A DNA stretch of 64,000 nucleotides from an uncultured Methanosarcinaceae archaeon (GTDB taxonomy: Archaea; Halobacteriota; Methanosarcinia; Methanosarcinales; Methanosarcinaceae). Both the position numbers and the translations under genes were made by a program. The number at the start of each line of letters is the position of its first letter. The stretch's first letter is position 1. The stretch is from positions 448,001 through 512,000 of the forward strand of contig CAWJYV010000008.1 of NCBI GenBank assembly GCA_963847185.1. Direction: 5' to 3'. Of the stretch, positions 1-64,000 are shown piece after piece. Below the pieces are notes generated by a model. It saw nothing but the letters and a program-made list of their open reading frames with translations, did no database searches and had not been told where the DNA came from.

Positions 1-789
1 CTTATTGTTGTATACTTCAATATCATTCATTGCAGGTGTTCCGTACTTCTGGATCTCGATTCCTGAGCCTCCAGAGCCTTCGGAAGTAATTGTGTTGTTG
101 TAGAACTTTGCATGGTTTGAATTGTATAGTCTCAGGCCGCTGTTTGTCCTGCAGCTTATCGTATTATTATAAGCCTCTATATTTGAACAGCTGCTGGCAT
201 AGAGGCAATCATGTCCAAGCCCATATATTGTGTTGTCGTAATACTCTATATCGGAGCAGCTATCTGTTTTCAGTCCGTCTCCATGATTGTTAGCCAGAGT
301 CATATCATACACACTTATGTTCTTGCAATAGCCCAGATGAATCAGATTGTAGTAACCTTTCCCGCTAATGACATTGGTATTTCCTTCTCTATTTCCATCA
401 ATTGAAAAACCCCGGATGGTAATATTACGGCTATTTAAGCTTCTTTCCATTATCAGGGGTTTTGAGACTTCCCAGTTTGCGTTTTTAACAAGCTTGATTG
501 TTGCATTAGAATCTCCCTCAAGCGTTGTATTGCTGCCGATAAGAAGAGTATCATTTATTGAGTATGTAAACGGGCCTTTGAGGTAGACAGTTGTGTAATT
601 CGGGTTTTCAGCTACTAATTGAAGAGCTTCATTAATCTGTATATGATCATCTATTCCATCACAGGTGAAATTCCCGCTTTCGTTCGCAGAAAGGTATATA
701 ATTGTCTCGGAAGCCATACAAAAAGCTAAAGGAGCATTAGCAAGAATAAGGAAACTTACAAAGAAAAAAATTTTTAATTTTCGATTCAA
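1..789 (-). CDS. Secreted right-handed beta-helix protein (disaggregatase-related type), 5' part; runs off window start
   Basis: Not in ORF track. Manual translation from TTG at 789 after AGGTGA RBS: MNRKLKIFFFVSFLILANAPLAFC...FTCDGIDDHIQINEALQLVAENPNYTTVYLKGPFTYSINDTLLIGSNTTLEGD...HGDGLK...GHDCLY...CRTNSGLRLYN; open to position 1. Confidence 0.8.
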   Translation of the reverse strand, partial: MNRKLKIFFFVSFLILANAPLAFCMASETIIYLSANESGNFTCDGIDDHIQINEALQLVAENPNYTTVYLKGPFTYSINDTLLIGSNTTLEGDSNATIKLVKNANWEVSKPLIMERSLNSRNITIRGFSIDGNREGNTNVISGKGYYNLIHLGYCKNISVYDMTLANNHGDGLKTDSCSDIEYYDNTIYGLGHDCLYASSCSNIEAYNNTISCRTNSGLRLYNSNHAKFYNNTITSEGSGGSGIEIQKYGTPAMNDIEVYNNK

Positions 790-1109
790 TGAACTATCAC
801 CTGTGAGATTTCTCAATGTCTTTTGATTATCTTTCTAAATATAATTTTTCAGTACGGTATTTAGTATCTGATAATTCTCTCATGTAATCTTATTTTTCCC
901 AGGTCATTCCTTTAATATGCTGAACTTCAAAATCTGTTAAATACGATTCATTGGAGTATTCACCAGGGAAAATTTGGGATGCATAAACAACTTTGAAGAG
1001 CCAGTATCTTGTGATATTCAAGAGAAATCAAGTTTTATCTCTCGATTTATCCTTCATCTGTCATTTATTTTTGTAATTGTTTTTGTCCTCTCCAGCTTGT
1101 CCCCTCTCA

Positions 1110-3499
1110 CTAACGAAAGAATTTCCCATTTTTGTACATTAATACTCCAAGCAGGCAGGCCACTCCATATCCTATCTCAAAGCCCGATGTACTCTTAATT
1201 CCTTCTTGCTCAGCTTCTAGCCCACTATTTTCTGTATTATACTGGTTATTTGTTCTACTGTCATGTTCGAGTCCAATTCCAGTCTTATTTTCTGTTTGAA
1301 TCTCTTTTCCTTTCCATGTTATAGCAAAAGAAGAGAATCCCGGGACGCTGGCAGTAAAATACAGATACTTGTTATCTTCTTTGAGCAGATTGATTGGAAG
1401 CTGTTTCCATTCTTTGTCGCTATACCTGTTCAGAGCAATTGAAGCCTGATCTATGCTATTATTTTGCAGCCAGGATTTTCCCACCTTAAAGCAGATTACT
1501 GGATCTTCGATATTCTTTGAGCTTTCAAATCTACCGTCTCCAATCCATACATTGAAAAACTTGTAAACATTATCAGAAGGCAGACTTGGAACCAGAGCTG
1601 ATTTTCCTTTTAGCATCTCAACAATCGCTATAGTTTCACCAGCGGTTTTTTTTGCGTCGAAGCTCACATATACGACACAGGTTGTATTCTTTACAAAGTT
1701 GAATTTTATGTTTTTTCCCTTTGTCACAAACGCTTCTGCTACTTCTTTTACTTCAATATTCTTTGCAGGTTCACGAGATATCCCTAAACTTCCACCACTG
1801 CTACTGTGAGTTCCTCCGTCTGTCTCTTCACCGGAGCTTTCGTTATCTTCAGAATTATTTCCACTTCCTCCTGTGACATTTATTGTACCGTATTTTGAAA
1901 CCGTGTCGTTCTCATTGATTGCAGTGAGGTTAACTGTATAATTTCCAGGGGCCGTGTAAACATAAACAATTGATTCTTCAAAAGAATCGCTGACTCCGTC
2001 ATTGTTAAAATCCCAGGTCCTTGAAGTTTCATTTTGGGAAAGGTCGGTAAACTGGACCGAAAGAGGTGCAGGGCCCTCAGTGATATTAGTACTAAAATTA
2101 GCTATGGGAATTACTTTTTCGAAAACAGTTATCGTGACAAGTTTTGAATCCGTGCCATTTTGATTTGTTACAGTCAGGTTAGCCGTATAATCTCGTGTTG
2201 CATAGTAGGTATGCACCGGATTTTTCTCGGTTGAACTATTTCCGTCTCCAAAGTCCCAACTTCTTATGTTTGCGTTTTGAGAAACATCAGTAAATCGAAC
2301 AGAAAGAGGGGCCTGGCCTATACTTATATTGGTGCTGAAATTTGCGGCAGGAAGCAAAGGCTCCAGCACTTGAGCAGTAACAAGAGGCAGATAGTCAATA
2401 TTCACTCCGTTGAGAGAATAATACGTTTCGGATATTCCATCTCCATTGGTATCTGTATGAGTCTGGGAAAAACCACTTGCTGAAGGCGTTGCCCAATAGT
2501 TCCCCCCAATATGGGGGCCGCCTATGATATTAGTTCCTGCGGTTCTGGTAGTATTCCAGATACATGGGGATCCATATCTTGAGGAGCTTCCTAATTTCGC
2601 GTTAACAATATTGTTGAAGTAATTGTTGTAAATAATGTTTGTACCGGTAGAATAGTCTTCATAACCTGTTTTTTTGTTCAAACTTATTGTATTGCCTTCA
2701 ATGGTATAGCCACCGCCACCATTTACACTAATACCTACATCGTTTTTTGTAATCGTATTTTTTTCTATCCTGGCTCTGTTCTCAATTAAGGTCGCATCCC
2801 CATTCCCCGTACTAATTCCGTTTGCACAGTTCGAGATTTCGTTTCCAGTTATTACGTTTTCAAAGCCTTCCAGATAGGTAATTCCATCCTGACAATCTGA
2901 AATTTCATTGTTACTGACGATATTTCCACTACCTTCTCTGAAGGTAATTCCATTCTGACAGTTTTGAATTTTATTGTTATTTACCGTATTTGTTAAGCCT
3001 TCAGATATGGTAATTCCATTTTCACAGTTTGAAATCTCATTGTTATTTACTGAATTTAATTTATTACCAGTCGGTATCTCAATGCCAGATATATAATTCA
3101 ATATTTTATTATTTTCAATCTTACACTTGCCTATTCTGTTGATAACTGCGACTCCGGTTGATTCGTCAGTGCCTTTTATAGTAAACCCTTAAAAGTGACA
3201 TTTGATGCCCAGATTGTAAGCCCTGATCCCTCTATTATCGTATCATCAGGATTCCCTGAGAGGGATATAATTCTAAGGTCATTGGTATACGTAGAAATCT
3301 GCTCTGCATAGGCTCCAGGTTCTACAATGATCGTATCCCCTGATTTTGAATTGTCCAGCGTAGTCTGTATTGACTCCCCTTTATGCACAATAAACTCGGT
3401 TGCAGCTGCCCCATTGCCTGCAATAGCTATACTAATTAAAAAAATTAATGTAAACAGTATTATTACATATCTTCTGCTTTCCACACTACAACCGTCCAA
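1110..3499 (-). CDS. Cell-surface protein: signal peptide, NosD/beta-helix repeats, 2 PKD domains, PGF-pre-PGF domain and PGF-CTERM-like anchor; split by a 1-nt frameshift near 3185
   Basis: ORFs 3176-3499 and 1110-3101 join if one T is restored in GGT TT(T) ACT ATA AAA GGC. Motifs GGNYW, WDFGDG, FFNVWIG, GFSSFAIT and C-terminal SGF + hydrophobic helix + basic tail. Confidence 0.85.
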
Positions 3500-3878
3500 A
3501 TAAAATATGTCTCAGTTTCGAAGTATAATTCATTATTCAAATGTAACTTTTTTTAGCTTCTATCTGATTATTTGTCAGACTATTTGTCAGACTATCAATT
3601 TTTGAAGTAATTTTCGGAATTATTTCGAGCCTGATTAAGCTATAAAGTAGATTTCTTTATTTCCAATCAAGCAAATAATAAATAATATTTTTCTACTGTT
3701 TTATCATCTTAACTACTTTATATTTTTTATTCCATCGGGCGATAAAGAGACGCATATTCTCAAAATTCATTAAAATTGGTTGCCTCAAATGCTTGGTTAT
3801 TGCCCTCGATTTTTCGGAGAAAGTCCAAAATTTTACTATTTTGTTAGTTCTATATATCGAAGGGAATCAATACCATTT

Positions 3879-5265
3879 ATGAACCCTAAACGCATTCAGG
3901 ACTCATAAATCGGGGAAACCGGGTGACGGGCCTATTGCTTATTGGATGAGTCGCGACCAGCGGGCGGAAGATAACTGGGCTTTGCTTTTCGCCCGGGGAT
4001 TGGCGATGGAGGCTGGTGTGCCTTTAGCTGTGGTTTTTTGTCTGTCTGACGGGTTTTTAGGAGCAATAAGAAGACATTACGAGTTCATGCTCAAGGGACT
4101 ACAGGAAGTTGCCAGATCCCTTGCCCTGAAAAAAATTCCTTTCTTTTTCCTGCAAGGAGATCCCGGAATGAAAATTCCTGAGTTTGTGAGGGAGTATGGG
4201 ATTGGTACTCTAGTTACTGATTTTAGCCCGCTCAGGGTTAAAAAGGCGTGGACAGAAAAAGTTGTGTCAGGTATTGAAATTCCCTTTTTTGAGGTGGACG
4301 CTCATAATGTCGTTCCCTGCTGGGAAGTCTCTCAAAAGGAAGAATATGCTGCCCATACATTCCGCCCTAAACTCTACAGGCTCCTTCCGGAGTTTCTTGA
4401 TGAGTATCCGGAACTTGAAGCAGGGCTCGAATTTCCTGAGATTTCTTCCAGTTCAGGCAAGCTGGAGAATTGTACAAAAATACAGGAAATCGAAATCGAA
4501 AAACTTTTTCCTGCCGATCTCCCTGAGGAAAATCCAGATTTTTTCTACGGGCAGGAACATTTTGAGCCTGGAGAAAAAGCTGCTTTAAAAATAATGAATA
4601 ACTTTCTTGCTGAGAAGCTTGACTCCTACTTCTCTCTTCGAAACGACCCTACAAAAGATGGAGTATCCAACCTTTCCCCTTATCTTCATTTCGGGCAAAT
4701 TTCAGCCCAGAGGGTCATACTTGAAGTGGAAAAGGCAAAAGCTGATCCTGAATCAAAGAAAGCTTTTCTGGACGAAATTCTTGTTTGGAAAGAGCTTTCT
4801 GATAATTTCTGTTATTATAATCCTTTCTATGATAGTTTTGAAAGTTTCCCTGCATGGGCAAAGCAATCTTTGAATGCTCACAGACAGGATCGGAGAGAAT
4901 TCCTGTACACTCTCGAAGAATTCGAATCCGGAAAAACACATGACCCTCTCTGGAATGCGAGCCAGATGGAGCTTCTTAGAAAAGGGAAAATGCATGGATA
5001 TATGCGGATGTACTGGGCCAAGAAAATTCTCGAATGGAGCGAATCTCCAGAAAAAGCGCTTGAGATTGCAATTTACCTGAATGACAAATATGAGTTTGAT
5101 GGGAGAGATCCTAATGGGTACGCAGGAATTGCCTGGAGTATCGGAGGAGTTCATGATAGAGCCTGGAAGGAAAGAGAGATTACCGGAAAGCTCAGATATA
5201 TGAGTTATGAGGGTTGCAAAAGAAAATTCGACGTTAATGCATATATTGTAAAATACTTAGCATAA
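3879..5265 (+). CDS. phrB: Class II CPD DNA photolyase (apparent +1 frameshift near 3895)
   Basis: Motifs [50 protein letters not shown]. The expected N-terminus MNPKRIRT..GPIAYW is recovered from ATG 3879 by removing one base. Confidence 0.92.
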
Positions 5266-5434
5266 TTTGTCTGCTATTATTTTCGTTTTAATTAATTTTA
5301 GGACTCTACATTGTAATAAATTTCTAACACCTTAACCCTGATATAGGATTTGTTTTGAAAAAAGCTAGGCAGGTCTTATAGATTCTGCCTGTCCATTATC
5401 AAACTAGGGGATTATCTCTCCTGCTGACGAGTGT

Positions 5435-5803
5435 TTAAATATTACCAAATGCGCCATGTACTAAATATATAGAAAGTACATAAAAAATTAAGTTTATAAA
5501 AATTTTGCCAGCTTTATAATCAGAAAGAGCTTGATATTCGTTTTCATATAGCTCAACGTATAATCTATAGGCTATTGATTTTCGATTCCAACTATCAATA
5601 AACATACAACATGCTCCTACTAGCATGATAGAGAAGCTAGCTTTTGTTGCTAAATTAAAAACAACTGGATAACTCTTTATTATTAAGTAAGTAAGTATAA
5701 AGCCATTCATACCTATAAAATATTTATAATATTCATCTAATGAAAAACAGCGTAGATTCATGATTTCACACCGTATGATATCCTTTAACAATGATTCATC
5801 CAA
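5435..5803 (-). CDS. Hypothetical AT-rich membrane protein
   Basis: 122-aa ORF with about 3 hydrophobic segments in a low-GC stretch; no recognisable family. Confidence 0.35.
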   Translation of the reverse strand: MDESLLKDIIRCEIMNLRCFSLDEYYKYFIGMNGFILTYLIIKSYPVVFNLATKASFSIMLVGACCMFIDSWNRKSIAYRLYVELYENEYQALSDYKAGKIFINLIFYVLSIYLVHGAFGNI

Positions 5804-6774
5804 AAACCAATCCTGGTTTTACATCCGTAAGATTTTGATAATCTTTTCATTATCAGAAACTCAATTGGTCATTTGGAATTTGAGAATCATGGGATTAAAT
5901 TTTAATCTTGGGGGTCAGCTCAATATTAAAAATTAAGATGAATATTAACTTAATGCTCTAATACTAATTTTGTTTTCCTGCTGATTGGTAGGTTTGAATG
6001 CTAGTCTATCTAAAGAAATAAATCCTATTTAAGCTCCGCTTCTATAGGAAGGTGTAAGCACTTCTATCATTCAGGAAAAACATAAATTTAAATTCTAATA
6101 AGCTTGCATATGGATCAAGATGATGAGGCAGATACTCAGACAAAGACTAGATGTACGTTTACTAAGATAAACAATAATTGAACTTAATTTACTCGGATGG
6201 ACAAAGATTATTTTTGCTAGGGTAGAGTGTAGACTCAAAAGTTACATTTTATAAAAAATAGTTATCATACTTATAAGAACAAACATAAAGAATAAGTTAA
6301 TCTTTCAAAAAGTAACAATTTTATTTTTTTAATAAGAAAATTAATACGCAGGCGGAAAAACCTGCTTTTAATTGGTCAACTTTTACGGATGGTTTCCATT
6401 CCGTAAAGGTATGTAATGCCAAAATATAACTCTTTACAGTGTTCAGTCCTTCGTTAATGTGTCTAACTACTCAATAATTAGAGTACTTATATTCAGATTC
6501 AGCTGCTTTAGTGAATGTCATTCGTTATGTAATGTCTCCAAAAAATTACTCCAATTATCTTAAAATATCCGATTTAGAGAGTTGTTCTGAAAAATGAAAA
6601 GTTCCTGTGCTAAAACAGCTATTTGTTGGCTTATTTTCTGTTTTCTTTCTTTAATTACTCTTATTTTTTCTATTAGTCATCTATAAATATAAGTATCTCT
6701 AATTTAATATTATTGTTTTTATATTTCTCAATCATATAAATATATAGGCATAAAACCTAAGGGGAGTGACAGTT

Positions 6775-7203
6775 ATGGCAGTAAGAAATCCTGTAGATTT
6801 AATTGTATTTATACTTGTAATAGTAGGTGGATTAAATTGGGGGCTTGTCGGGTTCTTTAACTATGACCTTGTAGCAGCTATATTTGGAGCCATGAGCACC
6901 CTTTCGAGAATAATATATATACTAGTTGGACTTGCGGCACTTTATATGGTATATTATATTTCTCGGAGTGGTGAAAGAAATCCTGTAGACTTGATTGCAC
7001 TTCTACTTGTTATAGTAGGCGGGTTAAATTGGGGACTTATCGGTCTCTTTAACTTTGATCTTGTAGCTGCTATATTTGGGGCCATGAGCACCCTTTCGAG
7101 AATAGTATATATACTCGTTGGACTTGCAGCAGTTTACGCGCTATATTATACTGTTCGGAGTGGTGAAAGGCATCCTGTTACGAGTGGTGAAAGGCACGTT
7201 TAA
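6775..7203 (+). CDS. Tandem DUF378 membrane protein (two copies of the domain)
   Basis: LVIVGGLNWGL.G.FN.DLVAAIFG...LSRI.YILVGLAA occurs twice with 192-bp period; GGGGAG RBS. Confidence 0.88.
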   Translation: MAVRNPVDLIVFILVIVGGLNWGLVGFFNYDLVAAIFGAMSTLSRIIYILVGLAALYMVYYISRSGERNPVDLIALLLVIVGGLNWGLIGLFNFDLVAAIFGAMSTLSRIVYILVGLAAVYALYYTVRSGERHPVTSGERHV

Positions 7204-7397
7204 AGTGAAAAGTGACAAAAATAAACTGCAGAGCAATATTAAATAATAGATTGTCTGAAGAGTTTCCTGGTTTAAGGGCTATTGAAGCCAGTAATATCAA
7301 CCAGTTAAATCTATTTCACACACTGATTTAAAATTCCGGATATTTATATCCGTTCTTTTTTATTTTAATATCTTACTTAATAGTCTCTATGGGCTTT

Positions 7398-7877
7398 TTA
7401 TTCCTTCAATGACCTTAGTTCCGAAAGTATTTTCTCAGCATGTCCGGCAGCTCTTACATTATCCCATATTCTGGTTATTTTTCCTTCAGGGTTTATGAGA
7501 AATGTTGTTCTGGCAGCACTTATAACTTCTTTACCTCTGAAATGCTTTGGGTGCAGGACATCGTATCTTCTGTGAACATCTGCCTGATCATCGGATAGCA
7601 ATTTGATTTTAAGTTCTTTCTTATTGATAAATCGCTGGTGAGACTCTACACTATCCCTGCTAACTCCGATAATCACTGCATTTTCAGCCTCAAAATCTTT
7701 TCTCAAACAACTGAAGTTTTTTGCTTCAAGGCTGCATCCAGGTGTGTTATCTCTTGGATAAAAATAAAGGACTACCCATTTTCCTCTCAGGTCTTTAAGG
7801 CATGTCTGATTCCTATCCTGGTCGAAAAGACAGAAATCAGGAGCATACTGTCCCATTTCCAGTGAAGTTTTTGTCAT
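7398..7877 (-). CDS. bcp: Peroxiredoxin, BCP/PrxQ family
   Basis: YFYPRDNTPGCSLEA peroxidatic motif; RTTFLI; GHAE. Confidence 0.92.
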   Translation of the reverse strand: MTKTSLEMGQYAPDFCLFDQDRNQTCLKDLRGKWVVLYFYPRDNTPGCSLEAKNFSCLRKDFEAENAVIIGVSRDSVESHQRFINKKELKIKLLSDDQADVHRRYDVLHPKHFRGKEVISAARTTFLINPEGKITRIWDNVRAAGHAEKILSELRSLKE

Positions 7878-8024
7878 GGTTTTTCCCCTTACAATTCATA
7901 TCGTATCAATAAAGTTACTAAATAATTATATTAAAAAGTATATAACATCATCTTATCATTTTAATTATATTTTTCAAGTTTATTTTTTAAGTTTATTTTC
8001 TATTTTTTCAGTTCCTTAAACTCA

Positions 8025-9023
8025 TTATTTACGTTTCCAGGGCAGTACTGCAGCTTCAAATGCAAGAAGAGGTCCCACAAACCATCCTGCCCAGAAAAAA
8101 AGACCTGCTATTCCAAGGCCGAAGAAGTAAAAGCGTTTTCTTGTTGATCTGGCATTATAATCCTTTTCCAGACTTAGAACCAGTGCAGTGATTCCAAGTC
8201 CTAGATTTGCCAGAACCAGAAAGAGAGTAATAAAAACTTCTGGAGAATATGAAGTTTTATTCAATGAAATAAGCATCTGGAGAATCAATGATATCCCTGT
8301 ACCCAGAAAAAAGAGACCCGCAAGAATTCCGGAGATATGTGCAGGATTGAAACTCGCTATTATCTCCTTCTTGAAAAATATTGCCAGAAGCCCGACTAAA
8401 AGAGTTAATCCTAATGGACTGAAGATCAAAAGCAGGCTCTGTCCCTCCCATTGGTAAATCTTTATCTGGTTCAGAGGTATGGATATCCATTCTGTCAGAG
8501 TAAATGTTTCTTCATACCCTATAATTATCCCGTAGTTCCCTTTTTCCTGTCCATAACCGACTACAAGGTAATATTTTCCACTTTCAGGGGCTTTTAGATC
8601 GGATGTAGCAAGAGAATAAAAGGCACTTGGGGTAAATCCTTCATACACAGGTTTCTCAGGCAATTTACTGGAATAAACTTTCGCTCCATACCCTTCGGGC
8701 ACTTTCACCGCCTTCGGGATTTTCCCTTCTTCTGTAAGGCCAGGTCCCATAAGTATCATATCAGGAGTAAAACCTGCGTTACCATCTTCAACAGGAACAA
8801 TCAACCCCAGTGCAATCCTTTCTCCCTTCTTCACTTCAAAGCTGTAGTATCGAAGATTTTCGGAAGTGAGCTGCCCGTAAAAAACCGTGGATTTCTCAGG
8901 ATCTTCAACTTGAATTGCTGTGTCAAGGCTTTTGCCATCCCCTCCAAAAACCGGTACATGGGCAAATACAGGAGTGAGCAGAAAGTTTATGGCTATAAGT
9001 AGAATCAGAAAAATACCGAACAT
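8025..9023 (-). CDS. Conserved hypothetical membrane protein (signal peptide, soluble domain, 4-5 C-terminal TM helices)
   Basis: 332-aa ORF, GGTGGGG RBS, AHVP after signal peptide, hydrophobic C-terminus. Confidence 0.75.
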   Translation of the reverse strand: MFGIFLILLIAINFLLTPVFAHVPVFGGDGKSLDTAIQVEDPEKSTVFYGQLTSENLRYYSFEVKKGERIALGLIVPVEDGNAGFTPDMILMGPGLTEEGKIPKAVKVPEGYGAKVYSSKLPEKPVYEGFTPSAFYSLATSDLKAPESGKYYLVVGYGQEKGNYGIIIGYEETFTLTEWISIPLNQIKIYQWEGQSLLLIFSPLGLTLLVGLLAIFFKKEIIASFNPAHISGILAGLFFLGTGISLILQMLISLNKTSYSPEVFITLFLVLANLGLGITALVLSLEKDYNARSTRKRFYFFGLGIAGLFFWAGWFVGPLLAFEAAVLPWKRK

Positions 9024-9178
9024 CTAAATCCCCACCTTCTCATGACTATATTTTCTCGGGCAGTGGGTAAATAAGTATCAGAACAAAAAAACAACGATAG
9101 AATTTTGAACTTAATTCCATATTTAGAAACTCATTCTCTTCCCGAAAGCCCTTTGTGAAATAGGCTCAGATAACCCTT

Positions 9179-9508
9179 ATGAGAATCTGGGATATATTTC
9201 CTGAGAATATGTGCAGACAGCATCTTCTGGGGGAACATCGCGAACTGCACGCTCTCTGGTCTATAATCATCAATGACAAAAAGGCATACGCCCACCATCC
9301 CGAAACCCTTCGCTGGAAGGGAAAGCTGAAAGCTCTTTACCTGAGGCATGAAGCTCTTGTCCACGAAATGACAGAGCGCGGGTATAAGCATCATACTCCT
9401 CTCGATCCTGCTCTTGCGACAGGAGAAGCTATTCAGGATAAGCTTGTGACTTCCTACGAAGAGCAGGTTCGAATCCTGAAAGAAAGAGGATGCGGGTGCA
9501 AGGTTTGA
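9179..9508 (+). CDS. Pyrimidine dimer DNA glycosylase / T4 endonuclease V-like protein
   Basis: MRIWD...CRQHLLGEHRELHALW, HPETLRW, RHEALVHEMTERGYKH motifs. Confidence 0.8.
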   Translation: MRIWDIFPENMCRQHLLGEHRELHALWSIIINDKKAYAHHPETLRWKGKLKALYLRHEALVHEMTERGYKHHTPLDPALATGEAIQDKLVTSYEEQVRILKERGCGCKV

Positions 9509-10181
9509 ATTGGACTTTTTCAGGGAAATTCTGATTCAGCTTTCCTGTAAAGCGATTCTTTGTCCTCAGCTGACAATATCTTCTCAATCATTAAAGTACA
9601 AAATACGGGATCAATGCCATAGAGCCTGCTGTCATTGAGAGCTTTGCCTTCAGAATTATTTCACTTCCAGTTTTCTGTATCAGTTTTCTCTGTTTTCTTA
9701 TTTTTAATCTTCAAAAATCCTGATGAAATAAAAATAACTATCCTTTCGATATCCCCCTTGTTTGTTCAGATATGCTTTTTTGAGATCTTATCTACCTAAA
9801 ACATGGATTCTCTACCTGTAAATATCGGTAATTTTATGTATAAGCCTCTAATTAAAGAAATACAATCATCAAAAGTGATGTAATTCTAAATTTGCTTCGT
9901 AGCAGAAAGGGAAAACCGAAGATTCAGTACTTTCAACGGTTCAGAACTCTGATCTCATCTTAGAATATTAATTTTTAATGTAAGTTTGTAGCGTTAGTTA
10001 CTCTATACTCTATTTTCTATGAATCGCGGAATTTTCTCTGTCTGCCAAAATAACAAGCTTGCAATATGGAGGCACTTCGAGTTTGTAAAATGATGTAAGA
10101 TATAGGGTTGAATTTACATGTTGACTTTGATTCTTACATCGCTTCTAAAACTGAATTTATTAAAGGAAAGGAAGTGAAAGG

Positions 10182-10508
10182 TTGACAGATAAAATCGATA
10201 TGGATAAAAGGTTAGGAAGTATGGCTGCACAACTTCCAGGAGTGATGGCTGCACTCGCTGAGCTTAATTCTGAAGTTGTTAAGGATGGTGCTTTAAGTGC
10301 CAGAACAAAAGAACTCATAATGGTGGGAATATCAGTAGCTCTGCGCTGTGAAAACTGCATTTCGAAACATGTTTCTGAAGCTGTTAGATTGGGAGCGACC
10401 CGTGAAGAGATTATGGAAGCTGTCAGCACAGCCATACTTATGGCTGGTGGGCCCGGAGCAGCTTACGGGGGAATTGCTGTTAAAATTCTGGATGAGCTGA
10501 ATATTTAA
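10182..10508 (+). CDS. Carboxymuconolactone decarboxylase / AhpD-like protein
   Basis: GALSARTKELI...ALRCENCISKH...GATREEIMEA motif with CxxC. Confidence 0.9.
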   Translation: MTDKIDMDKRLGSMAAQLPGVMAALAELNSEVVKDGALSARTKELIMVGISVALRCENCISKHVSEAVRLGATREEIMEAVSTAILMAGGPGAAYGGIAVKILDELNI

Positions 10509-10670
10509 ATGGAATATCTTTGTACCCTCTGGCAAGTGATTCTAAAAATTTTTTGAGCCAAAATACTTCCAGCTGTATTTTCTTGATGGCTGATGCCCAA
10601 AATGGTTTCATATTTGAAGCCAATAAATAACATAATACTTCTTTTTCTCAGTATCTCAGTTGTGGTGTTT

Positions 10671-12032
10671 ATGATGGGTAGCTCAGAACCTTATTTCAAT
10701 CCGGAAATCGAAACCATGGACAGAGGGGAACTTGACGCTCTCATAGAGGAGAGGGTGAGGTACACAGTAAAATATGCGGCGGAAAACTCCCTTTTCTATA
10801 GAAAATGGTTTGAAAAGCACAAAATAGGCCCCTCCGAAATAAAGACTCACGAGGATCTTCTGGACCTTCCTATTGTCTCAGGAAAAACAATTCGGGAAAA
10901 CCAACCTCCTGAAGTAAACGAATTTATGTTCAGGAGTGTAGGTTGGGAGGATGTTTTTACCATTCATGAGACAAGTGGAACCAGCGGAACTCCCAAAAGC
11001 TTTTTCCTTACGTGGGAAGATTGGGAACGTTACGCAGAAAAATACGCCCGAATTTTCAGGTCTCAGGGTTTTGGTCCAGGAGACAGAGTCGTTGTCTGTG
11101 CCTCTTACGGAATGAATATTGGGGCAAACACCATGACTCTTGCAGCCAGACAGATTGGCATGAGCATTATCCCTGAGGGCAAATGCACTTTTCCCCTGCG
11201 CGTTATTGAGGCATACAGGCCAACGGGCGTAGTTGGAAGTGTATTCAAACTTCTGAACCTTGCAAGAAGGATGGAATCAGAAGGGATTAATCCCCAGGAA
11301 TCAGGGGTAAATAAGCTGGTCGTTGGAGGAGAAGCTTTTGCTGACGAGTCCAGAGATTACCTTTCTGAAGTATGGGGCTGTCCCGTGTACAATACCTATG
11401 GGAGTACAGAAGGAACTATGTGCGGAGAATGTGATGAGATTTCAGGTCTGCATGTGCCGGAGGATTTTGTTCATCTTGATGTTTACGATCCGCATCTGGA
11501 TAATTTCGTGCCTGAAGGAGAATGCGGAAGAGTTATTCTCAGCACTCTCTTGCCTGTTGGGGCAAAAGCAGGGACTCTCCTTTTGAATTATGATACCGAA
11601 GACACCACTGTCGTGCTTACGCGCAAACCATGTCCCTGTGGAAGAACCCACATGAAAATAATGACTCCCCAGCGAGAGGCAGAAACAGTATGGGTTGAAA
11701 ACACTCCCTTTAACCGTGTTGATGTGGAAAGGGGTGTTTTTCAGCGCGAAAACATGGATTATTTAACCGGAGAGTATGAAGCTTTCCTTTACGGAGGGGA
11801 AGACGAGGGAGAAACTTTACTGAGAGTCAGTATGGAATGCAAAAATCCTGAAACCTGCGATAGAGACCTTATAAAAGAAAATTTTCTCAGGGCATTCTTA
11901 AGGTATAAGCCTATCCTTTCCCGGGCTTATGGAGAAGGTACCTTTAAAATCATCTTCAATTTCACAGGCCCTATGGAACTCGAGTTAAACATGATCAAAG
12001 GCAGGCCTAAAAGGCTCGTAGATCGAAGATAA
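10671..12032 (+). CDS. ftsA: Coenzyme F390 synthetase (adenylate-forming, PaaK-like)
   Basis: HETSGTSGTPK, YGSTEG, YDTED and GRPKRLVDRR; start refined to ATG 10671. Confidence 0.88.
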   Translation: MMGSSEPYFNPEIETMDRGELDALIEERVRYTVKYAAENSLFYRKWFEKHKIGPSEIKTHEDLLDLPIVSGKTIRENQPPEVNEFMFRSVGWEDVFTIHETSGTSGTPKSFFLTWEDWERYAEKYARIFRSQGFGPGDRVVVCASYGMNIGANTMTLAARQIGMSIIPEGKCTFPLRVIEAYRPTGVVGSVFKLLNLARRMESEGINPQESGVNKLVVGGEAFADESRDYLSEVWGCPVYNTYGSTEGTMCGECDEISGLHVPEDFVHLDVYDPHLDNFVPEGECGRVILSTLLPVGAKAGTLLLNYDTEDTTVVLTRKPCPCGRTHMKIMTPQREAETVWVENTPFNRVDVERGVFQRENMDYLTGEYEAFLYGGEDEGETLLRVSMECKNPETCDRDLIKENFLRAFLRYKPILSRAYGEGTFKIIFNFTGPMELELNMIKGRPKRLVDRR

Positions 12033-12294
12033 TGCGGGAAAAGTCCGAAAGTTTTGTAATCTCTCTTTCTGTTATCCAACTTTTTCAATATTTATCTATA
12101 ACAGAGATTGAACGATTCTTCTTCCTCTTTCTCTTCTTCTTTTTTTATTGTGCTTTTTTTCCATTCTTTTTTGAAAGACCTCTTTCTTTTTCTATGGTAA
12201 GTTTTATTGTCCCCAAACATTAATATTACTGAAAAACAAATTATCTGTTAACCAACTCTTTTATATTCGTGGTCAAGTGAAAAAAACATATATA

Positions 12295-12323
12295 GTAATA
12301 CTTACAATATCCTAAAGTATTAT
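12295..12323. promoter_or_regulatory. Candidate NikR operator (inverted repeat) directly downstream of the nikR TATA box
   Basis: GTAATACTT-N11-AAGTATTAT palindrome immediately after TATATA at 12289-12294. Confidence 0.55.
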
Positions 12324-12357
12324 CTTATAGATAAATCTTAGATTACCTGGTGATACG

Positions 12358-12780
12358 ATGGAAACAGAATTGATGAGGATAGGGGTTTCCCTTCCCGATA
12401 CCCTTCTGGGTAAATTTGATGAAATTATTGAAAAAAGAGGTTATTCTTCCCGTTCGGAAGGAATAAGGGACGCCATCAGGAGTTATATTTCTTATTACGA
12501 ATGGATGGGCGATATTAAAGGCCATCGTGTCGGAACCGTTGCAGTTATTTACGACCACACAAAAAGGGGTCTTTCAAATGCGCTTGCTGATATCCAGCAC
12601 CATTACTCTCACCTTATAAAATCCTCCGTTCATATACACCTTGATCATGACAACTGTTTTGAGGTAATCGTTCTGGATGGAGATGGCGAAGAAATTAAAG
12701 AACTTGCAGAAGCCATAATGGCTCTCAAAGGAGTAAAATTCTCAAAGCTTACAACTGTAGCATCAAACGAAAAGATGTAA
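12358..12780 (+). CDS. nikR: Nickel-responsive regulator NikR
   Basis: RIGVSL ribbon-helix-helix, [23 protein letters not shown] Ni site. Confidence 0.95.
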
Positions 12781-12869
12781 AATTCCGTATATAAGGATGA
12801 GAACTAACTTCGGCGTATTGGAGAAGTCAAACTTAATATGGTGAAGAGACGTCTCTCAAATTATCCAAT

Positions 12870-13235
12870 TTAACTTTTTTCAAAATGTTTTTCAATGTGC
12901 TTCAGAAGAAGACTCCCGAATTCAGTGAGTTCGTAGATCTGGAAGCTTTTTTCTCTTCGGGAGTCCACCAGGCCTCCTTCCTTTAAAAGCTTAAGGTGAT
13001 AGGAAAGGGCTGAATGCTTCTGATCCGTAGCCTCTACAAGGACACAGACACAGAGACTCTGTACTTCGAGAGCTCTTAGAATTCTCAGACGAGTAGGATC
13101 TGCAAGCACCCTGAAAAGGCCAACGATTTCCTCAACATCTTCATTTATTGCCGTATGAACCGCTTCAAGCACATCTTCCGGCAGGGTGTAAGCATCCCTT
13201 ATTTCAATTATCTTTTTCTCTGACATTTTTTCCAC
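12870..13235 (-). CDS. ArsR/SmtB family transcriptional regulator
   Basis: LADPTRLRIL, LCVCVL, LSYHLKLLKEGGLV motifs. Confidence 0.9.
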   Translation of the reverse strand: MEKMSEKKIIEIRDAYTLPEDVLEAVHTAINEDVEEIVGLFRVLADPTRLRILRALEVQSLCVCVLVEATDQKHSALSYHLKLLKEGGLVDSRREKSFQIYELTEFGSLLLKHIEKHFEKS

Positions 13236-13328
13236 TTGGAGATTAATCAGGGTAAAGCATACTTTATTGTTTTAATTTCTTGCGTTTAAATAGTGGATTT
13301 CTCTTAGTATATCTTTCGATTAAAGTTT

Positions 13329-15095
13329 TTATCCTTTTAAAGAATCCTTATTTGTACAAAGCACTTCTTTCCACCTGAGCCCGAGTTCCGAGAGCGCAAG
13401 ACCGCCTCCAATCAGAGTAATTGAATTTTTTATAATGTGATCAAGCACGGCAACTGTAAACCCAATTTCCGGTTTGATTCCTCCAAGCCCGAAGACTGCA
13501 GTAAGGGCAACTTCATAGGTTCCTATGGCGCCTGGAGTTATAGGAAAAGTCTTTGCTATATTTCCAATAGCTACGGCCAGGAAAATAAGGGAGATCATGT
13601 AGGTGGAGGATAGGTTCACTCCTGCTGTCGGAAAAGCTTTCAGGACCAGAAAACATGTCAGGATGTCCATTCCCCATATAAGAAGGGAAGATGCTGTAAC
13701 TGTCAGAAAAGAGCTTGGTTTTACAGCAACAATACTCATCTGGTGGAGAAAAACAGATGCAAAGTCCTTTATCCTTTCGGAAAGCCCATTGGAAGAGTTA
13801 TTTTTTTGAAAGTTCTCTTTTCGGTTTCTTTTTTTAGTTTGGCCTTCTCTGAAAGAGACCGCAAAAAGAATTGCAAAAAAGATAACTACCGCTATTCCGG
13901 ACAATTTTATCAGAGAATCCATCCAGGAAGCGAGTTCAAAACGAGAAGCTGCACCTGAAGATGCAAGGATTGCAATAGAAGTAATGGCAACTATATCAAA
14001 AACCCTTTCTACAGTTAGCGAGGAAAGGCTTGTCGTTAACGCAAGATCTTTGCGCTTTTTCAGGATATACATCCTGCTCAGATCCCCTATACGAGCCGGA
14101 AGAATTACATTTGCAGATTGGCTTATAAAAATACTGCCTGTAAGGAATCCGAGCTCGTATTTATTTCCCAGCCTTTTAAGAATTTGCTGAAAACGGATCC
14201 CCCTGAGAGGCCAGGAAACACAGTATACAAGGCAAGCAAGAGACAGAGTTCGAAAGGACGCGTGCTTTACGTTTTCCAGAATGTCAGAGATGCCAAGAAA
14301 GGTTGCAGCAAACGCAAGGATCAAAACTGCGAGAATAGCTGTCAGAAAGATTTTCCCTTTTCCTGAAATAAATCCAGGTAGAAATCCAGGTAGATAGAGC
14401 TCTCTCCAGAGCCGGAAAATCTCTGACCCCATTCCCTCTACATCTTTCACCAGATTTACCTTGCTCGATCCTCCATGCCTCCAGTAAACAGGAAATTCCA
14501 TAACTCTGTAACCCTTATGCTGTGCTCTTACGAGCAGTTCCGTATCCCAGAACCAGTGCTGGTTTTCTATCTCACCTAAAAGTTCAAAAAGAGGCCCTCT
14601 CCTGAAGGCTTTAAAGCCGCACTGGTGATCATAGAGTTTTGAGCGCAGAAAAAGCCTCACAAGAAAATTATATCCTCTGCTTGCAAACTCCCGCTTAAAA
14701 GGTCTTTTTGCATCACTTTCACTCATCATCCTCGAACCAGTGGCAAAGTCGTAGCCATCCGAGATCACAGCCCTGACCAGTTTTTCCAGATATTTCATAT
14801 CTGTTGCAAGATCTACATCAATATAGCAGAGAACTTCTCCTGAGCTTGCCTTAAAAGCCCTGTTAAGGGCTCTTCCCCTTCCCTGCCGTTCATTCGAATG
14901 CAGATAAATCACATAAGTGCACTGCTTAGAGAGCCTTGTAGCTATCCGGTCAGTACCATCCGTACTCCCATCTTCTGCTATAATGATCTCAAATGAATTA
15001 GTTATTTTTGAGAGTGTCTCCGCTGTAGTAAAAACAGCTTTTTCAATATTCGCTGCTTCGTTATAAGCGGGTAGAACCACAGAGACGCTGGTAAT
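13329..15095 (-). CDS. AglD-like GT2 polyprenol-phosphate sugar synthase fused to lysylphosphatidylglycerol-synthase-type flippase domain
   Basis: VVLPAYNE, EDGSTDGT, YIDVDL, DHQCGFKAF, WFWDTELL; C-terminal PARIGDLSR, ERVFD, PITPGAIGTYE. Start is GTG 15080 or ATT 15095. Confidence 0.88.
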   Translation of the reverse strand: MTSVSVVLPAYNEAANIEKAVFTTAETLSKITNSFEIIIAEDGSTDGTDRIATRLSKQCTYVIYLHSNERQGRGRALNRAFKASSGEVLCYIDVDLATDMKYLEKLVRAVISDGYDFATGSRMMSESDAKRPFKREFASRGYNFLVRLFLRSKLYDHQCGFKAFRRGPLFELLGEIENQHWFWDTELLVRAQHKGYRVMEFPVYWRHGGSSKVNLVKDVEGMGSEIFRLWRELYLPGFLPGFISGKGKIFLTAILAVLILAFAATFLGISDILENVKHASFRTLSLACLVYCVSWPLRGIRFQQILKRLGNKYELGFLTGSIFISQSANVILPARIGDLSRMYILKKRKDLALTTSLSSLTVERVFDIVAITSIAILASSGAASRFELASWMDSLIKLSGIAVVIFFAILFAVSFREGQTKKRNRKENFQKNNSSNGLSERIKDFASVFLHQMSIVAVKPSSFLTVTASSLLIWGMDILTCFLVLKAFPTAGVNLSSTYMISLIFLAVAIGNIAKTFPITPGAIGTYEVALTAVFGLGGIKPEIGFTVAVLDHIIKNSITLIGGGLALSELGLRWKEVLCTNKDSLKG

Positions 15096-15199
15096 TGGTA
15101 AAACCTCTTTATTTTGATTTAGTATTGGAGCTAATTTTGCGATTGAATAAATGTATTTCTATACGAATTAGAGTTTTTAATTCCCCCCGAAACAAAAAC

Positions 15200-17527
15200 T
15201 CATAAATCTTTTCTTTTATAAATCTGGACTGAACTCTGGTAGACTAGTTTAAAATATTTTTTGTTTTCGAATTTATCAAGGTTTTCAGGATACATCTGCC
15301 GCTCAAGATTCCCTATATAAACATAGCTTACTTTATATTTATTCATGAGCTCCATAGCTTTTTTTTCACTGCTGGTTGTATAAATAGAACGCACATCTTC
15401 TATCCTTGTTCTTACTTCCGCCTGATCTCTTCCCCAAAACCATTCATGTCTTGTCCAGCCAACAACTGTAGGAAGGCCGGTATTTGCAGAAACTCTTGAT
15501 ATATATGTATAACTGTTGTCCTCTTCAGTAGCTTCAAGAATTACTGGAGTACCCTCAATATTTTCCTGTATCCATTTTATGGCGTTATAATCTCCTCTAT
15601 CCAGTTTTTTCATATATTCCATACCGTCAAGAGCAGGTTCGGCTTTCATATCTTCTATTCTCGTATAAGTTGAAGCTACTGGAAAAACGGCACAGGAAAT
15701 AACCAGTAACATAAGCGAAAATGTCCAGATCTTTTTTCCATAAGCCTCTTTCAAAAACAGATGATTTACATTCCCGTCCTTATTGCGTGAATTCAGGTAA
15801 TAGCATGAATAAGAGGCTGCAATCGCCAGAAAGATCCATAAATGCATATAAAATTTAAAAACCGTATTCATACGGGCAAAATTCCCCTCAATTGGATCGT
15901 CGAGATGAATAATTTCACATAGGAGAGCTATAAAAGTAGCTATAGCTATAAGAAGGGATATAAATCCTGCAGGACTTCTTTCAGGCAGGTCTTTCAGGAA
16001 TGAAAAAAAGGAGAGAACAAGCAGAGGAAAAAGAACTGCAAGCAGGGGAATAGTCCATTCAGAGGAGATTAGCACTGAAATTCCGGCCCAGAGAGCGAAG
16101 TATACTGCTTTTCTTTCGGATTTCAGATGGGTAGTAAGAAAAGAGAAAATCACAAACAGAAAAAGACCGAACAAAATCAGGAATTGTTCAATTGTCGTTC
16201 GACTTCCGGACTCAACAAAAGCAAATCCTCCTGCTGCCTGCGGGTTGAAGGATAGGTAAAAGGGCAGGTATAGAAGAAGACTGAAAATAGAAACCAGAGT
16301 AATCGATCTGGAAAATCCGGCAATGAAACCTGATAACTTATTATCACTGATGTAGTGTCCGTAATAAAAAACAAGGATAATCAAAAATGTCAGGCCTAAA
16401 TATACTGGGAAATCCCAGGAATTGGAAGGGAATAAAAAACCAAGAGATACTGAAAAGATAATTAATCCCGGAAGATTTTCAAATAATCTGTTCTCGCTTT
16501 TCTTTAAATAAATATTCAGAAGGAAAGTAAGCACCAGAAGCTGGAAGGGGATTGCAAGCATGTGAGAATGCAGATCCCCATGTATAAAACTGAAATAAGG
16601 GAATTCATTTATTGTATAGGGAATGACTCTTGAACTGCTCCAGTAGTATCCCATTTGAACAGGTACCCTGAGTATATAGAGGGAAACAAGTTCTTTAAGT
16701 CCCTGAATATTCCCGAGTAGAGCCCCTGATACTGCAGTTATTATTCCATATTTTATTTTTCCGTTTGTAAGGTTGTACCCAATACCGAAAAGGAGACTGA
16801 GGGACAGAGCAAAGGTAAGTGCAACTGCCAGATTAAAGAGTATTGAAGGCTCGACTGAACAGAGTTTTCCTAAAACTCCCACTGAAAGGTATCCAAAATA
16901 GTAATAGAAATCCAGAACACCTCCTGAAAACCAGGGATCTGCCGGCGGGAATGAAGAAGTTCTCATTACCGCGTTCAAAAAAGCAAAATCCATAAATTTT
17001 TCATGTCTGTAAATCTCGGGGAGATATATACGCACAAGCAGGAAAAAGAAGAAGCTTCCGGTAAATACAAGCTCATTCACAAGAAGAATCTTTTTTGTTG
17101 GGAAATTTCTCTGTTTCTTATACAAGCTCACGGATGCAAGGCTAAGAACAATTACCGAAGTCAAGATCGTGCTTCTGCTAAAGTTCCACAGGTACGACAA
17201 AATCCAGGAAATATATGTAACAAGCACTATCCCTAGAGTCCGGGTTGCAGAATACCCCCTGTCAGTCAGTTTGTTTCCAGCTGTCCAGGCGAATGGTATG
17301 GAAACCAGACCCAAAAATTCGATGAGAATGAACCACAAAATTACATGAAGATAATCTGACACTGTTCTCTTTCCTGCAAAATGGATTGTCCAATGTGTAC
17401 TCTCTAAAGCCCACTCTCTTAAGGTGAACTCTCTATGCATGTTTCCATATGGAACCCTGCTTCTCCAATCACTCCGAGTAATCATCAGAGTCTTTAGAAT
17501 ATTTTCAAGCCCATTGAAGGCTTTCAA
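15200..17527 (-). CDS. DUF2298 / Chlor_Arch_YYY polytopic membrane protein (GT-C-like)
   Basis: EKFMDFAF, PPADPWF, FYYYFG, YTINEFPYFSF, GDLHSH, NSWDFP, RMNTVFKFY, TGLPTVVGW. Start position uncertain. Confidence 0.85.
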   Translation of the reverse strand: MKAFNGLENILKTLMITRSDWRSRVPYGNMHREFTLREWALESTHWTIHFAGKRTVSDYLHVILWFILIEFLGLVSIPFAWTAGNKLTDRGYSATRTLGIVLVTYISWILSYLWNFSRSTILTSVIVLSLASVSLYKKQRNFPTKKILLVNELVFTGSFFFFLLVRIYLPEIYRHEKFMDFAFLNAVMRTSSFPPADPWFSGGVLDFYYYFGYLSVGVLGKLCSVEPSILFNLAVALTFALSLSLLFGIGYNLTNGKIKYGIITAVSGALLGNIQGLKELVSLYILRVPVQMGYYWSSSRVIPYTINEFPYFSFIHGDLHSHMLAIPFQLLVLTFLLNIYLKKSENRLFENLPGLIIFSVSLGFLFPSNSWDFPVYLGLTFLIILVFYYGHYISDNKLSGFIAGFSRSITLVSIFSLLLYLPFYLSFNPQAAGGFAFVESGSRTTIEQFLILFGLFLFVIFSFLTTHLKSERKAVYFALWAGISVLISSEWTIPLLAVLFPLLVLSFFSFLKDLPERSPAGFISLLIAIATFIALLCEIIHLDDPIEGNFARMNTVFKFYMHLWIFLAIAASYSCYYLNSRNKDGNVNHLFLKEAYGKKIWTFSLMLLVISCAVFPVASTYTRIEDMKAEPALDGMEYMKKLDRGDYNAIKWIQENIEGTPVILEATEEDNSYTYISRVSANTGLPTVVGWTRHEWFWGRDQAEVRTRIEDVRSIYTTSSEKKAMELMNKYKVSYVYIGNLERQMYPENLDKFENKKYFKLVYQSSVQIYKRKDL

Positions 17528-17738
17528 TAATCGGCATTCCTGTTACCCCACTTCCCTAATTCTGCCTTTTCCTGATAGAAATACCGATGATAGATATTTT
17601 GTAAATGGGTTTATATTTCTATCGTATTCGAAAGCGTTTTCTTTAGGACGTTTTCTTTTTTTACTGACTTTTGAATCATTATTGCCAAGCCATTAGCCCT
17701 TGTTATCTTAAAATACATCTTTGCAAATACTGGTAGAT

Positions 17739-19169
17739 ATGAAAATGCAGATTAACGGAAAAGCTGTGGATGCATGCAGCGGCGAGTTTTTTGATATTAT
17801 AAATCCGGCAACAGGAGAGATTATTGATCGGGTTCCCAGGGGTGTAGGAGATGATGCGGCAATTGCGGTTGAAGCTGCATCATCAGCTTTTGAAGGCTGG
17901 GCTTCCCTGGCTCCGCAGCAAAGAGCCAGGTTTCTCTACAGGGCTTCAGAGATTGTAAGACAGAGAAAGGATGGACTTGCTGCCCTGCTTACGCAGGAGC
18001 AAGGAAAGCCCTTTTTCGAGGCTAAAAACGAAATAGAGGGTTTTGCAAATGTCCTTGAATATTACTGCGGGATTTCAGGCAGTTTTCGGGGAGATTTCGT
18101 TCAGATTCCGCAGAATGGATATGCATTTACTGTAAAAAAACCTCTTGGAGCCTGTGCAGCCATAATTCCATGGAATATGCCTGCTCTCATAATGGCCTGG
18201 AAGATAGGCCCTGCTCTGATTTCAGGAAATACGCTTGTACTGAAACCGGCAAGCAACACTCCTCTTACAAATCTTACTCTTGCTTCCATCCTGAACGAAG
18301 CAGGCCTTCCGGCAGGTGTGCTCAATGTAGTTACAGGGCCCGGAGAGCTTGTGGGGGAAGCTCTGGTTGATAACTCGAATATCAAAAAAATATCTTTTAC
18401 TGGAGAGTCTGGGACAGGAAAACGCGTAGCTAAGCTTGCAGCAGAAGGCATGAAAAGAGTAACTCTGGAACTGGGAGGAAGTGATCCAATGCTTGTCTGT
18501 GATGACGCAGATCTTGAAAGTGCAGTTGCAGGCGCTCTCAGAGGAAGATTTTACAATTGTGGCCAGGCCTGTACTGCTGTCAAAAGATTATACGTTTTTG
18601 AATCTATTGCCGAAGAATTCATAAAAAAGCTTGAAGCTGCCATCAGGAAATTAAGGGTCGGAAATGGGATGCATGAGAATATCGATATGGGCCCGCTTAA
18701 CAACCGTAGACAATGGGAATACGTAAGAGAACTTGTAGCCGAAGCGGAAGAAAAAGACGAAGGGAGGGTAGTTACCGGAGGCAGAGTTCCTGCAAACAAC
18801 AGCTCCAGCAAAGGATATTTCTTTGAACCCACTCTTGTTGCAGACGTCTCTGGAGAATCCAGACTTTTGAAAGAAGAAGTATTCGGCCCGGTTTTGCCTG
18901 TAATCAGGGTGAAAGATCTTGATGAGGCAATTTCGGAAGCAAATAACAGCATTTATGGGCTTGGGGCATCCATATGGACAAAGAATTTGGACCGGGCTCG
19001 GCTTGGGTGTGAGCAGTTGAATGCAGGGATTATATGGGTAAACCAGCACCTCAAAGTAGCCCCTGAAGTTCCTTTTGGAGGGACAAAAGAGAGCGGATTC
19101 GGAAGAGAAAATGGGCCGGATTCCCTTTCCGAATACCTTGATCTAAAAACAATTATGTTAAAAACCTGA
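17739..19169 (+). CDS. NAD(P)-dependent aldehyde dehydrogenase
   Basis: IIPWNMP, SFTG, LELGGSD, GQACTA, EEVFGPV, PFGGTKESGFGRE. Confidence 0.93.
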   Translation: MKMQINGKAVDACSGEFFDIINPATGEIIDRVPRGVGDDAAIAVEAASSAFEGWASLAPQQRARFLYRASEIVRQRKDGLAALLTQEQGKPFFEAKNEIEGFANVLEYYCGISGSFRGDFVQIPQNGYAFTVKKPLGACAAIIPWNMPALIMAWKIGPALISGNTLVLKPASNTPLTNLTLASILNEAGLPAGVLNVVTGPGELVGEALVDNSNIKKISFTGESGTGKRVAKLAAEGMKRVTLELGGSDPMLVCDDADLESAVAGALRGRFYNCGQACTAVKRLYVFESIAEEFIKKLEAAIRKLRVGNGMHENIDMGPLNNRRQWEYVRELVAEAEEKDEGRVVTGGRVPANNSSSKGYFFEPTLVADVSGESRLLKEEVFGPVLPVIRVKDLDEAISEANNSIYGLGASIWTKNLDRARLGCEQLNAGIIWVNQHLKVAPEVPFGGTKESGFGRENGPDSLSEYLDLKTIMLKT

Positions 19170-19290
19170 ATATACTGCGTGAAAATAGAATCAATAAATC
19201 CTGAAAGAACAATAAATAAAGGCTTTCGATGAGCGAGTAAAGTACAGCTCATCGAGCTATTTTTCTGTAAAATAGTCGTAAACCAAAAAG

Positions 19291-19560
19291 TTACTTTTTA
19301 TATTTGGGCAGAAGCTGCATGAATTCGGAGGCTTCCATAACGGGCACGCTGTCAATTATACACACATCTGACCATGGCAGGTTAAAAGCTCCGTAAGCTT
19401 CAGCACTTTCCGCTTCATACAGGATATAAAAGCGGTTTCCGGAAAGGTCAATCCATTGATTTATGACATCGATTCCTTCTGGAATCTCCAGCTTCTTAAA
19501 ATGTTCAAGGATCTTATCGCGGTTCGAAGGGTCCCAGGTACTAACGTCCATGAATAACAT
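19291..19560 (-). CDS. DUF3303-like small protein
   Basis: MLFMDVSTWDP...WIDLSGNRFYILYEAES...PWSD..IDSVPVME; GGAGTGG RBS. Confidence 0.75.
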   Translation of the reverse strand: MLFMDVSTWDPSNRDKILEHFKKLEIPEGIDVINQWIDLSGNRFYILYEAESAEAYGAFNLPWSDVCIIDSVPVMEASEFMQLLPKYKK

Positions 19561-19965
19561 CTTTTACCACTCCTGTTACTTGTACGCTGCCAATACCCCT
19601 TCCCGGAAACCCAGGCAGCTTTTTTACAGCATCCGGGATTTTTGAGAGTTCAGACTCAATGAAAACACGTTTTTTCCGTATGTCACTCCGGTATTTGCGG
19701 ACTGATATGTAAACCCCCAAAAGCCGATTAACGGCAGAAGTCCAGATTTTTAGTTCTCTCTGTCTTCCTCTTATTTATCATTGTCAAAATCCCCATCAAT
19801 AATAAATAGGAAAGACAGGTAATCATGCAGAAAGAAGTTCTGCATATATAAAACAGTATATTATTTTCCCTTTGACTATATAATGGTTCGTCCTAGGAGA
19901 TTTCTTAAGTCAAGGGTCTCTTCTCTACATACAAAAACTTCAATAAATTTTCAGGATCAGTCCTC

Positions 19966-21300
19966 TCAATCAAGCCAGCAGGTTTCACAATCTCCGTCTT
20001 TTTTTATGAAGAAATTTGCGGTTTCGAACCCTGCTTTTATAGAACCATTCATACTTCTTTCAGGATAGTTCGTTGAAGAGAACATCCCTGCAAGGTAAAG
20101 TCCTGACGGGCCAGCTTCAAACGGAAGAACCTTTTCGAGATACCCCTGTTCATAAACGGGTGCAGTATCCATTCTGCGGAATAACTTTGCCCAGTGAATA
20201 TCTTTCCTTGAAAAATCAGGAAACATCTTTTCCAGACCCTGTAGGTATGAATCAAGGACTTCTTCTTCCGTTTGAGTCCAGAGAATATCCTTTTCGTCCT
20301 GAAAGTAAGAAGTTAAATAAATGAGATGTTCCCCGTAGTCCTCAAAAGGCATGAAATTAGTATGCTCAATTACGGCTCCAAATGGCACATCAGCTTTTAT
20401 GTTCAGCCAATAATTTCCGTCCTTCATAAGCTTCTTATCAAGCCCGATAAGGGCGCATGCCGTTCCTTGATAATGGATTTCTTGAAGAATTTCGTGGATG
20501 GTTCCAAGTTTTCCTTTAGTGAGTGTACCCAGTACTCTGGGCTCAACCGTTGAAATCACTGCATCACAGGCTATGAAGTTACCATCAACAATAACTCCCT
20601 GCACCTTATTGTCATCAATTATAATTTCGGTAACCTCCTTACTTTTCAAAATTTTGCCCCCTTTTGCAATTATTTCCCCTGCAATAGCTTCTATTAGAGA
20701 ATTAAACCCGCCTTTCATGTATCCCAATTTTTCTCCATCTGCTCCCCTGTCAGATCTTATTTTTACACGTCCGATAAGCCAGGCCGCAGAAACATTTTCA
20801 GCATTGTTTCCAAATTTGCTTTTCATGAGAGGAGCAAAAAAGTTTTCGTATACCGATTTTCCTGCAGTGTCAAGGATCCAGTCTTTTGCCTTTATTTTGT
20901 CATAAGAAGTTGTATCGTTTATTAGCTTAATTCTGAAAACCATCAGACCAAGTTTAATCAGATCAGTGAAAGAAAGAGGATTAAAGTGCAAAATTTCAAA
21001 AGGAGTATTCATAGGGTAGTTTTTCCCGTCCACAAAATAAGCGTTTCCACCTTTAAGCCAGAGCATCTGATTTTCAAGTCCCAATTCTCTTATCAAGGCA
21101 AGAAGTTCCGAATCGCTCCTGAATATATGATGGTAATATTTTTCTATGAAATATTTTTTCCCGGCATAACTCTGACAATAACTTGCAGCCATCCCTCCGA
21201 TTTCTGCATCTTTCTCAAAAATAACAATTTCATTCGATTTGCAGAGTTTATATCCTGCCGACAGGCCTGCAAGCCCACTTCCTATTATTACAATTTTCAT
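19966..21300 (-). CDS. FAD-dependent oxidoreductase (protoporphyrinogen oxidase / amine oxidase-like)
   Basis: GSGLAGL Rossmann motif, EKYYHHIF, EKLGYMKGGF, VIEHTNF, YPERSMNGS. Confidence 0.88.
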   Translation of the reverse strand: MKIVIIGSGLAGLSAGYKLCKSNEIVIFEKDAEIGGMAASYCQSYAGKKYFIEKYYHHIFRSDSELLALIRELGLENQMLWLKGGNAYFVDGKNYPMNTPFEILHFNPLSFTDLIKLGLMVFRIKLINDTTSYDKIKAKDWILDTAGKSVYENFFAPLMKSKFGNNAENVSAAWLIGRVKIRSDRGADGEKLGYMKGGFNSLIEAIAGEIIAKGGKILKSKEVTEIIIDDNKVQGVIVDGNFIACDAVISTVEPRVLGTLTKGKLGTIHEILQEIHYQGTACALIGLDKKLMKDGNYWLNIKADVPFGAVIEHTNFMPFEDYGEHLIYLTSYFQDEKDILWTQTEEEVLDSYLQGLEKMFPDFSRKDIHWAKLFRRMDTAPVYEQGYLEKVLPFEAGPSGLYLAGMFSSTNYPERSMNGSIKAGFETANFFIKKDGDCETCWLD

Positions 21301-21341
21301 GTATAATTTTTCCCTTTATTTCTGGTCGAGGTTTTAATTCC

Positions 21342-21400
21342 CTTTATTCTAATTTACTTTACAACTTTATTCTAATTTACTTTACAACTTTATTCTAATT
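21342..21400. repeat. 23-bp tandem repeat, about 2.5 copies
   Basis: CTTTATTCTAATTTACTTTACAA x2 plus a partial third copy. Confidence 0.85.
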
Positions 21401-21630
21401 CTTCTTTTTGTAAAATCCTTTGATCCTTGAAAGTGACAACTTCCTAACAATATTTTGTACTTTTATATTATTTTCTTAGAATGAGAATTGTATAACTATG
21501 TCTCCCTTTAAAAACACTGCCACTTATCGATATGCCTCACCGCTATATATACTTTTAATTCAATTATATTAAAGAAATGGATAGATGATTTTGAATATTT
21601 ATCCTGATCTGCAGGCATGAGGGGGAAAAA

Positions 21631-24357
21631 GTGTACTACGACCAGGAAGTTAACTTAGTTTTTGAGAGGTTGGAAACATCGGAAAAAGGTTTGAGTCCCG
21701 AAGAAGTCGAAAAGAGACTCGAGAAATATGGGGAAAATAAACTTGAAGACAAAGAAAAAACTTCTGTACTACGACTCTTTCTCTCACAGTTTAAAAGTAT
21801 TTTAATATTTATTCTAATAGCAGCCTCTATTGTATCGGCTCTACTCGGTGAATCGGTCGACGCAGTGGTGATTATTTTTACTGTTTTTCTTGCAGGTGTT
21901 CTCAGTTTCGTGCAGGAGTACAGAGCCGAAAAAGCAATTGAGCTGCTTAAATCTCTTACATCTCCTGAAGCTACTGTAATAAGAGATGGAGTTGAGAAAA
22001 AAGTCCCTTCACAAAAACTTGTTCCTGGAGATCTTATCCTGCTTCAGACTGGGGACCGCATTCCTGCAGATGCCAGGTTAATCAAAGAGATTAATCTCAA
22101 AATTGATGAGTCTTCCCTTACAGGAGAATCTGTGCCTGTTCAGAAGAGTATCGAATCCCTACCGTCTGAGACCCCTGAGACCGATAGGAGAAATATGGTA
22201 TATGCAGGTACTGCAGTCGCTTATGGAAGGGGCATGGCTGTTATTACAGCAACTGGAATGGAAACCTCATTTGGGGAACTTGCGGGGCTTCTGGGGACAA
22301 TAGAGAGATCCAGGACTCCTTTACAGGAAAACCTCGACAAATTTGGCAAATGGATTGGAGCTGCCACTCTGATAATCGTGGCTTTTGTCGCGATGCTTGG
22401 TGTTTTTTACGGTTTTCCCCTTCTGGATATGTTCCTATGGGGAGTTGCCCTTGCGGTTGCTGCCATTCCTGAAGCTCTTCCTGCAGTCGTTACAGTAGGT
22501 CTTGGGCTTGGAGTGAGACGTATGGTCAAAAGGCATGCTCTTGTGAGGAAACTACCATCTGTTGAAACCCTTGGAGTTACAAACGTTATCTGTTCTGACA
22601 AAACAGGCACACTTACACAGAACAAAATGACGGTTGAGAGAATATATATTAATGGACAGATTTTAAAGGTTACAGGAAATGGATATAATCCTGAGGGCGA
22701 TTTTTTTAAAGGGGATACGAAAATTTCTGCAGATGATGTGCATCTCAGGACTCTTTTACTTGGGTGCACTCTGTGTAATGATGCTGGCCTTTTTGGAGTA
22801 GACGGGGGATGGGAAATCACAGGGGATCCAACAGAAGCTTCTCTTGTAGTTGCTGCCGCAAAGGCAGGTTTCAAAAAAGATATTCTTGATCAAAAATACC
22901 CTCGTCTTGGGGAAATTCCGTTTTCCTCCGAACGAAAAAGAATGACTACTTTTAATAAACTTGAGTCAGGTTCTTATCTCTTTCCTGATGACAGTTTTAT
23001 TGCCTTCTCAAAAGGAGCTCCTGAGGTTATCTTGGATTCGTGCACTAAAATTCTCCTTAAAGGTGAAATAAGACCCTTAACTCCCGAGTTAAGGCAGGAG
23101 ATTTTAGAACAAGTACGGAAAATGGCTGATCAGGCTCTTAGAATTATGGCTTTCTCCTTCCGCCAGCTAGACGAGAGTAACTCTCCTGAGAAAATTTTTT
23201 CCGGAGAACTCACTGCTGATAGAATCGAGAGAGATATGACCTTTTCAGGGCTGACGGGTATGAGGGACCCTCCAAGAGAGGAAGTAAAAGTGGCAATCCA
23301 GATCTGTGCAGATGCCGGTATCAAAACAGTAATGATAACAGGAGATCACAAGGTTACAGCAGCTGCAATTGCAAAGGAACTTAATATTTTGAAGGAGAAC
23401 GACCTCACTCTCACCGGATCAGAGCTTGATAACCTTGAGGACAGCGAATTTGAAGACAAAGTTGAAAGAGTTTCAGTTTACGCCAGAGTTTACCCCACTC
23501 ATAAGCTGAGGGTCGTGGAAGCTTTTAAGAAAAAAGGTTATGTTGTGGCAATGACCGGAGACGGGGTAAATGATGCTCCTGCCCTCAAAGCTGCGGATAT
23601 GGGCATAGCCATGGGAATTACGGGCACTGATGTCAGCAAGGAAGCCTCAAGCATGATTCTCACCGACGACAATTTTGCGTCTATAGTCGCGGCGGTTGAG
23701 GAAGGAAGGAATATATTCAAAAACATTAGAAATTTTATAACGTATGGGCTCTCAGCTCACATTGGCGAAGTTCTAATAGTTCTTATCTCTATCCTGGGAT
23801 GGCAGATCCTGCCCCTTCTTGCAGTACAGATTCTCTGGATTAACTTGATTACCGATGGGCTCCCTCCAATGGCTCTGTCAGTTGAGCCTCCTGACGGAGG
23901 TCTCATGAAGCAGAAGCCAAGAAGTGTCAAAGAAGGACTGATTACCCGCCGTGAAATTGCAGCCGGACTTGGAATTGGAGGGTTGATTGCTCTACAAGCT
24001 CTTATCGTCTTAATTTGGGCTCTTAACAGAGGACTTCCTCTTGAAAAACTTCAGACTATGATCTTTGCGCTTGTAGTCTTTTCAGAGATGTTCAATGCCT
24101 TTAACTGGCGTTCTGACCGATATTCAATCTTTTCTCTGGGACTTTTTTCAAATAAAGCTCTGGTTTACGCAGTCCTTTCCACAGTGATTCTTCAGTTGAT
24201 GGTAATCTATATCCCTTTCTTTCAAAAGGCTTTCAGGACAGTTCCTCTTTCCCTTTTCGAGTGGGGGGTAATACTGACTCTTGCCTCTACCACGCTGATT
24301 TCCATGGAACTTGTAAAATACTTTTCTGGGAAAAAATTGTCGGAAAATGAATCCTGA
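21631..24357 (+). CDS. P-type IIA (Ca2+-transporting) ATPase
   Basis: TGES, IPEALP, DKTGTLT, KGAPE, TGDGVNDAPALK, WINLITDG. Confidence 0.95.
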   Translation: MYYDQEVNLVFERLETSEKGLSPEEVEKRLEKYGENKLEDKEKTSVLRLFLSQFKSILIFILIAASIVSALLGESVDAVVIIFTVFLAGVLSFVQEYRAEKAIELLKSLTSPEATVIRDGVEKKVPSQKLVPGDLILLQTGDRIPADARLIKEINLKIDESSLTGESVPVQKSIESLPSETPETDRRNMVYAGTAVAYGRGMAVITATGMETSFGELAGLLGTIERSRTPLQENLDKFGKWIGAATLIIVAFVAMLGVFYGFPLLDMFLWGVALAVAAIPEALPAVVTVGLGLGVRRMVKRHALVRKLPSVETLGVTNVICSDKTGTLTQNKMTVERIYINGQILKVTGNGYNPEGDFFKGDTKISADDVHLRTLLLGCTLCNDAGLFGVDGGWEITGDPTEASLVVAAAKAGFKKDILDQKYPRLGEIPFSSERKRMTTFNKLESGSYLFPDDSFIAFSKGAPEVILDSCTKILLKGEIRPLTPELRQEILEQVRKMADQALRIMAFSFRQLDESNSPEKIFSGELTADRIERDMTFSGLTGMRDPPREEVKVAIQICADAGIKTVMITGDHKVTAAAIAKELNILKENDLTLTGSELDNLEDSEFEDKVERVSVYARVYPTHKLRVVEAFKKKGYVVAMTGDGVNDAPALKAADMGIAMGITGTDVSKEASSMILTDDNFASIVAAVEEGRNIFKNIRNFITYGLSAHIGEVLIVLISILGWQILPLLAVQILWINLITDGLPPMALSVEPPDGGLMKQKPRSVKEGLITRREIAAGLGIGGLIALQALIVLIWALNRGLPLEKLQTMIFALVVFSEMFNAFNWRSDRYSIFSLGLFSNKALVYAVLSTVILQLMVIYIPFFQKAFRTVPLSLFEWGVILTLASTTLISMELVKYFSGKKLSENES

Positions 24358-24420
24358 CCTGGATAGTAGCAGGTAAAATAAAATTTCCTCTGACAGAATT
24401 TCTTCCTCCGGATTTTACCT

Positions 24421-26046
24421 TCATTTTTCAAGCTTTTTGTTGTAATAAAGGGTGAACTCCTTTCCGGGACGCAGGCTGAAGTTATAGGAAGCATACTCTT
24501 TTTCTGGTATTTCCCTGTACATCTGGTATGAAGCGGGTACAATTATTGCATCATACGATACGGTTGCAGGGAGTTTTCTGGAATAATTTGCTTTTTCGTA
24601 GTCCCTCAAATACCAGGGTAGGGGCCAGTAAAGGTTGTTTGGGTCTACGACATCTATACTGAGAGTTTGAGTCTCAAGGTTGAATCCCTCGATCTTCTGC
24701 ATAAGTTCCCTGATATCCAGAGATGCCTGGGTATGCGTCATCAGTTCGTCATCTTCCATACTTCTGTAGAAGTTTACCGAAATACACTGGAACAGAGATA
24801 TTACCAGGGTGAGCGCCAGAACTCCTGCTAAAAGGATATGGGCTCTTGAATGATTCCTTCTGGGGGCGGGAGTTTCTTCTATTGCGTAAGTTCTATCCTG
24901 GGATCTGGATATCTGCTCCATCTGTCTATTTTCAGGGCTCATGATTAAAAAGTCTCCCAGGTAAGCTCCTGCTAAAATTCCAAAAGGAAGAACAATATGC
25001 ACTACAAGCCAGGGAACTTTTTCCTGAAGATAGGAATATAGCAGAAAACTTGAAATTGCCCAGTAAGAAAGAAACAGGAAAAAAGGAGCATTTTTATCTT
25101 TTTTCTTCAGGAAATGGAAAATACCCAGTGTTCCAAACAAGATTATTGGGCTTTCATATGTAAGGAGAATTGGAATATAATAATAAAAGGGTCCACCTAT
25201 GCGTTCAATTTTGTGCATTTCCATCCAGTGGGAAAAAGCCCTTTCCACTACTGAAAAAGGAGAAACGTCATTTCTGAAAAGACTTGTGTAAAAGAACATT
25301 GCAATGAAAATGAAAAGAATACCTGAGAGGATAAGTTCAGGAAGAAAAGGCAGAAAAGCTGAGAGCTTGAGACGGAGAGCTTCTTTCAGACTTAAGTTTT
25401 CTTTTTTCCAATCTGAATAAAACCTGTACAAAATATAAATCCCGGAATAAGCTCCGAACATCAGGATGATCAGATAGGCATTTTCCTTTGAGGATACGGC
25501 AATTGCGAGAGAAGATGCGACAAGGATAAGATAGGGAAGTCTCTTTTGGCTGTGAAGATTTTCAAGATAGCGAGCTGCTCCTGCAACAGTAGCCAGAGTA
25601 CAGAAAACAATGATCATATCGTTCCTGAAAAATCTTGAAAAATATACCATGCTAGGAGAGAAAGAAAGTAAAAAAGTTGTCCATAGTACACCTTTTTTTC
25701 CAAGCTCTTTTTTTAGCAAAAACAGCAGAGCAATTGTCCCTACTCCGAAAAAGACAGGAATCAGGCGTGCTGTGCTATCATTTATTCCCAGAAAGTGAAA
25801 GATAAGTGCAGTAGAGTGGAAAAGGAAAGGGCCGTGATAAGCAGGGTCATAGCTGTAATGCCCGTTTTCTAGAAGTCTAAGGGTGAAACTTGCATGTACA
25901 CTTTCGTCATGGTGAAAAACTCTATTCCCAAGATCAAACAATCTGATCAATAGAGCAGAAAAAATGATCAAAAGTCCCAAAGCTTTATATTTTTTATCCG
26001 AAATACGCTGGGAGTTTCCGAAATTATTTTTTTCACTTTGCTGCAT
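24421..26046 (-). CDS. TIGR03663 / Agl23-like GT-C (PMT-like) membrane protein
   Basis: FHHDESVHA, YDPAYHGPFL, FSRFFRND, SKEN, QEKVPWL, WPLPWYLR. Confidence 0.85.
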   Translation of the reverse strand: MQQSEKNNFGNSQRISDKKYKALGLLIIFSALLIRLFDLGNRVFHHDESVHASFTLRLLENGHYSYDPAYHGPFLFHSTALIFHFLGINDSTARLIPVFFGVGTIALLFLLKKELGKKGVLWTTFLLSFSPSMVYFSRFFRNDMIIVFCTLATVAGAARYLENLHSQKRLPYLILVASSLAIAVSSKENAYLIILMFGAYSGIYILYRFYSDWKKENLSLKEALRLKLSAFLPFLPELILSGILFIFIAMFFYTSLFRNDVSPFSVVERAFSHWMEMHKIERIGGPFYYYIPILLTYESPIILFGTLGIFHFLKKKDKNAPFFLFLSYWAISSFLLYSYLQEKVPWLVVHIVLPFGILAGAYLGDFLIMSPENRQMEQISRSQDRTYAIEETPAPRRNHSRAHILLAGVLALTLVISLFQCISVNFYRSMEDDELMTHTQASLDIRELMQKIEGFNLETQTLSIDVVDPNNLYWPLPWYLRDYEKANYSRKLPATVSYDAIIVPASYQMYREIPEKEYASYNFSLRPGKEFTLYYNKKLEK

Positions 26047-26126
26047 TTTTCCTTAAACCTTCTGCATTGGCTGTTCCCTTATAAGGCATAGGTATATTTA
26101 AGGGGTAGGATGAAATAGTTTCTCTC

Positions 26127-26420
26127 ATGGCTGAAGTAAAAGTAAAGTTATTTGCAAATCTGCGTGAAGTAGCAGGCACATCGGAACTGGAGTTATCCGG
26201 AGAAAAGGTTCTTGATGTCCTCTTGTCCCTCACCGACAAATATTCCGGGTTAAAAGACCTTATTTTTGAAAAATCTGAAGGAAAAGGTGAAGTTCCTGTT
26301 ATGTGCGGTTCTATTAATGTCCTTATAAATGGAAATAATGTCAGACACCTTGAAGGGCTGGATACCCTGCTTTCGGATGCAGACGAAATCGCGGTTCTGC
26401 CTCCGGTTTCCGGGGGCTGA
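26127..26420 (+). CDS. moaD: Ubiquitin-like sulfur carrier MoaD/SAMP1
   Basis: VKLFANLRE...PPVSGG C-terminal di-glycine. Confidence 0.92.
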   Translation: MAEVKVKLFANLREVAGTSELELSGEKVLDVLLSLTDKYSGLKDLIFEKSEGKGEVPVMCGSINVLINGNNVRHLEGLDTLLSDADEIAVLPPVSGG

Positions 26421-26442
26421 TTTTTCTAAGGAGAGGAGAAGA

Positions 26443-27636
26443 ATGGGAAGGATATTCAAGGAACGAACTTCCATTGACGAAGCTTTGAGGCTTTTTCTTG
26501 AGAATATTTCTCCTCTCAGGAAAATAGAAGAAATTTCGCTCGAAGTTTGCACAGGTAGAGTACTGGCAGAAACTGTAGTTTCCGGCAGGAATGTTCCTCA
26601 CTATCACCGTGCTGCCATGGACGGTTATGCTGTGCTGGCCTCAGATACCCTGGGAGCTTCTCCTGCAAATCCTGTTTTACTGCAGCTTTCTGATTATGTG
26701 GAGGAAGGAAGCTTAAAATGGGTGCATACAGGGGCTGTAATGCCGAAGGAAGCAGATGCAGTTGTAGTTGTAGAGGATACAGTCACAACAGGAGATATCG
26801 TTGAGGTCAGGGCCCAGGTCTACCCTGGCAGAAATGTGACACAGGTCGGAGAGGACATAAAAAGCGGAGACCTTATTTTTGAAGAGGGTCACCTTCTTCG
26901 CCCCTGTGATGCAGCTGTGCTTGCATCAATAGGGTTTGACAGGGTAAAGGTTTTCCAAAAACCCGTTGTCGCAGTCATTCCCACTGGAGATGAGCTGGTA
27001 AGTCGTGAAAAGACTGGAGAAGTCCCTCCTCCGGGAATGGTTCTTGAAACTAATGGGCTGATGACTTCCCTCTATGTAGAGAAATGGGGGGGAGTTTCCA
27101 GATACATGGGGATAGTGCCTGATAATCCGGAAAGTATAAAAAAAGCGATAGAAGCAAATCTGGATGCAGATATGATTCTTCTTTCGGGCGGAACCTCGGT
27201 AGGGAAAAGAGATCATGTCCCTGAGGTTGTATCATCACTGGGGAAGTTACTTGTACACGGTATTGCAGTAAACCCCGGAAAACCCACAGCTCTTGGTACC
27301 ATAGATAATGTGCCTGTAGTTTGTCTTCCAGGTTATCCTGTTGCCGGAATTGTAGCCCTCTATTTCTTTGTTCGCCCAGGAATTCGAAGACTGGCATCAA
27401 TCTCAAACTTTTCTGAATTAGTTCTCAAAAGACGGCTTGCTGCAAAAATAAGGTCAAAAATAGGATATGTTAATTTTATCCGTGTTATTTTTGAAGGAAA
27501 TAAAGTGCGCCCCTTAACTGGAGATAAGTCTGATGCTCTGAGTTCTGTTGCAAAAGCTGACGGTTTTATCCTTATACCCGAAAACGTTGAAGGGTATGAA
27601 GAAGGAGAGGAAGTAGACGTCTTCTTAATAGAATGA
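26443..27636 (+). CDS. moeA: Molybdopterin molybdenumtransferase MoeA
   Basis: AAMDGYAV, TGDEL, SGGTSVG, LPGYP; start refined to ATG 26443 after GGAGAGG. Confidence 0.92.
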   Translation: MGRIFKERTSIDEALRLFLENISPLRKIEEISLEVCTGRVLAETVVSGRNVPHYHRAAMDGYAVLASDTLGASPANPVLLQLSDYVEEGSLKWVHTGAVMPKEADAVVVVEDTVTTGDIVEVRAQVYPGRNVTQVGEDIKSGDLIFEEGHLLRPCDAAVLASIGFDRVKVFQKPVVAVIPTGDELVSREKTGEVPPPGMVLETNGLMTSLYVEKWGGVSRYMGIVPDNPESIKKAIEANLDADMILLSGGTSVGKRDHVPEVVSSLGKLLVHGIAVNPGKPTALGTIDNVPVVCLPGYPVAGIVALYFFVRPGIRRLASISNFSELVLKRRLAAKIRSKIGYVNFIRVIFEGNKVRPLTGDKSDALSSVAKADGFILIPENVEGYEEGEEVDVFLIE

Positions 27637-27786
27637 TCATCCTCTCTGGTCACCTTCTTTTTGATCTCCAAAAGAATTGTAACCCAGAGAGTTAGAATGT
27701 ATAAAAAAGGCGAAAGAGCCACTTGTCAGATGTATTATTGACTTTACTCTTTCGCCTCAGCTGTTCTCTATTTTTAATTAAGGTTT

Positions 27787-29808
27787 TTACTTACTTCTTA
27801 CTACGATGTAGCTTGTCTTTTTTGATGTACTACTTCCCTTGGTGTTTTTAACTGTTAAGCTGATAGTATATCTTCCCGCTTTGGTAAAGGTGTGTGTAGC
27901 ATTAAGAGAATGTTTCGAATTTATGCCATCTCCAAAATCCCAATACCAGGACGTTGGTGTACCTCCGGTACCCGTATCTTTAAATAACACCGTAAGTGGC
28001 GCTCTTCCGGATGTCACGTTCGCAGAGAAAGCAGATACTGGAGGCTTTAAATTTGTAACAGATATATAATTTGTCTTCCTCACTGTGCTACTGCTATCCT
28101 TATTTTTCACCGTCAGGGTCACTGTGTATGTTCCCGATTTAGTATATGTATGTGTAGCTGTTCTGGCATTTTTTGAATTTATGCCATCTCCAAAGTCCCA
28201 ATACCAGGAAGCTGGTGTGCCTCCAGTGCTGGTATCAGTGAATAATACTTTTAATGGGGCATTTCCTGAGATTGGGGTCGCAGAGAAGTTTGCAACCAGT
28301 TTTTGCGTACCAAATACTGCTTGATATGCATTTATACGGCCTGAGCCATAGCTGTTATCCTTTCCCGTTGATCCGCGATCTACAGATGTACCTTCTAAAA
28401 TTTGTTTTACCCTAGAAGGCGTCAGAGACGGGTTATTCTCTAGCATTAACGCAACAGTGCCGGAAACGTGTGGTGTTGCCATGGAGGTTCCGGACATGTA
28501 GTCATATCCACCTCCCGGAAATGTTGAGATGATATTTAATCCGGGGGCAGAAACATCAGGTTTAATGTATGTTTGTCCTCCAAGAGTAACTGGACCACGA
28601 CTGCTAAAATATGCTATAGTATCAGATGAATCAGTTGCACCAATAGCGATTGAGTTAATTTCATCACCCGGACAGGAGATTGTATTAGATCCAGGTCCGG
28701 AGTTTCCAGCTGCTATTACAGGAACTACACCTGCTGCCACAACATTATTTATTGCAGTTGTATATATTTCCTGATGTGATGACCCACCACTGTAACTTAT
28801 AATATCAGCATTGTTATTGACTGCCCACTCAAAAGCAAGAATAACATCAGATGTATATCCATAACCCTCTTCACTAAATACTTTTGCTGCAATTAGCTTT
28901 GTACCAGGAGCGACTCCTGTACGTATACCGTTAGCCCCGGTTCCTGAAATGGTTCCGGCAACGTGGGTCCCATGCCCGTGATCATCATATGGAGAAGGAT
29001 ACGAGTTTACATAATCAATCCAACTTACAACTTTTGGATCATTTGTAATGGGATTTTCGTCAAGGTCGTCAAGATCTGGGTGATTAACATCGATGCCGGT
29101 ATCCACAACAGCAACAGTTACTCCTTTTCCAGTTATGCCTTGCTGCCATACTGTCTGCGCTCCAACTTTATCAACTCCCCATGCGTTTGCAGAGATTATA
29201 TTCGTATTCTGCATGCTAGAAGACTCTTTTATTTCTTTCAAAGAGGATTCAGGATTATCTACTAGATAAACAACTTCATCAAGCTCAATTTTTGAGACTT
29301 CGGGTTTCTTAGACAGAGAAACCAAAATTTCCGGCGTTACTTCAGCCGCGACAGCATTAACAAGTTTAATAGGCTTTATTTCCTGTGCTTTATTGGTAGA
29401 GTTTGCATCTCCTAGAAGCTGTATGATATTTTTTTGATCGCTTTCAATTTGGAATTCCCCATTAACGTTATTGAATGCAATTTGTTGATTTGCTAACACA
29501 ATAATTACTGGAATCTTTTCAGTAGCTGAAGCTTCAGCAATCTTTAAAGATAATGCTCCTGATATTTTATTATCTATGCTGATGTTATTGGATTCACTTG
29601 TGTAATTAGATAAATTTGTGTTATTATCTACATTTATTATATTCTCAGATACATTTGTGCTATTTGACATATTTATATTGTCAGATATGTTTATATCATC
29701 AGCTGTTGCTGTAAAAGGCAGCAATGATATTAACAAGAGTAATATACAGCTAATGCTTAACAATTGAGTATTTGTTTTTTTTAAAGAGCTTACGACCTTT
29801 TTTTCCAT
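27787..29808 (-). CDS. Secreted subtilisin-like S8 protease with propeptide and two C-terminal PKD domains
   Basis: VDTG, HGHGTHVAG, AAGNSG, SGTSMATPHV catalytic motifs; WYWDFGDG x2. Confidence 0.93.
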   Translation of the reverse strand: MEKKVVSSLKKTNTQLLSISCILLLLISLLPFTATADDINISDNINMSNSTNVSENIINVDNNTNLSNYTSESNNISIDNKISGALSLKIAEASATEKIPVIIVLANQQIAFNNVNGEFQIESDQKNIIQLLGDANSTNKAQEIKPIKLVNAVAAEVTPEILVSLSKKPEVSKIELDEVVYLVDNPESSLKEIKESSSMQNTNIISANAWGVDKVGAQTVWQQGITGKGVTVAVVDTGIDVNHPDLDDLDENPITNDPKVVSWIDYVNSYPSPYDDHGHGTHVAGTISGTGANGIRTGVAPGTKLIAAKVFSEEGYGYTSDVILAFEWAVNNNADIISYSGGSSHQEIYTTAINNVVAAGVVPVIAAGNSGPGSNTISCPGDEINSIAIGATDSSDTIAYFSSRGPVTLGGQTYIKPDVSAPGLNIISTFPGGGYDYMSGTSMATPHVSGTVALMLENNPSLTPSRVKQILEGTSVDRGSTGKDNSYGSGRINAYQAVFGTQKLVANFSATPISGNAPLKVLFTDTSTGGTPASWYWDFGDGINSKNARTATHTYTKSGTYTVTLTVKNKDSSSTVRKTNYISVTNLKPPVSAFSANVTSGRAPLTVLFKDTGTGGTPTSWYWDFGDGINSKHSLNATHTFTKAGRYTISLTVKNTKGSSTSKKTSYIVVRSK

Positions 29809-30035
29809 TTTTACCCGCTCCATTTCAGGACTTTTCACATCCTAATTATTTTTCTCTGATCAAGCAATCCTCAAAAAAATCAATACGTTTATTTATTTAA
29901 CAGGTGTCTAATAAATTATCATTATATAATTTAAATAGAAAATTTTGACTATATATAATTATACTTATGAATTAACTATAAACTCTGAAATTGTAGGGCA
30001 TTGATAAATTTTTAAGGAAAATCTTCTTAATTTTA

Positions 30036-30330
30036 TCTAGAACTGTTTAAAAAAGATGGGATTTTGCCGATACTTTTAATATATTCTATTTTGGAGTAAT
30101 CAATCCCAAATAAGGTGTAAGAAATTAGTATGTGTTGTATCGCTTGGTCTTGCACTATTAGTTGGTTGATTTTATTTTCCAGAACACTCTTAATGTCTTA
30201 CCTTGCCTTTTTTGCAATTCGGTAAGGTGAGTCAGTGAGGTTATAGTAGAGATGCTTTGATGTACAAAACGTAAGCATATTTCTACCATTGGAAAATTAA
30301 TAATGAAAACATCAACCATATAATGAGGAC
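30036..30330 (-). pseudogene. Probable degraded IS transposase C-terminal fragment with terminal IR-like end
   Basis: Minus frame ...LYYNLTDSPYRIAKKAR*DIKSVLENKINQ...IPSFLNSSR* ends inside CTAG-AACTGTTTAAAAAAG, an arrangement resembling an IS end with a CTAG target; family not certain. Confidence 0.3.
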
Positions 30331-30506
30331 GACCATCTTGCACTTATAATCAGAAATTAAATCTTGATTAGACGAAATCCTTCATATTTTTATTTAGAAT
30401 GACTCATTATTAAATAAAATAATGAATAAAATTTTATACTCAAAAGGCTAATCAAACGGAAAAATCGAATCAAACCTTAGTTTTTAATTGGTTTGAAAGT
30501 GATATT

Positions 30507-30887
30507 ATGCCCTCCGTAAACAGTGACCTTAATAAAATTCTCCTTATAGGTGCAGGCGGTTTTTTAGGGGCTATCTGCAGGTTTTTGTTCTGTGAACTTG
30601 TAGAAGCACAGCTTGGTACCCTGTCGGTAAATGTGCTGGGAAGTTTCCTGCTCGGCCTGATAATGTACGACACGGAGTATATAGGATTTATAAGTCCTGA
30701 AGGTAAGCTTGCTTTAGGTACCGGATTTATGGGGGCATTTACAACATTTTCTACATTTGCAGTGCAGTCTTTCACAATGCCTTTTTTTCCTGCCATAGGA
30801 AACATCAGCGCCAACCTTTTTCTTACTCTTACGGGTGTATTCATGGGTAGAGGAGTCATAAAAGCCCTTTCAAGGAGGCAGGGATAA
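30507..30887 (+). CDS. crcB: Fluoride channel Fluc/CrcB
   Basis: [31 protein letters not shown]. Confidence 0.93.
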
Positions 30888-30889
30888 AA

Positions 30890-31261
30890 ATGTTTCCAGT
30901 TCCGGGCTCTGAAAAACTCCTGTTAATAGGTCTCGGTGGTTTCATAGGGTCACCTCTGAGATATATCGTTTCAAGCCGAGTTCCTAAAATCAAAAATATC
31001 CCTGCAGGGACTCTTACAGTAAATCTTCTGGGGAGTATTGTGCTTGCACTTCTTACTTTCTCTTCCGAGCCCGAATCTATGGTCTACTTCGTAAATATAG
31101 GGATTTTAGGTTCCTTTACTACTTTTTCTACCTTCGCTTATGAGACTTTTAAGTTGCTTGAAGAAGGACAAAATCTTTCTTTTTTCCTAAATATCTTCCT
31201 GAATGTCATACTTTGCATCTCAGGCGTAAGTTTTGCATATATGGCCCTTATGTACTCCTAA
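30890..31261 (+). CDS. crcB: Fluoride channel Fluc/CrcB, second subunit
   Basis: [32 protein letters not shown]. Confidence 0.93.
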
Positions 31262-31406
31262 ATCTGCTTGATTTCCAGAGCACCTGAAATAAGCAGAAAA
31301 AGATTACCTGAAACAAAAGAATTACCTGAAAAACTACAGAAAATTTAAAAACAATCTCAAAAAAGATTCAATTAAAATAAAAAAAGTTAAATAAAAGCCC
31401 TTAAAA

Positions 31407-31589
<183 letters not shown>

Positions 31590-32016
31590 TCATTAAATTT
31601 TACTATAATTTCAATTTTATTTCTAATTTTTATTTTTCTCTGGCTTTATTAGTACTTTTTCACGTAGAACACTTACGTGCCATATACACTTATTGTGGAC
31701 ACTGCCGGTTGCCGCGGATTTCTGTTTCTCCTCGGCAGTGTCTCAACGAATAGGGTATTTCTACCATACCATTAAACAGATGATTTTCAATACCTTGCGG
31801 AATATTTAATATTCCTTGAAGCCTGAAAGTGCGAAAATATAAATGTTATCAAGCCTTGGTTTTATCATAAAGAGAAATGCTAGTAATTAAATGTTACGGA
31901 CATGAGCTAAAAACAGGGGTATAAAATAGGGCATAAACCTCTGAAAAATACTCATAAATGTAGATTTAAGACCTAAATATTAAAATAATGCAACCTGAAT
32001 ATTGCAGGATTCTTTT

Positions 32017-32745
32017 ATGAAAAAGGCAGTTAACGTAAAAAATGATCTCCTCGAAACCAGGCTTGTTGAAGCACGAGAGGAACTTATTGGTTTAAAAAAT
32101 TTTCCTGATTCTGAGTTTGTCAGCGTTATCAAGGAGCTGGGGTTTAAGTGTGAACTATGTGCACGCTGCTGTACTAAAGAGTTTAATGACCATGTTTTTT
32201 TGCTAGATGCAGATATCGCTGCAATAAGAAAAATAAACCCTGATGCTCTGGTGCCTGCTCCTTATTATGAGTTTTGCGACCAGAATGGCAAGTTTTATGT
32301 CTCAGGCTATTCTTTGAAAACAAAGCCTGACGGCTCTTGCATTTTCCTTGACAACAAACGCTGTAAGATCTATGAAAAGCGTCCTTCAATCTGCAGGGTT
32401 TACCCTCACATGCTCCACAGGGAAGCTGATGAATCAGGTAAGGTTGAATGGCGCCAGATAAGCGGCTTAAATGAACATGGAAGTTACCATTCGGAACTCG
32501 AAGACTGCGAATGTAAAGCAATTGCCGGAGATACCAGGGCTTACGAAGAAGCTTACCTGGTGCAGATAATCCATTTTCTTGAGGCTATCCAGGCTCATTT
32601 TCAAAAAAACGGTCTGAAACATGTTCAGAGGATATATGATCGCAGAATGAGGGAATTTCTTAAAGGTGAAAGTGAACTCGAAGTTTTTGTATATTCAGAG
32701 AACGGGTTTGAAAAGTATAATCTCAAATCTGATATCTGTTCATAA
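32017..32745 (+). CDS. YkgJ-family CxxCxxCC Fe-S/Zn cluster protein
   Basis: FKCELCARCC, CIFL...CKIYEKRPSICRVYP. Confidence 0.88.
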   Translation: MKKAVNVKNDLLETRLVEAREELIGLKNFPDSEFVSVIKELGFKCELCARCCTKEFNDHVFLLDADIAAIRKINPDALVPAPYYEFCDQNGKFYVSGYSLKTKPDGSCIFLDNKRCKIYEKRPSICRVYPHMLHREADESGKVEWRQISGLNEHGSYHSELEDCECKAIAGDTRAYEEAYLVQIIHFLEAIQAHFQKNGLKHVQRIYDRRMREFLKGESELEVFVYSENGFEKYNLKSDICS

Positions 32746-33435
32746 AGCTTTATTTCTTTTACCTTTTACCTTCCATTTCAGGAGTACTCCACTCTCTATT
32801 TTCTCTGCTGCGAGGAGTTCAAGTTCAAGGAGTTCAGCCTCTGAAAATCCTTTTCCGTCAGCAAAGGTTGGAGCTGCGCCCCCTCCTATAATTAAATTTC
32901 CTACGAAAGTATATACTTCATCAACAAGGCCTGAGGAAAGCATGCCCCAGTTAAGGGTTGCCCCTCCTTCCACCATAAGAGTGTTTATCCCCATTTCCTT
33001 CAGTTTTCTTGCAAGCTCTGGAAGGTTGACTTTATCAGTTCCTGTCTTGATAACAAGAGCTTTTTTTTCCAGTTTTTCTACATTTTCAGCAGGTGCTGAG
33101 TTTGAGACTGCAATTATCCTTATTCCTTCCCCTTTTTTAAAAATATCAGCATCCAGAGGGGTTCTTGCTGAACTATCTACAATAATCCTTACCGGATTTT
33201 CACTTTTTCCGGCAGTTTTCCTGGCATTTTTTCTTTCTGGAGATTTTACAGTAAGGCTGGGGTCGTCTGAAAGGACTGTTCCAATTCCTACCATAATCGC
33301 ATCGGTTTGAGCTCTTAGCTCATCTACTCTTTCAAAATCGGTTTTTCCGGAGATTTTGACCTGTTTTCTTTCTTTTGTTGAAAGTTTGCCGTCAGCTGAC
33401 ATTGCAGAATTGATAAAAACAAAAGGCCTATCCAT
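32740..33435 (-). CDS. arfC: 2,5-diamino-6-ribosylamino-4(3H)-pyrimidinone 5'-phosphate reductase
   Basis: AMSADGK, VGIGTVLSDDPSLT, MVEGGATL (RibD C-terminal fold, archaeal standalone form). Confidence 0.9.
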   Translation of the reverse strand: MDRPFVFINSAMSADGKLSTKERKQVKISGKTDFERVDELRAQTDAIMVGIGTVLSDDPSLTVKSPERKNARKTAGKSENPVRIIVDSSARTPLDADIFKKGEGIRIIAVSNSAPAENVEKLEKKALVIKTGTDKVNLPELARKLKEMGINTLMVEGGATLNWGMLSSGLVDEVYTFVGNLIIGGGAAPTFADGKGFSEAELLELELLAAEKIESGVLLKWKVKGKRNKAL

Positions 33436-33581
33436 TTTCGGGCTCCTGAAAAAAAGTATTTGGGAGACTTGATATAAGTTTTATCTCCCTTTGAGCAGAT
33501 TCTTTAATAATTTAAATTTGTTTTTATCTGTTGTTAGTTTATCTTAAAGGCCTGAAGATTTAAAAGCAGGTTTTAACCCGA

Positions 33582-34436
33582 TTATTGGGAATCTATTAGA
33601 GGCTTCAGGAGATCATAGTCTCTCAAAAGGCCCTGAAGCTTGCGGTTTGAGTTAATGATTGGGATCTGGTCAATCCTGTTCCGCTTCATCTTCCTTGCAC
33701 AATCGCTGACAGATGCGATGTAAGTGGCTGTGATCGGTTCCTTAATCATAATATCACTTCCGATCATGTTTGGGACTTTTATTCTTGACACACTATAATA
33801 TATACTCATGGTGTCCCGCATTGATTCCCAGGTCCAGGCATCGTCGTCAAGACCGGCAGACATATCTGACATCTCTACACTGTCCTCTATTACGCTCGCA
33901 GCAATAACGTCCCGATCCGAGATTATTCCTACAAGTTCCAGATTCCCATCAAGCACAGGGACAGCCTTGACGCCTGCGAGCTCCATAATCCTTGCGACTA
34001 CAGGTAAAGGCGTTTCACTATAAATTGCAACTACTTCTTCTTCTACATAGTCTTTGATAGGAATATCGATATTCATATCTGCGATTGTGCCTACCACATC
34101 TGCTACAGTAACAAGTCCTACGAGTTTCCCGTTGTCTACTACGGGGAGCCTTCTTATCTCATTTTCTAAAAGAAGACGTGCAGCAGTTTGCAGGTCCGAC
34201 CCAGGGGATATAGTTATCGGATCCCGTGTCATAAGAAGGGCCAGCTGTTCTTCTTCAGGTTTCTGAAGAAGGTTAGTCCTGGTTACAATCCCTACAATTT
34301 TGGAATCTTTAAGTACCGGAACCCCCGAGATGTGTTTGTTCTTAAGGATTTTAAGAACTTCGTCCCTTGAACCGGGAAGGGTTGCACTTGCTACATCCCT
34401 TACCATAATATCCTCAATAAAGATGTTTTTTGGCAT
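33582..34436 (-). CDS. Four-CBS-domain protein
   Basis: Repeated CBS motifs (ISGVPV, RRLPVV, LVGIISDRD, DQIPII). Confidence 0.9.
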   Translation of the reverse strand: MPKNIFIEDIMVRDVASATLPGSRDEVLKILKNKHISGVPVLKDSKIVGIVTRTNLLQKPEEEQLALLMTRDPITISPGSDLQTAARLLLENEIRRLPVVDNGKLVGLVTVADVVGTIADMNIDIPIKDYVEEEVVAIYSETPLPVVARIMELAGVKAVPVLDGNLELVGIISDRDVIAASVIEDSVEMSDMSAGLDDDAWTWESMRDTMSIYYSVSRIKVPNMIGSDIMIKEPITATYIASVSDCARKMKRNRIDQIPIINSNRKLQGLLRDYDLLKPLIDSQ

Positions 34437-34512
34437 CTTATCTACCTTTATCCTCTGAATCCTGAGTTTCTTTTATTTCTTTTCCCAAAAGGCTTCCAGT
34501 TGACAGAATATA

Positions 34513-34965
34513 TTAGATTTCTTCGTTACCCCTAACTACCATTACCGGAACTTTTGAGCCTCTTATCACTTTTTCTGCAACGCTGCCCATTAAAAACCTG
34601 TCCAGTCCGGTTTTTCCAAGGGTGCCCATCACTATCAGGTCAGCGTTGTTGTTTTCCGCAAAATCGATTATCTCGTTACTTGGGTGTCCTTCCCAGAGTA
34701 CCTCCCTTACCTCTACTCCTGCAGCTTCTCCACGTTCCTTAACTTCATATACTGCTCTTTCCCCCTCTTTTCTCAGGATTTCATACATTGCTTCCCAGCC
34801 GGCATCCATTGGTATTGAGGAAAAAGAAGATGTATCTACTACGTAAAGAGCATGAATTGTAGCTCCGCTAAGCTTTGCAATTTCGATGCCGTGAGAGATG
34901 GCCCTCTGTGTGTTCTCGGATCCGTCTGTTGCAATTACTATATTCCGGTAAAGCTCGCTCGTCAT
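34513..34965 (-). CDS. Universal stress protein
   Basis: IATDGSE, DLIVMGTLG..GLDRFLMGSVAEKV. Confidence 0.93.
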   Translation of the reverse strand: MTSELYRNIVIATDGSENTQRAISHGIEIAKLSGATIHALYVVDTSSFSSIPMDAGWEAMYEILRKEGERAVYEVKERGEAAGVEVREVLWEGHPSNEIIDFAENNNADLIVMGTLGKTGLDRFLMGSVAEKVIRGSKVPVMVVRGNEEI

Positions 34966-34984
34966 ATTTCGTTCTCCATTTGCT

Positions 34985-36094
34985 TTACGAATGAAATACC
35001 GATATTATATCATCGGGTCTTGCCCGCCTTGTGATTCCACTTATAGGGTCCTTTATTCCTGATAGATTATTGGAACTTCCATTCAGGATCATCAGATTAG
35101 CTTTATTCCCCTTTTCAATAGAACATGTGGAGTTTGGCCCCATTACAAAAGAACCATTAAGTGTGCAAATTTTAAATACTTGCCTATCATCAATTGAAAA
35201 TATTTTGGACATGAATTCCATTTCAGCAAACATATTTACAGAATTTAACATTACATTATCTGTTCCTGCAGCTACCCTGATTCCAGCATCAAGCATTTCT
35301 GCAATAGGTGCCATTCCAGCTCCTGTAATTAAGTTAGACCTGGGACACACAACAACGGGAATTCCTGCTTCAGCCACGTTATCAAGATCTTTTCTTGTGG
35401 CGTTTGTCATGTGAATAAGCAGATCAGGCTCCAAAGATAGTGCTTTTTCTATATCGCTCCTGTCTTTTTCTCCTGCATGAATTGCAAAGAATTTCTTCAG
35501 GTCTCGCGTATATGTAACGATTTCCTCAAGTAATTCAATGTCCAGATCATTTGTTCCGCTCATTCCAAGCCCTCTGGAATGTAGAAGAACTCTTTTTACT
35601 TCGGCCAGAACTACCTGAAGAGGTAGCTCGGGTTCTGCAGGTCTACCCAGTACCATAGATTTCAGTTCGAGTCCTTCAAGAGCTTTATTTAGGGCTGCAA
35701 CTCCTACAACCCCTCCTTCTCTAAAATCTGCAAAAGCACAGGTACCGGTTTCTATCATATCAAATAAGGACCTTCTTATGCATTCGATCAGGGTTTTATA
35801 TGGCGTTTCTCCAAGAATCCTGTGTTTTAACCCGTCAGGAGGTTTTACAAGTGAGTCAAGATCTCTCTGGATCTGAAAGTTAGAAACTTTTCCCAGAGGA
35901 GGATCTTTCAATACCGAGTCTCCAAGATGAGTATGGGCATTGACAAAACAGGGAGCTATTATATTGGAAGAATATGTATGCTCCTCTCCAATTTCCGTAA
36001 CTATTCCGTTTTTTACGCAGATATATCCTTCAATAGGTTCCAGTTCTGGGCCTGCAATTATTGTTCCGGGAATCATCTGTTCAGTGCCGTACAT
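34985..36094 (-). CDS. Metal-dependent amidohydrolase / deaminase
   Basis: NAHTHLGD, IHAGE, CPRSN, GTDN. Confidence 0.88.
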   Translation of the reverse strand: MYGTEQMIPGTIIAGPELEPIEGYICVKNGIVTEIGEEHTYSSNIIAPCFVNAHTHLGDSVLKDPPLGKVSNFQIQRDLDSLVKPPDGLKHRILGETPYKTLIECIRRSLFDMIETGTCAFADFREGGVVGVAALNKALEGLELKSMVLGRPAEPELPLQVVLAEVKRVLLHSRGLGMSGTNDLDIELLEEIVTYTRDLKKFFAIHAGEKDRSDIEKALSLEPDLLIHMTNATRKDLDNVAEAGIPVVVCPRSNLITGAGMAPIAEMLDAGIRVAAGTDNVMLNSVNMFAEMEFMSKIFSIDDRQVFKICTLNGSFVMGPNSTCSIEKGNKANLMILNGSSNNLSGIKDPISGITRRARPDDIISVFHS

Positions 36095-36454
36095 ATATAC
36101 GCACCTCTGCTAATTATCAAACGCCTGTGCTCAGTTGGTGGATGACCAAACATATGCATAATATATAACTTTTCCTTCAGATTATCTATAATACATTGAT
36201 TTTGGAATTAAACTACTGGAAATTTTCTTTCCGTATTTTAAATCTCTTTTTGACGATGCAATGAGTTTTGTCCTTTTACTGGTCTCATACATCTGTATCC
36301 TTTCTCTGTTATTTCTCAGGTATACTTTTTCTTTCTTATTACAAAATATTGCTCTTTAATGACTTTCATATGGCTATAGTTTAAACATGTTTATTTGAAA
36401 TCAAAGATTTTTTTCAGTTACTTTTATATATCATTAAGGATTTATATGTCCTTC

Positions 36455-36630
36455 ATCGCATTGTATAGGTCCTTGCACGAGATAATGGGATAACCTGACT
36501 GTGAGTGTACAGACAACCCCAATGCGGTACATCGGTAGTGTGACATTGCCTGGCACGAGGGTAACTGAAAGGGACTGCGGAAAACCAGAGGATGAACTTT
36601 CGGAGTTAGTGCGTCCGGGCTACAACACTA
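36455..36630 (+). ncRNA. Two-hairpin H/ACA-type pseudouridylation guide RNA (candidate)
   Basis: TTTATATA box at 36423-36430. Hairpin 1 ATCGCATTG/CAATGCGGT followed by ACA (36529-31). Hairpin 2 GCCTGG/CCGGGC followed by ACA (36622-24). GA/TGA K-turn-like motifs in the apices; pockets lie 14-15 nt from ACA. Confidence 0.7.
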
Positions 36631-36818
36631 TTCTCTCCTGCTTTCAAAAATCATATCTGTCAATCATATTTGTCAGTTACTTTACTAATCATTTTGGTAT
36701 CAATTTCATAGTGGTTTTACCAATATCTGATTATATTTTTGCTACTTATGGATATTCTTCCCCCTCTCCGCGCTGATTCGTTATTGTTTTATAGAATACT
36801 TAGAAAGATATAACACAT

Positions 36819-37136
36819 ATGTCCTTTGAAGAGGCAATAAAAGACCTTAATTCAGCTGTTCTTGTTGATATCGAGGTTACACCCGGCTCCAAGTCAGTCT
36901 CGGTTCCTAGTGGTTATAATGAATGGCGTAAAAGAATTGAAGTAAAATTAACAAAAAATGCTCAAAAAGGAAAAGCTAATGAACAGCTGGTCGAGTGCCT
37001 TGCCAAACTCTTCGGAATCAGCAGTTCGGATATTGTTATCAGCAGTGGAGCGACAAGCAGTAAGAAATCTTTATTGATAAAAGGAATCTCTTACCAGCAG
37101 GCGGTTTCTATTTTTGCAGTCTACTTAAGGAGTTAA
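36819..37136 (+). CDS. DUF167 / YggU family protein
   Basis: IEVTPGS, GKANEQL, SGATSSKK. Confidence 0.88.
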   Translation: MSFEEAIKDLNSAVLVDIEVTPGSKSVSVPSGYNEWRKRIEVKLTKNAQKGKANEQLVECLAKLFGISSSDIVISSGATSSKKSLLIKGISYQQAVSIFAVYLRS

Positions 37137-37326
37137 AGTAGGCAGTCTACTTAAGGAATTAAGTAGTATATAGATAGATAAATATATCTATAATTCAACA
37201 AATAACTAAATATAAAAATAAAATCTCTTTTAAGAATCGATAGAGTTATTAACAGTAATTTTTAGCTTTTAAAAAATACTTTGAAAAGTTAAGTCCAATT
37301 TCTCAATATTTTAGCTACAAAAAAGG

Positions 37327-37770
37327 TTGCAGAATAACGTGGTTGATCCTGAAATTTACAGAAAAAGGCTTGAAAGGATTGAAGAGCTACTCGCCGAACT
37401 TTTAGAGTATTCAGAAAAAGGAGCAATCATTATTGTGGAGGGAAAAAGAGATATTTTTTCATTGAAAGGGCTTGGAATCGAAGGTAACTTTGAACTTGCA
37501 ACAAGACATTCTCTTTTTAATTTTTCTGAGGAAATTGCAAGACGTGGCAGTGAAGTAATCATACTTACGGATTGGGACAGGCGAGGTGACATACTTGCTG
37601 CAAAGCTTTCAGAATACCTCAAAAGTTTTGGTTTGAAACCTGAGCTTCAGATCCGAAATAAACTGAGGCTTATTTCTCAAAAAGAAATTAAAGATGTGGA
37701 GAGCCTGTATACCTATGTTTCGAATCTAAGATTGAAGGCCGGCTCAAGTTTTGACGAAGATATTAAGTGA
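37327..37770 (+). CDS. Small TOPRIM-domain protein
   Basis: [23 protein letters not shown]. Confidence 0.88.
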
Positions 37771-38015
37771 AAAATGAAATTATGAAGCTATGCGAGGCTT
37801 CTTTTGTAATAATAGTTCTAAACCATGTATGAAAATATTTTAAGAGTAGTGCGAAAACATATATAAAATATCTTGAATAGATCTAAGAACTGAAGACTTC
37901 AAGAAGATAAAGAAGATAAAGAAGATAAAGAAAAATGCATTTAAATAGGTAATTTCTTTTTCTTTATCTAAAAAACAAAAATTATGGATTATTCTCGATA
38001 GTCGTAGGAGTGTTC

Positions 38016-38432
38016 TTATTCTTTATGCATGGGATTGGGAACTTCTCCTTTCTCCTGCAGCATTTCCATACTTTGTGGGCTTTTTTGATGATTAAATGTC
38101 CGGTCAAATTCCGGATACTTTGAGAATCTGTCAGCCAGTTCTTCAAACATTTTGTGTCTTGGACTGATAATTATTATATGAGCAGGGGGATGAATTTTCT
38201 TCAACCTGCTTATCGCAGCTCCAGCATGATTATTCAATTCTACCAGTGCTGCTGAATTACATTTTGACTTGAGAGATACACCCATCACATTCACAAGAAG
38301 CTCATCAGCATAGTTTGGTTCTATGCATTTAGGAGTGGCTGAAAATTGGATATGTCCGTATCGTTCAAGGTCATGTAATGCTATTTTTACTTTATCCGAG
38401 TCGTCTGCCCGGACTAATGCGAATGATTTCAT
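38016..38432 (-). CDS. DUF356 family archaeal protein
   Basis: ALVRADDSDKVKIALHDLERY, KIHPPAHIIIIS. Confidence 0.8.
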   Translation of the reverse strand: MKSFALVRADDSDKVKIALHDLERYGHIQFSATPKCIEPNYADELLVNVMGVSLKSKCNSAALVELNNHAGAAISRLKKIHPPAHIIIISPRHKMFEELADRFSKYPEFDRTFNHQKSPQSMEMLQEKGEVPNPMHKE

Positions 38433-39377
38433 TTTTTACACACCACCAATACTGAAGTTATCCCCATTTCGATATGGATTTACCCCTATAATAATCTTTG
38501 TGTAAAGAACGGCAATTAAAGACCGAAATTTTCGGACAGATGCGGCATCTTAATCACTTTTAAGATGTTATATAGGAGCTTTAGGTCTGAATAATCCTTA
38601 TTCACCTGTTTCTCTTACGCAAGGCGTTTTCAAAAATTATAAGGGTTTATCAAAATTTCTTTTTTCAAGATTTAGTATTCGTTTCCAGGTAATGGAATAG
38701 CGTATTCTATAGTTATATGCATGGTATATATATTCTTTGAAATAATATTTCATTATTAAAAGCTTTTTTTAAAACTCTATTTTTTAAAATAAGTTGAATT
38801 ATGTTTTCCTTTGAGGCGAAACGTTCAGATATTAATCTCTAAATTGAGTTATTTACTGCTAGTTTAACTCTCAAATGACATTAATTTTACTCATATCCAG
38901 AAGGGTATCTACGACTCTTGACTTTAAAAGTCAAGAACTTGATATATAAATAAAGAACCTGATACATATGCCAAAAACTTGATATCTATTACCGTGGGTT
39001 ATGTTTCTTTCTCCAGTTATTACAATTCAGCATCATTTGAAATAAATATATCTTTTATTAGAACCTTTATATTTTATATACATGAACAATGTGCAGAAAG
39101 ACACATCATAAGATTGTCTGTACTCTCTTTTCGTTTAATACTTACTTTGTGAATGTAACGGGAAGAATTAATACACCTTTAGATTATGAATATAGCTCTA
39201 ATAAATACAATTAATTTTTCAATTTGATTCAATAAGGCAATTTATAATAAGACTCATCGCTTATTTCCCGATGCCTGATTAACGTTCAATATGTTGAATT
39301 AATGAAGCGATTAAGAAGTTAGTTGCTCAGCCCCCAGATTAAAGTTTTTAAGGGTTATCAAAAAAGATGGTGATTGT

Positions 39378-40721
39378 ATGGCTGAAGATATTAAGACTAA
39401 AGTTATAAAGGCAAAAAAAGCGTCAATTGAACTTTCCAGTGTGAGCGAGGAAATAAAAAACAGAGCTCTTGAGGCTATGGCCAGTGCTCTTGATAAAGAA
39501 AGGCAGGCCATTCTGGACGCAAATTCAAAAGATCTTGAAGCTGCAGTAGAACTGAAGAAAAAAGGGAAGCTTACCCAGGCCCTTGTGGATAGACTTAAAG
39601 TAAATGACTCGAAGATTAACGGGATGATTGCGGGCATAAGAGATGTGATAAAACTCAGGGATCCTGTTGGAGACACTCTGTCTACTCTTGAGCTTGACAA
39701 AGATCTTATTCTTTATCAGATAAGCTGCCCCATAGGCTTAATAGGGGTCATTTTCGAGTCCAGGCCTGATGTAGTACCTCAGGTAATGTCCCTTTGCCTG
39801 AAGAGCGGAAATGCGACTATCTTCAAAGGTGGAAGTGAGGCCAGAGAGTCCAATCGCACTATTTTCGAGATTTTAGTTAAAGCCATAGAATCCATAGACG
39901 GCATGCCGGAAGGCGCTTTCCAGCTTATGGAAACCAGAGAAGAGATAATGGATCTTTTGAGCCTTGATGCCTATGTTGACCTTCTTATTCCCAGAGGCTC
40001 AAACGAATTTGTCAAATTTATTCAGGAAAATACGAAGATCCCTGTACTGGGACATACCAGCGGAATCTGCCATATTTATGTGGATGAATATGCTGATCTT
40101 GATACTGCATGGAAAGTCTGTTTTGATGCCAAAGTGCAGTATCCTGCCGTATGCAATGCCATCGAAACTCTACTTGTAAACCGCGAAATTGCAGATTCCT
40201 TCCTGCCTAAAATGGCGGAAATGTATCTCGGGGCAGGGGTTGAACTGCGCTGTGACAAGGACAGCTATGATCTGCTTTCAAAAAGAGGTTTCTCTCCTCT
40301 TTCAAAAGCTACTGAAGAGGATTGGAGTCTTGAGTACAATGATCTTATCCTTTCCATAAAGCTCGTCAATGCGATGAAGGGAGCTATTGATCATATAAAC
40401 ACTTTCGGTTCCCACCACACTGATGGGATTATTTCAGAAAATGCATCCCGGAGAAAAGAATTCATAGGGCTTGTTGACTCATCGAGTGTCATGGTAAATG
40501 CCTCAACTCGTTTTGCGGACGGTTATCGTTACGGAAAAGGGGCTGAAGTAGGAATCAGCACTAACAAGATCCATTCCCGGGGACCTGTAGGGATGGAAGG
40601 CTTGCTGATTTACAAGTATATCCTTATGGGCAAAGGGCAGGTTGTTGCGGACTATGTGGGAGATAATGCAAAACCCTATACTCACAGGAAACTTGACCTT
40701 GAATTCAAAGATATGAACTAA
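39378..40721 (+). CDS. proA: Gamma-glutamyl phosphate reductase
   Basis: GVIFESRPD, KGGSEA, PRGS, CNAIETLL, NASTRFADG, GISTNKIHSRGPVG. Confidence 0.96.
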   Translation: MAEDIKTKVIKAKKASIELSSVSEEIKNRALEAMASALDKERQAILDANSKDLEAAVELKKKGKLTQALVDRLKVNDSKINGMIAGIRDVIKLRDPVGDTLSTLELDKDLILYQISCPIGLIGVIFESRPDVVPQVMSLCLKSGNATIFKGGSEARESNRTIFEILVKAIESIDGMPEGAFQLMETREEIMDLLSLDAYVDLLIPRGSNEFVKFIQENTKIPVLGHTSGICHIYVDEYADLDTAWKVCFDAKVQYPAVCNAIETLLVNREIADSFLPKMAEMYLGAGVELRCDKDSYDLLSKRGFSPLSKATEEDWSLEYNDLILSIKLVNAMKGAIDHINTFGSHHTDGIISENASRRKEFIGLVDSSSVMVNASTRFADGYRYGKGAEVGISTNKIHSRGPVGMEGLLIYKYILMGKGQVVADYVGDNAKPYTHRKLDLEFKDMN

Positions 40722-40855
40722 ACCTCTTTAATTTTATAATATCTTTATATATCTGGATTGAAATACCAGCACATTGAATGTAAGTTGTGGAAATCCGCAT
40801 TGCGGCTATTAGCTTTTTAGGCCGCACTTCCAAAATACCTTACGAGGCCTTGTGA

Positions 40856-42013
40856 TTGACAGATAGAAAAGAATTTCTTAGTGACGTTAATAAAATCGTT
40901 GTCAAAATCGGTACTTCCTCTATTACAAAAAAGAATTGTGACGATACGAAAGAAAACTGCAGCATTGACCCTTCCTATATGGAAAGCATTGCAGCCCAGG
41001 TATCCGAGCTCCGAAAGCATGGGAAAGAAGTAATTCTGGTGAGTTCGGGAGCAATAGGCGTAGGATTGAATGAACTGGGCATTGCCCCAAAACCTCGTGA
41101 AATTCCTATCAGACAGGCAGCGGCAGCTGTGGGGCAGAGCATTCTCATGCAGTACTGGAGCGAAGCATTTGCAAAGTATGGGATGAAAGTTGCTCAAATC
41201 CTTCTTACCTATGAATTCTATTCAGACCGTGTATCCTACCTGAATCTCAGGAACAGCATTTCTACTCTTCTGGAATATGGAGTCGTTCCGATTATAAACG
41301 AAAACGACTGTACCTGCACAAACGAGATTGAAGCGATCTTCGGAGATAATGATAAACTTTCTGCAATGGTTGCAAGCAAAATCGATGCTGATCTCCTTAT
41401 TATTCTTTCGGATATTGATGGTCTTTTTGATAAAAATCCAAAAACGCATAGTGACGCCAGACTGCTTTCCCTTGTGGAGAGGATCACTCCTGAAATAGAG
41501 AGTTATGGGGGTGACCCTACAAGTTTCAAGGGTGTAGGAGGAATGAGGACGAAAATAAAAGCTGCAAAGATCTGCAGTATGGCAGGTTGCTATGTGTTGA
41601 TTGCAAATAGCGAAATCAAGAACGTGGTGCTGAAGATTCTTTCCGGGGAAGAAATAGGAACGCTTTTCCTGGCTGAAAGGCATATTCAGAAGAATCGCTC
41701 CAGGTGGATTATTCTCTCAAGGGCTTCAGGTACTGTTCATGTAGACGCAGGGGCAAAAGCCGCGGTCCTTAAAAAAAACAGCCTCCTTCCTGCAGGTATT
41801 GTAGGGGTTGAGGGAATTTTTGACAGAGGGGATGTTATAAAGCTCGAGTGTGAAGGCAGAATCTTTGCAAAGGGAATTACAGACTATACCTCTGAAGAGC
41901 TTATGCAAATAAAAGGAGCTCATACGAACGAAATTGAAGGTATTCTGGGCTACAAAAACTACGATAATGTAATAAAAAAAGAAAATGTAGGCATACTGGA
42001 AGAAGTAAACTAA
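40856..42013 (+). CDS. proB: Glutamate 5-kinase with PUA domain
   Basis: VVKIGTS, VSSGAI, INEND, GDNDKLSA, GGMRTKIKAA. Confidence 0.96.
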   Translation: MTDRKEFLSDVNKIVVKIGTSSITKKNCDDTKENCSIDPSYMESIAAQVSELRKHGKEVILVSSGAIGVGLNELGIAPKPREIPIRQAAAAVGQSILMQYWSEAFAKYGMKVAQILLTYEFYSDRVSYLNLRNSISTLLEYGVVPIINENDCTCTNEIEAIFGDNDKLSAMVASKIDADLLIILSDIDGLFDKNPKTHSDARLLSLVERITPEIESYGGDPTSFKGVGGMRTKIKAAKICSMAGCYVLIANSEIKNVVLKILSGEEIGTLFLAERHIQKNRSRWIILSRASGTVHVDAGAKAAVLKKNSLLPAGIVGVEGIFDRGDVIKLECEGRIFAKGITDYTSEELMQIKGAHTNEIEGILGYKNYDNVIKKENVGILEEVN

Positions 42014-42194
42014 ATATCGGGATTTCTAAGAGTTTAGATGAGTTCCTATTATTTGGAATATTTGGAATCCATTCTTAGAACCCATTCTTAATTATCAATC
42101 TTAAATTCCTTAAAAATCATTCTATAATAGCTAACTCTGAAGCAAATATTCCTTGATATTTACTCTTATCTTTGGAAATTAGGAGATGTTATAC

Positions 42195-43007
42195 ATGGAA
42201 AATCGAAATATCGGATTTATCGGAGCAGGTAAAATGGGCTCTGCTCTCATGCAGGGAATCATTAAGGCCGGAATTGTTAAACCTGAAAATATTGGCGCAA
42301 GCGATGTATACGAGCCATTTTTAAATGAATTGAAGACAAATCTGGGAATCCGGGTCTCAACTGACAATGCTGTCATTGTCCAGGGATCGGACATTCTTAT
42401 CCTTGCAGTGAAACCTCAGACTCTTGATTCCGTACTTGCAAATCTAAGGGCTTACATAGGTCCTGAAAAACTTGTAATTTCAATTGCCGCAGGCGTACCT
42501 CTCTCTACCTATGAAAATGCCCTTCCAGAAGGCACCAGGGTCATACGTGTAATGCCTAATATAGCAGCCACGGTCTCAGAAGCTGCCTCCGGAATTTCTC
42601 CTGGCAGGAATGTCACTGCTGAAGACTTAAAAACAGCTCTTGAGATCTTTTCTGCAGTTGGCACAGCAGTTCAGGTGCCAGAGTCTCTTATGGATGCCGT
42701 TACAGGGCTTTCAGGAAGCGGGCCTGCTTTTATCTTCCCTGTAATTGAAGCAATGGCTGATGGGGCTGTCCTTGAAGGTATGGACAGGAAGAGTGCTCTT
42801 ACCCTGGCAGCCCAGACTGTACTTGGAGCTGCAAAAATGGCGCTTGAAACAGGCATGCACCCGGGAGAACTAAAAGATATGGTCACTTCTCCTGCCGGGA
42901 CTACAATTCAAGGTATTCATGCTCTTGAGGAAGCCGGAATCAGGGCTGCTTTTATGAATGCAGTTATAAGGGCAAGTGAACGCTCAAAAGAACTCGGGAA
43001 AAAGTAA
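42195..43007 (+). CDS. proC: Pyrroline-5-carboxylate reductase
   Basis: IGAGKMG, RVMPN, GLSGSGPAF, VTSPAGTT. Confidence 0.96.
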   Translation: MENRNIGFIGAGKMGSALMQGIIKAGIVKPENIGASDVYEPFLNELKTNLGIRVSTDNAVIVQGSDILILAVKPQTLDSVLANLRAYIGPEKLVISIAAGVPLSTYENALPEGTRVIRVMPNIAATVSEAASGISPGRNVTAEDLKTALEIFSAVGTAVQVPESLMDAVTGLSGSGPAFIFPVIEAMADGAVLEGMDRKSALTLAAQTVLGAAKMALETGMHPGELKDMVTSPAGTTIQGIHALEEAGIRAAFMNAVIRASERSKELGKK

Positions 43008-43079
43008 ATCTCTTTTATTTTTCCGGTTTTCTTATTTTTCTTTTTGAATCTGGCAGCTAAAAGCGAAAAAAGTTTTAGA

Positions 43080-43769
43080 TTATTTCTTGCTTTCCTTTTT
43101 CAGGCACATAAACCAATCAAGACAGTAAATACTCTCTTCTGTTTCTTCAAGTCTTTCTTTTACTTCTAGCATTGAACGAGGAGGTGAAATTATTACATCA
43201 TCTCCTGGCTGCCAGTTTGCCGGAGTTGATACTTCTTCAGCGTCACTTTTCTGCATGGCGCTAACAAGTCTTTTGATTTCCTGCGTATTCCTTCCATTTT
43301 TGATAGGATAGTAAATTATTGCCCTGATTTTTGACTCCGGATCTATGATAAATGCTGCCCTTACAGTCTGGATTTTTGATTCTTTTCGCTGAACCATTCC
43401 GTACTTCTTCACTACTTCCATTCTCAGGTCAGCAATCACAGGGAACTTGATTTCTATCTTTTTCATCCCTTTGTACTCTATTTTTTCCTCAATTCTCTTA
43501 AGCCATGCAATGTGGGAAAAAATACTGTCTACGGAAAGCCCCAGCAGTTCGGTATTCATTTCTTTAAATTCTTCCTGCATACTTGCAAAGGTCATGAATT
43601 CGGTAGTACATACTGGTGTGAAATCTGCAGGATGGCTGAAAAGGATCACCCATTTCCCTCTATAGTCTTCAGGAAAATTGATTGATCCCTGAGTTGTCAC
43701 AGCTTTAAAAGATGGTGCATCTTCCCCAATCAAGGGTATATGTATCTGCTCATACTCCGTTTCTACCAT
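43080..43769 (-). CDS. Archaeal Prx6-type peroxiredoxin, paralog A
   Basis: SHPADFTPVCTTE; C-terminal CLDWFMC; start refined to MVETEYEQ after GGTG RBS. Confidence 0.92.
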   Translation of the reverse strand: MVETEYEQIHIPLIGEDAPSFKAVTTQGSINFPEDYRGKWVILFSHPADFTPVCTTEFMTFASMQEEFKEMNTELLGLSVDSIFSHIAWLKRIEEKIEYKGMKKIEIKFPVIADLRMEVVKKYGMVQRKESKIQTVRAAFIIDPESKIRAIIYYPIKNGRNTQEIKRLVSAMQKSDAEEVSTPANWQPGDDVIISPPRSMLEVKERLEETEESIYCLDWFMCLKKESKK

Positions 43770-44655
43770 ATTTTCACCTTGTGTTTTCAATGCCCCAATG
43801 CTTCTTGTGTATGGAAACTGCTCCACAGTTATAGAAGCAAAACGCTAGAAGCGCTGCCAGTCCCCTTACTATCCCCTATGCAAATTTTATATTTTTGTTC
43901 TTATATATCTCTTATGATGCACGGAAGAACAGCTTTTCTTGTAGAAAATTTCATTCTTGAATTCTTTATTAAACTCCCTTTTTGAAAACACTTGTTTTAA
44001 ACCCCACAGTTCAGTAAGAAGATATTATTAAGCTCAATTATGCCAAATTTAAGAAGAAGAAGCGTATTTTTCTTTTCTGTCTGCATACAGAAGTTGAAAT
44101 AGAGTTTTATCTTTTAAGAAAGCACGATCGAAAAAATGAGAGAATTTTTATAAAAGAACATCAACTTTCCCTGCCTGCAAACTGCAAGGTTCTGGTTTAT
44201 CTTGGATACTGCTCTATTCTTTAATGATTATTTATTATAAATGATAAATAGTTTTATATACGAGTGTTTCCTTATTTCATTATACATAAAATTGGCATTT
44301 AAGAATTCAGGGTTGGGTATTGAGGGATCATATTTTATTTTTTATTTTTATACTTCGCTTAAGATGATCTTTGGTGAACGAAGTTTTAGACCTTCTTCGG
44401 CCACCCGAAGGGATCTCACATGGGGCAAGAGATCCCTTCCTTCTTATATGGGTTCTTCTTTTTTACATTTATAATTTACTTCTTTTTTATTGTAAGTTTT
44501 ATTGAAATACCCTGTGTTTGACACTCCCTGATTTCTAATATGTTAAACTGGTTTATTTCTTCAATAAAATAAACTGATGACCTCAAAACTAAACCTTTGA
44601 TTAAGCTTTCACAGAATTCTTATGTCTAAAAAATAAAAAAAGTTGAATTTTCAGA

Positions 44656-45345
44656 TTATTTTTTGCTATCTTTCTTCAGGGCCAAAAACCAGTCAAGACA
44701 ATTGACTCCTTCTCCTGGGTTTTCAAGCCTTTCTTTGACTCCCTCCATTGAGTTCGGCGCTGGAATTATTACGTCTTCACCTGGCTGCCAGTTTGCCGGG
44801 GTTGCAACTTTTTCATTTTCATTTTTCTGCAGGGCAATCAGGAGCCGCTTGATTTCCTGCATATTTCTTCCTGCTGACAGCGGATAATAGAGAACTGCTC
44901 TAACTTTTGCCTCGGGATCTATAATAAATACAGCTCTCACAGCCTGTGTGGTTGATGCATTTGGCTGCACCATACCGTATTTTTTCGCAACATCCATCTT
45001 CAGGTCAGCAATTAGCGGGAACTTGACTTCTACATTTTTCATTCCTTTGTACTCTATTTTCTCCTCAATCCTCTTAAGCCAGGCAATATGTGAGAAAACG
45101 CTGTCTATGGAAAGTCCTATAAGTTCAGTATTCATATTTCTGAACTCTTCCTGCATACTGGCAAAAGTCATGAATTCGGTAGTACATACTGGTGTAAAAT
45201 CTGCAGGATGGCTGAAAAGGATTACCCATTTACCTTTGTAATCTTCCGGAAAGTTGATTTGTCCCTGAGTTGTCACTGCCGTAAAAGAGGGCGCATCGTC
45301 TCCAATAAGAGGCATACGTATCTGTTCATACTCCATTTCTACCAT
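44656..45345 (-). CDS. Archaeal Prx6-type peroxiredoxin, paralog B
   Basis: SHPADFTPVCTTE; C-terminal CLDWFLA; same 690-nt length as paralog A. Confidence 0.93.
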   Translation of the reverse strand: MVEMEYEQIRMPLIGDDAPSFTAVTTQGQINFPEDYKGKWVILFSHPADFTPVCTTEFMTFASMQEEFRNMNTELIGLSIDSVFSHIAWLKRIEEKIEYKGMKNVEVKFPLIADLKMDVAKKYGMVQPNASTTQAVRAVFIIDPEAKVRAVLYYPLSAGRNMQEIKRLLIALQKNENEKVATPANWQPGEDVIIPAPNSMEGVKERLENPGEGVNCLDWFLALKKDSKK

Positions 45346-45777
45346 ATTCTCACCTATATTCATTCCATTGAGTGCGTACTGAAAGAAAACACAGCTTTTT
45401 AGGGTTTGGAGACTGAATTCAGGTTTTTTGGGTAAAGCTTTGAAAGTATTTCCCTTCTTCTTTGTCTCCACAACTATCTATGGTTATTTCCATTCTTATA
45501 TATCTCTTCCGAAAAACGGACAAAAATACTCTCTCGCTGGAAATTCTGTTCCTTAAACGCCATCGTCTGCTTATTTTTTATGTGAATGAGAAAGGTTATG
45601 AATCTATTTTTCAACCCCTATATTTTCTAAGTTAATTATTTTTTAAAATATGTGTTTTAATCGGGGTTTGGACACATTAGAACATTCTAACTTAATATTT
45701 TTAAAAATGGAGTTCTCTTAATACTTCTTTCTCGAAAGTAATTTATGTTAGTAGTTCTTTTCTTATATGGGGTTCAA

Positions 45778-46758
45778 ATGAGAGAGTTTTCCAGGCCAAA
45801 AGTTGTAGTTAGTAAATGCCTTGAGTTTGACCGCTGCCGATATAATGGGGATATGATCAGCAGTCCAATAGTGTCAAAACTTAAGGAATATGTATCTTTC
45901 CTGCCTGTTTGCGCGGAAGTGGAGATAGGGCTAGGTGTCCCAAGAAATCCAGTGAGAATAGTTCTTGATAAGGGAGAATACCGGCTTGTTCAGCCTGCAA
46001 CTGGTAAGGATGTAACCGAAGATATGAAGGCTTTTTGTACTGATTTTCTTGATTCGGTAGGAGAGGTTGACGGCTTTATTCTAAAATTCAGGTCTCCTTC
46101 CTGCGGGCTTAAAGATGTAAAAGTTTACCCCTCCGCAGGTAAGTCAGGGGCAATTGAGAAAAAATCCGGATATTTTGGGGGAGAAGTCCTGAAAAGATAT
46201 CCTTTTTTGCCTATTGAAGATGAAGGAAGGCTCAGAAATGCCCGTATAAAAGAGCATTTCCTGACAAAGCTTTTTTTATTTGCTTCTTTTCAGAAAATAA
46301 AACTCGAGGGTAGTATGAAGGATCTCATAAGGTTTCATACCGAAAACAAGTATCTTCTCATGGCTTACAGCCAGGCAGAACTCCGGAAACTGGGAGTGAT
46401 TGTTGCAAATAAAGAAAACAAACCCTTTAAAGAATTGATTTCCGATTACGAAGCACATCTTTACGTTGCTTTAACAAGACCTCCAAAATACACTTCAAAC
46501 ATTAACGTGCTCATGCATGCTCTCGGGCATTTTTCAGACAAGCTTTCAAGCGGAGAAAAAGCCCTGTTTTTTGACTGGATTCAGAAATACAGGGAAGGAA
46601 AAACATCTCTTTGCCCGGCAATAAATACAATCAGGTCATGGATAGTACGCTTTGAAGACCAATACCTTATGCATCAGACCTTTTTTGAGCCGTACCCGGA
46701 AGGGTTGATGGAAATAGACCCGATAAACTCCCACCTGAGGCAAGATCTCTGGAAATAA
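45778..46758 (+). CDS. DUF523(TudS)-DUF1722 fusion (YbgA/RudS-like)
   Basis: SKCL...CRYNG, VCAEVEIGLGVPR, SPSCG, EDEGRL, NVLMHALG, FEPYP. Confidence 0.88.
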   Translation: MREFSRPKVVVSKCLEFDRCRYNGDMISSPIVSKLKEYVSFLPVCAEVEIGLGVPRNPVRIVLDKGEYRLVQPATGKDVTEDMKAFCTDFLDSVGEVDGFILKFRSPSCGLKDVKVYPSAGKSGAIEKKSGYFGGEVLKRYPFLPIEDEGRLRNARIKEHFLTKLFLFASFQKIKLEGSMKDLIRFHTENKYLLMAYSQAELRKLGVIVANKENKPFKELISDYEAHLYVALTRPPKYTSNINVLMHALGHFSDKLSSGEKALFFDWIQKYREGKTSLCPAINTIRSWIVRFEDQYLMHQTFFEPYPEGLMEIDPINSHLRQDLWK

Positions 46759-46809
46759 GTCCTATTAGACAACCATTAAACCATACGCTTCTGGATGAGG
46801 GGATATTTG

Positions 46810-47898
46810 ATGAAAATCGAAGTAAAATTGTTGTTCTTATTTTTACTCTTCTCTCTGCTCTGGGTTTTTCTATTCTGGCCCAATTCTGAGATTTCAAAGG
46901 AGTTTGATAGAGAGATAGGGGAAAGTTTTCTTGAAACATATACTGTAAAGCTTGAATCCCCCGCTACCCTGATCTCAGAAGATCAGGTAAACTCCGAAAG
47001 ACTGTCCCGAACTTATTCCTGGGATTATGACGAATACCGCTGGCATCTTTCTCTAGCTCTTGACGATAATCTTTATGATCTGTATAGCTCAAGAACAAGA
47101 AACAGAGATTATGATCTGTTTGCTTCGGACCCTTACGATGACTGGTTAATTGAAAATATTGCAGATACTCTTTATTCTCTCTCCAGAGAATACGGGCTTG
47201 AAGAATGCAAAGTTCCGGAACTTTGTGTATCCTTTGTTCAGTCCTTAAACTACACGTCCGATATTACAAGTTCGGGCTTTGACCAGTACCCCCGTTTTCC
47301 CTATGAAACCCTTTATGAGAATGGTGGAGATTGTGAAGATACCTCTATTCTTTCTGCGGCAATTCTTCAGGAGATGGGCTATGATGTTGTTCTTCTGGAA
47401 CTTCCAGAGCATATGGCTATCGGGATAAAGTGCGACAATGAAAATGAAGGGGAGAGTTTCGAATACGAAGGCAAAGATTATTACTATCTGGAAACTACAG
47501 GCAGCAGCTGGAGGATAGGGGAAATTCCTGAGAAATATGCAGACCAGCCTGTAAAAATAATTCCTGTGTACAGAAGACCCCTGATGAATCTTGATTTCCG
47601 AGCTCAATGTGAATACTCAAAAAAAGATGGAGTTGTAGATGTTAACGTCACTCTGAGAAATGTGGGCTCGGAAACAGCGAAAAATACAACTGTTTATGTT
47701 GCTCTTCAGGCTGCAGACGAGGTGAGTGTGTGGGACGATGTTAATAGTTCTTCCATAACTCTCGAGCCTGAAGGAATTTATAATTATACTGCAACCGGAC
47801 TCACTGTTCCTGCAGGAAAAACCTTCAGGGTGTACGTACAGACACAGGGAGAAAACCTGCTTTCTGAGAACATAACCAGCGAGTGGGTTAAAGTTTGA
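46810..47898 (+). CDS. Membrane-anchored transglutaminase-like cysteine protease with C-terminal Ig-like domain
   Basis: N-terminal TM; YPRFPYETL, GGDCEDTSIL, HMAIG, YYYLETT. Confidence 0.75.
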   Translation: MKIEVKLLFLFLLFSLLWVFLFWPNSEISKEFDREIGESFLETYTVKLESPATLISEDQVNSERLSRTYSWDYDEYRWHLSLALDDNLYDLYSSRTRNRDYDLFASDPYDDWLIENIADTLYSLSREYGLEECKVPELCVSFVQSLNYTSDITSSGFDQYPRFPYETLYENGGDCEDTSILSAAILQEMGYDVVLLELPEHMAIGIKCDNENEGESFEYEGKDYYYLETTGSSWRIGEIPEKYADQPVKIIPVYRRPLMNLDFRAQCEYSKKDGVVDVNVTLRNVGSETAKNTTVYVALQAADEVSVWDDVNSSSITLEPEGIYNYTATGLTVPAGKTFRVYVQTQGENLLSENITSEWVKV

Positions 47899-48010
47899 AA
47901 AATCCCTTTTTGCCAAATCCTGTGAGTTACTTATAAATCATATATCCACGAATTATAATGGTAAGGTAAATCGATTATTCAATAACTCTACAATATTTTG
48001 GGGTGGTTAA

Positions 48011-48199
48011 ATGGATAGACTATACAGATCTAAAACTAACAGGATTATTGCAGGGATATGTGGTGGTTTAGGAGACTATTTTAAAGTTGACCCAACACTT
48101 ATAAGGCTGCTATGGGTCCTTCTCACTCTATCCGGTGGGGCAGGATTGGTTGCTTATATTATTGCCTGGGCTATAATCCCTGAAGAACCTTCAGTATAA
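48011..48199 (+). CDS. pspC: PspC domain protein
   Basis: LYRS..NRIIAGICGGLGDYF.VDPT.IR...YIIAWAIIPEE. Confidence 0.9.
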   Translation: MDRLYRSKTNRIIAGICGGLGDYFKVDPTLIRLLWVLLTLSGGAGLVAYIIAWAIIPEEPSV

Positions 48200-48328
48200 A
48201 AAAGCAATGCTTTTTGTTTCCTATGTTGCATCTTTGCAATTAATGTTTAGATGAGTTTTAAAAAATAGTCTTCCAGAAAAGTTTCTGGAAGTTTACTGTT
48301 TGTTGATCATTTAAAGCCTGGATTCCTT

Positions 48329-49618
48329 TTACTGATTAAAAAGTTGATCCACAAACCACTCAGGATCAAACTTTTTCAAATCCTCATAACCCTGTCCTAC
48401 TCCAAAAAAGAGAATAGGCTTACCTGTGATGTAAGCAATGGATATAGCTGCTCCACCTTTGGCATCAGCATCGATTTTTGTCAGAATGGACCCATCGATT
48501 GGCACGGCTTCGTTGAACTGAGCAGCCCTTTCGACTGCATCATTTCCTGCAACTGCTTCATCTACGAATAGTATAAGGTCTGGAGTGCTTACTCTGCAAA
48601 TCTTCTCCATCTGTGCCATAAGATTAAGGTTTGTATGCATGCGGCCGGCTGTGTCTGAGAGCACGAAATCGATTTTATGGGCTTTTGCATACTGTATTGC
48701 ATCGTAAATTACTGCTGCAGGGTCAGCCCCAGATTGATGTTTGATCATTTTCACTCCCAACCTGTCTGCATGAATCCCCAGCTGGTCAATTGCACCTGCT
48801 CTGAAAGTATCTCCTGCCGCCAGAACTACGGAATACCCTGACTTGAGCAGCCTGTGAGTCATTTTTGAGATTGATGTTGTTTTTCCTGTCCCGTTAATTC
48901 CAACAAAAACAATATGGACAGGTTTTTCTTTGCTTTTTATGCATTCATCAAAATCATAGAAATTGGCAGATACTACGTCCATAATAGCTTTTTTCAGGGC
49001 TTCTTCTACAATTTCTCCGGTATTGCTTCCAAGATGTTTTGTGGTGCCTGTAAGCTGATCTTTTACGGATTTTGTAATGGCTTCGGAGACTGAGAGGGCA
49101 AGGTCGCTTTCCAGAAGTCCCATTTCAAGTTCCCAGAGGGGTTCTTCAAGGTCTTTCTCATCCAGATAAACCTCTCTGCTAAAGACAAGAGCTTTTGCCT
49201 TCTGTGCAAACCCAACTTTTGAGACTTTTTTGAAAAAAGATTTTTTCTCTTCAGGTACTTTTTCTTCTTCCTGTTTCTCTTCTCGCTTATTCTGTATATC
49301 CTTCTTTCTTTCTTCAAGTTTTTTCCTGTACTCTGCTTTTTTTCTGTCTTCTTCTTTCTCTACAGGTACAGGTGTAGCCATTACAGGTTCTGCATGTTTG
49401 ACTTCGGGACGTTCCTCTTCCAGAGGCGTTTCAATAGCTTCCTCTTCTAAAATGGGCTCAGCATCTTCTTCAAAGACCTCATCTCCAAGGCTTTCTTCTG
49501 TCTGAGGTTCGGGTTCTTCTACAGGCTCGACAGCTACGGCTTTGTCATCAATGGTTTTGCTGAGCGTCTTTTTAAAAATCCCAAGTTTCTCTTTAATTTT
49601 GTTGAACACAGGATCCAT
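48329..49618 (-). CDS. ftsY: SRP receptor FtsY
   Basis: Acidic N-domain, GINGTGKTT, DTFRAGA, DTAGR, TKIDADAKGG. Confidence 0.96.
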   Translation of the reverse strand: MDPVFNKIKEKLGIFKKTLSKTIDDKAVAVEPVEEPEPQTEESLGDEVFEEDAEPILEEEAIETPLEEERPEVKHAEPVMATPVPVEKEEDRKKAEYRKKLEERKKDIQNKREEKQEEEKVPEEKKSFFKKVSKVGFAQKAKALVFSREVYLDEKDLEEPLWELEMGLLESDLALSVSEAITKSVKDQLTGTTKHLGSNTGEIVEEALKKAIMDVVSANFYDFDECIKSKEKPVHIVFVGINGTGKTTSISKMTHRLLKSGYSVVLAAGDTFRAGAIDQLGIHADRLGVKMIKHQSGADPAAVIYDAIQYAKAHKIDFVLSDTAGRMHTNLNLMAQMEKICRVSTPDLILFVDEAVAGNDAVERAAQFNEAVPIDGSILTKIDADAKGGAAISIAYITGKPILFFGVGQGYEDLKKFDPEWFVDQLFNQ

Positions 49619-49759
49619 CCCAAAAAAGTTCAGTAAAAAATAAGTAATTGATAATTAGACTTATATAATTAATTATTCTAAGTGAAAGAGTTTTGCTCTC
49701 AAAAAGATTTTGAGCTATTGAGCTCTTTAACAGGTTTTTTACCTGAGCCGGATCTCTTC

Positions 49760-50191
49760 TCAGGCCTGGCCAGGTTGCTGAAGTTTTTCAGCTTCAGCTT
49801 CCAGGACCTGCATACCCTGTACGTATTTAGTCAGTGAAGCGTTCATCTGTTCAAAAATTTTCGTAAGCTGTTCTTTGCGGCGGTTCAGGGTTTCAATGGC
49901 TTCATCTGCTGTTCTCTCTGCGCTGAAGCCTGCTCCGAGATTTACAAGGACCCTGTCTGCATTTTTTATTTCGGCATGAACATATGAGCCAAAACCTACC
50001 GGAACCATCGTTTCGGCGATCTTGCCTTCCGCTGAGGCTGCTTTAAGTTCATTGATGGTTACGATTGCCTGGTCACAGCTTGAAACGGAAGCCTGGACCA
50101 TATTCATTTCCTGCTTCAGACCTTCGGCCTGTCTCTGGAATTCCTGATACCTTGCTGCCAGATTCCTGACATCTTCACTGACTTCTGCCAT
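49760..50191 (-). CDS. pfdA: Prefoldin alpha subunit
   Basis: MVPVGFGSYV, VNLGAGFSAE hairpins between coiled coils; conserved position. Confidence 0.93.
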   Translation of the reverse strand: MAEVSEDVRNLAARYQEFQRQAEGLKQEMNMVQASVSSCDQAIVTINELKAASAEGKIAETMVPVGFGSYVHAEIKNADRVLVNLGAGFSAERTADEAIETLNRRKEQLTKIFEQMNASLTKYVQGMQVLEAEAEKLQQPGQA

Positions 50192-50196
50192 ATCCT

Positions 50197-50373
50197 TCAC
50201 TCCTCAACGATACTTTCGATCTGGATCTGGCTTCTTTTAATACTGTGCCTGCTTCCAAAGACAGAATAAACTTTATCTTTTGCGTTCTTTTCATTCTGAC
50301 TTTCGACATTCTTTGTGAATTTTTCCCAGTTACTTCCTGCTTTAAACTTACCTTTGACAACGAAATTCTTCAT
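50197..50373 (-). CDS. rpl18a: 50S ribosomal protein L18Ae/LX
   Basis: FTKNVES.NEKNA.DKVYS.FGSRH.IKR; conserved synteny. Confidence 0.92.
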
Positions 50374-50427
50374 CTTGGTCACCACTCTTGCTGTAGCTTT
50401 ATTCCGGAACAGATGGATAATTGATGT

Positions 50428-51087
50428 TCACTCTATGAATCCGAGTGCTTCTTCGATTCTCCCTAGTTCGGGTCCTGTAGTGTCTGAACCTGCTAAATAG
50501 TTCTTTGAATTTGCGAGCAGGCCTGAACCGAGCATCTGTGTCCCGAAATTAGTAGTCCCTATATTTACCGGAAGCCCAAAGATATTTTCCAGCATTTCCC
50601 TTTCTGAAGATGTCACTTTAGGATGCACCAGAAGCCCTTTGTTGGTGACAACTCCTGCCATCCCAACATTCTTTATTCCGGCAATTGTACCTCTATATAC
50701 TTCGACCTTAAGGGTTCTGGCAATATTCTCAATGGCCCTGTCTGAAAGTTCGGGATGCACGATAGCTGCAGAATCGTTTGCAAGAACGATATTTCCTACT
50801 GCATTAATCTTATCGGGAAAAATCTCAACATGAACTCCAGTTAGTTCTTGCATTTCCCTGGCATCGGTTCCGTGTGAAAAAAGGAAGCCGTTTGAGTTTC
50901 CTCTGGAAAGAGCTCCCACAACTACGCTCCCGTTCACAAGAGTCTCAATGACTCTTACATCAAGCGAATCCCCAATTATGGCACAGACCTCGGGGTTTGT
51001 CCGGGTAGGGACGAGAGCAACGTCTTCTGTGCAGGTTGCAAAAACCCCAATCATTGGGGTATCGTAGATATCCACTGTTCGAATCAT
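50428..51087 (-). CDS. eif6: Translation initiation factor 6
   Basis: [33 protein letters not shown]. Confidence 0.95.
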
Positions 51088-51119
51088 ATTCTTGAAGCTT
51101 CGCATTTTTCTTTTATTTT

Positions 51120-51389
51120 TTATTTAGCGAGTTCTGCCTGTAACTCGCCATCTGCGAATTTTACAGCTCTGACCCGGATGGAGAGAGGGGGCTTTTCACA
51201 GCCTTTTTCCCATAGGCATTCATTAATGGATTTGTCTAACTTTATCTTTATAGCCTCAACCTTCATATGCCTGACGAGAAAATTCCGTACCTCAATAACT
51301 GCCCTGTTGGCCCTTTTCCATGAAGGTACTTTCCTTGCTTCCCTTAGAGGGATAGTATATATCTGTTCTTTTACCATGTCGTCTGCCAT
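51120..51389 (-). CDS. rpl31e: 50S ribosomal protein L31e
   Basis: [28 protein letters not shown]. Confidence 0.95.
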
Positions 51390-51408
51390 TTTTTCCCACC
51401 TACCTCGC

Positions 51409-51612
<204 letters not shown>

Positions 51613-51834
51613 TTATATCTGATAATTAGCTGATTGTGATCTCAACCCTTCTATAATTGCAGTTTTACCCCGCCGAATTAAACGGTAATTTTTGAATCCA
51701 TATCCGGCAAATCTGATAAGGGTTTTAGTTAATCTGCAGCAGTATAAGGGTTGAATATAACTCGATTATCGTATAAATCTTTATTCCAGAATTTCCCTTT
51801 CGGGCAGACTTCCTTATTTTCAAATATTTCCTTT

Positions 51835-52437
51835 TCAGGATAGTTTTTTCCTCGAAAGCACATGAGACTGGATGTGGGCAGGAAATAATTTTTTAATTTC
51901 CTCTATCCCGTGTCTCTGTCTTATTAATTCCCTTAGTTCGGCTTCGTAGTCTGCCTTTTGAGTACTCTCACTTGGCCCTTCTTCAATTTTCAGATAGCGT
52001 TCGACAAGAATACCGATGGTTTTTTTATTATATCCTTTCAGAGGACAGGTGTATTGAATTCCTAATCGGTCCTCAATACTCCGTATCTGTGAAATTGAAA
52101 GCACAGGAACTCTGTCATCCCTTCTTGTCCCGTCAGCAATTATTTTTACTTCCGGATCCGAAGCAAGGGTTTCTACAGCTTTTTCGTGGATATAATTGAT
52201 AGCACTTTTTGGGAAACCCTCTTTTATTATTTTCCCATAAGCCGTTTCAAGGATTTCTTTTTCCAGAGAGAGAATCCTGTGTGGAAAACCCAGTTCTTTT
52301 GCAGTTTTTGCCGCTAACTCCCAGTTGGGAAGCAAACCGAAACTGCAGGTTACAAGTTCTATCTCAAAAAACGGCTCCATCAAGAGGGCAGAAAGCGAGC
52401 TGTCCTTGCCTCCACTAAAGAGGACAGAGATTCTCAT
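51835..52437 (-). CDS. Conserved archaeal PP-loop ATPase (alpha hydrolase-like)
   Basis: LFSGGKDSSL, IHEKA, DGTRRDD, DYEAELR. Confidence 0.88.
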   Translation of the reverse strand: MRISVLFSGGKDSSLSALLMEPFFEIELVTCSFGLLPNWELAAKTAKELGFPHRILSLEKEILETAYGKIIKEGFPKSAINYIHEKAVETLASDPEVKIIADGTRRDDRVPVLSISQIRSIEDRLGIQYTCPLKGYNKKTIGILVERYLKIEEGPSESTQKADYEAELRELIRQRHGIEEIKKLFPAHIQSHVLSRKKLS

Positions 52438-52442
52438 TGTAC

Positions 52443-52802
52443 TTAAACCCTGGTTATGGATGTCTTACGTTTTTTTGGCTGCATCTTCGCAAGAAGCGTT
52501 TTAAGCTGTTCGTCGGTGATTTGAGACTGAAGCCTTCCACTCTGAGCAAGCGAAATTAGCTGCATTTCGAGCTGTTCTCCAAGAGAAGGTCTTGACATCT
52601 TCAGGGTTGTCATGCGTTCTCTGGCCTCAGGAGTCAGGATTTGCCTCAGGATAGCCTGCTTCTGAGCATCCATCTCGGCTCTGGCCTGTTCCTGCTGGTA
52701 AGCTGCCTGTATGTCAGACGGCTGGTTCTGCGCTTGCTGTTTCTGGATGTCGGCAAGCCGTCTCTTTCGGATTTCTTCGAGTTCATCATCCATCGTAGGC
52801 AT
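52443..52802 (-). CDS. PDCD5-like DNA-binding protein
   Basis: ELEEIRKRRL, ILTPEARER, EMQLISLAQSGR, ITDEQLK. Confidence 0.92.
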   Translation of the reverse strand: MPTMDDELEEIRKRRLADIQKQQAQNQPSDIQAAYQQEQARAEMDAQKQAILRQILTPEARERMTTLKMSRPSLGEQLEMQLISLAQSGRLQSQITDEQLKTLLAKMQPKKRKTSITRV

Positions 52803-52917
52803 GGAAATCACCAAAAGACCGGTTTTTCGGAGTATTCTGGATAAGATTTGATATTCGATTTAATCTGTTTGAAAGGGAGCCCTGAACATTTCATGCCCCT
52901 CTCCAAAGGATTTTTCT

Positions 52918-53367
52918 TCAGTATTTTGCAAGCTCAGGCATCTTCTCAAGAAGTTCATGCTTCAGTTCATTGGCTGCGTTGTCAAGCATGGAACGCCCTT
53001 TTGGAGAAACAGTCCTTCCGTTCTTTATCTTCTGCAGAAAACCTGCTGCTTCAAGCTGCTGTACTGCCTTTCTGGCAATCGAACCACTGCCTTTTGCTTT
53101 GTGGCTTGGCTGTGATCCTTTGTCCTTCTTTCCGCCGTATACGGATCGAAGCCTTTCAATTCCTACAGGTCCATCGGTGTAGATCTTCCTGAGAATTGCA
53201 GCACATCTTATGTACCACCAGTTGTCTGCGGTTGGTGGAAGTTCTTTGTGAACTCCGGTCTTTACGTTCTCTGCCCATTCAGGGGGAACAACATTTTCAT
53301 TTTCCTTTAGAATGTCTGCAACCTTTCCGATAAATTCTGTTGCAGGGACATCGAATACTGTAGTCAT
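52918..53367 (-). CDS. rps19e: 30S ribosomal protein S19e
   Basis: [37 protein letters not shown]. Confidence 0.97.
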
Positions 53368-53669
53368 GTAGATTAGCTCCTGTCAAGTTTTTACTTTTGC
53401 AGGCCGCAGGCGATAGAGCCGATTCTCTCCCCTGACCTGTCAGAAGTATGGTTTTCTCCCGAAACGAGGTAACTCTTTCTCTTTTCGAGAAGTCCTTTGC
53501 TGATCTTCGTAGCTGGACTGGACTCTGAGGATTTGGACCATATGGCCCGATAATGCCGGTAAATGTGATTTAGTTTGAATTGGAAAGACGTTGATACATT
53601 TTATTAGATACTGTGTCTAGGTAATCATATATATATTACACAGCTATATCCCACAGGCGATTTTGCAGT

Positions 53670-53940
53670 ATGAAAAGTTCAGAACCGAAAAACAACCCAT
53701 AATGTATCAAACTGGCTTTTGTCGATTAATACGACTGCCAACACTGAGCGTAATTACCCTCAAGCTATAAAAGCATTTTGTGAATTTACATAAAAAATGC
53801 CAGGTGAGCACATTCTGGAAGCCGAGGAGGAAATTGAATCCGGTGTCTTGCCGAGACAACGAAAAACTAAAAGGTATCTACTCAATTTCAAGAAGCATCT
53901 TGAAGAACAAGGTTTAGCTCCCTGTGACCGTTAAGAGCGT
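53670..53940 (+). pseudogene. Tyrosine integrase N-terminal relic
   Basis: Broken frame NWLLSINTTANTERNYPQAIKAFCEFT*KMPGEHILEAEEEIESGVLPRQRKTKRYLLNFKKHLEEQGLAP/TVKS resembles the N-terminus of Methanosarcina site-specific integrases; contains stops and frameshifts. Confidence 0.65.
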
Positions 53941-54046
53941 GTCTTAAAATTATATAATTCGAGATACATTATAAAATCCTTAGATACAAATGAAGAACAG
54001 CCACTATACCTTCAAGAGAAACGAGAATCACTTTTTACAGTTAAAA

Positions 54047-54616
54047 TTATCTGACGTATGTAATGAGGTTAGACTTCCTGTCAGGTATATCGACAACTTC
54101 TTCTTTCTTATACCCAAGCACAGCCGAATCGTAAGGCTTGTAGCCCTCAGGTATTTTCAGTTCCTTTCGCAATTCGGGACCTTGTGGTGAATAAAACGCT
54201 AACAGAACGAAGAAAATCCAACACGACCCCAGCCCGATTGACTCTGCGGCTAGTAGCAAGTTCTGAGTAGCGGCGGCGCAATCCGCGTCAAGAGGTATGG
54301 GTGCCTGCTCATTGCCAGAGATTATGACTAGTGTTGGTGCACCGTACAAACAATTGAACTTCTCATTATTTCCTAGTCCCTTTAAATGTTCAAAACCGTG
54401 TTGCTTAGCTGCTTCTTTAGCCGCAATATTCAGTCTGTCCAGCAGTTCCTTGTTTTGAATTACTGTAAAATGCCACGCCTGACCCCCGGCGTTAGGAGCA
54501 TACAACCCTGCTTCCAGCACTGCCTGCAATTCTTCCTCCTTGATCTGTTCATCTTTGAAGCTTCTGATACTCCTGCGCTGTTTAATGATTTTTAAAGTCT
54601 CATTGACAATCATCAA
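54047..54616 (-). CDS. Nitroreductase family protein
   Basis: RRSIRSF, APNAG.QAWHF, D.AAATQNLLLAAESIGLGSCW. Confidence 0.92.
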   Translation of the reverse strand: MMIVNETLKIIKQRRSIRSFKDEQIKEEELQAVLEAGLYAPNAGGQAWHFTVIQNKELLDRLNIAAKEAAKQHGFEHLKGLGNNEKFNCLYGAPTLVIISGNEQAPIPLDADCAAATQNLLLAAESIGLGSCWIFFVLLAFYSPQGPELRKELKIPEGYKPYDSAVLGYKKEEVVDIPDRKSNLITYVR

Positions 54617-55124
54617 AGAATCCCTCCTTTAGTTTTAATTTATAAGAAGAATATCCAGAGCCTTTGGAAGACTATACGTTATTCACTTTTAGCTGCTACT
54701 GGTCTTCTGTCAAACATATGAAGTATGAAAAACTTTTATTTGATTTGGTGGTTTTTAGAAATTTAAAGTTAACGTTGCCCATTATCCAGTTATAGAAATG
54801 GTTTGAATTTTAAGACAGCCTCTAAGGGATATTTCAATGCTACCCGAAGTTTTTACCATAGCAATGATATTGAAGTACCAGGGTCAGGTAGTAATAGAGT
54901 AAATTAAAGTAAAGTAGAGTAAATTAAAGTAAAGCGCTTGAAAAAAATAAAGACATCCCAATAAGGAATATTTACAAGAAGTCTTAAAAAGTCTTAAAAG
55001 TTTGTGCCCCATTGAAAAAAGTGAAAAGTTTGTTAGAACTATAAATTAGAATTTTTGTTAGTGAGTGCAGTTTAGAAATTGTTTTACCCTTTCGCGCTGC
55101 TCTCCGGTTTTTTCCGGGTATGGC

Positions 55125-55355
55125 TTAGGGCTTCTCTAAAGTCCTCGCTTGCATGGCCCTTACTTCTTCCAATCCAATTGCCTGTCCACCCACTCCCCAG
55201 CTTCCACTCTTTACTTCCTGGACTACTACCAATGTATAGTTACGGAGATTTTCTCCCATAAACGAGACTATAACGTCTGTCACGTCCTCGATAAGATTCT
55301 TGATCTCTTCCTCAGAGAATACCCCTTCAATGATTTTGATATCAACAAGTGGCAT
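55125..55355 (-). CDS. 4-oxalocrotonate tautomerase family protein
   Basis: MPLVDIKIIEG (catalytic Pro1 after Met removal), VVVQEV..GSWGVGG. Confidence 0.88.
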   Translation of the reverse strand: MPLVDIKIIEGVFSEEEIKNLIEDVTDVIVSFMGENLRNYTLVVVQEVKSGSWGVGGQAIGLEEVRAMQARTLEKP

Positions 55356-55861
55356 TTCTTTTACCCCCAATTTACCGTTTGGACTTTTATATCCGCGTTT
55401 TTATTTAATTATATCTTATTTTTCCTCTATAAATACACTATTTATAAAGAGAATCAGAATGTGTTTTTCAAGGGTTAGTCATTACTGAAGTTGAATCAAT
55501 CGTCCTAAATGAATACAACGCATTTAGAAGTAACAAGTACTTCAATGTGATATAGAGAACATGGACCATAGCTGTAATGATGCTCGTCTGCGAGAGGAAT
55601 AAAATTAAGTTGGATGCTCAGAATATTGAAAAGTTCATTAAAAGGATATTCTCTAAAGCAAAGACTATCAGATGAGTAAGAGAGGCATTGAAAAACAGTA
55701 CAAACGGATTTCAGAGAAGTATAAAGATGCTGACATTGATTGAAGATAAGTAATAAGGTTATTAAAATTTTAGTGGTGTTGTATGAGTAAATGAACAGCT
55801 TTCTTGAACTTCTCTTTTTCGATTTTCAATTCTTTATTAAAAAGTGAAGGTATTTGGGAAT

Positions 55862-56992
55862 TTATTTTGTACCTTCTACATCTTGTTTTCCATTATCATA
55901 ATTGTTAACTGTGCTTTTTAATTTGTCTGCATAGTCATATATGGAGTTCAAATCATCTATGGGAACTTTCTCTTCATCTTTATCTCCAGTAAACAAGCCT
56001 AGATATTTTTGCTTAGAATTGAAGTACATGCGGCAAATAGGTTTTCTGTTATTATCATCTAATAGCACACCGCAGTAAGATTTCTTATCCCTAATAGCAA
56101 TCCTTTTTAGATTTAAGCTTTCACGAAGAATAGCCTTGATAATATAGTATCCCTGTAGCTCTTCTTCAGTTGTCATAATTCCTTCTGGATTATTATCTGA
56201 AACATCAGATGAAGATGTCTCTTTGCCTTCGTTCAAACCTGAGGGTTGCAAATATTCCGTAGAATTGGAAGAAAGTGAATCCTCAGTCATAGCAAATTTT
56301 AGCCTTTCATTTATCCTATCATTAATGAACTGATTGAGAGCATTTTTTGTAAGAACAGTAAATTTTTCACGGACATTTTGAGTAAAAGGAGAATTAGTTA
56401 CTTTCTTAGTAAAATATTTAACAAACTCTTCAGAAGGAGAATTGATTTCATTAGCAAGTATCTGCTTAATTTCTTTTGTATATTTTAATTCACATGCTAC
56501 ATTTGCCAAATCGTCAATATTGAAGGATTCTTTCTTAAATCTCTTTAATTCATTTATCAGAGGTTCTTTGATGTCTAATAAGTTTATCTCCAAAAATGCT
56601 TTGTCATCCATTTTATTTGGAGCATCAATATCTGTATAAAAACGATATATAATTCCGTTTGTTAAAATTCCAATCTTTGCTTCACTTACAGTAAAATACC
56701 TGAAAAGTTGAGAGGCATATTCTTTATCCAGATCAGCACCAATATTTTTACATTCTATTAATATTATTGGTTTACCATCCTGAAGAATAGCGTAATCAAC
56801 TTTTTCCCCTTTCTTTGTGCCGTAATCAGTTGTAAATTCAGGAACAACTTCAGTAGGATCAAAAACATTGTATCCCAATATGTTTAAAAGAGGCATTACA
56901 AGAGCATTTTTTGTGGCTTCTTCAGTTTTGATACTTTCAGATAACTTTGGAATTTTTGCAGACAATACTTTTATTTGATCTATAAAATCCAT
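55862..56992 (-). CDS. Standalone HsdR-N-type PD-(D/E)xK nuclease protein
   Basis: TEEATKNALVMP, LGYNVFDPTEVVPEF, GEKVDYAI, IECK, LTNG..YRFYTD, LLDDNNRKPICR. Confidence 0.85.
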   Translation of the reverse strand: MDFIDQIKVLSAKIPKLSESIKTEEATKNALVMPLLNILGYNVFDPTEVVPEFTTDYGTKKGEKVDYAILQDGKPIILIECKNIGADLDKEYASQLFRYFTVSEAKIGILTNGIIYRFYTDIDAPNKMDDKAFLEINLLDIKEPLINELKRFKKESFNIDDLANVACELKYTKEIKQILANEINSPSEEFVKYFTKKVTNSPFTQNVREKFTVLTKNALNQFINDRINERLKFAMTEDSLSSNSTEYLQPSGLNEGKETSSSDVSDNNPEGIMTTEEELQGYYIIKAILRESLNLKRIAIRDKKSYCGVLLDDNNRKPICRMYFNSKQKYLGLFTGDKDEEKVPIDDLNSIYDYADKLKSTVNNYDNGKQDVEGTK

Positions 56993-57547
56993 TATTTTCT
57001 ACTCCTTTATGGAAAATTCTTCAAGGCCTAAAAATATCATAACATCTTTACAGATATATCTTCTGCTTTTTCTTTTATGTTCTTTCCTTTATTTTCAAAT
57101 CAAATTTTTCATCATTCAGTTTCAATAGAACACGAATTTTATCAGAGATTCTAGATCAATTATTGAAACGACAAAGAGAATAATAAGAGAAATAGAAAAT
57201 AATTCAAACAATTAATCTTTCTTTTTTTGAAGAACCTGTTGATAAGCTTTGAATCATCCAGATGTCATCAGTTAGGGTAACTAGCAGGGAAAATATCCAT
57301 GTAAGAACCTGAAATCTCCATTTTTAAGTTGAAGCAGTAGAAAGTAACTGACCGAAAAAATAATCTGTATTTCTACAGTTTGCGAGATTTCAATGAATAT
57401 TTTTGCACCTTTGATCCAATGGATCGAAGCTTTAAAAAATGGATATATGTATGATTAACTGCACACAGCAGTTAATATACATATTTTTAAGTAACTGGCA
57501 TGATAAGTATTAGTATATACCAGAGTAAATATTCTTTTTTAAGAGAA

Positions 57548-58927
<1,380 letters not shown>

Positions 58928-59063
58928 TTCTGGTTTAGAATCTTGGTTAGCTTTCCAAATTGAGATTGGGGGTCTGTTACTCTTTTTTCTTGTTCTGCTC
59001 TCTTAGGAAGACTAATTTATGATTTAGAATAAGTACTACTTTCGGGTGGGCGAAACAAAAAGT

Positions 59064-59441
59064 TTAGAAGAATGAGCCTCTAAATATCAGGAGGCTAAGG
59101 AGCATGAGAATAATTGCAAGGATTGTTACGGTCTTTGCACTTTCTTTGTCGCTTCCGAAGATGATGGGGATCGGACCGATCATTATTACTCCTCCTGTCT
59201 TGATTTCTGGCTCGATTTTTCTCACAGGAGGTTTCTCGTGGAAGGGTCCCTTAGAATCTGGAATGTTCTGAACGTCAGTTTTTTTTCCGAATGAGCTTTC
59301 TCTTTTTGAGTGATCCTGTTTCGATTCAGAGTCCCGGGGCGTTCCCAGGGATATACCAATTATGATTAGTATAAATCCGATGAGTATTATGAAGATTCCA
59401 ACCAAAAAAAGGGTAGTTCCTATCAACGTTTTATTCTCCAA
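59064..59441 (-). CDS. DUF131 / TIGR00304 membrane protein
   Basis: GGVIMIGPIPIIFGS motif. Confidence 0.87.
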   Translation of the reverse strand: MENKTLIGTTLFLVGIFIILIGFILIIIGISLGTPRDSESKQDHSKRESSFGKKTDVQNIPDSKGPFHEKPPVRKIEPEIKTGGVIMIGPIPIIFGSDKESAKTVTILAIILMLLSLLIFRGSFF

Positions 59442-59668
59442 ATGAATAGATAAAGGATCATTATTAATAGTCCGATCCCGAGCATACCTGTTGTTATCTC
59501 AGGCGAAGAGCCAAAGGCTATGGGAATTGGGCCAATCATAATTAACCCGCCAATCTGACTGGTTCCTGGATTTTGTGACGCTGTAAAGAGTGCTCCTAAA
59601 AATAATATCAGAAAACCTGCTAAGATGAGTGCTGCCCCTACTCTTAGAAAATCTTCAGATTTTTGCAT
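59423..59668 (-). CDS. DUF131 / TIGR00304 membrane protein
   Basis: GGLIMIGPIPIAFGS motif. Confidence 0.87.
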   Translation of the reverse strand: MQKSEDFLRVGAALILAGFLILFLGALFTASQNPGTSQIGGLIMIGPIPIAFGSSPEITTGMLGIGLLIMILYLFIWRIKR

Positions 59669-60320
59669 ATGAAATGATATATTTCTTTTATTATTAAATG
59701 TATCTTTGTTTGTTCCTGTGTCTGTTTTCTGGAAGGTATCTTTATACCTGATGCTCAGGTAATAAGGTATAAATGGAAAAGAAAGGTATGGGTCCTGAAA
59801 TAAATCCCAACATCGATATATATTATGCAGGTATCAGAAATGCTTTGTATCAGTAAGTAGTCTTATTGGATAAAAAGTGGGTTTCAGGTTTTGCAGGAAC
59901 TTATATATACCCTTTTTATATTTATAAGTTCATATTAATTCCCGGTATCTTAATATATCCTGTGAGAAGAGAACTCTTTAAATGTCATTCCTGCATTTGA
60001 TATGTGTGAGTTGTCATATGACGGGTTATCTTATGAAAAGATTGTTCTTTTCCTGATTTTTCCCGTTTTGGGCTTTACTTCTTGTAAAAGTCTGAATACT
60101 AATATCCTGTAATTTACTGATAAATATACAGGAATATTTACAGGTCTACAAATAACTACTTAAAGTTTGATTAGTGCAATGGGTAATAATCTGAATCTTA
60201 ATAAACTAACAATTCAGTTGACCTTCAATCGACTGATCCAGAAATCAACAATTCCAGAGTGAATTAACTTTTAAAACATGTTATCAAATTAATTTTATAC
60301 GACAAAACAGGTGTTTTCAA

Positions 60321-61562
60321 ATGTCAGACGACGGTACAATGAGATCTTCCCTGGAAGATATCAAAACCAGGGTAGAAGTAGAGCTTGAGTGTGGGGAGAT
60401 TAATGCTGAAGATGTGAAATCTCTCTTAACCGAAATAGAGATAATGAAGGTTCAGAATGAAAATATGAAGGCTCGGCTCCTTGAGGCAAGTGTGGCAACA
60501 GGCAGGCACCTTCAGGAAATCAACAAATTAAAAGCTCACCTGGAACAGCTTACTCAGCCTCCTCTTTTTATTGCAACCATTCTTGAGGTGAACGGAGAAA
60601 TTGCCCTTATCAGGCAGCACGGAAACAATCAGGAAGTACTTACCCAAATTCCTGATGAGTGCCTTGGAAAGATCGAACCCGGAATGAGGGTTGCTGTAAA
60701 CGGGGCTTACTCAATAATCTCCATAGTTAGCAGGGCAGCTGATGTTCGTGCTCAGGTTATGGAACTTATTAACTCTCCTGGTGTGGATTATAGCATGATT
60801 GGAGGGCTGGATGAGGTGCTTCAGGAAGTCCGAGAAAGCGTTGAATTGCCGCTCACGGAACCTGAACTCTTTGAAGACCTGGGAATTGAGCCTCCTTCCG
60901 GTGTTCTTCTCCACGGTGCTCCTGGAACTGGAAAAACCCTTATTGCAAAAGCTATAGCCTCCCAGGCGAAGGCAACTTTCATCCGCATGTCAGGTTCGGA
61001 CCTGGTCCAGAAGTTCGTTGGTGAAGGCTCAAGGCTTGTCAAAGATATTTTCCAGCTTGCCAGGGATAAGTCCCCAAGTATCCTATTTATAGATGAAATC
61101 GATGCTGTTGGTAGCATGAGAACTTATGACGGAACCAGCGGCTCGGCAGAAGTAAACAGGACAATGCTCCAGCTTCTTGCGGAGATGGACGGTTTTGATC
61201 CCAAGGGCAATGTAAAAGTGGTTGCTGCAACCAACAGGATTGACCTTCTTGATCCAGCTCTTCTCAGGCCTGGCAGATTTGACAGGTCTATTGAAGTTCC
61301 GCTTCCTGACGACATAGGCAGAATCGAGATCCTTAAAATCCATACCCGTAAGATGAACCTTGCCGATGATGTAGACTTTGAGAAACTTGCAAAGGTTATG
61401 GCAGGGAGAAGCGGGGCAGAGATCAGCGTAATTGTCAAAGAAGCCGGAATCTTTGTCCTGCGCAGGCGCGGGAAACAGATTGCCATGGCAGACTTCATGA
61501 AAGCCTATGACAAAGTCGTAAATATCAAGGAGCCTTCAATTCCTCATGCCATGTTCGTATAA
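60321..61562 (+). CDS. pan: Proteasome-activating nucleotidase
   Basis: N-terminal coiled coil + OB fold, GAPGTGKT, KFVGEG, FIDEID, LDPALLRPGRFDR. Confidence 0.94.
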   Translation: MSDDGTMRSSLEDIKTRVEVELECGEINAEDVKSLLTEIEIMKVQNENMKARLLEASVATGRHLQEINKLKAHLEQLTQPPLFIATILEVNGEIALIRQHGNNQEVLTQIPDECLGKIEPGMRVAVNGAYSIISIVSRAADVRAQVMELINSPGVDYSMIGGLDEVLQEVRESVELPLTEPELFEDLGIEPPSGVLLHGAPGTGKTLIAKAIASQAKATFIRMSGSDLVQKFVGEGSRLVKDIFQLARDKSPSILFIDEIDAVGSMRTYDGTSGSAEVNRTMLQLLAEMDGFDPKGNVKVVAATNRIDLLDPALLRPGRFDRSIEVPLPDDIGRIEILKIHTRKMNLADDVDFEKLAKVMAGRSGAEISVIVKEAGIFVLRRRGKQIAMADFMKAYDKVVNIKEPSIPHAMFV

Positions 61563-61682
61563 ATGATTTAAGAAAGCGAAAACTAAAATTAGATATTTTT
61601 CAACCTGAAGGAAAACTGCCTTTCAGTTGTGCCAGGGAGGTAAATCTCCTTCCATCACTCATTTTATTACAAGGGAGCGCAG

Positions 61683-62379
61683 AGGGTCACGAATACCCCA
61701 ACCTTTAGGTTGGGGATGAAGTGAACCCTCGCCTCTTCGTTTTTCTCTTTAAATCTCTAAATCATTACTTTTTTTGTAAAATGAGGTTTTTTTGGCACCA
61801 TGGCCACAGGTGGTGCCAGCCAGCCTATAGCCTGGATGTGATATGCGTTGGAATTGAACAGTTTTAGCCATGGCTATGGTCAGATAACTTACCATCTCGT
61901 TTTGGTGCCAAAGTATCGATACAATATATTCTACAATAAGCGAATTAAAAAGGATTGCGAGTTGATTCTCAACAATATTTGTATGGAGCAAGGCTACAAG
62001 ACTTCATGCTATGGAAATTGTAGATGATCACGTTCACTTGTTCGTGGAATTTCATCCAAGTAACTCTTTGTCAGAAGTAGTTCAATACTTGAAAGGAGGA
62101 AGTTCTTATAGACTTTTCAAGCTATCATCCTGAATTAAAGAAACGATATTGGGGTGGAAGTCTATGGTCAAGAGGAAAATTCTATCGATCAGTTGGAAAT
62201 GTAACAGCTGACACAATCAAACATTATATTAAGGAATCACAGAAGAAACCGAAAGAAGAGTTCTAAGTCTTCTGAATCAACGAAATTTGGTCAAAGAATA
62301 ATTGAAGATTTCTAACCCCAAAAAACCGGGCGTGCGGCCCGAAGCATACCCCATCCTTTAGGGTGGGGTGGCCGCACGC
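61683..62379 (+). mobile_element. IS200/IS605-family element, tnpA only
   Basis: Related subterminal hairpins TACCCCAACCTTTAGGTTGGGG and TACCCCATCCTTTAGGGTGGGG flank a Y1 transposase gene. Confidence 0.85.
61848..62315 (+). pseudogene. tnpA: IS200 Y1 transposase TnpA, three +1 insertions
   Basis: YHLVLVPKYR, DHVHLF (HUH), YLKGGSS, LWSRGKF..SVG, IKHYI after removing single bases near 62002, 62124 and 62264. Confidence 0.85.
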
Positions 62380-62467
62380 AATTTGATTTTTTTAGATGTC
62401 AGACGAAAGGTTTATATTTTATAAATTACTTGAAGATATGCTCTTAGGCAAAACGTAATAACAAGAT

Positions 62468-62542
62468 GCTCCGATAGTGTAGCTCGGCCAATCATTCAGG
62501 ACTCTCACTCCTGCGACTGGGGTTCAAATCCCCATCGGAGCA
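62468..62542 (+). tRNA. tRNA-Glu (CTC)
   Basis: GCTCCGA/TCGGAGC acceptor stem, CAGGA-CT CTC AC-TCCTG anticodon arm, GGTTCAAATCC T-arm; upstream TTTATA boxes. Confidence 0.96.
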
Positions 62543-62661
62543 CTTTTCTCTTTTATAGTTCTTTTGATGTTACATATTTAGGACTTATATTGTATTCGAA
62601 AATTCATGTATTAAATCCTTAACAGTCAATAGATTTAAATTTAAACCATACTGTTTATTAT

Positions 62662-62790
62662 GAACTCATCCCAGAACTCAAAATTGCTTCTCTGAATCCT
62701 ATATTCCGAATAACAAATCGAGTTCAAATCACGAAAAACAATTCTAAAAATTTAATTATTTGATAATAAAATTGGTTTTGGGATAAGCTC
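62662..62790. mobile_element. Putative MITE of about 130 bp
   Basis: Imperfect terminal inverted repeats GAACTCATCCCAGAAC / GTTTTGGGATAAGCTC (13 of 16 match), TA-rich flanks, no ORF. Confidence 0.45.
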
Positions 62791-62797
62791 TATATTT

Positions 62798-64000
62798 GGG
62801 GGTTCTCAAATTAGAATTTTGATTAAAAATTTATCCTTTTTTTCACTAACCTGGTCTGGAACGTACTTCTTTTTTTCAATTGCGATAGCTTTAAATATCA
62901 TAAAAATTGTCGCTTTCATGTGTAACAAAATATGATATATAAAGGAGTCCTCTTTGAGGACTCCCTCGAAAACTATCTGGGCAGAGAAAGTATCTCAATT
63001 TGCCAATTCCTGTACTTCCTCTGCATTGACGATATTTCAAAGCACGTAGAACGTGCTTTTTATACCAACAAGAGTTGGCACTTTAAGTATAGTGTTTCTT
63101 CTATGATAAAACTCTTTGTTGTGAAATGTTTCAGGAAACTTTCATATGATAAAACCATTTCTTCCCTAACAGAGGAAGAAGCTATTCTATCTTTTTTTGA
63201 TGAAAATGGTCAAATAAAACTTCCTTCAGGTGGAACCCTTCATCATTTTGTGAAATACAGGCTTGGAGAAGAAGGAATCAATGAGATTATGATGTTGCTA
63301 GGTGAAAAAATCCTTAAACTTTCATCTGAAAAGGAAGCCAAGATTGATTCTACCCCACTTGAAGCTTCAAGATACGATAAACACGCTGACTACAATCCAC
63401 ATTACGAGTGTAAAATGGATAAATCCCACATTACAATGGTTGGTACCTACCCTGTTATTATGACTTATACAAATGGTCTTGCATCTGATTCTCCAGAACT
63501 TATCAAACATATAGAAGCTTTGCAAAAAATGAATGCGAATATAGAATCATATTCTGCAGACGGAGGTTATGATTCATTTCTGAATCATGCGTATATATGG
63601 TTTCATCTTAAAGCAAAACCAGTTATTTCTTACGCATCAAATGCCGTAATCAATAAAGAAGGAAAAATGAAACGAATAGATCACTGGGTCAATAAAATGT
63701 GGAAAATAGGAGGAGATATTTAACGCAAAAATGGAAGACAAACTCGAATTTCTCTACAAAAACGGAAGGATGTTACAGGTTGGAATGTATCTGAGAAACC
63801 AGAATATCAACGATGATTCATTCAAAGAACTATATAAAAAGAGAGCTGAATGTGAAAAGATACATGGCCATATTAAGGATACAGTAAAATTCGACGTCAG
63901 AAAAGTAAGAAAGCAGAGTAGAAAATTATACTCACTCCTGAACTTCGTTGCAGTATCAGCTATTGGTGCTTACAGAATTGCAAAACAAAGTCCAAAACAG
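62798..64000 (+). mobile_element. DDE-type IS (IS5/IS1182-like) with transposase starting at 62932, frameshifted near 63720 and 63953; runs off window end
   Basis: KIDSTPLEA, SADGGYDS and, after the shift, YKKRAECEKIHGHIK (D-D-E). Left end probably GGGGGTTCTCAAATTAG. Confidence 0.8.

What the first reader, a model, noticed from the sequence alone, without database searches (positions are those of the whole stretch)
36423..36635. Two-hairpin H/ACA guide RNA, absent from the ORF track, predicted to target 23S rRNA helix 69
Seen: a GC-richer island with its own TATA box and two stem-loops, each followed by ACA. In hairpin 2 the pocket strands are GAGGGT (36557-62) and TAGT (36607-10), with the 3' strand starting 15 nt before ACA and a GA...ATGA K-turn-like apex. 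In hairpin 1 the pocket is TATAG / AACCCC, starting 14 nt before ACA. Known: archaeal H/ACA guides use a K-turn/K-loop plus an ACA 14-16 nt from the target U, and archaeal H69 reads approximately GGGGGUAACUAU(A/G)ACCCUC. Inference: hairpin 2 pairs ACUA-psi-N-ACCCUC (E. coli U1917 equivalent), and hairpin 1 may guide the U1911 equivalent with an imperfect fit. The overlapping 91-aa ORF is probably spurious.
Basis: partly seen in the sequence, partly recalled or inferred. Interest (0 to 1): 0.72.

Follow-up and report, generated by a model that had tools for sequence, protein, structure and literature searches.

The report
Two-hairpin H/ACA pseudouridylation guide RNA
This unannotated stretch is a small guide RNA gene that very probably directs pseudouridine formation at functionally central sites of the large ribosomal RNA; it belongs to an already known archaeal guide-RNA family, so it is real but not a new kind of thing.

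Summary
Window 36455-36632 (+) is a GC-richer island with a TATA box, two stem-loops each followed by ACA, GA/UGA K-turn motifs and internal pockets at the stated coordinates.

It is conserved in 35 of 41 related genomes. A model of hairpin 2 hits 67 of 151 genomes of the phylum. Stems covary while pocket letters stay fixed. Cbf5, Nop10, Gar1 and L7Ae are all encoded.

A second register reaches U1915.

Hairpin 1 does not fit U1911. It fits the A loop (own U2575 = E. coli U2555, 12 bp) and own U2606 (= E. coli U2586, 9 bp).

Architecture and targets match Haloferax sR-h45 and motifs 2-3 of Afu-4/Pf7 (papers read). The literature is already split between these same two sites for the hairpin-1 homologue.

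The 91-aa ORF is spurious.

Verdict: a new member of a known kind. Targets are predicted, not mapped. Transcript evidence is weak, from metatranscriptome contigs only.

The parts
36422..36431 (+). TATA box (TTTTATATAT), 26-35 nt upstream of the first stem; predicted transcription start about 36453-36457
   Evidence: A T/A-rich box at the same distance from the CGCATTG stem start in the 24 loci of the genus. A metatranscriptome contig of a relative begins to match at 36455. The start site itself is inferred.
36457..36531 (+). Hairpin 1 (SL1). Lower stem 36457-63 / 36520-26. Pocket 5' strand 36464-71 (UAUAGGUC). Upper stem 36472-78 / 36505-12 with one bulged base. K-turn GA 36479-80 opposite UGU-GA 36500-04. 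Apical stem-loop 36481-99. Pocket 3' strand 36513-19 (ACAACCC). ACA 36529-31.
   Evidence: Covariation in all stems. Pocket and K-turn letters are invariant in alignment A1. Model R1 finds it directly upstream of hairpin 2 in 36 of 36 and 25 of 25 loci.
36532..36547 (+). 16-nt linker; 36534-36541 can pair with 36625-36632
   Evidence: The MFE fold pairs them.
36548..36624 (+). Hairpin 2 (SL2). Lower stem 36548-53 / 36615-20, plus C36554-G36613 and C36556-G36611. Pocket 5' strand 36557-63 (GAGGGUA). Upper stem 36564-66 / 36604-06 and 36567-71 / 36597-601 with a GG bulge. K-turn GA 36573-74 opposite GAU-GA 36591-95. Apical stem-loop 36575-90. Pocket 3' strand 36607-10 (UAGU, within invariant GUUAGU 36605-10). 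ACA 36622-24.
   Evidence: 14 of 20 pairs changed on both sides, 0 of 500 shuffles as high. Model R2 hits 67 of 151 genomes of the phylum. AGGG and GUUA are present in 61 of 61 homologues.
36625..36650 (+). 3' tail. 36625-36632 is the 3' strand of the closing helix. T-rich in most of the genus (CACTATTTT...). The 3' end is not determined.
   Evidence: Relatives' contigs stop matching at 36644-36649, which marks the end of conservation, not a mapped RNA end.
36501..36776 (+). 91-aa ORF overlapping the RNA: spurious
   Evidence: No Pfam family at E <= 0.01. In 24 genus genomes the frame stops at codon 4 in 6, and runs 45-91 aa in the other 18, diverging right after the RNA.

Best explanation
Window about 36455-36632 (+) is the gene of a roughly 180-nt, two-hairpin archaeal box H/ACA guide sRNA transcribed from its own TATA promoter. 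Each hairpin has a lower stem, a pseudouridylation pocket, an upper stem with a K-turn, and an ACA box. It would assemble with L7Ae (K-turn), Cbf5 (lower stem and ACA), Nop10 and Gar1. The two pocket strands pair with 23S rRNA on both sides of an unpaired U-N, and Cbf5 isomerises that U. Hairpin 2 targets the loop of helix 69: own U1947 (E. coli U1917) by the canonical rule. By analogy with Haloferax sR-h45 it probably also targets own U1945 (E. coli U1915), through the register GUUA:UAAC. Hairpin 1 targets domain V: own U2606 (E. coli U2586), the proven target of the Haloferax homologue, and/or the A-loop own U2575 (E. coli U2555), the site reported for motif 2 of Afu-4. The RNA is the local form of the Afu-4 / Pf7 (HgcG) / sR-h45 family and lacks the first of three hairpins. 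Shown here: sequence features, conservation, covariation, complementarity, and the presence of the protein genes. Inferred: transcription, RNP assembly and the modifications themselves.
For: Anatomy at the stated coordinates. Conservation in 35 of 41 genomes including the own one. Stems covary: 12 of 46 pairs on a structure-blind MAFFT alignment, 0 of 500 shuffles as high. On model-fitted alignments, 9 of 18 pairs (SL1) and 14 of 20 (SL2) changed on both sides, with 91.9% and 94.9% of cells paired against 23-53% when slid. Pocket, K-turn and box letters are fixed: across 61 homologues AGGG 61/61, GUUA 61/61, GAGGGU 54/61, GUUAGU 58/61, GUCC 58/61, AACC 60/61, and an ANA box after both hairpins in 61/61. 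SL1 lies directly 5' of SL2 in 36/36 and 25/25 loci. Targets in the own 23S: ACUA-UG-ACCCUC (4+6 bp, 15 nt from ACA); GGUUGU-UC-GCCUAU (6+6 bp, 16 nt); GGGUU-UA-GACC (5+4 bp, 14 nt). E. coli numbering was checked on rrlH. The three target sequences are identical in the 8 genomes whose 23S I read at these sites (own, 3 other genera of the family, 4 of family f14). Cbf5 458.7 bits, Nop10 83.7, Gar1 38.6, L7Ae 91.7, each over its cut-off. Literature: sR-h45 SL1 makes Psi2605 and SL2 makes Psi1940 and Psi1942, shown by deletion and rescue (PMC7075261, abstract and sections 3, 6, 8). The Haloferax hairpins are homologues of Pf7 stems II and III (PMC2584109, section 24). A GC-rich family of the phylum (f14, 12 of 13 genomes) carries the same SL2 pocket, GAGGGUU / GUUAGUG, with a longer spacer. 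RNA-library contigs from 4 studies cover only 36455-36649 or parts of it, some ending in adapter sequence.
Against: No transcript evidence from this organism itself. The laid runs are metatranscriptome contigs, mostly of relatives, and the tool warns they do not prove transcription. No Rfam family matches. HgcG RF00064 scores 12.4 bits elsewhere in the genome, though that model exceeds its cut-off in none of 14 control genomes, Haloferax included. The single-sequence fold is no more stable than shuffles. Complementarity alone is weak statistics: shuffled rRNA reached the helix-69 score in 50 of 300 trials, the U2586 score in 67 of 300 and the A-loop score in 4 of 300. The 3' pocket strand of SL2 gives only 4 bp. 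The rRNA targets do not vary, so no guide-target covariation could be tested. I could not compare directly with the published Afu-4, Pf7 or sR-h45 sequences.
Confidence: 0.87

Rival explanations
1. It is an H/ACA-shaped RNA, but the predicted rRNA sites are wrong or it does not catalyse. It could be an orphan guide for another RNA, or a pairing chaperone in 50S assembly.
For: The helix-69 and U2586 complementarity scores are reached by 50 and 67 of 300 shuffled rRNAs. The SL2 3' strand pairs only 4 bp. tRNAs and mRNAs were not scanned. The papers themselves stress that predicted H/ACA targets often fail (PMC2377435, section 27).
Against: Pocket letters are fixed across about 20 families while the stems change. 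The homologous Haloferax hairpins were shown by deletion and rescue to make exactly these pseudouridines (PMC7075261, section 6). Spacing to ACA is 14-16 nt at all three sites.
Confidence: 0.08
2. It is a structured 5' leader or K-turn regulatory element of the downstream DUF167-Toprim genes, not an independent guide RNA.
For: A DUF167 gene and/or a small Toprim-domain gene follow on the same strand in most loci of several families. One low-depth contig (3.2) runs from 36594 to 36761.
Against: About 187 nt of AT-rich, non-conserved spacer separates it from the ATG at 36819. ANA boxes and rRNA-complementary pockets have no role in a leader. The 8 loci of family f14 show neither neighbour within about 1.5 kb. 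In other families a third H/ACA hairpin, not a promoter, lies upstream.
Confidence: 0.03
3. The conserved element is the 91-aa protein-coding ORF, or the 40-aa ORF on the minus strand.
For: An open frame exists at 36501-36776.
Against: No Pfam match. There is a stop at codon 4 in 6 of 24 genus genomes, and variable ends otherwise. Conservation stops at about 36650, in mid-ORF. Substitutions are compensatory in RNA stems.
Confidence: 0.01

Closest known systems
[quoted passage not shown]
   Same: Two hairpins in the same order. The 3' hairpin guides helix 69 (Psi1940 and Psi1942 = E. coli 1915 and 1917). The 5' hairpin guides Psi2605 (= E. coli 2586). K-turns sit in both upper stems and ANA boxes follow both (PMC7075261: abstract, sections 3, 6, 8). 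A GC-rich family of the same phylum has the same SL2 pocket, GAGGGUU / GUUAGUG, and the shared SL1 core GUC / AACCC. That this family is haloarchaeal is my inference.
   Different: The linker here is 16 nt, against 56 nt in Haloferax. Here U1917 sits in the canonical unpaired U-N position with three extra invariant base pairs at the foot of the upper stem, whereas Haloferax leaves UAUG unpaired. The SL1 pocket here (AUAGGUC / ACAACC) also matches the A loop over 12 bp, which the GC-rich family's pocket does not. The sR-h45 sequence itself was not available for alignment.
Afu-4 (Archaeoglobus fulgidus) and Pf7 / Pab40 / HgcG (Rfam RF00064, Thermococcales), three-hairpin H/ACA sRNAs
   Same: Motif 3 guides the E. 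coli U1915 equivalent in helix 69. Motif 2 has been assigned either to Afu 2601 or to Afu 2632 (PMC2377435, section 27; PMC4652768, section 14). By the papers' numbering and the constant 31-nt spacing these are own U2575 and U2606, exactly the two best sites of SL1 here. Other families of this phylum carry a three-hairpin form with SL1 and SL2 as hairpins 2 and 3.
   Different: No first hairpin here. A promoter stands in its place, and a model of that hairpin finds nothing in the own genome at E <= 1, while it finds 3 of 3 control genomes. The Rfam HgcG model does not match.
Eukaryotic snR191 (yeast) / U19 (human) H/ACA snoRNAs
   Same: One guide RNA directs the two pseudouridines of the helix-69 loop that correspond to Haloarcula 1956 and 1958 (stated in PMC2584109, section 24).
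   Different: Eukaryotic H/ACA snoRNAs have an H box, bind Nhp2 and lack K-turns. Homology was not tested here.

Membership tests
Archaeal box H/ACA guide sRNA | Hairpin made of lower stem, internal pocket and upper stem | tested here: met
   Both hairpins. 94.1% of cells paired and 12 pairs with compensatory change on a MAFFT alignment, 0 of 500 shuffles as high. Wider sets.
Archaeal box H/ACA guide sRNA | [quoted passage not shown] | tested here: met
   At the sequence level only. GA (36479-80) faces UGU-GA (36500-04), and GA (36573-74) faces GAU-GA (36591-95). G40, A41, U63, G64, A65, U154, G155 and A156 (own numbering, window minus 36439) are invariant in 30 sequences. The distal G:A is the 9th layer in SL1 and the 11th in SL2 (the 9th if the two lowest pairs open). 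The rule is taken from PMC7075261, section 3.
Archaeal box H/ACA guide sRNA | ANA (usually ACA) box just 3' of the lower stem | tested here: met
   ACA at 36529-31 and 36622-24. An ANA box follows both hairpins in 61 of 61 homologues: ACA 41-43, AAA 9-10, AUA 8-11.
Archaeal box H/ACA guide sRNA | Bipartite complementarity of at least 8 bp to a target, flanking an unpaired U-N, 15 +/- 1 nt from the ANA box | tested here: met
   SL2: 10 bp, 15 nt. SL1: 12 bp at 16 nt, and 9 bp at 14 nt. Caveat: shuffled rRNA reaches these scores in 50, 4 and 67 of 300 trials respectively.
Archaeal box H/ACA guide sRNA | Cbf5, Nop10, Gar1 and L7Ae encoded in the genome | tested here: met
   All four are over their curated cut-offs. 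The Gar1 ORF is intact at 89 aa.
Archaeal box H/ACA guide sRNA | Expressed as a stable small RNA | tested here: inconclusive
   Contigs of four metatranscriptome studies cover 36455-36649 or parts of it, some ending in adapter sequence. They come mostly from relatives, and contigs cannot prove transcription.
Archaeal box H/ACA guide sRNA | Pseudouridine at the predicted sites, dependent on the RNA | not testable with these tools
   Needs chemical or sequencing-based mapping in wild type and a deletion strain.
Rfam HgcG (RF00064 = Pab40/Pf7) | Covariance-model score at or above the gathering score (77 bits) | tested here: not met
   No hit at E <= 10 in 36300-36800. The best hit in the whole genome is 12.4 bits at another place. 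The same model is over its cut-off in 0 of 14 control genomes, including Haloferax volcanii, so it is too narrow to decide homology.
Afu-4 / Pf7 / sR-h45 orthologous group | A helix-69 guide hairpin directly preceded by a domain-V guide hairpin (E. coli 2586 and/or 2555) | tested here: met
   Order and adjacency hold in 61 of 61 loci. The papers' assignments are in PMC7075261, PMC2584109, PMC2377435 and PMC4652768.
Afu-4 / Pf7 / sR-h45 orthologous group | Alignable sequence with the published members | not tested
   The published sequences are in figures and supplements that I could not read.

The most novel reading that the evidence does not exclude
The pocket of hairpin 1 may be a two-register guide serving two rRNA sites 31 nt apart in the peptidyl-transferase region. 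These are the A-loop U2555 (12 bp, canonical geometry) and U2586 (9 bp). The letters needed only for the A-loop register (AUAG in the 5' strand, A/C-C in the 3' strand) are kept in the Methanosarcina-type lineages: AUAGGUC in 39 of 61 homologues and ACAACC in 37 of 61. Both were lost together in the GC-rich, Haloferax-like lineages, which keep only the U2586 core GUC / AACCC. This would settle the old disagreement over motif 2 of Afu-4/Pf7 by saying both assignments are right. In addition, a closing helix formed by the linker and the 3' tail, starting right after both ANA boxes, may be a lineage-specific structural element of the RNP or of 3'-end formation.
Probability: 0.3. Interest if true: 0.55.

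Novelty: new member of a known kind. Interest (0 to 1): 0.36.

Why it matters
Helix 69, the A loop and U2586 lie at the subunit bridge and the peptidyl-transferase centre. These are the few rRNA sites pseudouridylated across all domains of life. The locus gives Methanosarcina-type methanogens, which are genetically tractable, a defined and probably dispensable guide RNA for testing what these pseudouridines do. No Rfam model covers it. My searches found no paper describing an H/ACA RNA in Methanosarcina (only the open-access library was searched). The comparative set also offers a clean test of whether one pocket can serve two distant sites. It shows too how the three-hairpin ancestor lost its first hairpin in at least this family.

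Tried and rejected
- Rfam at gathering score on the whole window found only a tRNA at 62468-62542. At E <= 10 on 36300-36800 it found only a chance Ysr209 match outside the element. RF00064 over the whole genome found nothing relevant.
- Single-sequence folding gave no signal (z = 0.04).
U1911 would be paired and the free dinucleotide would be AA. The arms give -1.4 and -7.4 kcal/mol, but no U-N is left unpaired.
- Guide-target covariation was attempted in genomes with variant pockets (G073, G118, G041, G078, G088). It was uninformative, because the 23S targets are identical wherever found. G088 gave no 23S match, and G078 gave only a fragment without these motifs.
- Naming the GC-rich family f14 as haloarchaea was not possible. 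Its 80 listed rows held no haloarchaeon.
- I searched for a stand-alone copy of the first hairpin of the three-hairpin form in the own genome. None was found at E <= 1. The control found 3 of 3, but those control genomes are near-identical to rows used to build the model.
- In the metatranscriptome runs, parts of the stretch without cover mean nothing. The contig ends at 36644-36649 mark the end of similarity to relatives, not RNA ends.
- The Gar1 match flagged '1 TGA inside' is only the gene's own stop codon.
- Papers PMC124276 (Tang 2002) and PMC149196 (Rozhdestvensky 2003) are not held. What I say about Afu-4 therefore comes second-hand from PMC2377435 and PMC4652768.
- Supplements that may bear on the homology and target claims were not requested, because supplements are closed. 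These are Additional file 8 of PMC2584109, Figure S1 of PMC2377435 and Figures S10-S17 of PMC4652768.
Full report
WHAT IS THERE

Upstream is an amidohydrolase gene (34985-36094, minus strand) and downstream a DUF167 gene (36819-37136, plus strand). GC is 0.48-0.51 over 36450-36649 against 0.22-0.33 on either side. I use 'own numbering' n = window position minus 36439.

Hairpin 1 (SL1):
- Lower stem 18-24 / 81-87.
- Pocket strands 25-32 (UAUAGGUC) and 74-80 (ACAACCC).
- Upper stem 33-39 / 66-73 with one bulged base.
- G40-A41 facing U61-G62-U63-G64-A65, then a small apical stem-loop.
- ACA at 90-92.

Hairpin 2 (SL2):
- Lower stem 109-114 / 176-181, plus two further pairs.
- Pocket strands 118-124 (GAGGGUA) and 168-171 (UAGU).
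- Upper stem 125-127 / 165-167 and 128-132 / 158-162, separated by a GG bulge.
- G134-A135 facing G152-A153-U154-G155-A156, then an apical stem-loop.
- ACA at 183-185.

In both hairpins the arrangement is 5'-stem-GA-stem and stem-NNU-GA-stem. This is the K-turn layout with the three-base bulge on the 3' strand. That reading rests on the general K-turn consensus, which I recalled rather than tested.

IS IT MORE THAN CHANCE?

The single sequence does not fold better than shuffles (z = 0.04), and Rfam has no match. The comparative evidence is strong.

- BLAST finds the 201 bases in 35 of 41 genomes, the own one included. That is 23 of 24 other genomes of the genus at 89-98% identity and 11 of 16 genomes of five other families of the order at 70-75%.
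- In a MAFFT alignment of 30 of these, the pocket strands, the GA/UGA motifs and the ACA boxes are invariant or nearly so, while the stems change.
- My structure pairs 94.1% of 1341 cells. Twelve of 46 pairs changed on both sides (0 of 500 shuffles as high). When the 3' partners are slid, 28.7-43.6% pair and 2-7 pairs show such change.
- Two covariance models, R1 for SL1 and R2 for SL2, extend this. R2 hits 67 of 151 genomes sampled across the phylum at E <= 0.01 under strict filters. It hits 12 of 13 genomes of a GC-rich family that had scored 0 of 8 in that run, once laxer filters applied (E from 1.5e-4 to 0.41, one full-length hit each).
- On model-fitted alignments, which lean towards the structure, SL1 has 9 of 18 and SL2 14 of 20 pairs changed on both sides. 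Cells paired are 91.9% and 94.9%, against 23-53% when slid. For SL1 the count of such pairs was reached by 97 of 500 shuffles. Its other measures were reached by 0 of 500.
- An exact gapped pattern of the SL1 pocket and K-turn occurs in at least 120 species records. Of these, 80 are listed, named Methanosarcina, Methanolobus, Methanosalsum, Methanothrix, Methanoperedens, ANME-2, Methanocellales and others.
- SL1 lies directly 5' of SL2 on the same strand in all 36 and all 25 loci examined.

THE PROTEIN PARTNERS AND THE ORF

Cbf5 (458.7 bits), Nop10 (83.7), Gar1 (38.6; ORF intact) and L7Ae (91.7) are all encoded.

The 91-aa ORF has no Pfam match. In the 24 genus genomes it stops at codon 4 in six. 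In the rest it runs 45-91 aa and diverges as soon as the RNA ends. It is spurious.

TRANSCRIPTION

A T/A-rich box (own TTTTATATAT, 36422-36431) lies 26-35 nt before the first stem throughout the genus. This fits an archaeal promoter with a start near 36455. The spacing rule is recalled.

Four metatranscriptome runs from four studies hold contigs that cover only 36455-36649 or parts of it. Several are short, end in adapter sequence, and have word depths of 20-49. The single contig that continues downstream has depth 3.2. These are mostly relatives' sequences, and contigs cannot prove transcription. I count this as a weak hint only.

TARGETS

I scanned the own 23S, and in the second run a stretch holding the 16S, for U-N flanked by complements of the two pocket strands. 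E. coli numbers were set by locating the same motifs in rrlH of K-12.

SL2:
- The best canonical site is ACUA-U-G-ACCCUC in the helix-69 loop.
- The invariant hexamer GUUAGU also allows GUUA:UAAC. This leaves UAUG free and puts own U1945 (E. coli U1915) 17 nt from ACA.
- GUUA is the part kept in 61 of 61 homologues. UAGU is kept in 58 of 61.
- The three base pairs at the foot of the SL2 upper stem (ACU/AGU) never vary where the rest of that stem covaries. This would fit a double role as guide letters, which is inference.
- In Haloferax, the homologous hairpin makes both pseudouridines from an unpaired UAUG (PMC7075261, abstract and section 8).

SL1:
- The best site is GGUUGU-U-C-GCCUAU in the A loop. 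The target is own U2575 = E. coli U2555, with 6+6 bp including one G.U, 16 nt from ACA.
- Second is GGGUU-U-A-GACC. The target is own U2606 = E. coli U2586, with 5+4 bp, 14 nt from ACA, abutting the upper stem.
- U1911 does not fit (see Tried and rejected).

Statistically the complementarities are modest. The best score in shuffled rRNA reached the A-loop score in 4 of 300 trials, the helix-69 score in 50 of 300 and the U2586 score in 67 of 300. The weight therefore lies on the fixed pocket letters and on the homologues studied at the bench. The three target sequences are identical in all 8 genomes whose 23S I read at these sites, so guide-target covariation cannot be used.

WHAT IT IS A MEMBER OF

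- Haloferax sR-h45 is a 200-nt double stem-loop H/ACA RNA. Its SL1 makes Psi2605 and its SL2 makes Psi1940 and Psi1942. This was shown by deletion, rescue and in vitro assay (PMC7075261, abstract and sections 3, 6, 8).
- Position 2605 is the third U of UUU, after m3U2603 (section 6), which corresponds to own U2606.
- Grosjean et al. call the two haloarchaeal hairpins homologues of Pf7 stems II and III. They note a long spacer and no stem I (PMC2584109, section 24).
- Pab40/Pf7 is Rfam HgcG (PMC4652768, passage in section 5).
- For motif 2 of Afu-4 and Pf7, Muller et al. report that Afu 2601 (= Pab 2647) had been proposed. They argue instead for Afu 2632 (= Pab 2678), the site modified in Haloarcula (PMC2377435, section 27).
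- Toffano-Nioche et al. keep L2601 'as shown by Tang et al.' (PMC4652768, section 14).
- The two sites are 31 nt apart, as are own U2575 and U2606 and E. coli 2555 and 2586. Assuming no insertion between them, my two SL1 sites are the same two sites disputed in the literature.

A GC-rich family of the phylum (f14; hairpin GC 0.54-0.77; probably haloarchaea, which is inference) has the same SL2 pocket (GAGGGUU / GUUAGUG) and a 26-87-nt gap between the hairpins. Its SL1 pocket keeps only GUC and AACCC. That is enough for U2586 and not for the A loop.

Across 61 homologues, GUCC is kept in 58 and AACC in 60. The longer AUAGGUC and ACAACC, needed only for the A-loop register, are kept in 39 and 37. 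U2586 therefore looks like the universal job of SL1. The A-loop register is an addition, or an ancestral feature, kept in the Methanosarcina-type lineages, this one included. Which is used here cannot be decided without mapping.

HOW THIS COPY DIFFERS

- In families f3, f11, f12, f19 and f21 a third H/ACA hairpin precedes SL1 where this genus has its promoter.
- A model of that hairpin finds nothing in the own genome, but finds it in 3 of 3 control genomes. This family thus carries a two-hairpin form, like Haloferax.
- The Rfam HgcG model does not detect the locus. It also fails in all 14 control genomes, so this says little.

VERDICT

This is a real, well-conserved box H/ACA guide RNA gene. 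It is a new member of a known family rather than a new kind of element.

The open point with some interest is whether SL1 serves one or two sites. Searches of the open-access library found no paper describing an H/ACA RNA in Methanosarcina. Subscription papers and supplements were not searchable.

Noticed in passing
window 36534-36541 with 36625-36632: The linker just after the first ACA pairs with the tail just after the second ACA (8 bp, GGUAGUGU / ACACUAUU), enclosing hairpin 2. The helix recurs with other letters elsewhere: GGAUAGUGC/GCAUUAUCC in another genus of the family (-14.4 kcal/mol, 0 of 200 tail shuffles as good), GGUC/GACC in family f11, and GGUG/CACC or UGGC/GCCA in f3. It is absent where the linker is 0-4 nt (f12, f19, f21). 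Function unknown.
   Followed up: partly
loci L028-L033 and L038-L063 upstream of SL1; own genome: Other families carry a three-hairpin RNA. The extra 5' hairpin has a conserved pocket (GAGGAC... / ...GCAAA) and its own ANA box. This genus has a promoter there instead, and no copy of that hairpin was found anywhere in the own genome.
   Followed up: yes
window 36819-37136 and 37327-37770, and the matching places in related loci: A DUF167 (YggU) gene and/or a small Toprim-domain gene (147 aa) follow the guide RNA on the same strand in most loci of several families of the phylum. They do not in the 8 loci of the GC-rich family. This is a conserved neighbourhood with an rRNA-modification guide. 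The meaning is unknown.
   Followed up: partly
window 36564-36566 with 36604-36606: The three lowest pairs of the hairpin-2 upper stem (ACU/AGU) never vary in 30 distinct sequences, while the pairs above them covary. G36605-U36606 belong to the invariant GUUAGU, which can also pair with UAAC of helix 69.
   Followed up: partly
loci L049-L063 (family f11): Both boxes read AAA instead of ACA in most members of this family. ANA is allowed by the papers' definition.
   Followed up: no
G010:C41:8185-8270 (locus L027): One genus genome shows a second, partial copy of hairpin 2 about 100 bases downstream of the first, next to a run of N. This is probably an assembly artefact.
   Followed up: no
window 62468-62542: A tRNA gene, the only Rfam match of the window at gathering score.
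   Followed up: no
locus L045 (G073): One genus of the family has a degenerate SL1 pocket (AAAGUUCC / AGAUAACC). It weakens both candidate pairings although its 23S targets are unchanged. This may be decay or retargeting of hairpin 1 in that lineage.
   Followed up: partly
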